This document shows positions 1 through 24,229 of a stretch of DNA of 24,229 nucleotides, in pieces. The stretch spans positions 1-24,229 of the forward strand of contig CAZDAF010000014.1 in the NCBI GenBank assembly GCA_964503115.1, written 5' to 3'. Source of the stretch: an uncultured bacterium. GTDB lineage: Bacteria > RBG-13-61-14 > CAYWKU01. Made by a program: the position numbers and the translations under genes. Numbering within the stretch: position 1 is the first letter of the stretch; each line of letters begins with the position of its first letter. A model generated the notes under the pieces. That model was not told where the DNA came from, did not search any database, and saw only the letters and a list, made by a program, of their open reading frames with translations.

Positions 1-1
1 T

Positions 2-571
2 TTTACAGATGAAGAGTGCGTCTATTTAAAACAAACCAATCTTTTTTCAGATAGACTGAATGTACTGCATTTCGCTCCGGAGAATATATTAAAGGATTTT
101 CTTGTCACGCTGCCTAATCTCAACTACGTAACTACCGACCTGTCTTCACCGATTGCGTCAGTAAAGAGCGACATCACAAACACGCCTTTTGAGGACGATG
201 CCTTCGACGTAATATTATGCAGCCACGTTTTGGAACACGTCCCGGACGATCATAAGGCAATTAGAGAAATGTTCAGGATATTAAAGCCCGGCGGGTGGGC
301 TATAATTCAGGTTCCAATAGATAAAAAGCGTAAATACACATACGAAGATCCCTCTATAATCTCTCCAAGTGACAGGGAGCGGGTTTTCGGACAATTCGAC
401 CATCTCAGAATTTACGGGATCGACTATATTGACAGGCTTGAAAGTGTGGGGTTCGACGTGACAGTGCACGATTACGCCAAGCAATTGGGTTTCGATATGG
501 TAATTAAGTGTGGCTTAATGAAAGATGATAGCATTTATTACTGCATCAAACCGAAATGCAATCGGAAGTAA
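2..571 (+). CDS. class I SAM-dependent methyltransferase (Methyltransf_11-like), 5' partial at the window edge
   Basis: The reading frame is open from nt 2 with no stop until 571. The translation ...DAFDVILCSHVLEHVPDDHKAIREMFRILKPGGWAIIQVP... carries the typical post-motif-I/II region of small-molecule SAM methyltransferases. Confidence 0.75.
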   Translation, partial: FTDEECVYLKQTNLFSDRLNVLHFAPENILKDFLVTLPNLNYVTTDLSSPIASVKSDITNTPFEDDAFDVILCSHVLEHVPDDHKAIREMFRILKPGGWAIIQVPIDKKRKYTYEDPSIISPSDRERVFGQFDHLRIYGIDYIDRLESVGFDVTVHDYAKQLGFDMVIKCGLMKDDSIYYCIKPKCNRK

Positions 572-677
572 TAAAGCCTGTTGAAGAGATCCGAACAGCG
601 TGCATCCCGGGCGGAATAATTTTACGGCACTCCGGAAGTCGGCTTGTGCGGTGTGTGACGGGAATTTACCCGCGTTG

Positions 678-1538
678 TTATTTGCCTGCCAGCACGTCTT
701 CGAGAGTGAACTCCTTGAGCGGCTTGGGGAAGTATATGGGTAGTCCCGGGAAACGCGCCTGCATTTTGTCTCGCCATTTCTTGAGATCGAGATCATTGGT
801 GATAGGCGGCAGCCACAGGTCGAAGTGGTGCACCATGATCGCTTTCGGCTGAAAACGCTGCACCAGCCTTGCCGACTCCTTCATCCATTGCCGGTTGGCG
901 GGGCAATATGGTATCGCGAGCACGTCGCTTTGGCCCAACTCGGCGCTGACGCGATACACGTGACGCGAAAGGCTGCCGAAAAAAAGCATCCTCGACCCAC
1001 GCGAGCGCCAATCGAAATGCATGGCGTAGTTCGGGCCGTACGGATGAGTGGTGGCAAGGTTTAAGCCGCGTTTGACGGCCTCGCTGCGAGGGCTGTGGTT
1101 AAATATACGCTTGACGGCTCCCAAAACCATGGGAGCGTCGAACACCTCATGGAAAGTCTTTAACGGCGTGACCGTCAATTCGTCCAGGCGAATCCGGCCG
1201 GTATCTTCGAGCGAATGCCACTTGTCGGGATTGCCCGTTCTCGCGGAGCGGTGCAACGATCTCCATTCCTTTTTTATGTCTTTCCTGCCGCATCGGGGCA
1301 GGTAGACGGGCGCATCGACGGTCGCCGCCAGGTAAGGCACGTCGGCGAAGTGGTCGAAATGCGTGTGAGTGGCGATAAGCAGGTCGAAGTCCTTGTAATC
1401 CTGCCGTGTGATAGGCAAGCGCGGCTTAGCGTCGTAAGGCCTCGATAAAAACGGATCCACAAGCGCCTGCCGTTTGCCGAAACGAAGCTCGAATCCGGCG
1501 GCGCCCAACCATTTAAGGGTTATTTCTTCGGGATGCAT
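678..1538 (-). CDS. MBL-fold metallo-hydrolase
   Basis: The 286-aa ORF has an HTHFDHF (HxHxDH) zinc-binding motif and downstream conserved His/Asp residues typical of the metallo-beta-lactamase superfamily. A GAAGGAG-like Shine-Dalgarno lies upstream on the minus strand. Confidence 0.75.
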   Translation of the reverse strand: MHPEEITLKWLGAAGFELRFGKRQALVDPFLSRPYDAKPRLPITRQDYKDFDLLIATHTHFDHFADVPYLAATVDAPVYLPRCGRKDIKKEWRSLHRSARTGNPDKWHSLEDTGRIRLDELTVTPLKTFHEVFDAPMVLGAVKRIFNHSPRSEAVKRGLNLATTHPYGPNYAMHFDWRSRGSRMLFFGSLSRHVYRVSAELGQSDVLAIPYCPANRQWMKESARLVQRFQPKAIMVHHFDLWLPPITNDLDLKKWRDKMQARFPGLPIYFPKPLKEFTLEDVLAGK

Positions 1539-1578
1539 TGTTCGAGATTAGTTCTCCTTCACCCTTTTGGCAACCCCC

Positions 1579-3054
1579 TTACTCCTCTCTTTCCGAGAGA
1601 GGAATAATTTTGTCGATAACGCCTGCGCCGACGGCGTCTCCCCAAACATTAACGGTGGTACGGCATCTGTCCAGGAACCAGTCGATGGCCAGCAATATGG
1701 CGATTCCCTCCGTGGGGAGCCCTACCGAAGTGAGCACCAGCACCATCGTAACCAGGCCCGCTTCGGGTATCGCCGCCGCTCCGACGCCCGCCAGCACCGC
1801 CGTGAAAAACACCAGCACCTGCTGCCACGGCGCGAGGTGTATCGCGTAAACCTGCGCGATAAACAACGCCGCCACCGCTTCGTACATCGCCGTTCCGTCC
1901 ATGTTGATCGTAGCCCCGATGGGCAGCACGAAACTCGCCGTTCGCTCGTTCACTTCGTTTTCATCGACAACGCCCTCCATGGTCATGGGCAGCGTCGCAG
2001 CGCTCGATGCGGTACTGAATGCGGTCATAAGCGCCGTTCCCATATTGCGCGCATAACTTGCCACATCGCGCTTGCCGATGAATTTCAAAATCAGCGGCAA
2101 TGTGATGAAGCCGTGAATGAGCAGGCCCAGAATGACGGTGAAAGCGTACTTGCCCATACGCATCAACTCGCCGATGAACCCGCCTTCCATCGTGAGTTGC
2201 GCCGTCCCCAATCGATACGCCACGAGCGAGAAGATACCGATAGGCGCCACCATCATAAGCATGTGCACCATGCTCATCACCGCAGCGTTAAGCCCGACGA
2301 AGAAGTCGATTACCGGCTTGCCACGGTCGCCGAGCGTTGTGAGCACGCCGCCGAATATCAGCGAGAAAATAATAAGGGGCAGAACCTGAACGTCCACCAT
2401 CGCGCGGATGATGTTCTTCGGTATCATTGTCAGCAAAAGGTCCCGTATTCGGAAAGGTTTTGTCTTGCGCACTATCCGAACGCCGACACCGGCATTTTTC
2501 GGTTCGACGGTCTTGTCGCCCGGCCCTACCCAACGAGTTACGACTACGGACTTGTCGGTCATGCGCGCGTCGCGGTCTATTACACCGTAAATGTTCCGGT
2601 CGACCAGCTCTATCACATAACCTTTGCCGTAGGATGTAGTGCGAAACTTCTCATCGCTCGTGAGATTGAGGAACGATCCACCGGACAGGGGCCGAGAGGT
2701 GATTTCGTACCTTGCGTCGGGGAAATTGTCCATCGAGCGCTCGATGCCCCGGCCCGGTTGAATTATGTTGACCAGTATGAGCCCTACCAGCACCGACATG
2801 CATGTGGTGACGATATAATAAGCGATGGTAAGCAGTCCGCTTTTCCCGAGTTTCCTCACGTTACCGAGCGATGCGACTCCCGCCGTCATACTCGCAATGA
2901 TAAGAGGCACCACCAGCAAAAACAGCGCGTTCAGAAAAAGAGTGCCCAATATCTCGGTCTTCAAGGCCGCTTTGGGGAAATAAATACCCATTACGGCGCC
3001 GAGCACCGAGCCGGCTATGATTAAGGGCAGCAGATATTGGTTCAAACGTTTCAT
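1579..3054 (-). CDS. dicarboxylate/amino acid:cation symporter (DAACS / GltP-GltT family) with an extra ~100-aa insertion after TM3
   Basis: The N-terminus MKRLNQYLLPLIIAGSVLGAVMG matches GltP-type TM1. The C-terminal half (…SSAATLPMTMEGV…, …INMDGTA…, VNVWGDAVGAGVI) carries the hairpin HP1/HP2 and NMDGT signatures of the glutamate-transporter fold. The ORF track extends the frame to 3093 (MPAICDLKSLVNIM…), so an alternative start at 3093 is possible. Neither start has a good Shine-Dalgarno. Confidence 0.85.
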   Translation of the reverse strand: MKRLNQYLLPLIIAGSVLGAVMGIYFPKAALKTEILGTLFLNALFLLVVPLIIASMTAGVASLGNVRKLGKSGLLTIAYYIVTTCMSVLVGLILVNIIQPGRGIERSMDNFPDARYEITSRPLSGGSFLNLTSDEKFRTTSYGKGYVIELVDRNIYGVIDRDARMTDKSVVVTRWVGPGDKTVEPKNAGVGVRIVRKTKPFRIRDLLLTMIPKNIIRAMVDVQVLPLIIFSLIFGGVLTTLGDRGKPVIDFFVGLNAAVMSMVHMLMMVAPIGIFSLVAYRLGTAQLTMEGGFIGELMRMGKYAFTVILGLLIHGFITLPLILKFIGKRDVASYARNMGTALMTAFSTASSAATLPMTMEGVVDENEVNERTASFVLPIGATINMDGTAMYEAVAALFIAQVYAIHLAPWQQVLVFFTAVLAGVGAAAIPEAGLVTMVLVLTSVGLPTEGIAILLAIDWFLDRCRTTVNVWGDAVGAGVIDKIIPLSEREE

Positions 3055-3101
3055 TATGTTAACTAGGGACTTTAGATCACAAATGGCTGGCATTCAACCA
3101 T

Positions 3102-3129
3102 GTACGGGCGACCGGCCGGTCGCCCGTAC
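3102..3129. repeat. perfect 28-bp GC-rich palindrome GTACGGGCGACCGGCCGGTCGCCCGTAC in the intergenic gap between the MFS gene stop and the symporter gene start
   Basis: The reverse complement of 3102-3129 is identical to itself, giving a 14+14 perfect inverted repeat. No U-tract follows on either strand. Confidence 0.9.
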
Positions 3130-3154
3130 GATTTAGTGGACCGAATATAGTTGA

Positions 3155-4465
3155 TTACTCGGCTTGAAGTTGAACTTTTTCGACCCGGCTTAAATCCCGT
3201 TCGTAAAACCGACTGCCGATAAGGAAAAAAACCGCCCCCAGCGCTCCATATACGGGGACGAAAAGCACGGCGTTTTCGAGCCCGATCATGTCGCTGATTT
3301 TGCCTATCAGCGGCGGCGACCAGATATCCCCCAAAACGTGCTGCACGATAACGCACATGCCGTAACTGAAAGCGCGAAGTCCCGGGTGCACGACATCCTG
3401 GGTAACTGCGGCGCCGGGAGCCACGAAGCAGGTTACGGTTATGCCGTACAGCGCCAGCAACCCCAAAGCGTAGGGCTTATCGATGTTCAAGAACGAAACG
3501 TACAGTAATATCGTGGCCGCCACCGACGATACTGCCGGAAATATCATTCGAGCTTTTTTATGTTTACGTTGAAGAATATCCGATAAGTATCCGCCGAGAG
3601 GAGCGCCGATGAGCACCAGTGCGAACAGTGCCGAAGAATACACCCCGCCCTTACCCGGCTCGGCTTTACCGACGCGCTCGAAGTAAGTGGGCAGCCACGT
3701 CATCAAAGCCGTAGTGGCGCTGACATTCATGGCGAAGCCGAGGTATGTGCAGGTTAGAGACGGAATACGCAAAATTCCCATGGACTGTTTAATAAATCCA
3801 CTAAAGCCGCGATCTTCGCCCAGCCCCGTGGCGGAATCTTCCGGGCGTACGCTCTTATAGTCGGGCAAATACCAGGCGGCTATTGCCAACAGCATCCCGG
3901 GCAGCGCCACGATACCGAACGCGTGATGCCATCCCCAGCGCTTTGCGATCAGCCCTCCCGCCGCAAGGCCTATTCCAACGCCCAGCGGGATGGAGGCGTT
4001 CCATATACCCATATATTTCGCGCGATCCTTCTCGGGGTATGCCGCCGCAATCATTGCAGAGCCTCCGGGCGCGTAGCCGGATTCGCCGATGCCGATAAAC
4101 GCCCGCGTTATTATAAGCTGGGTATAGTTTTTCGTGAAAGCGCATGCGAGCGTCGCAATGCTCCAGAAAAACGTCATAAGCGCAACCATTTTGCGGCGGC
4201 TCCACCGGTCGATGAGAATGGCTGCGGGAATGGTGAATACGGTGATAAACAGTACGACGACGCTTATCAGCCACCCGGCCTGAGCATCGGTAATATGCCA
4301 ATCGCGCTTGATGAAGTCGATCATGCTCGACACCACCATGCGGTCGGCGTAATCGGACATGTATATGAGGAAAAGAACGATCAATATGCGGTGTGAACGA
4401 CCGCCGCCGCCGGTGTAGGCATCGGGACCGGAGTTAGTGGAGATTGGTGAGCTTGTATCATCCAT
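3155..4465 (-). CDS. MFS transporter (Spinster-like MFS_1)
   Basis: The 436-aa ORF has about 12 hydrophobic segments and an MFS signature region (…ITRAFIGIGESGYAPGGSAMIAAAYPEKDRAKYMGIW…). It sits 12 nt downstream of the SDR gene on the same strand. Confidence 0.85.
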   Translation of the reverse strand: MDDTSSPISTNSGPDAYTGGGGRSHRILIVLFLIYMSDYADRMVVSSMIDFIKRDWHITDAQAGWLISVVVLFITVFTIPAAILIDRWSRRKMVALMTFFWSIATLACAFTKNYTQLIITRAFIGIGESGYAPGGSAMIAAAYPEKDRAKYMGIWNASIPLGVGIGLAAGGLIAKRWGWHHAFGIVALPGMLLAIAAWYLPDYKSVRPEDSATGLGEDRGFSGFIKQSMGILRIPSLTCTYLGFAMNVSATTALMTWLPTYFERVGKAEPGKGGVYSSALFALVLIGAPLGGYLSDILQRKHKKARMIFPAVSSVAATILLYVSFLNIDKPYALGLLALYGITVTCFVAPGAAVTQDVVHPGLRAFSYGMCVIVQHVLGDIWSPPLIGKISDMIGLENAVLFVPVYGALGAVFFLIGSRFYERDLSRVEKVQLQAE

Positions 4466-4477
4466 AGATTCGGCCCT

Positions 4478-5266
4478 TCAGTTTTTCAGTACTCTTCCCG
4501 CCAATATCACATCCAATAGCGACGGGCTGATACGTTGCAGGATCGCAGTGGCCTTACCCAGCGGCGTCAGCACTCTTTCCCGCTCTCTTTTTTCGATGAG
4601 TTTTGCGATACCCCGGGCAACGCCTTCGGGGGTGTCGTGCCCGGGCCGATTTATGGGCCGAGGCGTACCGTCGCCTTTCATGACGGTTTTAGACGGGTCG
4701 GTGGTTGTGAACCCCGGCGATATTACTCCGACATGTATACCATAGGGCTTAAATTCCAGCCTGAGTGATTCGGCAAAACTTCGCAATGCGGCCTTGCTCG
4801 AGCTGTAAAGGCTGCCCGTGGGAATCGCCCGGATGCCGCTGACGCTCGATACGAAAACCAGGTGCCCGCGAGATAATTTGAGTTGTTCGAGAGCGGCGAT
4901 GGTCATGTTGATGGAGCCGAGCAGGTTTACTTCGATGAGTTTCTTGCATGTTTCAGGCTCGCACTCATCGAAATTCGCGACGATGCTCAACCCGGCGTTG
5001 TTTACCAGAACGTCCAGCTTACCGAACTTCTCCACGGTCGCTCCGACCAAAGTTTTACAATCGGCAGGGGCGGTAACGTCCGATTTGACGCCCAGGACAT
5101 CGACACCCTCGGCTTTCAGATGCCTCCCGGCTTCGGTAAGGGTGTCATCTAGAATGTCGGAAAGTACGATCTTCGCTCCGCGCCTGCCCAAAAGCTTCGC
5201 AGTGGCATACCCTATTCCCCGAGCCGACCCGGTAACCAACACTACTTTGCCTGAAAAATAATCCAT
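4478..5266 (-). CDS. SDR family NAD(P)-dependent oxidoreductase
   Basis: The cofactor-binding motif is VVLVTGSARGIGYATAK (TGxxxGIG), with an NNAG motif and a YxxxK catalytic region (YSSSKAAL). I set the start at the internal Met (MDYFSGKVVLVTG) rather than the ORF-track start at 5338, so that the Rossmann motif lies near the N-terminus. Confidence 0.85.
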   Translation of the reverse strand: MDYFSGKVVLVTGSARGIGYATAKLLGRRGAKIVLSDILDDTLTEAGRHLKAEGVDVLGVKSDVTAPADCKTLVGATVEKFGKLDVLVNNAGLSIVANFDECEPETCKKLIEVNLLGSINMTIAALEQLKLSRGHLVFVSSVSGIRAIPTGSLYSSSKAALRSFAESLRLEFKPYGIHVGVISPGFTTTDPSKTVMKGDGTPRPINRPGHDTPEGVARGIAKLIEKRERERVLTPLGKATAILQRISPSLLDVILAGRVLKN

Positions 5267-5394
5267 ACTTCGAACCACCGTATAAGGCATATCGTTCAAG
5301 CAACATATAATAAAGAGCAGGAAAAGACAATAAGCCACAACACGATTAATCTCAAATTGAGAAAAGTTGCGGGACTCGGGAAAATAACGAATTG

Positions 5395-5423
5395 TTGCCG
5401 CTGTCGCGGGATTAGCCTATAAT
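5395..5423 (+). promoter_or_regulatory. sigma70-like promoter: TTGCCG (-35), 17-nt spacer, TATAAT (-10), reading toward the MBL-hydrolase/coaBC genes
   Basis: -35 TTGCCG lies at 5395-5400, the -10 is a perfect TATAAT at 5418-5423, and the spacer is exactly 17 nt. The element sits in the 137-bp divergent intergenic region about 50 nt upstream of the ATG at 5476. Confidence 0.4.
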
Positions 5424-5475
5424 CCATGTACTGATGTAATTATCGGATTACTTTATTGAAAGGCGTACTGTAAGG

Positions 5476-6117
5476 ATGATTTTTGAGTATTTGGAAGCGG
5501 GTCCGTTGATGACCAATTGCTACATAGTGGGCGATGAGAATACCAGAGAGGCCGTGGTCGTGGATCCCGGCGGTAGCGTGGATCGCATATTGATGGTATT
5601 GAACAAGTTCGGCTTGAAGGTGAAACTGATCGTAAACACCCATGCTCATCCCGACCACGTCGGCGGTAATGCCGCATTGGTCGAGGCCACCGGCGCCCCC
5701 ATCGCCATCCATAAAGCCGAAGTGCCGCTGCTTGAGAACCTCGCCGCCATCGGAACGGGCCTCGGCATGAGCGTCGAGCCGAGTCCTTCTCCGGACAGAA
5801 TACTGGAAGAAGGAGATATAGTCGAAGTCGGCGATATAAAAATGAAGGTTTTGCACATCCCGGGCCATTCGCCGGGGGGTATATGCCTGGTTATCGACGG
5901 CACGAACAAGGTAATTGTCGGAGACGCGCTTTTCCGCATGAGCATAGGCCGTACGGACTTCCCCGGCGGAAGTTTCGAGGCATTGATTGGGGGCATACGG
6001 GAAAAGCTCATGTCGCTGGGGGATGATTTCGAAGTTTATTCCGGCCACGGGCCGCCGACAACTATCGGATACGAGAGAAAATACAACCCCTTCGTCACCG
6101 GCCAATACACATTATAA
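5476..6117 (+). CDS. MBL-fold metallo-hydrolase (glyoxalase-II-like, hydroxyacylglutathione-hydrolase-like)
   Basis: The N-terminus GPLMTNCYIVGD is followed by VNTHAHPDHVGG (HxHxDH), HIPGHSPGG and a C-terminal GH. This is the classic small MBL-hydrolase architecture. Confidence 0.85.
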   Translation: MIFEYLEAGPLMTNCYIVGDENTREAVVVDPGGSVDRILMVLNKFGLKVKLIVNTHAHPDHVGGNAALVEATGAPIAIHKAEVPLLENLAAIGTGLGMSVEPSPSPDRILEEGDIVEVGDIKMKVLHIPGHSPGGICLVIDGTNKVIVGDALFRMSIGRTDFPGGSFEALIGGIREKLMSLGDDFEVYSGHGPPTTIGYERKYNPFVTGQYTL

Positions 6118-6136
6118 TCAGGTGGGGGAAAACGGA

Positions 6137-7348
6137 ATGGCCGTTTTAAAAGATAAAAAAATACTGCTCGGCGTGACGGGGTCCATAGCCGCCTACAAGG
6201 CCGCGGAAATCGTTCGCTTATTGATAAGCTCGGGCGCCCGGGTACAGGTGGTGATGACTGAAGCGGCCACCAAATTCATCGGCCCTCAAACGCTATCGAC
6301 GCTGACGGGCCGTCGGGTGGTCACTAGTATGTTCCGCGACGGCACGGAGCCTGAAATCGAGCATATCAGTCTGCCGGAAGAGGCCGACGCGATTCTTATC
6401 GCTCCGGCCACCGCGCACACTATTTCCAGAATGGCGCTGGGACTGGCGGACGATGTACTGACTTCGATGCTTCTGGTTGCGCGTTGTCCCGTTTTGGTGG
6501 CGCCCGCAATGAACTCGAACATGTATACCCACCCGGCGGTCGAAGAAAATATCGAGATGCTCAAAGGACGCGGCGTGCATATCATCGAGCCGGGGGTCGG
6601 AGACCTGGCTTGCGGTCATACCGGCCCGGGGAGATTGGCGGATCCGGCGGAAATAATCGAACAACTTCGCGCCGCACTCACCGAACAGGACCTTTCGGGT
6701 GCGAAAATTCTCGTCACTGCCGGGCCGACACGGGAAACCGTAGACCCCGTCAGATACATATCGAACCGCAGCTCGGGCAAAATGGGTTATGCCATCGCCA
6801 GGGCGGCCGTTCGGCATGGGGCCGACGTGACCCTGGTGTCGGGCTCGACGAGCCTGTCCGCTCCGGCAAGAACCGCTATTATAACCGTAGAAAGCGCCGA
6901 GGAGATGAACAAGGCGTGCGCCGAAACTTTCCCGAATTCCGATGTGCTCATTATGGCTGCCGCCGTTGCAGATTATCGCCCCGAATCCGCAGTTTCTTCC
7001 AAAATAAAACGCACAAGCGACAAAATGAGCATCGAGCTTGTTGCATGCCCGGACATTATCAAAGGGCTGGCCGACCAAAGTCGTCCCGAGCAGGTTCTGG
7101 TCGGATTCGCCGCCGAGACGCAAGACCTTCTCGAAAACGCCCGAAAAAAACTCGAATCAAAAGGCATCGACCTGCTGGTCGCCAACCAGGTCGACACTCC
7201 CGATTCGGGATTCGATCACGACACCAATCGCATCCAAATCTTGGATTCAGACGGTGGGGTGGAAGCTCACCCGCTTATGACAAAGGATGAGGCGGCGGAA
7301 CAAATAATCCGGCACGTTGTAAAATGGGCAAACCGCAAGAGGAGTTAG
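6137..7348 (+). CDS. coaBC: bifunctional phosphopantothenoylcysteine decarboxylase / phosphopantothenate-cysteine ligase
   Basis: The N-terminal flavoprotein domain begins KILLGVTGSIAAYKA. The C-terminal CoaB domain contains KILVTAGPTRE…ISNRSSGKMGYAIA. The true start is the internal Met at 6137 (MAVLKDKK…), preceded by GGTGGGGG. The ORF-track extension from 5987 overlaps the upstream gene. Confidence 0.9.
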   Translation: MAVLKDKKILLGVTGSIAAYKAAEIVRLLISSGARVQVVMTEAATKFIGPQTLSTLTGRRVVTSMFRDGTEPEIEHISLPEEADAILIAPATAHTISRMALGLADDVLTSMLLVARCPVLVAPAMNSNMYTHPAVEENIEMLKGRGVHIIEPGVGDLACGHTGPGRLADPAEIIEQLRAALTEQDLSGAKILVTAGPTRETVDPVRYISNRSSGKMGYAIARAAVRHGADVTLVSGSTSLSAPARTAIITVESAEEMNKACAETFPNSDVLIMAAAVADYRPESAVSSKIKRTSDKMSIELVACPDIIKGLADQSRPEQVLVGFAAETQDLLENARKKLESKGIDLLVANQVDTPDSGFDHDTNRIQILDSDGGVEAHPLMTKDEAAEQIIRHVVKWANRKRS

Positions 7349-8220
7349 CGATTCTCGATGGCGCCGGGCCGCAAAGCTTCGAGCGCCTGTTTTACATCAT
7401 TGGGAGAGAGATTTTCGTGATTCATTTTATTTCGGAGCTTACGCCGCAGTTTGATGGCCTGTTTGATGATGGCCTTGCCGTGAGGGTCCATCCCGTAACA
7501 AGCTCCGGCTCTTTCCCTCAAAAGGAAGTCCTGAACGGTTTCTTCGATCTTTTTCATATATTCTTCAACCTCTTGATGTCCGACCACGGTCTGGCTGCGA
7601 GCGCGCCACCGGCGGATTGCCCTGATACCGTTGTTGCGGTTGAAGCTGAGGATGCCGCGATAAATCTTCCGGTTGGTCTGAAAGCTCAACAGGGTTCGAG
7701 TAAGCACGGCTTCAAGGAAGGCGTCATTTTTAGCCGAGCCTTCCCGAACAATCTCCTTGGACTCACGCGAAGGATCGTATGGAAGCATGGCATCGAAAGC
7801 CACTTCGAAAAAAATGTGCCCTTTGCCCTTTTGGTGGTATTGCTCGACGAGCTTTATCGGAACGTATTCGTTGTGGGAAATCGTATCGGCGGCCAGGTGA
7901 GCGAGGTAGCCGTAAGCGCAGGCGCGGTTGGCTTCAGTTTCGGCGCTTTCCAGAAGTCGAAACCCGACACGCCAGTTGTGGGCAAGACGGGCGAAGAAGA
8001 GGAATTTCTTGCCGAGGTTCATATCCGCGAAGATGCTTCCGTAGAGGAAATCGAGCGGGTAGGCGGTGAGCAAAGGCCCTGCCGGAAAATTCGCCGAGGA
8101 CATGGCGTCGAGCACGTGTTTGCCGACAAGAAGATGCGTCGACGGGCCCCACGCCGCCGCAGTATCGGGGATAAAAATCGCCGCCACAAGGACGGCAATT
8201 ATTATTATAACAGCTACCAT
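7345..8220 (-). CDS. zinc-dependent phospholipase C family protein (PLC/P1-nuclease-like fold), secreted
   Basis: After a hydrophobic signal peptide MVAVIIIIAVLVAAIF the mature N-terminus is AWGPSTHLLVGKH (a W-x-x-x-T-H zinc-ligand start). Further His/Asp ligands follow (AHLAADTISHNEY). The start is set at the internal Met 8220, because the longer frame to 8466 runs antisense through the udg gene. The 3' end overlaps the coaBC stop by 4 nt in a convergent arrangement. Confidence 0.6.
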   Translation of the reverse strand: MVAVIIIIAVLVAAIFIPDTAAAWGPSTHLLVGKHVLDAMSSANFPAGPLLTAYPLDFLYGSIFADMNLGKKFLFFARLAHNWRVGFRLLESAETEANRACAYGYLAHLAADTISHNEYVPIKLVEQYHQKGKGHIFFEVAFDAMLPYDPSRESKEIVREGSAKNDAFLEAVLTRTLLSFQTNRKIYRGILSFNRNNGIRAIRRWRARSQTVVGHQEVEEYMKKIEETVQDFLLRERAGACYGMDPHGKAIIKQAIKLRRKLRNKMNHENLSPNDVKQALEALRPGAIENR

Positions 8221-8244
8221 TGAACATAATAGGGTAGCCCAGAG

Positions 8245-8961
8245 GTGAAAAGGTTGCAAAAGGGCGAAACAATCGAAGGCGAGCTTTTGGAGATAATTCG
8301 CGGCCTGAAAGCCTACATGACCTATCAGGCCGAGATCGGGGTCAAGGGATTCGAACGCTCGAATTCCAAATCCGCCGATAGCGAGGTAAATTTGTTGGAC
8401 AAAGACAGACTTACTCTGGAAACTATAATCGAGCGTATGGGCGAATGCACCCGTTGCGATTTGCACAAAGGCCGCAGGCGGATAGTTTTCGGCGCCGGAC
8501 CCGAGAACGCCGAGATTATGTTCGTCGGCGAAGCGCCTGGAGCGGAGGAAGACCGCCAGGGCGTGCCGTTTGTGGGCAGAGCGGGGCAGCTATTGACGAA
8601 AATTGTCACGGCCATGAAGTATTCCCGGCAAGAGGTCTACATCACCAACGTAAACAAGTGCCGCCCGCCCAAAAACCGCGATCCTCGACCGGCGGAAGTT
8701 GCGGCTTGCGAGCCTTTCCTGATGCAGCAGATACAGGTGATCAAGCCGAAGGTCATCATCGCTCTGGGCAGGTGGGCCGCACAAACGTTGCTTAAAACAA
8801 ATACCGCCATCGGCGGATTACGCGGCAAATTCCACGATTATCACGGAATACCCCTGATGCCTACGTATCACCCGGCGGCTATACTCAGAAATCCGAATCT
8901 CAGAAGACCTGTCTGGGATGACATGCAAAAGGTTATGAAACTTCTCGGGAAGGAACCTTGA
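8245..8961 (+). CDS. uracil-DNA glycosylase, family 4 (Fe-S cluster type)
   Basis: Cys ligands are CTRCDLHKGR…C. The signature motifs are IVFGAGPENAEIMFVGEAPGAEED…GVPFVGRAGQLL and a C-terminal HPAAILRNP. The start is uncertain: GTG at 8245 as in the ORF track, or ATG at 8317. Confidence 0.85.
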   Translation: MKRLQKGETIEGELLEIIRGLKAYMTYQAEIGVKGFERSNSKSADSEVNLLDKDRLTLETIIERMGECTRCDLHKGRRRIVFGAGPENAEIMFVGEAPGAEEDRQGVPFVGRAGQLLTKIVTAMKYSRQEVYITNVNKCRPPKNRDPRPAEVAACEPFLMQQIQVIKPKVIIALGRWAAQTLLKTNTAIGGLRGKFHDYHGIPLMPTYHPAAILRNPNLRRPVWDDMQKVMKLLGKEP

Positions 8962-8962
8962 T

Positions 8963-10339
8963 ATGAACAAATATTCGAACATACGCGGTTTAATTGTGAC
9001 GGTTTTTCTGTCGGCTTTGGTGGGAGTATCCGTTTGGGCCATGTTGCCGACTGAAGCTCTTTCGACGGAAACGGAAGCATCGCCTCCGGCCACCGGCGAG
9101 AGTGAAAAGCCCCGGACGATTTACTACCTGAAGGTGAAACACGCCATCACGCCGGCGGTAGCGGATTATATCGTCGCAAACGTGCAACGCGCCAACCGCG
9201 ACGGCGCCGAATGCCTGGTGATAATGCTCGATACTCCCGGTGGGTTGTTGGAAGCGACGCGGGAAATCGTCCAGAGTATCTTCTCTTCCAGTGTGCCGGT
9301 GGTTGTTTATGTTGCGCCGAGCGGCGCCCGAGCCGGCAGCGCGGGAGTATTCATCACGATGGCCGGACACGTCGCTGCTATGGCCCCGGGCACGAATATA
9401 GGCGCCGCGCATCCCGTCGGAGGGTCAGGTGAGGATATAAAGGGCGACATGCGCAAAAAAGTCGAAAACGACGCCGTCGCTCAAATAAAATCGTGGGCGC
9501 AACAGCGGGGACGAAACGTCGAGTGGGTCGAGCGGGCGGTCAGGGAAAGCGTTTCCATCACCGATAAGGAGGCTATCGAGAAGAACGTTGTCGAAATAAA
9601 CGCCGTCGATCTGGCGGATTTACTGAAAAAAATAAACGGCCGTGAGGTCGAGGTGTCCGGCGGAAAGAAGGTGAAGCTGAACACCCAAGACGCCCAAAAA
9701 GTCGAGTTGAAGATGAGCCTTAAACAACTGATCGTAAGCACCATCAGCGAGCCGAACGTCGCATATATACTGCTGCTGATAGGCATGCTCGGCCTCTTTC
9801 TCGAATATGTGCACCCCGGAACGCTTGTCCCCGGTATTATCGGTGGAATATGCATTATACTCTTCTTCGTGGTGCAGACGATGCCGATAAACTACGTGGG
9901 GGTGGCATTGATAATTTTGGCGGTGGGCTTCTTCATAGCGGAGATATTCATCACAAGCTTCGGGCTGCTCACCATAGCGGGGTTGACATGCTTTGTCATA
10001 GGCGCGGTTCTGCTGTTCGACACCCCGACAAGCACTGTGAGTGTGTCATGGTCGGTGATCATTCCGGGAGTGGTGGTGATGGCGCTGGCGTTCCTGCTGG
10101 CGGGATTTTTAATTCTCAAGACGCAGCTCGCAAAACCTTTGGGAGGCAAGGAAGGGTTGGTTGGAGAGTTCGCCGAGGCGCGAACCGACCTCGATCCCGT
10201 CGGGTCGGTGTTTTTCCACGGAGAATTCTGGACGGCCCATTCCCAAAAGCCCGTAAAGGCCGGCGGCAAGGTCAAGGTGCTCAAGGTCGAGCACATGAAA
10301 ATCGAGGTCGAACCGGTGGAGGACGATAATGGCGATTGA
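8963..10339 (+). CDS. NfeD-family membrane-bound serine protease (ClpP-class; stomatin operon partner protein, long form)
   Basis: There is an N-terminal signal/TM segment, a ClpP-like domain (…LVIMLDTPGGLLEATREIV…VYVAPSGARAGSAGVFI…), a multi-TM region and a C-terminal OB-fold NfeD domain (…ARTDLDPVGSVFFHGEFWTAHS…KVKVLKVEHMKIEVEP). It begins 1 nt after the udg stop. Confidence 0.85.
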   Translation: MNKYSNIRGLIVTVFLSALVGVSVWAMLPTEALSTETEASPPATGESEKPRTIYYLKVKHAITPAVADYIVANVQRANRDGAECLVIMLDTPGGLLEATREIVQSIFSSSVPVVVYVAPSGARAGSAGVFITMAGHVAAMAPGTNIGAAHPVGGSGEDIKGDMRKKVENDAVAQIKSWAQQRGRNVEWVERAVRESVSITDKEAIEKNVVEINAVDLADLLKKINGREVEVSGGKKVKLNTQDAQKVELKMSLKQLIVSTISEPNVAYILLLIGMLGLFLEYVHPGTLVPGIIGGICIILFFVVQTMPINYVGVALIILAVGFFIAEIFITSFGLLTIAGLTCFVIGAVLLFDTPTSTVSVSWSVIIPGVVVMALAFLLAGFLILKTQLAKPLGGKEGLVGEFAEARTDLDPVGSVFFHGEFWTAHSQKPVKAGGKVKVLKVEHMKIEVEPVEDDNGD

Positions 10340-10634
10340 TTCGACGATATTATGGACGGTAGTCACCGTAGTGTTTTTAACGGTCGGCTTGGTGGTGTTA
10401 ACGCTATATTACTTTTTCAGGGAGCGTAAAGACAAGCCGATAGGCGGCAGGCCGGCGCTTTTGGGCGAGATAGGCGTGGCCCGCACGGACCTCGATCCCG
10501 AAGGAAGGGTGCTGGTGCACGGCGAATGGTGGAACGCGCGCGCCGATGAACGGATACCGGAAGGCACAAAAATCCGAATAATCGACGCGGATAAAATGAT
10601 GCTCAAAGTCGAACGCGCACCGGAGGACGCATGA
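10329..10634 (+). CDS. NfeD-like short form (single TM plus C-terminal OB-fold domain)
   Basis: The 101-aa product has one TM helix followed by …GVARTDLDPEGRVLVHGEWWNARADERIPEGTKIRII…, a paralogous repeat of the C-terminal domain of the preceding gene. It overlaps the long nfeD by 11 nt. Confidence 0.7.
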   Translation: MAIDSTILWTVVTVVFLTVGLVVLTLYYFFRERKDKPIGGRPALLGEIGVARTDLDPEGRVLVHGEWWNARADERIPEGTKIRIIDADKMMLKVERAPEDA

Positions 10635-11473
10635 CCTCTAAATCCCGCAGTTCCCTTAAAAGCGAATATGGGAACCAACGAGCCTATTTGGCGCGGGTAG
10701 CCGCTAAAAGAGAAAAGAGAATTTGTAAGATTACAGATGTATTGAAGGAAGCTTTTTCCGGATACATTCGCAGAGAAATCGCAGAATTTATATATTTTTC
10801 TGAAATATCCGGGGAGGAACTGGCAAAAGCGTTCTTCCAATATCCTGAAGTGTTGAAACCGGTGTTGAGTTTATGCAATGTTGCGGCAAGGGCATTGGAA
10901 CGTGACCTGGACATAAAAAATTTAAATACTTACAACCCGAGGTTAAACGAAGTAAATGCCTCTATCCTTGCTGGTTATATCAAGCCGATGCTGCCAGAAA
11001 GAACAGCTATAGAGTCATTGGTTGAAATTGATCGCATCTTTTATATCGATAAGGAAATCAGAAAAGAAAAAGGTGCTTGGGAAAAGGACATACTACTTGC
11101 TTTGAACCGCCATGGAAAGCAACAATTTCGGAAAAGGAAGTTTAACTGGAAGGGAGATATGTTTGAGCTTGATGCTGCCAGTCCCGAGGATGGCAAAATT
11201 AAAGTCGGTATTGACATCAAGCGAGTGGAAGCGAGAAGAGATATTCACAAAAGATGCGATGAGATCTTTACCAAAGCTGAAAAATTCAAAGGAGTATTTC
11301 CACGTGCTTCATTTGGAGCGGTAATATATTATCCTTTTGTAGAGGAACAACAGAACATCAGGGATAGACTAAGGTCAAGTAATATCGATTCAGTCGTTTT
11401 CGCGTCTGAAAAGGAAACTTCTATAACTCAAGCGGTAAAATTGTTATTGGGCAAGGTGAAATGGAAAAAGTGA
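10631..11473 (+). CDS. hypothetical protein; candidate Type II restriction endonuclease (PD-(D/E)XK-like) of an R-M pair
   Basis: The 280-aa ORF is in low-GC DNA. Its ATG overlaps the TGA of the upstream gene (ATGA), and its 3' end overlaps the downstream DNA methyltransferase by 13 nt. It contains the motif MFELD(181)-x13-GID(195)IK(197), consistent with a PD-(D/E)XK catalytic core. I recognised no other family. Confidence 0.4.
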   Translation: MTSKSRSSLKSEYGNQRAYLARVAAKREKRICKITDVLKEAFSGYIRREIAEFIYFSEISGEELAKAFFQYPEVLKPVLSLCNVAARALERDLDIKNLNTYNPRLNEVNASILAGYIKPMLPERTAIESLVEIDRIFYIDKEIRKEKGAWEKDILLALNRHGKQQFRKRKFNWKGDMFELDAASPEDGKIKVGIDIKRVEARRDIHKRCDEIFTKAEKFKGVFPRASFGAVIYYPFVEEQQNIRDRLRSSNIDSVVFASEKETSITQAVKLLLGKVKWKK

Positions 11474-12342
11474 CCCAACAAATATCCGATTCAAATATCC
11501 ACACTACGCACCGATTGGTGCTCGGGGACGCTCGGGAAATGGGGTTCCTTGATGATGGATCGATTCACTTGGTTGTGACTTCCCCTCCTTACTGGAACCT
11601 GAAAAAGTATAATGAACATCCCGAGCAACTCGGCAACATGGATGATTACGAGGAGTTCTTGGGGGAAATTGAGAAAATATGGCGGGAATGCTATCGGGTT
11701 CTTGTTCCCGGCGGTAGGTTGGTATGCGTGGTCGGGGATGTATGTTTATCTCGTCGCAGGCATGGCAGACACGTGGTGGTTCCGCTTCATGCGGATATAT
11801 GCGTCCAATGCCGGCACATCGGTTTCGATAATCTTAATCCTATTATATGGTCCAAGATTTCCAATGCCAGTTACGAGGTGGAGCGAGGGTCGAAATTTCT
11901 TGGTAAACCTTATGAACCAAACGCGATCATAAAAAATGATATCGAGTTTATTTTAATGCAGCGTAAGCCGGGAGCGTATCGCAAACCTACGGCTGAGCAA
12001 AGGCACTTGAGCCGTATCAGCAAAGAGGAATATCCTCTTTGGTTCCGGCAATTCTGGGATATAACCGGCGCTTCCACCAGGGATCACCCCGCGCCTTTCC
12101 CGATCAAGCTGGCGTACCGACTGGTAAGGATGTTTTCTTTTGTGGGCGACACTGTTCTCGATCCTTTTTGTGGTATGGGCACAACCATGGTGGCGTCTTA
12201 CCGGGCGGGTCGAAATTCCATCGGTGTCGAAATTGATCCGCAATACATCAAATTGGCCCGCAGCAGGTTGAGGAAGGAAATTCCGAGTCTTTTTAAAGAC
12301 GCGAATATTATCGAAGAGCAACATGCGGCGCAGACGAAATAG
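11461..12342 (+). CDS. DNA methyltransferase, beta-class N4-cytosine/N6-adenine (N6_N4_Mtase, SPPY type)
   Basis: Motif IV (HLVVTSPPYWNL) precedes motif I (VLDPFCGMGTTMVA). This beta-group order is shared with M.PvuII/M.BamHI-like enzymes. SPPY favours N4-cytosine specificity. Confidence 0.85.
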   Translation: MEKVTQQISDSNIHTTHRLVLGDAREMGFLDDGSIHLVVTSPPYWNLKKYNEHPEQLGNMDDYEEFLGEIEKIWRECYRVLVPGGRLVCVVGDVCLSRRRHGRHVVVPLHADICVQCRHIGFDNLNPIIWSKISNASYEVERGSKFLGKPYEPNAIIKNDIEFILMQRKPGAYRKPTAEQRHLSRISKEEYPLWFRQFWDITGASTRDHPAPFPIKLAYRLVRMFSFVGDTVLDPFCGMGTTMVASYRAGRNSIGVEIDPQYIKLARSRLRKEIPSLFKDANIIEEQHAAQTK

Positions 12343-12357
12343 CAAGGAAACTCAAAC

Positions 12358-12555
12358 ATGGAAAAAGTAGTGGTAAGGCGATGTGAGACTTATGATAAGG
12401 ATTTCATAAAGTCCATGATCCGGGAGGGGATGGAGGAGTTGGGTTTCAAGCCGACGGGAAAGGCCATTATCAAGCCCAACACCGTTTACGCTCACAAGCG
12501 TTATGCCACTATAAGTCCGCACGGAAGGAAAGCGCTTAATCTATTGAAGGCGTGA
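12358..12555 (+). pseudogene. truncated N-terminal remnant (65 codons) of a DUF362-family gene
   Basis: MEKVVVRRCETYDKDFIKSMIREGMEELGF…GKAIIKPNTVYA resembles the conserved N-terminus of DUF362 proteins (…KV.F.K...YD.E.v..ai...l..LGG....IKPG..VLIKPNLv), which are normally 300-400 aa. Here the frame stops after 65 codons, 67 nt before the next gene. Confidence 0.45.
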
Positions 12556-12597
12556 TAGTTCAGGTTCATAAAGAAACTGAGCTTGGAAGTTTAACTT

Positions 12598-12620
12598 AAA
12601 AAAGAGGAAGGAGGAAGAGG
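12598..12620 (+). promoter_or_regulatory. purine-rich ribosome-binding region (AAAAGAGGAAGGAGGAAGAGG) for the stomatin-like gene
   Basis: A GGAGG core sits about 8 nt upstream of the ATG at 12623. Confidence 0.6.
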
Positions 12621-12622
12621 CA

Positions 12623-13426
12623 ATGGAATTTTTTAACCCTATTCTTTCAATCGGAGCGGCGGGACCACAATTTATTGTACCGATAGTCATCATCGTTTTC
12701 CTGCTCATGAGCATGATAAAAATCATCAAGGAGTATGAACGGGCGGTGGTGTTTCGACTGGGTAAATACGCCGGAGTGCGCGGCCCGGGGATCATTATCA
12801 TCATTCCGATAATCGAGCATGTCGAGCAGCGTATAGACATGCGCACCATACCGCACGATGTTCCACCGCAGGACGTCATTACCAAGGACAACGTTTCGAT
12901 AAAGGTCAATGCCGTTGTGTTTTTCCGCGTCATGGACGCTGAAAAGGCGGTCATCGAGGTCGTCAACTGGTACATGGCTACGAGCCAGTTGGCCCAGACC
13001 ATGCTTCGCAGCGTGCTCGGTGGGGCGGAATTGCAGGATATACTTCAGGAGCGCGAACAACTGAATATGGAACTCCAGAAAGACCTCGATATCCATACCG
13101 ACCCCTGGGGCATCAAGGTAAGCGCCGTCGAGATCAAGCACATAGACTTGCCTCTCGAGATGCAGAGGAGCATGGCCGCGCAGGCCGAGGCCGACAGGGA
13201 GCGTCGGGCGAAGATCATACATGCCGACGGCGAATTCCAGGCGGCGCAAAAGCTTCACGAAGCCAGCGATGTCATTTCAAAAAATCCGGTGGCATTACAG
13301 CTTCGCTTCCTGCAAACTCTGGCCGAAATCGCGACAGAGAACAGCTCGACAATAGTATTCCCGGTTCCCATAGACATTCTACGAGCGTTCACGAACCTTA
13401 TGGAAGGGAAGGGAAGTTCGGCGTAA
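12623..13426 (+). CDS. SPFH/band-7 family protein, prokaryotic stomatin (slipin)-like
   Basis: There is an N-terminal TM helix, then [13 protein letters not shown]…GPGIIIIIP…[18 protein letters not shown]…[15 protein letters not shown]…[18 protein letters not shown]…[17 protein letters not shown] align this closely with archaeal/bacterial p-stomatins such as PH1511. Confidence 0.9.
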
Positions 13427-13464
13427 AAGATTAAAGAGACTTTTTCTGAAAAGCCTCATCGGCT

Positions 13465-13668
13465 TTGGCTGTTATGCTCAAGCAATTCGCAGTAATTTTA
13501 GGGGCAATCCTGGTAATCGAGGGGTTGCCCTACCTGGCCGCTCCGTCATGGATGAAGAAGATGATGGAGCAGGTGCGCCTGCTGCCGGACACATGGTTGC
13601 GGATAGCGGGCATGACGGCGGTCGCGGTGGGTTTGGCAATCGTATGGTATGCCGGACACATGGATTAG
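13465..13668 (+). CDS. DUF2065 (YjeT-like) small membrane protein
   Basis: The 67-aa product has two TM segments (…ILGAILVIEGLPYLAAP…MTAVAVGLAIVWYAG). It resembles the yjeT family, which follows hflK-hflC in enterobacteria; here it follows a stomatin-like gene. Confidence 0.55.
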   Translation: MAVMLKQFAVILGAILVIEGLPYLAAPSWMKKMMEQVRLLPDTWLRIAGMTAVAVGLAIVWYAGHMD

Positions 13669-13694
13669 GATTGAGTTGACGCAGTGCGAATTTC

Positions 13695-14819
13695 ATGATA
13701 AACATACTTTATCTTAAAAACTGGTTGCACCCTCTGGTCGGATTACTGCTGACCGTTTTTTCGTCAGGGGGAGAAGCAGAGGGCGTAAAACTCAAGGTGG
13801 TCATAGCGGAAGGGGCGCCCAAAGTGGTGGTATCCGGCGAGGGGCTTGGCGTTAAAGTTGCCGGCAGGAAATGGCATCCTGGAAATCGCATCAAGATAAA
13901 GACGCGAGGAAAAGCCCTCGATATTGGCGGCAGGACGTTCCGCAAGCCGGTTCGAGTGACCACCGACGCGGATTTCCTGTATGTTGACGGCCGGCAATAC
14001 AGGGGGGATATAATCGTTCACGGCGGTAAGGGCGGCCTGCTCGTCGTGGATGAGTTGCCTTTGGAAACTTACCTGGTCGGGCTTATAAACGCTGAAGCGC
14101 ATTCAAGTTGGCCTCGTGAAGCCATAAGGGCGCAGGCGGTCGCCGCCCGATCTTATGCGATGCTTCGAATCGACCGGAGCGGGTCGAGGTCTTTTGACCT
14201 GCGAGCCACAGTGGCCGACCAGGTATATCTGGGCAGCGCGCTTGAAGATCCCGCAGCAGCCGATGCTGTGCGAAGCACTCGGGGGGAAGTGTTGAGCTTC
14301 GGCGGCCGGGTTGCAAAGGCTTTCTATCACTCGACATGCGGCGGTCGTACCGCCGGTGTGAAAGAGGTTTGGGGAGGGGATTTTCCTTACTTACGCAGTG
14401 TCGAATGCGATTGGTGCCAGGAGAGTCCTCGCTACTTTTGGCGTTATCAGATCGATGGAATGAAGATAAGCGCCGCGTTGGCACGTAGCGGTATCAAGGT
14501 CGGATCGGTGAAGGAGATAAAAATCGTCGGTAAAACCCCAAGTGGTCGAAACGACAAGGTAAAAATCGTCGGAGGCGGTCGCAATAAAATTATAAAAGCC
14601 TCGACCTTGAGAAAAACGCTCGGATATACGAACATATTCTCAACGCGCTTCGAGGTTTTCGAGCCGGATGCGGGGAAATTCCTCTTTATGGGAAGAGGAT
14701 CCGGTCATGGAGTGGGGATGTGCCAATGGGGAGCAAGAGGCATGGCGGCCCTGGGTAAAAAGTACCGCGAAGTTCTGCTTTATTATTACCCGGGATGCTC
14801 CATTATGAAAGCTTATTAG
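13695..14819 (+). CDS. SpoIID/LytB domain protein (lytic transglycosylase / amidase enhancer)
   Basis: Family-typical blocks include …YLVGLINAEAHSSWPREAIRAQAVAARSYA…FYHSTCGGRT…GHGVGMCQWGA. Confidence 0.85.
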   Translation: MINILYLKNWLHPLVGLLLTVFSSGGEAEGVKLKVVIAEGAPKVVVSGEGLGVKVAGRKWHPGNRIKIKTRGKALDIGGRTFRKPVRVTTDADFLYVDGRQYRGDIIVHGGKGGLLVVDELPLETYLVGLINAEAHSSWPREAIRAQAVAARSYAMLRIDRSGSRSFDLRATVADQVYLGSALEDPAAADAVRSTRGEVLSFGGRVAKAFYHSTCGGRTAGVKEVWGGDFPYLRSVECDWCQESPRYFWRYQIDGMKISAALARSGIKVGSVKEIKIVGKTPSGRNDKVKIVGGGRNKIIKASTLRKTLGYTNIFSTRFEVFEPDAGKFLFMGRGSGHGVGMCQWGARGMAALGKKYREVLLYYYPGCSIMKAY

Positions 14820-14850
14820 TGGTATGAATATTATCCGGAGGTAGGAACTC

Positions 14851-15945
14851 ATGGGAGAGACGAAAAAAGACCTCGAGAAAAAAGTAACGACTCTTGATAA
14901 GGAACGCAAGAAACTCACCAAAGCCAACCAGAAATTGAATCAGAGAGTGCTCGAGCTTTACACTCTTTACAATATCTCGAAAAGCTTGAGCTTGTCGCTG
15001 CAACTCGATGAGCTTTTTGAAACCACCATGAAGGTTATCGGGGAAACTCTGAACGTTTCTGAATACAATCTCATGTTGTTGGACGAGGCCACGAATCAGC
15101 TTTACATGCAGGCCGTTCACGGTTTTGACGACGACTGCATACGGAAAGCCGTACTCAGCCCCGGAGAAGGTATTCCCGGACAAGTGCTCAAAGACGGTAA
15201 GGCCGTCATGGTGGATGACTTGGGTCGGAGAAAAGATTGGGTCTATGCAAAAGGGGAAAAGCCCCTGAAAGGTTCCCACCTCGGAATACCGCTGAAAAGA
15301 CCCGACGGCGCCGTCATAGGCGTGATGAACGCACACAAGCCCAAGAGGAAATCTTTTAACAAGGAAGATGTCAGGCTGTTCGAGGCCGTGGCGGAGCATG
15401 TAGCCGTTGCGCTCGAAAACGCCCGTACGTACCAGAAGACCAGGGACCTTAGCCATCGCGACGACCTCACCGGGTTGTTTAATCGCCGTTATTTCTTCGA
15501 GCGTTTTGAGCGTGAGGTCGAGCGCGCAAAACGGTACAACAGGCTGTTCAGTATGATCCTGATGGACCTCGATTATTTCAAGCGGTACAACGATGCTTAC
15601 GGGCACCTGTCCGGTGACCGCGCGCTGCAAGCGGTGGCAAATGAATTACGCAAAAACATTAGAAAAGTGGACATCCTGGCCCGTTACGGCGGTGAAGAGT
15701 TCGTTATCATTCTCCCTGAAACGAACAAGGAAGACGCCGTGCTGGTGGCGGATAAATTACGCAGTTCGGTCGAAGAGCTGGGTCTCGGCGCCGCTGAAGG
15801 GGGCGATATTCTCACGCTAACCGCAGGCATCGCCAGCTTGCCGCTGGACGCCACCGAAGCGTTCGATTTGATCGAAGCCGCCGATAAGGCCATGTACATG
15901 GGTAAGGCACAGGGCCGGAACTGCGTCAGAGCCGCGGCCGACTGA
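14851..15945 (+). CDS. GAF-domain sensor diguanylate cyclase (GGDEF)
   Basis: The N-terminus is a coiled coil, followed by a GAF-like region. The GGDEF domain has the active site RYGGEEF and an intact I-site RKVD five residues upstream. Confidence 0.85.
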   Translation: MGETKKDLEKKVTTLDKERKKLTKANQKLNQRVLELYTLYNISKSLSLSLQLDELFETTMKVIGETLNVSEYNLMLLDEATNQLYMQAVHGFDDDCIRKAVLSPGEGIPGQVLKDGKAVMVDDLGRRKDWVYAKGEKPLKGSHLGIPLKRPDGAVIGVMNAHKPKRKSFNKEDVRLFEAVAEHVAVALENARTYQKTRDLSHRDDLTGLFNRRYFFERFEREVERAKRYNRLFSMILMDLDYFKRYNDAYGHLSGDRALQAVANELRKNIRKVDILARYGGEEFVIILPETNKEDAVLVADKLRSSVEELGLGAAEGGDILTLTAGIASLPLDATEAFDLIEAADKAMYMGKAQGRNCVRAAAD

Positions 15946-15964
15946 TGTGGATGTATGAACGGGA

Positions 15965-17002
15965 ATGCTTACAAGTCTCTTCGACTATCATCTTCCGCCG
16001 GAGCTTATAGCGCAGGAACCCGCCGCAGTTCGAGACAAGTCGCGACTTATGACGCTATACCGTTCGACCGGCAGACGCGATCATCTTAAATTTAATGGCC
16101 TTCCCGAGTCACTCCGGGAGGGAGACCTTTTGGTGCTTAACGACTCGCGGGTAATTCCCGGGAGACTTTACGGGATCAAGCCCACCGGCGCTCGTATCGC
16201 AATAACCCTGATAGGCAAATCGGAGAGTGACGCCCGGCTTTGGCGTTGCCTGGCGAGGCCGGGAAAAAGGCTCAAGCCCGGTACCACGGTCGAGATAGAT
16301 CCGGACCTGGCCGTGAATTTCATCAAGCGGCTGGAAGGTCCCGAGTGGCTGGTGGAGCTTGAGAGCAAATCGAGTGTCATGGCCGCACTCGAAAGGGCGG
16401 GCAGGGCGCCTTTACCGCCTTATATCCGCAGGAAAGATACCGACCCGCGCGAGCCGGATTTACAACGGTACCAGACGGTATATGCCCGACACCCAGGCGC
16501 CGTGGCGGCGCCTACGGCGGGGTTGCACTTCACCGCTGAACTGCTCGATCAATTGAAGCAACGCGGGGTATCCGTCACGACCGTCACACTTCATGTCGGG
16601 TGGGGCAGTTTTGCGCCTATAAGGAAAGAAAAGGCGCAAGATCATACCATCGAGCCGGAATTTTTCCGTGTCGGCGAAGATACGGCTCGAATGGTACGCG
16701 AAACAAAACGTTCCGGCGGGCGGGTGATAGCTGTCGGCACTACTTCCGTTCGAGCGCTGGAAAGCGCTTGTAAAGACGGTGAAATCGGACCTGCGGAGGG
16801 AGAGACAGTTCTGTATATATTGCCCGGGTATACTTTTCGAGTTGTTGACGCGATGCTCACTAATTTCCACTTGCCTCGTTCAAGCCTTATAATCCTGGTG
16901 GCGGCGTTTGCCGGACGGGAGCTTATACTCGATGCGTACCGTGAGGCCGCGGAGATGAAATACAGGTTTTACAGCTACGGAGACGCGATGTTGATATGTT
17001 AG
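15965..17002 (+). CDS. queA: S-adenosylmethionine:tRNA ribosyltransferase-isomerase
   Basis: Full-length QueA-like sequence (MLTSLFDYHLPPELIAQEP…LPPYI…GAVAAPTAGLHFT…). Confidence 0.92.
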   Translation: MLTSLFDYHLPPELIAQEPAAVRDKSRLMTLYRSTGRRDHLKFNGLPESLREGDLLVLNDSRVIPGRLYGIKPTGARIAITLIGKSESDARLWRCLARPGKRLKPGTTVEIDPDLAVNFIKRLEGPEWLVELESKSSVMAALERAGRAPLPPYIRRKDTDPREPDLQRYQTVYARHPGAVAAPTAGLHFTAELLDQLKQRGVSVTTVTLHVGWGSFAPIRKEKAQDHTIEPEFFRVGEDTARMVRETKRSGGRVIAVGTTSVRALESACKDGEIGPAEGETVLYILPGYTFRVVDAMLTNFHLPRSSLIILVAAFAGRELILDAYREAAEMKYRFYSYGDAMLIC

Positions 17003-18135
17003 AATTTCGCCTTCAATCCGGCTCCGCCGACGGGCCACGCGCGGGGGTAATCGTTACGCCACATGGCGAAGTGCCGACTCCGTGCTTCATGCCGGTCGGT
17101 ACCGCTGCGGCGGTCAAGGCAATGGCGCCTTGGGATCTCGAGGAAGTCGGCGCGAAAATGATACTCGCCAACACTTATCATTTATTGTTGAGGCCGGGCG
17201 TGGATATTATACGCAGGGCGGGAGGGCTGCACCAATTCATGGGATGGCATGGGCCCATACTTACCGACTCGGGCGGATACCAGGTGGTCAGTCTGGGCGG
17301 GAATGTTTGTGTGGACGAAGAAGGGGTCGTCTTTTCCTCGCATATCGATGGCGCAAGAATGAAGCTTACGCCGGAGAACGCCGTCGAAGCGCAGGTCGCC
17401 ATGGGGGTGGACATTGCCATGTGCCTTGACGAGCCGGTGAGATTGCCCGCCGATAGGGACAAGGTGGCGGAGGCCGGCGAAAGGACGGCGCGGTGGGCGC
17501 AAAGATGCATCGAGGCCAGGGATAAATCATCGCCCCGGACGGCTCTTTTCGGTATAGTACAGGGCGGCGAGGATTTCGAGTTGCGCACGGAAAGCGCCCG
17601 GCGGCTGACCGATATGGACTTTGACGGTTATGCCATCGGCGGGTTGAGCGTCGGCGAGGATAACGAAACCCTGCATGATGTGACCGCTTATACCGCCCCT
17701 CTTTTGCCCTCCGGCAAGCCGCGCTATCTTATGGGCGTCGGCACTCCGGTGGACCTTCTTCGCGCCGTAGGCAGCGGAGTGGATATGTTTGACTGCGTGC
17801 TCCCCACTCGAAACGCACGCAACGGCTGGATATACACCTGGGAGGGGCCGTTACGTGTCAAACATGCCGCCTTCAAAGAGGATAACCGGCCGCCGCAGGA
17901 AGGTTGCAAGTGTCGTACTTGTGCGAATTTCAGTCGGGCTTACCTGCGACACCTGTACATGGCCGGAGAGATGCTGGCGGGAATGCTAATCACGCGTCAT
18001 AATCTACATTTTTATATGGCGCTGATGCAAAGGGCAAGGGAAGCGGCGCTGGAAGGCAGGTATGAAGAATTCGCCAAGCCATTGATCGAAAAGATGAAAT
18101 CAGCATACTCGAAAGATAACCGGGAGGAAAAATAA
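16996..18135 (+). CDS. tgt: tRNA-guanosine(34) transglycosylase
   Basis: …ILANTYHLLLRPG…LTDSGGYQV…GIVQGG…GYAIGGLSVGE… with a zinc site CxCxxC…H (CKCRTCANFSRAYLRH). It overlaps the queA stop. Confidence 0.92.
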   Translation: MLEFRLQSGSADGPRAGVIVTPHGEVPTPCFMPVGTAAAVKAMAPWDLEEVGAKMILANTYHLLLRPGVDIIRRAGGLHQFMGWHGPILTDSGGYQVVSLGGNVCVDEEGVVFSSHIDGARMKLTPENAVEAQVAMGVDIAMCLDEPVRLPADRDKVAEAGERTARWAQRCIEARDKSSPRTALFGIVQGGEDFELRTESARRLTDMDFDGYAIGGLSVGEDNETLHDVTAYTAPLLPSGKPRYLMGVGTPVDLLRAVGSGVDMFDCVLPTRNARNGWIYTWEGPLRVKHAAFKEDNRPPQEGCKCRTCANFSRAYLRHLYMAGEMLAGMLITRHNLHFYMALMQRAREAALEGRYEEFAKPLIEKMKSAYSKDNREEK

Positions 18136-18485
18136 TGACCGAAATTCTTTTAACTCTGATGACCATGATACCTTCACAGGGAGGAGAGCAGGGAGGGGGA
18201 CTGTTTGCCACATTAATGCCGCTTATGCTCATTTTTGTTATCTTTTATTTCCTGCTTATCAGGCCGCAGCAGCGCAAGACCAAGCAGCACCAGAGCTTCC
18301 TGGACAGCCTGGAACGAGGTATGGAAGTCGTTACCAACAGCGGCATCATCGGAAAAGTTACCGGCATAACCCGCACGGTTATAACCATCGAAGTGGCTCC
18401 GAAGGTGAAGATGAAATTCGTCAGAAGCGCTATCGCCGGCAAGGCGCCGCAGCCGGGAGAGGAAGCGGAGTCCGCTTCCAAATGA
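18135..18485 (+). CDS. yajC: preprotein translocase subunit YajC
   Basis: Single TM plus …LLIRPQQRKTKQHQSFLDSL..GMEVVTNSGIIGKVTGI. The start overlaps the tgt stop (ATGA). Confidence 0.85.
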   Translation: MTEILLTLMTMIPSQGGEQGGGLFATLMPLMLIFVIFYFLLIRPQQRKTKQHQSFLDSLERGMEVVTNSGIIGKVTGITRTVITIEVAPKVKMKFVRSAIAGKAPQPGEEAESASK

Positions 18486-18519
18486 ATTCGTTAATCCGGA
18501 GTAGGGAGTAGAAACGCAA

Positions 18520-20160
18520 ATGATTCGAAACGTTTATGTCAGATTGGCTATTCTTGCCGTAATAATTGTGGTGGCTCTCATATCCCTTTACCCGACCATG
18601 GTACCAAAAGACCCCACGACGGGAGAGGCCATTTTACCTACATGGTGGACGCGAATAAAGGCTCTACCGCAAAAGCGCATCAGCCTCGGTCTTGACCTTC
18701 GCGGAGGCGTATACCTGGTGTATACCGTCAAGCTGGATGAAGTCGTCAAGATCGAGGGGCGAAGGGTTATCGAAACGCTCGACAACGAAAGCCTGCGAGA
18801 AAAGGGCATCACGGTCAAAGACGCTCAAATATCGGATGACGGCAAGGTGTCCGTCGTTTTCGCCGATACCAAGAGCTTCCAGGATGGCGGAAAGATCGCG
18901 AAAGAGGAATTCTCCGAAGATTGGAATATGAGCGTTGATAAAGATAATCCGATAATGCTTATTTTAGAGATAAAGCAGAATGCGGTACGTAAATATCGCG
19001 ACGAGGCCATTAAGCAGGTTCGCAGGACGGTTTCCAATCGCGTGGACAAGTGGGGACTGGCGGAGGCGAGCGTCCAGATAAAACCGCCCGACCAGATAAT
19101 CATCGAGTTGCCGGGGATCGAGGAAACGGGTCGCGTGGAAAAGGTAATCAGGGCCCAGGCCAACCTCGAACTCAAGCTGGTGCTCTCTTCGGGCGCATCG
19201 AAGGAATCCATACTTCAGGAAAAAGGAGGCCGCATCAGCCGCTACCAGGAGATCATTCCGAACAAGGATTCCACCACCGGCATAGTTCAGGAATACCTGT
19301 TGATGAAAAAGCAGCCCGACATAACCGGTGATTGCATCCGTAGCGCCCGGCAGGGTTTCGGCGGCGACTTCGGCAACCAGGCGGTGGTGTTCTTTACACT
19401 CAAGCCGGGGGATTCTTGCGCGGGCAAGTTCGCACGGCTGACCGGCGCCAACATCGGCCAAAGGCTGGCTATAGTGCTTGACGGCGAGATTACGAGCGCA
19501 CCGGTGATACGCGCCAGAATCAGGGACAGCGGCGTTATTGAGGGCAGTTTTACTATCGAAAGTGCCAACGACCTTGCTATCGTGTTGAAGGCCGGCAGCC
19601 TGAAAGTGCCTGTTGTCAAGGATCGCGTCGAGAAAATCGGCCCGAGCCTCGGCCAGGATCACATAAAACGCGGCCGCTTCGCAATCATGATAGGCGGTGT
19701 GCTCGTTATGATCTTCATGATCGTATATTACCGCTTCGGGGGCGCCGCGAGCGACCTTGCGCTTATTCTTAATCTTGTTCTCATCCTGTCCGCGCTGGCC
19801 ACATTCGGCGCCACGCTGACCCTGCCCGGCTTGGCGGGTATTGTCCTGACCGTCGGTATGGCCGTGGACGCCAACGTGCTGGTTTACGAGCGGATTCGCG
19901 AGGAGTTGCGTACAGGGAAAACGCCGCGCGCAAGCATCGAACTGGGATACAAGCGCGCGCTCGTCACAATACTTGATGCGAATATCACCACTTTCATCAC
20001 CGCCGTGGTGCTTTATGTCAACGGTACCGGCCCGATAAAGGGTTTTGCAGTCACTCTCATGTTCGGTATTGTTTTCAGCGTCTTCACGGCGATTTTCGTT
20101 ACGAGAATTCTAATCGACTGGCGGCTCGAAAGATACCCGGATGCCGAGTTAAGCATATAG
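18520..20160 (+). CDS. secD: protein translocase subunit SecD
   Basis: There is an N-terminal TM, a large periplasmic domain (…LGLDLRGG…) and a C-terminal six-TM bundle with …GLAGIVLTVGMAVDANVLVYERIREE…. Confidence 0.92.
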   Translation: MIRNVYVRLAILAVIIVVALISLYPTMVPKDPTTGEAILPTWWTRIKALPQKRISLGLDLRGGVYLVYTVKLDEVVKIEGRRVIETLDNESLREKGITVKDAQISDDGKVSVVFADTKSFQDGGKIAKEEFSEDWNMSVDKDNPIMLILEIKQNAVRKYRDEAIKQVRRTVSNRVDKWGLAEASVQIKPPDQIIIELPGIEETGRVEKVIRAQANLELKLVLSSGASKESILQEKGGRISRYQEIIPNKDSTTGIVQEYLLMKKQPDITGDCIRSARQGFGGDFGNQAVVFFTLKPGDSCAGKFARLTGANIGQRLAIVLDGEITSAPVIRARIRDSGVIEGSFTIESANDLAIVLKAGSLKVPVVKDRVEKIGPSLGQDHIKRGRFAIMIGGVLVMIFMIVYYRFGGAASDLALILNLVLILSALATFGATLTLPGLAGIVLTVGMAVDANVLVYERIREELRTGKTPRASIELGYKRALVTILDANITTFITAVVLYVNGTGPIKGFAVTLMFGIVFSVFTAIFVTRILIDWRLERYPDAELSI

Positions 20161-20170
20161 GGAGTAAACA

Positions 20171-21133
20171 ATGCAGATTATCAAACCAGGAACCAATATA
20201 GACTTTGTGGGCAAAATGCAGGTCGCGGTGGCGTTTTCGTTATTGCTTATTGCCGCGACCGCTGTTTTGTGGTTCACCCGTGGCCCGAACCTTGGCATCG
20301 ACTTCCTCGGCGGCACCGAAGTCGAGATAACATTTCAAGAGGATGTTTCGATAGATAAAGTGCGTAAAGCGCTATCCGAGTTGGAATTGGGCGCGGTCGA
20401 GGTCAAGCGCATCAGTGGAGAAAGGGGCGTCAGCCGAACATACCTTATTCGGGTCGAGAAGAAGGAACTGACCACTAAAGACGAGGGTGGGGAAAGCGTT
20501 GATGTCGCGGACTTGGTGATAGATACGCTTGGTAAGAAGGTCGCGCCTTATGATAAGAAAATGCTCGGTGTGAGCCTTGTGGGGCCTCGAGCGGGAGCCG
20601 ATTTGAGGCGGAGAGCCTTTGTCGCCATATTTTTCGCGCTGGTGCTTATGCTTATTTATATCGCCGTCCGGTTCGAGGTGCTGTTCAGCTTCGGCGCGGT
20701 TTTGGCGCTGGCTCATGACGTGATCATAACGATCGGGTTTTTAATACTGTCCGGAAAGGAATTCAACCTTACCACCATTGCGGCGCTTCTGACTATAGTT
20801 GGATATTCGCTTAACGACACCATAGTGGTTTACGACCGCATCCGCGAGAATATGCGTAAGTATCGCAACAAACCGGCCATAGAGCTTATCAACTCCAGCA
20901 TCAACGAAACGCTTTCCCGAACCGTTCTAACATCCGGGACGACCCTGGCGGCGGTGACTGCGCTTTTTATCATCGCACGGGGCGCAATTCAGGATTTCAG
21001 CTATGCCATGATATTGGGCGTCCTGGTCGGTACTTACTCGTCGGTATTTGTAGCGAGCGCGTTTATCGTATTCTGGCGGCAGAGGGTGGCGCCCGCGCTG
21101 GGGCTGGACAAAAAGAAGCGGGCGCGTACTTAA
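20171..21133 (+). CDS. secF: protein translocase subunit SecF
   Basis: …GIDFLGGTE…LAHDVIITIGFL…SLNDTIVVYDRIREN…. It lies immediately downstream of secD. Confidence 0.92.
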   Translation: MQIIKPGTNIDFVGKMQVAVAFSLLLIAATAVLWFTRGPNLGIDFLGGTEVEITFQEDVSIDKVRKALSELELGAVEVKRISGERGVSRTYLIRVEKKELTTKDEGGESVDVADLVIDTLGKKVAPYDKKMLGVSLVGPRAGADLRRRAFVAIFFALVLMLIYIAVRFEVLFSFGAVLALAHDVIITIGFLILSGKEFNLTTIAALLTIVGYSLNDTIVVYDRIRENMRKYRNKPAIELINSSINETLSRTVLTSGTTLAAVTALFIIARGAIQDFSYAMILGVLVGTYSSVFVASAFIVFWRQRVAPALGLDKKKRART

Positions 21134-21152
21134 AGCATAAGCGGGAGGAGCA

Positions 21153-21644
21153 ATGCACATTTTCTGGTTGGTGCTGGGGGCTATCGTATATTTCGCCGTC
21201 TGCATAGGCGGATTGTTATTGCTTGTCATCGGTCTGCCCGGATTGTGGCTGATAGTCGTATCGAGCGCGGTTTTTGCGTGGGCCACCGGAGGCGCTGCGA
21301 TTCCCTGGGCGGCGGTGATAGTGTACGGCTTGCTTTCCGCCGGCGCGGAAATCTTCGAAGCCGCCGCAGGGGCTTGGGGAACCAAGAAATACGGCGGATC
21401 GAGATGGGCGATGGCCGGAGCGATTCTGGGCGGCATTGTCGGGGCGATTTTCTTCTCGATAATTGGCGCCTTCGCGGGAGCGTTTCTCGGCGCGTTCGCC
21501 TTCGAATACGCATCAAACCAGGACTTCAGGCAAGCTACTTCAAGCGGTAAGGGGGCTTTTCTGGCTCGGTTGGTAGCAGTGGTGGTAAAAGCAAGTCTCG
21601 CCGTTTCGATGATGATATCTTCCTTTGTGTTTATAGTTACTTAA
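21153..21644 (+). CDS. DUF456-domain membrane protein
   Basis: A 163-aa product with four hydrophobic helices and a central GAWGTKKYGGSRWAMAGAILGG motif. An AGGAG Shine-Dalgarno lies upstream. Confidence 0.55.
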   Translation: MHIFWLVLGAIVYFAVCIGGLLLLVIGLPGLWLIVVSSAVFAWATGGAAIPWAAVIVYGLLSAGAEIFEAAAGAWGTKKYGGSRWAMAGAILGGIVGAIFFSIIGAFAGAFLGAFAFEYASNQDFRQATSSGKGAFLARLVAVVVKASLAVSMMISSFVFIVT

Positions 21645-21672
21645 CGGTAAAATGCAAATACCGGGTGATTGA

Positions 21673-22641
21673 ATGACGCGAGCGCCACGAAACCGCACGA
21701 TAACATTATCGGACGACGAAAAGGAAAAGTATGGTAAAAGCCTGATAAAAGTAAGTGATGCGGTTTCGTTGGATCAAGTACTGAACAGAATTGTTAATCA
21801 AGACATTTTTCAAGTGCTGGACTTTTTACCGTCGGAATTTGTAGACCTGCTCTTTATAGACCCACCCTATAACCTGACTAAAGCGTTCAATAAACGTTCG
21901 TTTAAGCAGGTGTCAACGGAAAAATATGTGGAATGGATGGACTCTTGGCTTCAAAAAATGACAAGGCTGTTGAAACCTACGGCATCGATATATATCTGTG
22001 GAGATTGGCGGTCTTCTGCGGCCATTAATCTCGTTTGCGAGAAGTATTTCAGGGTCAGAAATAGAATAACGTTTGAGAGAGAAAAAGGAAGGGGCGCAAA
22101 GAAGGATTGGAAAAACAATTCCGAGGATATTTGGTTTTGTACGGCTTCAAAAGACTATTATTTTAATGCGGAAGCGGTTAAATTAAAGAGGAAAGTAATT
22201 GCACCGTATCGCGAAAATGGGGAACCCAAGGATTGGAAAGAAGAAGATGAAGGGAAATACAGGCTGACCCATCCATCAAATATCTGGACGGATATAACCA
22301 TCCCTTTCTGGTCCATGCCGGAAAATACCCCCCATCCCACGCAAAAACCGGAAAAACTTCTGGCGAAGATTCTTCTTGCAAGCTCAAAGGAAGGAAATGT
22401 CGTTCTTGATCCGTTCGCCGGCGTGGGAACTGCGGGAGTTGTGGCAAGGAAACTTAAACGAAATTTCGTTATGGTGGAGGTGGATGAAGAATATTGTCTA
22501 CATGCCATGAAGAGATTGGAGATGGCTGAAAATTATCCGGATATTCAGGGATATTATGACAAAGTATTTTGGGAAAGAAATACATTGATGGAAATAAAAT
22601 CCAAGGATAAAAAAGAGGTGAATGCCGGAATTTTGCAATAA
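21673..22641 (+). CDS. DNA methyltransferase, beta-class N6-adenine-specific (DPPY type); solitary, with no endonuclease partner visible
   Basis: Motif IV (LLFIDPPYNL) comes early. HPTQKP and motif I VLDPFAGVGTAGVVA lie near the C-terminus, a CcrM/M.HinfI-like order. The gene is visibly AT-rich relative to its neighbours. Confidence 0.85.
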   Translation: MTRAPRNRTITLSDDEKEKYGKSLIKVSDAVSLDQVLNRIVNQDIFQVLDFLPSEFVDLLFIDPPYNLTKAFNKRSFKQVSTEKYVEWMDSWLQKMTRLLKPTASIYICGDWRSSAAINLVCEKYFRVRNRITFEREKGRGAKKDWKNNSEDIWFCTASKDYYFNAEAVKLKRKVIAPYRENGEPKDWKEEDEGKYRLTHPSNIWTDITIPFWSMPENTPHPTQKPEKLLAKILLASSKEGNVVLDPFAGVGTAGVVARKLKRNFVMVEVDEEYCLHAMKRLEMAENYPDIQGYYDKVFWERNTLMEIKSKDKKEVNAGILQ

Positions 22642-22772
22642 TGACATCGTTTTTTCTTTCCCGGGTGTTTAATAGATAACCCCATACTTTTAGGGAATAA
22701 AAGGCAAATATGATGAACTCGTAAAAACGTCGTTTTCTCACTTTTTGCATACACAAGAAAAAAGAGTTTAAA

Positions 22773-24229
22773 ATGAAGGATGTTGCAGTAAATCGGGTGT
22801 GGAAACTTCATCGGCCCGATGAGAAGCTTGTCGAACGGCTGGTGCGCGGTGTGGGGTTGACCGATCCGCTGGCGCGCCTTTTGATAAATCGCGGTATCAG
22901 CGAAGAGCATGATGCCCTGGAGTTTCTCAATCCGTTGCTGAGTAATCTTCCGCAACCTGATTCCCTGCCGGACATAGAAGCAGCCACCCAACGAATTATA
23001 CGCGCTATAAGGGATGGGGAAAACATAGTTATTTACGGCGATTATGACGCCGACGGCATAACGGCCACCGCGTTGCTGGTGAGTTTCCTCGAAAGCGTCG
23101 GCGCTCGCGTCGATGCTTACCAGCCCGACCGCATCAAGGAAGGCTACGGACTTAACGTTGAAGCGCTCGGCGAGCTGCATTCTCGAGGCGTCAAGCTGGT
23201 TGTGGCGGTGGATTTGGGAGTTTCGGACGCCGACGCGGTGGATTGGGCGTCGTCAAGGGGCTTGGACGTCATTGTGGTAGATCACCACCAGCTTCCGGAC
23301 AATTTGCCGGAGGCGCCGGCGGTTGTGGTTCCCTTGAGATCGGAAGAAGCCGAGCCTTTCCATCCTTTATGCGGAGCCGGATTGGCGTTTTACCTGGCAG
23401 CGAGTTTGAAATCGAGCCTGCTGGACGAAAAGTTCTTCAATAAGGATGAGCCGGATATGCGCCGCTATCTCGACCTGGTGGCGCTCGGTACGATAGCCGA
23501 CATGGTGCCTCTGGTCGGATTAAACAGGATATTGGTCACGCACGGCCTCAAGGAGCTTGGCGCGGAACGAAGACCGGGAATAGCGGCTCTTAAAGCTCGG
23601 GCGAAACTGGATCGCAAAAGGGTCAACGCCGGGCAAGTGGCGTTTCGGCTTGCGCCGCGCCTGAACGCCGCAGGTCGCATGGATGACGCATCCGTGGCGG
23701 TAAGGCTGCTGGTTACCGATGACCGCAAGGAAGCTCGTTTATTGGCCGGGCGTCTCGAAGACTTCAACCGGGAAAGGCAACAGGTCGAAACTCGCATACT
23801 GGCCGAGGCGATGGATATAATCGAAAAAGAGAATATGAAAGAACGCCCTGCGATGGTGCTGGCATCTGAGAATTGGCATCCGGGCGTTGTCGGGATAGTG
23901 GCGAGCCGAATTGTGGATGCTTTTGCGGTACCGGCGGTGGTCATATCGCTCGATGGTAACGATGGCAAGGGAAGCTTGCGCAGTGTGCCGGGAGTGAACG
24001 CCTGGCAGGCGATGCATGAATGCCGCGATTGCCTCGAAAGATACGGCGGCCATAAAATGGCAGGGGGATTGTTCATAAAGCGAGATGCACTGGGCGCATT
24101 CGGCAAATGTTTCTGCGAAGCGGTTAGCAGGTCGGAGTTTACGGCGCACGCGCGAAAACTGGCTATCGATATGGAACTGGACCTGGATGATATAGACGCA
24201 GCCCTGGTGCGCCAACTCGATCAACTTGC
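22773..24229 (+). CDS. recJ: single-stranded-DNA-specific exonuclease RecJ, 3' partial (runs off the window)
   Basis: DHH motifs …IVIYGDYDADGITATAL…, …VVAVDLGVS…, …VIVVDHHQLP… are present, and a DHHA1 region begins near the window end. The frame is open to the window end. Confidence 0.9.
   Translation, partial: MKDVAVNRVWKLHRPDEKLVERLVRGVGLTDPLARLLINRGISEEHDALEFLNPLLSNLPQPDSLPDIEAATQRIIRAIRDGENIVIYGDYDADGITATALLVSFLESVGARVDAYQPDRIKEGYGLNVEALGELHSRGVKLVVAVDLGVSDADAVDWASSRGLDVIVVDHHQLPDNLPEAPAVVVPLRSEEAEPFHPLCGAGLAFYLAASLKSSLLDEKFFNKDEPDMRRYLDLVALGTIADMVPLVGLNRILVTHGLKELGAERRPGIAALKARAKLDRKRVNAGQVAFRLAPRLNAAGRMDDASVAVRLLVTDDRKEARLLAGRLEDFNRERQQVETRILAEAMDIIEKENMKERPAMVLASENWHPGVVGIVASRIVDAFAVPAVVISLDGNDGKGSLRSVPGVNAWQAMHECRDCLERYGGHKMAGGLFIKRDALGAFGKCFCEAVSRSEFTAHARKLAIDMELDLDDIDAALVRQLDQL

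Follow-up and report, generated by a model that had tools for sequence, protein, structure and literature searches.

The genes at 10631..12342 very probably form an old Type II restriction-modification (R-M) pair that was acquired horizontally, has been kept by vertical descent and would be driven by the nfeD-stomatin operon in which it sits. In the window, that is, the 24,229-nt stretch of DNA analysed here, the upstream operon members are two host genes, nfeD-long (8963..10339, 458 aa; Pfam domains NfeD1b_N, NfeD_membrane and NfeD) and nfeD-short (10329..10634, 101 aa; NfeD domain PF01957 at E 1.6e-15), and the downstream host gene encodes a stomatin (SPFH/Band_7; 12623..13426; PF01145 at E 1e-36). 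Between them lie R (10631..11473), which encodes a 280-aa candidate Type II restriction endonuclease, and M (11461..12342), which overlaps the R stop codon and encodes a SPPY beta-class amino-methyltransferase; all five genes are on the + strand. The nfeD-stomatin gap thus amounts to 1,988 nt (10635-12622), and the operon is interrupted rather than absent. The reading frames and overlaps, including the ATGA shared by nfeD-short and R, are where the initial annotation had placed them, and the DNA is indeed more AT-rich than its flanks: at 10751-11500 the sliding-window GC is only 0.39-0.41, compared with about 0.53-0.57 on either side. R has a GC of 0.40 and a GC3 of 0.39, and M a GC of 0.49 and a GC3 of 0.54, compared with a GC3 of 0.57-0.72 in the flanking genes (about 0.65 when quoted for the flanks of R); nfeD-short, with a GC of 0.549, is native in composition.

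The M protein matches PF01555 at E 5.7e-42 in Pfam and MTase_II at E 1e-66 in PADLOC. Its SPPY motif (residues 41-44) stands ahead of DPFCGMGTT, an FxGxG-type motif at residues 234-242, and both are intact. Motif IV before the AdoMet motif I is the beta-class order, as had been proposed for this gene. The m4C signature is usually SPPY rather than DPPY, and M probably makes N4-methylcytosine. Over 262 aa, M is 64% identical (E 1e-115) to the crystallised protein TTHA0409 (PDB 2zie).

By profile, the 280-aa protein is as unrecognised as initially described. It has no match in Pfam (also at E<=10), NCBIfam, PADLOC or PHROGs; the Pfam restriction-enzyme families, including PF09194 (Endonuc-BsobI), do not match it either, and by profile it is not a PF09194 member. 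Searches of PDB sequences with phmmer and with an alignment profile returned chance-level matches only, and tblastn against plasmids and phages found nothing. In other words, no sequence-level match in the PDB searches or in the four profile libraries ties the protein to a characterised restriction enzyme. Its AF2 model (pLDDT 89.6) has BsoBI as the top Foldseek match (probability 0.98). NgoMIV, Cfr10I, Bse634I, PspGI, BsaWI, AgeI, BsoBI and BstEII are PD-(D/E)XK Type II enzymes, and their identity to the 280-aa protein is only 9-14%. Four residues that are invariant in the R family, E179, D181, D195 and K197, lie on consecutive predicted strands and are all intact in the window protein, and the likewise invariant D140 and E142 are on the preceding helix. 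Judging from the model, this is a protein of the PD-(D/E)XK restriction-endonuclease fold and a candidate Type II endonuclease, which would cleave DNA; with it, the locus has the nuclease core, on a protein distinct from the methyltransferase, that a Type II R-M system calls for. In the CCGG family of such enzymes, the catalytic Lys is followed by an R-(D/E)-R recognition motif, spaced as K-x3-R-x-D-R. Membership of this family was considered and rejected for the 280-aa protein, since K197-R-V-E-A-R-R-D does not fit that spacing.

The association of R with M is a general property of the family. R homologues make up at least 640 clusters at 90% identity in bacteria and archaea, and among about 80 unrelated metagenome loci, again both bacterial and archaeal, a cognate M (64-76% identical) adjoins R in essentially every locus with sufficient contig reach. 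The R/M overlap in the family loci is usually 4 nt. The pair is found in unrelated neighbourhoods, for example with gyrB/gyrA, valS or uvrD, and its GC is usually below that of the flanks; the ORF-based survey of these neighbours is crude (gyrA was miscalled in L010, where the arrangement is gyrB-R-M-gyrA) and serves for rough proportions only.

Two relatives of the window lineage, L003 and L012, whose stomatins are 82-90% identical to that of the window, carry the same R-M pair at the same site, and in both it is still AT-rich rather than of native GC. Across the three lineages, the R proteins are each other's best matches, as are the M proteins, and R and M co-diverge. Compared with L003, M is 85% identical (dN/dS 0.087), R 77% and stomatin 90% (dN/dS 0.083). 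R has a dN of 0.136, which falls in the range spanned by the flanking genes, and a saturated dS; its reading frame is complete in the two lineages in which it can be followed. Since two relatives have the same AT-rich pair at the same site, and since the amino-acid divergence of the pair among relatives is no higher than that of the flanking genes, the insertion is old and has been maintained, the former as the initial annotation had suspected. The pair would have landed directly after the nfeD-short stop codon, before stomatin, in an ancestor shared by three or more species-level lineages, and would have been inherited vertically since then. The GC3 of R stays near 0.39 in two lineages despite saturated synonymous sites between them, a pattern that simple amelioration does not predict.

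The pair is tied to its host operon through a series of overlapping codons. The nfeD-long and nfeD-short genes overlap by 11 nt, nfeD-short and R by ATGA, and R and M by 4 or 13 nt. The last codons of nfeD-short, GCA TGA, supply the R start, and CCGGAGG within nfeD-short gives a Shine-Dalgarno-like GGAGG 4 nt upstream of R. R and M are joined by overlapping codons in the window, L003 and L012 alike. The 13-nt R/M overlap initially reported is possible with an ATG at 11461, the start used in L012, but by homology M probably starts at GTG 11470, with a 4-nt GTGA overlap as in L003 and most family members. A promoter scan found matches in and before the cassette at chance level only, and on the + strand there are no terminator-like sites from the start of nfeD-short to the end of stomatin. 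Transcription of the cassette probably starts at the promoter of the UDG-nfeD operon, and translation is probably coupled through the overlapping stop and start codons. This agrees with the earlier view of a cassette embedded in the translation register of the operon and devoid of an obvious promoter of its own. The stomatin gene is preceded by a strong AAGGAGGAAGAGGCA-ATG ribosome-binding site at the end of an ancestral leader (12509..12622, + strand), which by alignment is conserved in the window, in L003 and in the sister-strain locus L173 discussed below.

Under the R-M reading, M would methylate a short specific site, so shielding the host chromosome, and R would cut the same site when it is unmethylated. 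It is also conceivable, if rather unlikely, that M has been domesticated for an epigenetic or regulatory role, as an effectively orphan methylase expressed with a membrane-quality-control operon, and that the 280-aa protein has ceased to restrict DNA, as a decayed restriction enzyme or as a nuclease serving some other purpose. That the pair has long been inherited vertically within a housekeeping operon is in keeping with such a history, as are the better conservation of M than of R in the comparison with L003 and the presence of non-restriction nucleases among the fold matches. Moreover, no branch of the R family diverges more than that of the window clade, whose R is 54-57% identical to the remaining members where the family alignment averages 67% column identity. 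Both the N-terminus of this R, which differs from that of other members, and its start codon have been remodelled; because of this divergence and the different N-terminus, altered or reduced R activity may apply. However, the invariant family residues, E179, D181, D195 and K197 among them, have all survived, R evolves at a rate typical of its neighbours with its reading frame undamaged, and the R/M codon overlap has been kept in all three lineages. Inactive R genes normally turn quickly into pseudogenes, which also counts against domestication of M.

A sister strain (93-97% nucleotide identity) from sample ERZ23491059 lends the R-M reading further support. In it, the stop codon of nfeD-short is followed by another M-R cassette that has a promoter of its own, and beyond that cassette only 49 nt of the old M are left. 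Locus L174 matches the window at 10191-10634 with 97.3% identity and then diverges, so that homology ends exactly at 10634, whereas L173 matches the window at 12294-12467 (95.4%) and at 12509-13875 (93.3%). The exchanged segment corresponds to 10635..12293 on the + strand of the window, with breakpoints at 10634/10635 and 12293/12294, and the cassette in its place is likewise AT-rich; of its genes, one matches PF01555 and the other PF09194 (BsoBI-type), in both cases weakly. The sister strain has swapped in this different cassette, leaving the 49-nt stub behind. The nfeD-stomatin site is a hotspot for R-M swapping, with replacement seen at the level of strains.

These observations also bear on whether the two genes could be a native component of the nfeD-stomatin operon, with a low GC due to functional constraint and not to transfer. 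Three diverged lineages with the genes at the same position and the same low GC, and a GC3 that has not ameliorated despite saturated dS, would fit such an origin. It is nonetheless very improbable and already largely refuted. Of 79 distant loci from many phyla, about 75 have nfeD just upstream of stomatin, usually within about 100 nt, with no such genes in between, as the initial annotation had expected of the two genes; nfeD-short, too, is an addition, with no counterpart in distant relatives. The same pair occurs in bacteria and archaea among quite different neighbours, no NfeD or Band_7 gene stands beside it in the homologue loci with listed called genes, away from this site the 280-aa family shows no association with stomatin, and the sister strain has a different cassette at the very same site. 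In composition and in synteny, therefore, the R-M pair is foreign, and it was acquired horizontally. A chimeric assembly, with an R-M contig joined to nfeD and stomatin contigs, might be suspected from the metagenome source and the sharp compositional change at the junctions, but it has next to no chance of being correct, since assemblies made independently (ENA, JGI and three Logan runs) span both junctions with 100% identity, which shows that the placement of the cassette is not a misassembly, and the diverged L003 and L012 have the same arrangement. The source samples are ENA ERZ27256778 and JGI 3300029267.

How the pair arrived has left few traces. The 10 kb to each side of the cassette contain no integrase or transposase gene, and no direct or inverted repeats or target-site duplication flank it, apart from short chance-level repeats, just as was noted at the outset. 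Conserved cassette ends were sought across the R-M family and none were found, and an Rfam scan of 10000-13800 gave nothing credible. We also considered nfeD-short as a duplicated target, that is, an insertion with a long target duplication, and rejected this because the two NfeD C-terminal copies lie in tandem on the same side of the cassette and share only 36% identity.

The initial annotation had counted three genes in the cassette, the third being a truncated DUF362 fragment. An inserted R-M pair stands, but it consists of two genes only: the DUF362 piece is a separate, lineage-specific scar. The piece lies on the + strand in an insert of about 170 nt (12343..12508) that makes up the first two-thirds of a 65-aa ORF (12358..12555, + strand). 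By alignment, the insert is absent from L003 and L012, and it varies between strains by an indel (65 aa vs 91 aa). A direct Pfam scan of the ORF gave no PF04015 match, and an NCBIfam scan, a word-indexed search and tblastn against the collected loci were also negative. An exhaustive phmmer search yielded 113 matches at E<=1e-3, with the best-matching stretches nearly all at or near N-termini, and the full-length matches, 10 out of 10, belong to PF04015. All that the ORF holds is the stretch of roughly 50 residues ahead of the DUF362 domain in full-length proteins; the domain itself is absent. By its sequence, the ORF is a genuine N-terminal DUF362 remnant, in agreement with the initial annotation, a gene fragment and not a family member, and the insert is most likely a non-functional scar. 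It looks like the mark of a further recombination event, specific to the window lineage and separate from the R-M cassette. The contexts of the best matches (L180 and L181) gave no clue to the donor.

A weak lead concerns the recognition site. Of the palindromes in carrier loci, CAGCTG is the most strongly depleted, with 0 sites in the 24-kb window; its observed/expected ratio is 0.38 in carriers vs 0.69 in non-carriers, a difference that phylogeny and redundant loci confound and that is suggestive only. CAGCTG is the site of the PvuII system, in which M.PvuII is a beta-class N4-cytosine methyltransferase, and the two systems might have a specificity in common. Like the window M, M.PvuII is a beta-class amino-methyltransferase, and the two match only in the C-terminal AdoMet-binding region (E 7e-8, residues 206-269). 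R.PvuII is small and unrelated-looking, and the PvuII system has a C-protein, of which no counterpart was seen at the window locus.

Taken together, these observations invite a broader, if doubtful, speculation. The 280-aa protein may found a large family of restriction endonucleases that has no model in the four libraries and is the missing partner of the TTHA0409-type methyltransferases, crystallised but with no function assigned, which would possibly make m4C on CAGCTG. Its members may have entered housekeeping operons time and again, bringing no promoter of their own, by means of start/stop overlaps such as those of nfeD-short with R here and of gyrB-R-M-gyrA in L010; the nfeD-stomatin junction would then be a strain-level hotspot of R-M exchange, and the low GC3 of R a selected brake on expression. 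Whatever the merit of this proposal, the locus is a clear and dated case of long residence by an R-M pair in a housekeeping operon and not in a defence island. The pair takes its start codon from the last codons of a host gene, and a neighbouring strain reuses the site for a different R-M system. The widespread hypothetical proteins of the R family also gain a putative function at the level of the fold, and the methyltransferases of the TTHA0409 family a candidate partner. The general understanding of R-M systems is unchanged, and the event is real but fairly ordinary.

Among known proteins, TTHA0409 of Thermus thermophilus HB8 (PDB 2zie/2zif/2zig), a putative beta-class DNA methyltransferase, shares SPPY, the motif order and PF01555 with the window M. 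In PMC5173035, TTHA0409 is called a putative beta-class N4-cytosine methyltransferase; the literature passages found to mention it report neither a target site nor a modified base, and its gene neighbours were not found in the literature searched. Compared with TTHA0409, the window M is paired with a nuclease gene and lies inside the nfeD-stomatin operon. R-M systems have been described by Kobayashi and colleagues (reviewed in PMC2993543) as inserting into operon-like clusters and substituting genomic regions. The window cassette resembles those mobile units in being a two-gene unit with no linked integrase or transposase, placed in line in a co-oriented housekeeping cluster, and the sister strain, with another R-M system at the same site, parallels the substitutions described there. 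Unlike those units, the window cassette has no long target duplication or flanking repeats, its insertion is old and common to three species-level lineages, and its R gene draws its start from the last bases of a host gene.

In the window, a tightly packed run of plus-strand genes begins with UDG (8245-8961) and continues through nfeD-long (8963-10339), nfeD-short (10329-10634), a 280-aa ORF (R, 10631-11473), a PF01555 methyltransferase (M, 11461-12342), a 65-aa ORF (12358-12555) and the stomatin/Band_7 gene (12623-13426) to DUF2065, SpoIID and a GAF-GGDEF protein. R takes its ATG from the end of nfeD-short (GCA TGA), and a GGAGG lies inside nfeD-short, 4 nt 5' of that ATG. GC falls to 0.39-0.41 over 10751-11500, against about 0.53-0.57 on both sides; by per-gene composition, R has a GC of 0.40 and a GC3 of 0.39, M 0.49 and 0.54, and the flanking genes of the window a GC3 of 0.57-0.72. 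The low-GC cassette that the initial annotation placed between the nfeD genes and stomatin is thus confirmed, with its ORFs, ATGA-type overlap and GC dip all present. An assembly artefact is ruled out, since both junctions are spanned by identical sequence in independent ENA, JGI and Logan assemblies.

The usual gene order also supports reading the region as a restriction-modification (R-M)-like cassette of foreign origin inserted in the nfeD-stomatin operon. A stomatin-based scan, with one genome per species, returned 80 loci. About 75 of these, spread over many phyla, have nfeD-long a short way 5' of stomatin, mostly with a gap of no more than about 100 nt, and none of the 75 or so has R-M genes in between. 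The UDG-nfeD-stomatin order of the window is common to many scanned loci. As a separate observation, nfeD-short is an extra gene: in about 75 distant genomes only nfeD-long directly precedes stomatin. Its identity to the C-terminus of the nfeD-long beside it is 36%, but the C-termini of nfeD-long from other genomes reach 47%; to have both a long and a short NfeD ahead of one stomatin seems unusual.

It is common for a restriction enzyme to have no relatives detectable by sequence. R has no match in Pfam (even at E<=10), NCBIfam, PADLOC or PHROGs, and no meaningful PDB sequence match either as a single sequence or as a 43-member profile. Its homologues number at least 640 at E<=1e-3; most have a length of about 273 aa and an identity of about 55%. 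Those with names are all "hypothetical" and belong to WOR-3, Poribacteria, Thermoplasmatales and other archaea. Aligned, the family shows 56 invariant columns; among them, D140 and E142 lie on a long helix, E179 and D181 share a strand, and D195-x-K197 occupies the strand after it, followed by a strongly conserved RIEARRDIHKRCDEI. This arrangement is the PD-(D/E)XK layout, and all the invariant residues are intact in the window protein. The best fold matches are PspGI (score 9.4), BsoBI (9.3, 169 residues aligned), Cfr10I (9.2), BstEII (9.2, 178 aligned), Bse634I (8.7), BsaWI (8.5), AgeI (8.1) and MunI (8.0), with Can2 and NucC, other PD-(D/E)XK nucleases, interleaved among them; Foldseek places BsoBI first (probability 0.98, E 7.8e-3). 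We therefore file R, on modelled structure, as a predicted restriction-endonuclease-fold protein outside every named restriction enzyme family.

M matches PF01555 (E 5.7e-42) and the PADLOC Type II methyltransferase models (E 1e-66), and has SPPY (residues 41-44) ahead of DPFCGMGTT (234-242), the beta-class order, with both motifs intact. The usual signature of N4-cytosine enzymes is SPPY, not DPPY. Over 262 residues M is 64% identical (E 1e-115) to TTHA0409 of Thermus thermophilus HB8 (PDB 2zie). A passage of PMC5173035 names TTHA0409 as a putative beta-class N4-cytosine methyltransferase, and the parts of the literature searched hold no statement of its recognition site. A PF01555 gene lies immediately 3' of the R homologue in four loci from long contigs. 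In 80 further metagenome loci a cognate M, 64-76% identical to that of the window and usually overlapping R by 4 nt, directly follows R wherever the contig continues (four contigs end before the M position), the order being M-R in two. Because of this near-invariant pairing, the fold and the motif, R and M are predicted to form a Type II R-M system. Two variants of the methyltransferase were also seen. One is a 382-aa cognate enzyme with a C-terminal PF11731 (Cdd1) extension (L006/L124, 5867-7015, on an archaeal-labelled contig). The other, 57% identical, adjoins a site-specific integrase on Paraburkholderia terrae plasmid pPT65 (NZ_AP025261.1, 20435-24045) with genes for an unrelated hypothetical protein, a DUF262 protein and a HEPN-like nuclease next in line; thus, methyltransferases of this type travel with other partners too.

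For the recognition site we have only a lead of low weight, CAGCTG. No palindrome is more depleted in the carrier loci (558 kb; 48 observed, 125 expected, O/E 0.38), and none is more so when these are compared with non-carrier loci (831 kb; O/E 0.69), a comparison in which the two sets differ in phylogeny and some loci are redundant. The window has no CAGCTG (expected 2.7-6.5), nor has L003, a relative's locus with the same pair. The target recognition domain of M.PvuII has no detectable similarity to M.

Promoter-like matches across 8000-14000 are at chance level only, and no plus-strand terminator-like site was found from the start of nfeD-short to the end of stomatin. The most economical reading is that a single transcript from a UDG/nfeD promoter would carry nfeD-long, nfeD-short, R and M, probably with translational coupling along them. 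Most R family members have their own leader, typically GGAGGATATAAAATGCC, and a protein beginning M-P-x-G-Y-G; R of the window clade is without this leader and has 7-8 additional N-terminal codons. The ATG it uses is part of the nfeD-short end, because a sister strain keeps GCATGA though it is without the window-type R gene. The start of M overlaps the stop of R in the window, L003 and L012 (a second relative's locus); the candidates in the window are ATG 11461 and GTG 11470, and in L003 it is an ATG at the 4-nt-overlap position. About 115 nt 5' of stomatin (12509-12622), conserved in the window, L003 and the sister strain's contig L173, end with a strong ribosome-binding site and include CTGAGCTTGGAAGTTT; this stretch could contain a stomatin-specific promoter or regulatory element.

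L003 has the same pair at the same site, with identities to the window of 90% for stomatin, 77% for R and 85% for M; in L012, whose contig begins inside R, stomatin is 82% and M 73% identical. Within the family, R and M from each of the three lineages find one another as reciprocal best hits, which supports a single ancestral insertion. Synonymous sites have reached or almost reached saturation in the window-L003 comparison (flank dS 0.8-1.6), in which dN/dS is 0.087 for M and 0.083 for stomatin, and the dN of R (0.136) is inside the flanking-gene range, its dS being too saturated to estimate. The insertion is old, as initially proposed, and its coding sequences are as well conserved as the flanking genes, because diverged relatives share the site, dN resembles that of the flanks and the invariant residues are intact. 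R has a GC3 of 0.39-0.40 in both the window and L003 (5263-6105), with flanks at 0.61-0.79; simple amelioration does not predict such persistence where synonymous sites are saturated.

The 65-aa ORF was not detected by Pfam or NCBIfam, and a word-indexed search returned one strain variant only. With exhaustive phmmer, 113 proteins came up at E<=1e-3. In nearly all, the best-scoring stretch covers ORF positions 1 to about 50 and falls at the N-terminal end of the protein or close to it, and PF04015 was present in 10 of 10 full-length matches tested, starting at about residue 37-44. Because the matches are N-terminal and the full-length ones carry PF04015, the ORF is the part of a DUF362 gene ahead of the domain. 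The insert that holds it, about 170 nt long (12343-12508), is absent from L003 and L012, and an indel between strains gives 65-aa and 91-aa versions. The truncated DUF362 fragment of the initial annotation therefore stands as a remnant but not as a cassette member; we take it to be a recombination scar outside the R-M unit.

The sister strain was seen as two short contigs, L174 and L173, in one other sample (ERZ23491059). L174 matches window 10191-10634 at 97.3%, ending exactly at the nfeD-short stop codon; a 136-nt spacer and a different methyltransferase-like gene (PF01555, E 9e-5) follow. The spacer contains a near-consensus sigma-70 promoter (538-565; TTGATA-16-TATAAT with TG, 11/12), none like it being found in the window cassette. 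L173 opens within another nuclease gene, which has a PD...EVK motif and weak PF09194 (BsoBI) and PF09571 (XcyI) matches. After this it aligns with window 12294-12467 at 95.4%, a segment that takes in the final 49 nt of window-type M and the DUF362 piece, and with 12509-13875 at 93.3%. The novel parts of both have a GC of about 0.38. The simplest reading of the two separate contigs is that a second M-R cassette would have replaced 10635-12293, leaving a stub of the old M. The nfeD-short/stomatin junction is probably a swap hotspot.

The R-M family has other homes as well: between gyrB and gyrA (L010, 5001-6703), with overlaps of 1 nt between the R start and the gyrB stop and of 11 nt between the gyrA start and the end of M, ahead of valS (L004), after uvrD (L006) and after a histidine kinase (L008). 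Similarly tight junctions were noted in L107/L108, L118 and L164. By a crude ORF heuristic, family GC is usually 0.05-0.25 under the local flanks (host GC 0.34-0.70), neighbours are co-oriented in roughly 70-80% of cases and junctions are tight in about 5 of 45 loci, so operon embedding is recurrent, not universal. The window itself has a second low-GC island (21500-23000, GC 0.40-0.44), downstream of secDF/DUF456, with a 322-aa PF01555 methyltransferase (21673-22641, plus strand, DPPY, E 2.5e-43). No convincing partner follows it, a 208-aa ORF (22554-23180, minus strand) being without a Pfam or PHROGs match, and an orphan or a degraded R-M locus is a possible reading of the island.

Passages of PMC2993543 describe R-M systems as mobile units that insert into operon-like clusters of genes and take the place of genomic regions. 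Particular to the present case are a large restriction-endonuclease-fold family, without a model in four libraries and now tied to the TTHA0409 methyltransferase type; a seamless junction in which the last codons of a host gene are reused as the start of R; long vertical retention with the low GC3 kept; and strain-level replacement of the cassette.

Follow-up and report, generated by a model that had tools for sequence, protein, structure and literature searches.

An unannotated protein family encoded beside SPPY methyltransferases in metagenome-assembled genomes is predicted to be a Type II restriction endonuclease

The 280-aa protein (R) encoded directly upstream of a DNA methyltransferase gene (M) in a 24,229-nucleotide stretch of DNA from an uncultured bacterium, hereafter the window, is predicted to be the endonuclease of a two-gene Type II restriction-modification pair in the order R then M; we put the probability of this reading at about 0.8. 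R represents a new sequence family within a well-known kind of system, outside the CCGG and BsoBI endonuclease families both by sequence and by their defining motifs. By analogy, it would work like the PD-(D/E)XK Type II enzymes of the EcoRI branch.

The R reading frame opens with an ATG that is preceded at a distance of 4 nt by a GGAGGA Shine-Dalgarno sequence (10622-10627) and that overlaps the TGA stop codon of the upstream gene, which encodes a 101-aa NfeD-domain protein, as ATGA (Table 1). Since the start codon of R overlaps the nfeD stop, the cassette may use the promoter of the host operon. At its other end R runs into M, as the first-pass annotation had noted when it placed R immediately upstream of, and overlapping, a methyltransferase gene; the overlap measures 13 nt with the M start at 11461, or 4 nt (GTGA) if M starts at the GTG at 11470, which gene callers chose for the closest relative as well as for the identical contig. 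This overlap suggests co-transcription and possibly coupled translation of the two genes. A search for promoter and terminator signals around the cassette, and for direct or inverted repeats flanking it, found nothing above chance.

Table 1. Positions of the R and M genes, their parts and their neighbors in the window.
Feature	Position	Strand	Basis or remark
NfeD genes, left flank	8963-10339, 10329-10634		
Ribosome-binding site GGAGGA and ATGA overlap of nfeD stop and R start	10622..10634	+	Sequence; same junction in L083
R gene	10631..11473	+	Predicted 280-aa Type II restriction endonuclease, PD-(D/E)XK fold, unannotated family
N-terminal all-helical domain of R, residues ~16-120	10676..10990	+	Model secondary structure; conserved C82-N83..R87..R91-D92-L93..N97 patch
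C-terminal catalytic domain of R (predicted), residues ~121-280	10991..11470	+	Model
E151 codon, in long helix before sheet; candidate first acidic active-site residue	11081..11083	+	>= 90% in A2; model position; role inferred
Core motif E179-x-D181 (strand 2) ... D195-x-K197 (strand 3)	11165..11221	+	Invariant in A1, >= 90% in A2; strands from model
R198..E211 ('RVEARRDIHKRCDE'), start of helix after the K strand	11222..11263	+	A1/A2 conservation
R/M gene overlap	11461..11473	+	13 nt, or 4 nt from GTG 11470; L083 junction ...AAAAAATGACA...
M gene, beta-class N6/N4 amino-methyltransferase	11461..12342 (alternative start GTG 11470)	+	PF01555 E 5.7e-42; PADLOC MTase_II E 1e-66; PDB 2ZIE E 9e-116
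band7/SPFH (stomatin-like) gene, right flank	12623-13426		

The first-pass annotation could assign R to no named family, and our searches bear this out. R had zero Pfam matches at E <= 1, produced noise only against NCBIfam, and was matched neither by PADLOC, including its REBASE-derived Type II endonuclease models, nor by PHROGs. PDB sequences, searched with the single protein and with two family profiles, returned nothing meaningful; across Pfam, NCBIfam, PADLOC and PDB sequences no characterised endonuclease with sequence-level similarity to R was found, and tblastn with R found no match in plasmid and phage collections. Homologues are nevertheless numerous, with about 640 clusters at 90% identity (E <= 1e-3), mostly 270-280 aa long, which reduce to 119 representatives at 50% clustering; every homologue that carries a name is a 'hypothetical protein'. 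A locus scan with the pattern EARRDIHK, taking one genome per species, returned 95 loci, of which 80 were kept. The R homologues at these loci show 44-58% identity and span more than 20 phyla of bacteria and archaea, among them Omnitrophota, Bacillota, Zixibacteria, WOR-3, Chloroflexota, Planctomycetota, Acidobacteriota, Latescibacterota, Thermoplasmata and Aenigmatarchaeota; all 80 are in metagenome-assembled genomes. One family member (P0129, 707 aa) holds segments of a methylase domain and a C-terminal R domain in one reading frame, which reflects either a gene fusion or a frameshift in the gene call. Another (P0156, 520 aa) carries about 260 extra C-terminal residues that match no family.

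The M protein has the motif order of a beta-class amino-methyltransferase, with TSPPYW near the N-terminus and DPFCGMGTT near the C-terminus, so that motif IV (SPPY; residues 41-44, nt 11581-11592) precedes motif I (FxGxG) inside the N6_N4_Mtase domain. Its orthologue in Thermus thermophilus HB8, TTHA0409 (PDB 2ZIE/2ZIF/2ZIG), aligns over residues 16-277 with E 9e-116 and has the same SPPY and FxGxG order; this likeness concerns the partner M and not the R protein. TTHA0409 has been described as a putative N4C methylase (PMC5173035), with a recognition sequence listed as unknown (PMC10073500). The SPPY motif, together with this description of the orthologue, suggests that M probably methylates cytosine at N4.

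Separate, tightly linked genes for an endonuclease and a methyltransferase characterise a Type II system, and this arrangement recurs throughout the family. At 79 of the 80 loci the immediate neighbor of the R homologue is an M orthologue, located by tblastn with the window M at 55-76% identity; the pairing with an SPPY methyltransferase that was first remarked on in the window holds at these loci too. It is kept in three gene orders: R then M at 56 of the linked loci, M then R at 8, and convergent at 15. The single exception (L034) is a 2.2-kb contig in which the reading frame after R (L034:1355-1783) resembles an insertion-sequence accessory protein and is followed by the contig end, which suggests that an IS has inserted there or that the assembly is broken. 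No third conserved gene, such as one for a controller protein or Vsr, was found, and no other gene is common to more than 4 of the 80 neighborhoods; the module therefore consists of exactly two genes, with no controller protein. Pairwise distances of R and of M are correlated (Mantel r 0.707, a value reached by 0 of 2000 permutations), which indicates that the two travel and diverge together. The dependence is one-sided. At least 7995 proteins match TTHA0409 at E <= 1e-50, so the M family is far larger than the R family, and it occurs without R, for example throughout the genus Thermus. R is almost never found without M whereas M also occurs without R, the pattern to be expected of a toxic nuclease that cannot do without its methylase.

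The composition and position of the cassette point to its origin. GC content is about 0.40 in R and about 0.49 in M, against 0.53-0.57 in the flanking genes. The pair sits between a short nfeD and a band7/SPFH gene, co-oriented with the host operon, and neither R nor M occurs at any of 80 control loci retrieved with the band7 protein as query. Of these controls, 66 have an NfeD match upstream of band7; it ends a median of ~86 nt before band7, while the gap in the window is 1988 nt; together with the lack of R and M at the control loci, this shows that the cassette is an insertion into the nfeD-band7 operon. It has the mobile, patchy distribution of a Type II restriction-modification island, and its low GC, its absence from the control loci and its homologues in more than 20 phyla show that it was acquired horizontally. 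The closest relative (P0002, 77% identical, at locus L083) occupies the same insertion site in a related organism. Between this orthologue and the window copy, R has pN 0.125 and pS 0.79 and M has pN 0.089 and pS 0.57, values comparable to those of neighboring housekeeping genes. R is under purifying selection over its whole reading frame, and has remained intact from a time before the two lineages diverged. A 65-aa reading frame between M and band7 (12358-12555, + strand) matches no family and falls largely within a ~165-nt segment that L083 lacks; it probably represents a fragmented gene or recently inserted DNA rather than part of the restriction-modification module.

Conservation was assessed in two alignments, A1 of 32 close homologues and A2 of 26 sequences down to 24% identity. 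A1 has 60 invariant columns, which include E142, E151, E179, D181, D195, K197, R198, E200, R203, D204, H206, K207, R208, D210 and E211. In A2 only 16 positions are conserved at >= 90%, namely R30, L64, P72, R87, L93, A114, R144, W150, E151, E179, D181, D195, K197, R208, E211 and P235. The residues put forward at the outset as catalytic, E179, D181, D195 and K197, are in this set and are therefore among the most constrained of the family. Their placement in the sequence was also correct (F178-E179-L180-D181, 13 residues, then G193-I-D195-I-K197, with E179 to K197 encoded at nt 11165-11221). The stretch 'EARRDIHKR', at the start of the helix after the lysine strand, is the most conserved part of the close family. 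Residues 201-203 and 205-206 vary between distant subfamilies in A2, which makes them candidate specificity determinants; they are candidates also because the equivalent place in the CCGG family carries the base-reading R-x-(D/E)-R. Two further elements to which the first-pass annotation had given a possible DNA-binding role did not hold up. In 'ERDLDIK' (aa 90-96), considered and rejected as a second D-x-D-x-K motif, R91-D92-L93 alone is invariant in A1 and I95/K96 are nearly so, while D94 varies (S/G/N/Q/M) and the segment is helical and lies in the N-terminal domain. The basic N-terminus is missing from most homologues over its first ~12 residues and is modeled with pLDDT < 50.

An AlphaFold2 model of R, calculated from a 32-sequence alignment, has a mean pLDDT of 89.2 and a pTM of 0.70, and divides the protein into two domains. 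The N-terminal helical domain may serve in DNA recognition, dimerisation or both. The C-terminal domain comprises a helix (127-161, with E151), strands 167-173, 176-184 (E179 and D181) and 192-198 (D195 and K197), a helix (202-222, with E211), a strand (227-233), a helix, a strand (254-258) and a final helix. This is the alpha-beta-beta-beta-alpha-beta order, around a mixed sheet, of PD-(D/E)XK nucleases, and the model places D181 on strand 2 and D195-x-K197 on strand 3, as in that fold; the structure prediction thus contains the alpha/beta core that the proposed motif implied. R very probably has a PD-(D/E)XK fold with this motif. The closest structural matches of the model are Can2 nuclease domains (9.5-9.8), PspGI (9.6), Cfr10I (9.4), BsoBI (9.1), a XisH-like protein (9.0), NucC (8.8), Bse634I (8.7) and BstEII (8.7), with AgeI, BsaWI, MunI and BbvCI further down. 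The alignments of BsoBI and BstEII with the model each span 177 residues and extend beyond the catalytic core. BsoBI is also the best Foldseek match (E 8e-3, probability 0.97), a weak one with a TM of about 0.39.

Comparison with the CCGG family (NgoMIV, Cfr10I, Bse634I, AgeI, BsaWI and PspGI) reveals a common alpha-beta-beta-beta-alpha-beta core and, at the start of the helix after the catalytic lysine, a conserved cluster of basic and acidic residues in these enzymes as in R. E211 lies on this helix, 14 residues after K197, which we take to be the spacing (K+14) of the helix glutamate in Cfr10I, NgoMIV and Bse634I. There is no sequence similarity between R and this family, and none of its Pfam families was matched. 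The CCGG-family enzymes have S/T-x-K in place of the canonical D-x-K that R keeps, and carry their recognition motif R-x-(D/E)-R at K+4 to K+7; in R this motif is not in register (A-R-R-D; the residues after K197 read R-I/V-E-A-R-R-D). The N-terminal helical domain of R differs from that family as well, and CCGG-containing sites are not depleted in genomes that carry R. Membership of R in the CCGG family was rejected on the lack of any Pfam match at E <= 1 and of R-x-(D/E)-R in register. BsoBI (CYCGRG; PDB 1DC1) and BstEII (PDB 9IBQ) likewise share no sequence similarity with R, and the spacing of their catalytic residues is different. BsoBI, too, has a beta-class N4-cytosine methylase as its partner. 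H206 of R, a histidine after the lysine strand, is replaced by Q in many distant members and is not conserved, unlike the catalytic histidine of the AvaI/BsoBI family, and neither CYCGRG nor GGTNACC is clearly depleted in carrier genomes relative to controls. Assignment to the AvaI/BsoBI family was rejected since R has no Pfam or NCBIfam match to it, H206 is not conserved and the Foldseek match is weak (E 8e-3).

If R acts as its fold family suggests, the Mg2+ ligands would be E151, E179, D181, D195 and perhaps E211, and the role of K197 would be to position or activate the attacking water. R would most likely act as a homodimer that cuts both strands at a short specific sequence, and cutting would be blocked where M has methylated the site, probably at cytosine N4.

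Some of the closest structural matches behave differently from a classical Type IIP enzyme, as NgoMIV, Cfr10I and Bse634I are tetrameric, two-site enzymes and the BbvCI subunits are heterodimeric or nicking-related. R might accordingly be a methylase-linked PD-(D/E)XK nuclease that nicks, needs two sites as a tetramer, or serves as a Vsr-like mismatch or repair nuclease, although we consider this improbable. Vsr-type repair accompanies C5-methylases, as Vsr serves Dcm, whereas M is an amino-methylase, and R has no match to such a repair family in Pfam or NCBIfam. The strict two-gene module, with its three gene orders and patchy spread, is instead the signature of a selfish restriction-modification pair. 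Less probable still is that R, in the window or throughout the family, is a nuclease fold without catalytic activity that serves the methylase by binding DNA as a regulator or by helping with specificity. Dead PD-(D/E)XK domains exist, and some distant members of the R family have lost the motif (P0164, P0183 and P0232 are without the catalytic residues), but in the window copy all catalytic candidates are intact, they are invariant in the close family, and purifying selection extends over the whole reading frame. Methylases of the M family also work without a partner, being solitary in Thermus, with TTHA0409 crystallised alone as a dimer; and R matches no helix-turn-helix or controller-protein family in Pfam. 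That the reading frame is spurious, or its adjacency to the methylase incidental, is suggested by nothing more than the lack of annotation and can be dismissed given the roughly 640 homologue clusters, the 79/80 linkage, the co-divergence, a pN far below pS and the confident model.

Taken together, these data favor the reading of R as the endonuclease of a Type II pair. The biology would be conventional, with R and M as a PD-(D/E)XK Type II restriction-modification pair that moves as a two-gene unit. Most restriction endonucleases escape annotation because they evolve rapidly, and unnamed restriction-enzyme families are common, so the family is useful to specialists rather than surprising. What it adds is a set of about 640 clusters missed by Pfam, NCBIfam, PADLOC and PHROGs, and because of this gap surveys of defence systems in metagenome-assembled genomes will score these loci as orphan methylases. 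Naming the family would correct that scoring and supply a new scaffold for enzyme screening; the family also gives a way to approach the specificity of TTHA0409-type methylases, and possibly a new specificity. In its most ambitious form the proposal is tentative and rather unlikely: the family would be a large unannotated group of Type II endonucleases, mainly from uncultured bacteria and archaea, that may have a cut site or pattern unavailable from known enzymes, would supply the missing cognate nuclease, and hence the specificity, for the TTHA0409-type methylases whose structure has been solved, and might be readily re-targetable at the start of the post-lysine helix, where residues vary between subfamilies.

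A lead on the recognition site came from palindrome depletion, expressed as Markov observed/expected ratios for 611 motifs in the 80 carrier loci and 80 control loci, two sets that differ in taxonomy. CAGCTG is the most depleted 6-mer palindrome (O/E 0.45 in carriers against 0.80 in controls), with no copy in 40 carrier loci where 18 such loci were expected; its z of -3.9 is borderline after correction for the 611 motifs. It is absent from the window, as are several other palindromes. The second most depleted palindrome is CTCGAG (O/E 0.56 in carriers against 0.80 in controls). CAGCTG is the site of PvuII, whose methylase M.PvuII is itself an SPPY beta-class N4-cytosine enzyme; the window M matches M.PvuII over the SAM-binding motif region only (E 7e-8), and R.PvuII, at 157 aa, belongs to a different family from R. 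CAGCTG is a weak lead and doubtful as the recognition site of R.

The window encodes a second beta-class methyltransferase (21673-22641, + strand; 322 aa, PF01555 E 2.5e-43), located after secDF in a second patch of low GC (21.5-23 kb, GC 0.43). Its DPPY motif ('FIDPPYN') suggests that it is probably an N6-adenine enzyme, and as no convincing partner reading frame was found beside it, it is probably solitary.

In Thermus and Truepera, the M orthologue of the TTHA0409 family is followed by an unrelated reading frame of 228 aa, annotated as 'hypothetical', as in Thermus oshimai JL-2 (L081:5877-6563, CP003249). The possibility that this Thermus protein belongs to the R family was considered and rejected at an hhalign probability of 0.55%, and the frame was not found for T. 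thermophilus itself. It forms 27 clusters, which often share contigs with methylase matches. Its segments KSWDVAL / LLSLKS / NRIDE make up a D...S-x-K...E-like pattern, and these proteins may represent another unannotated family of endonucleases that partners the same family of methylases.
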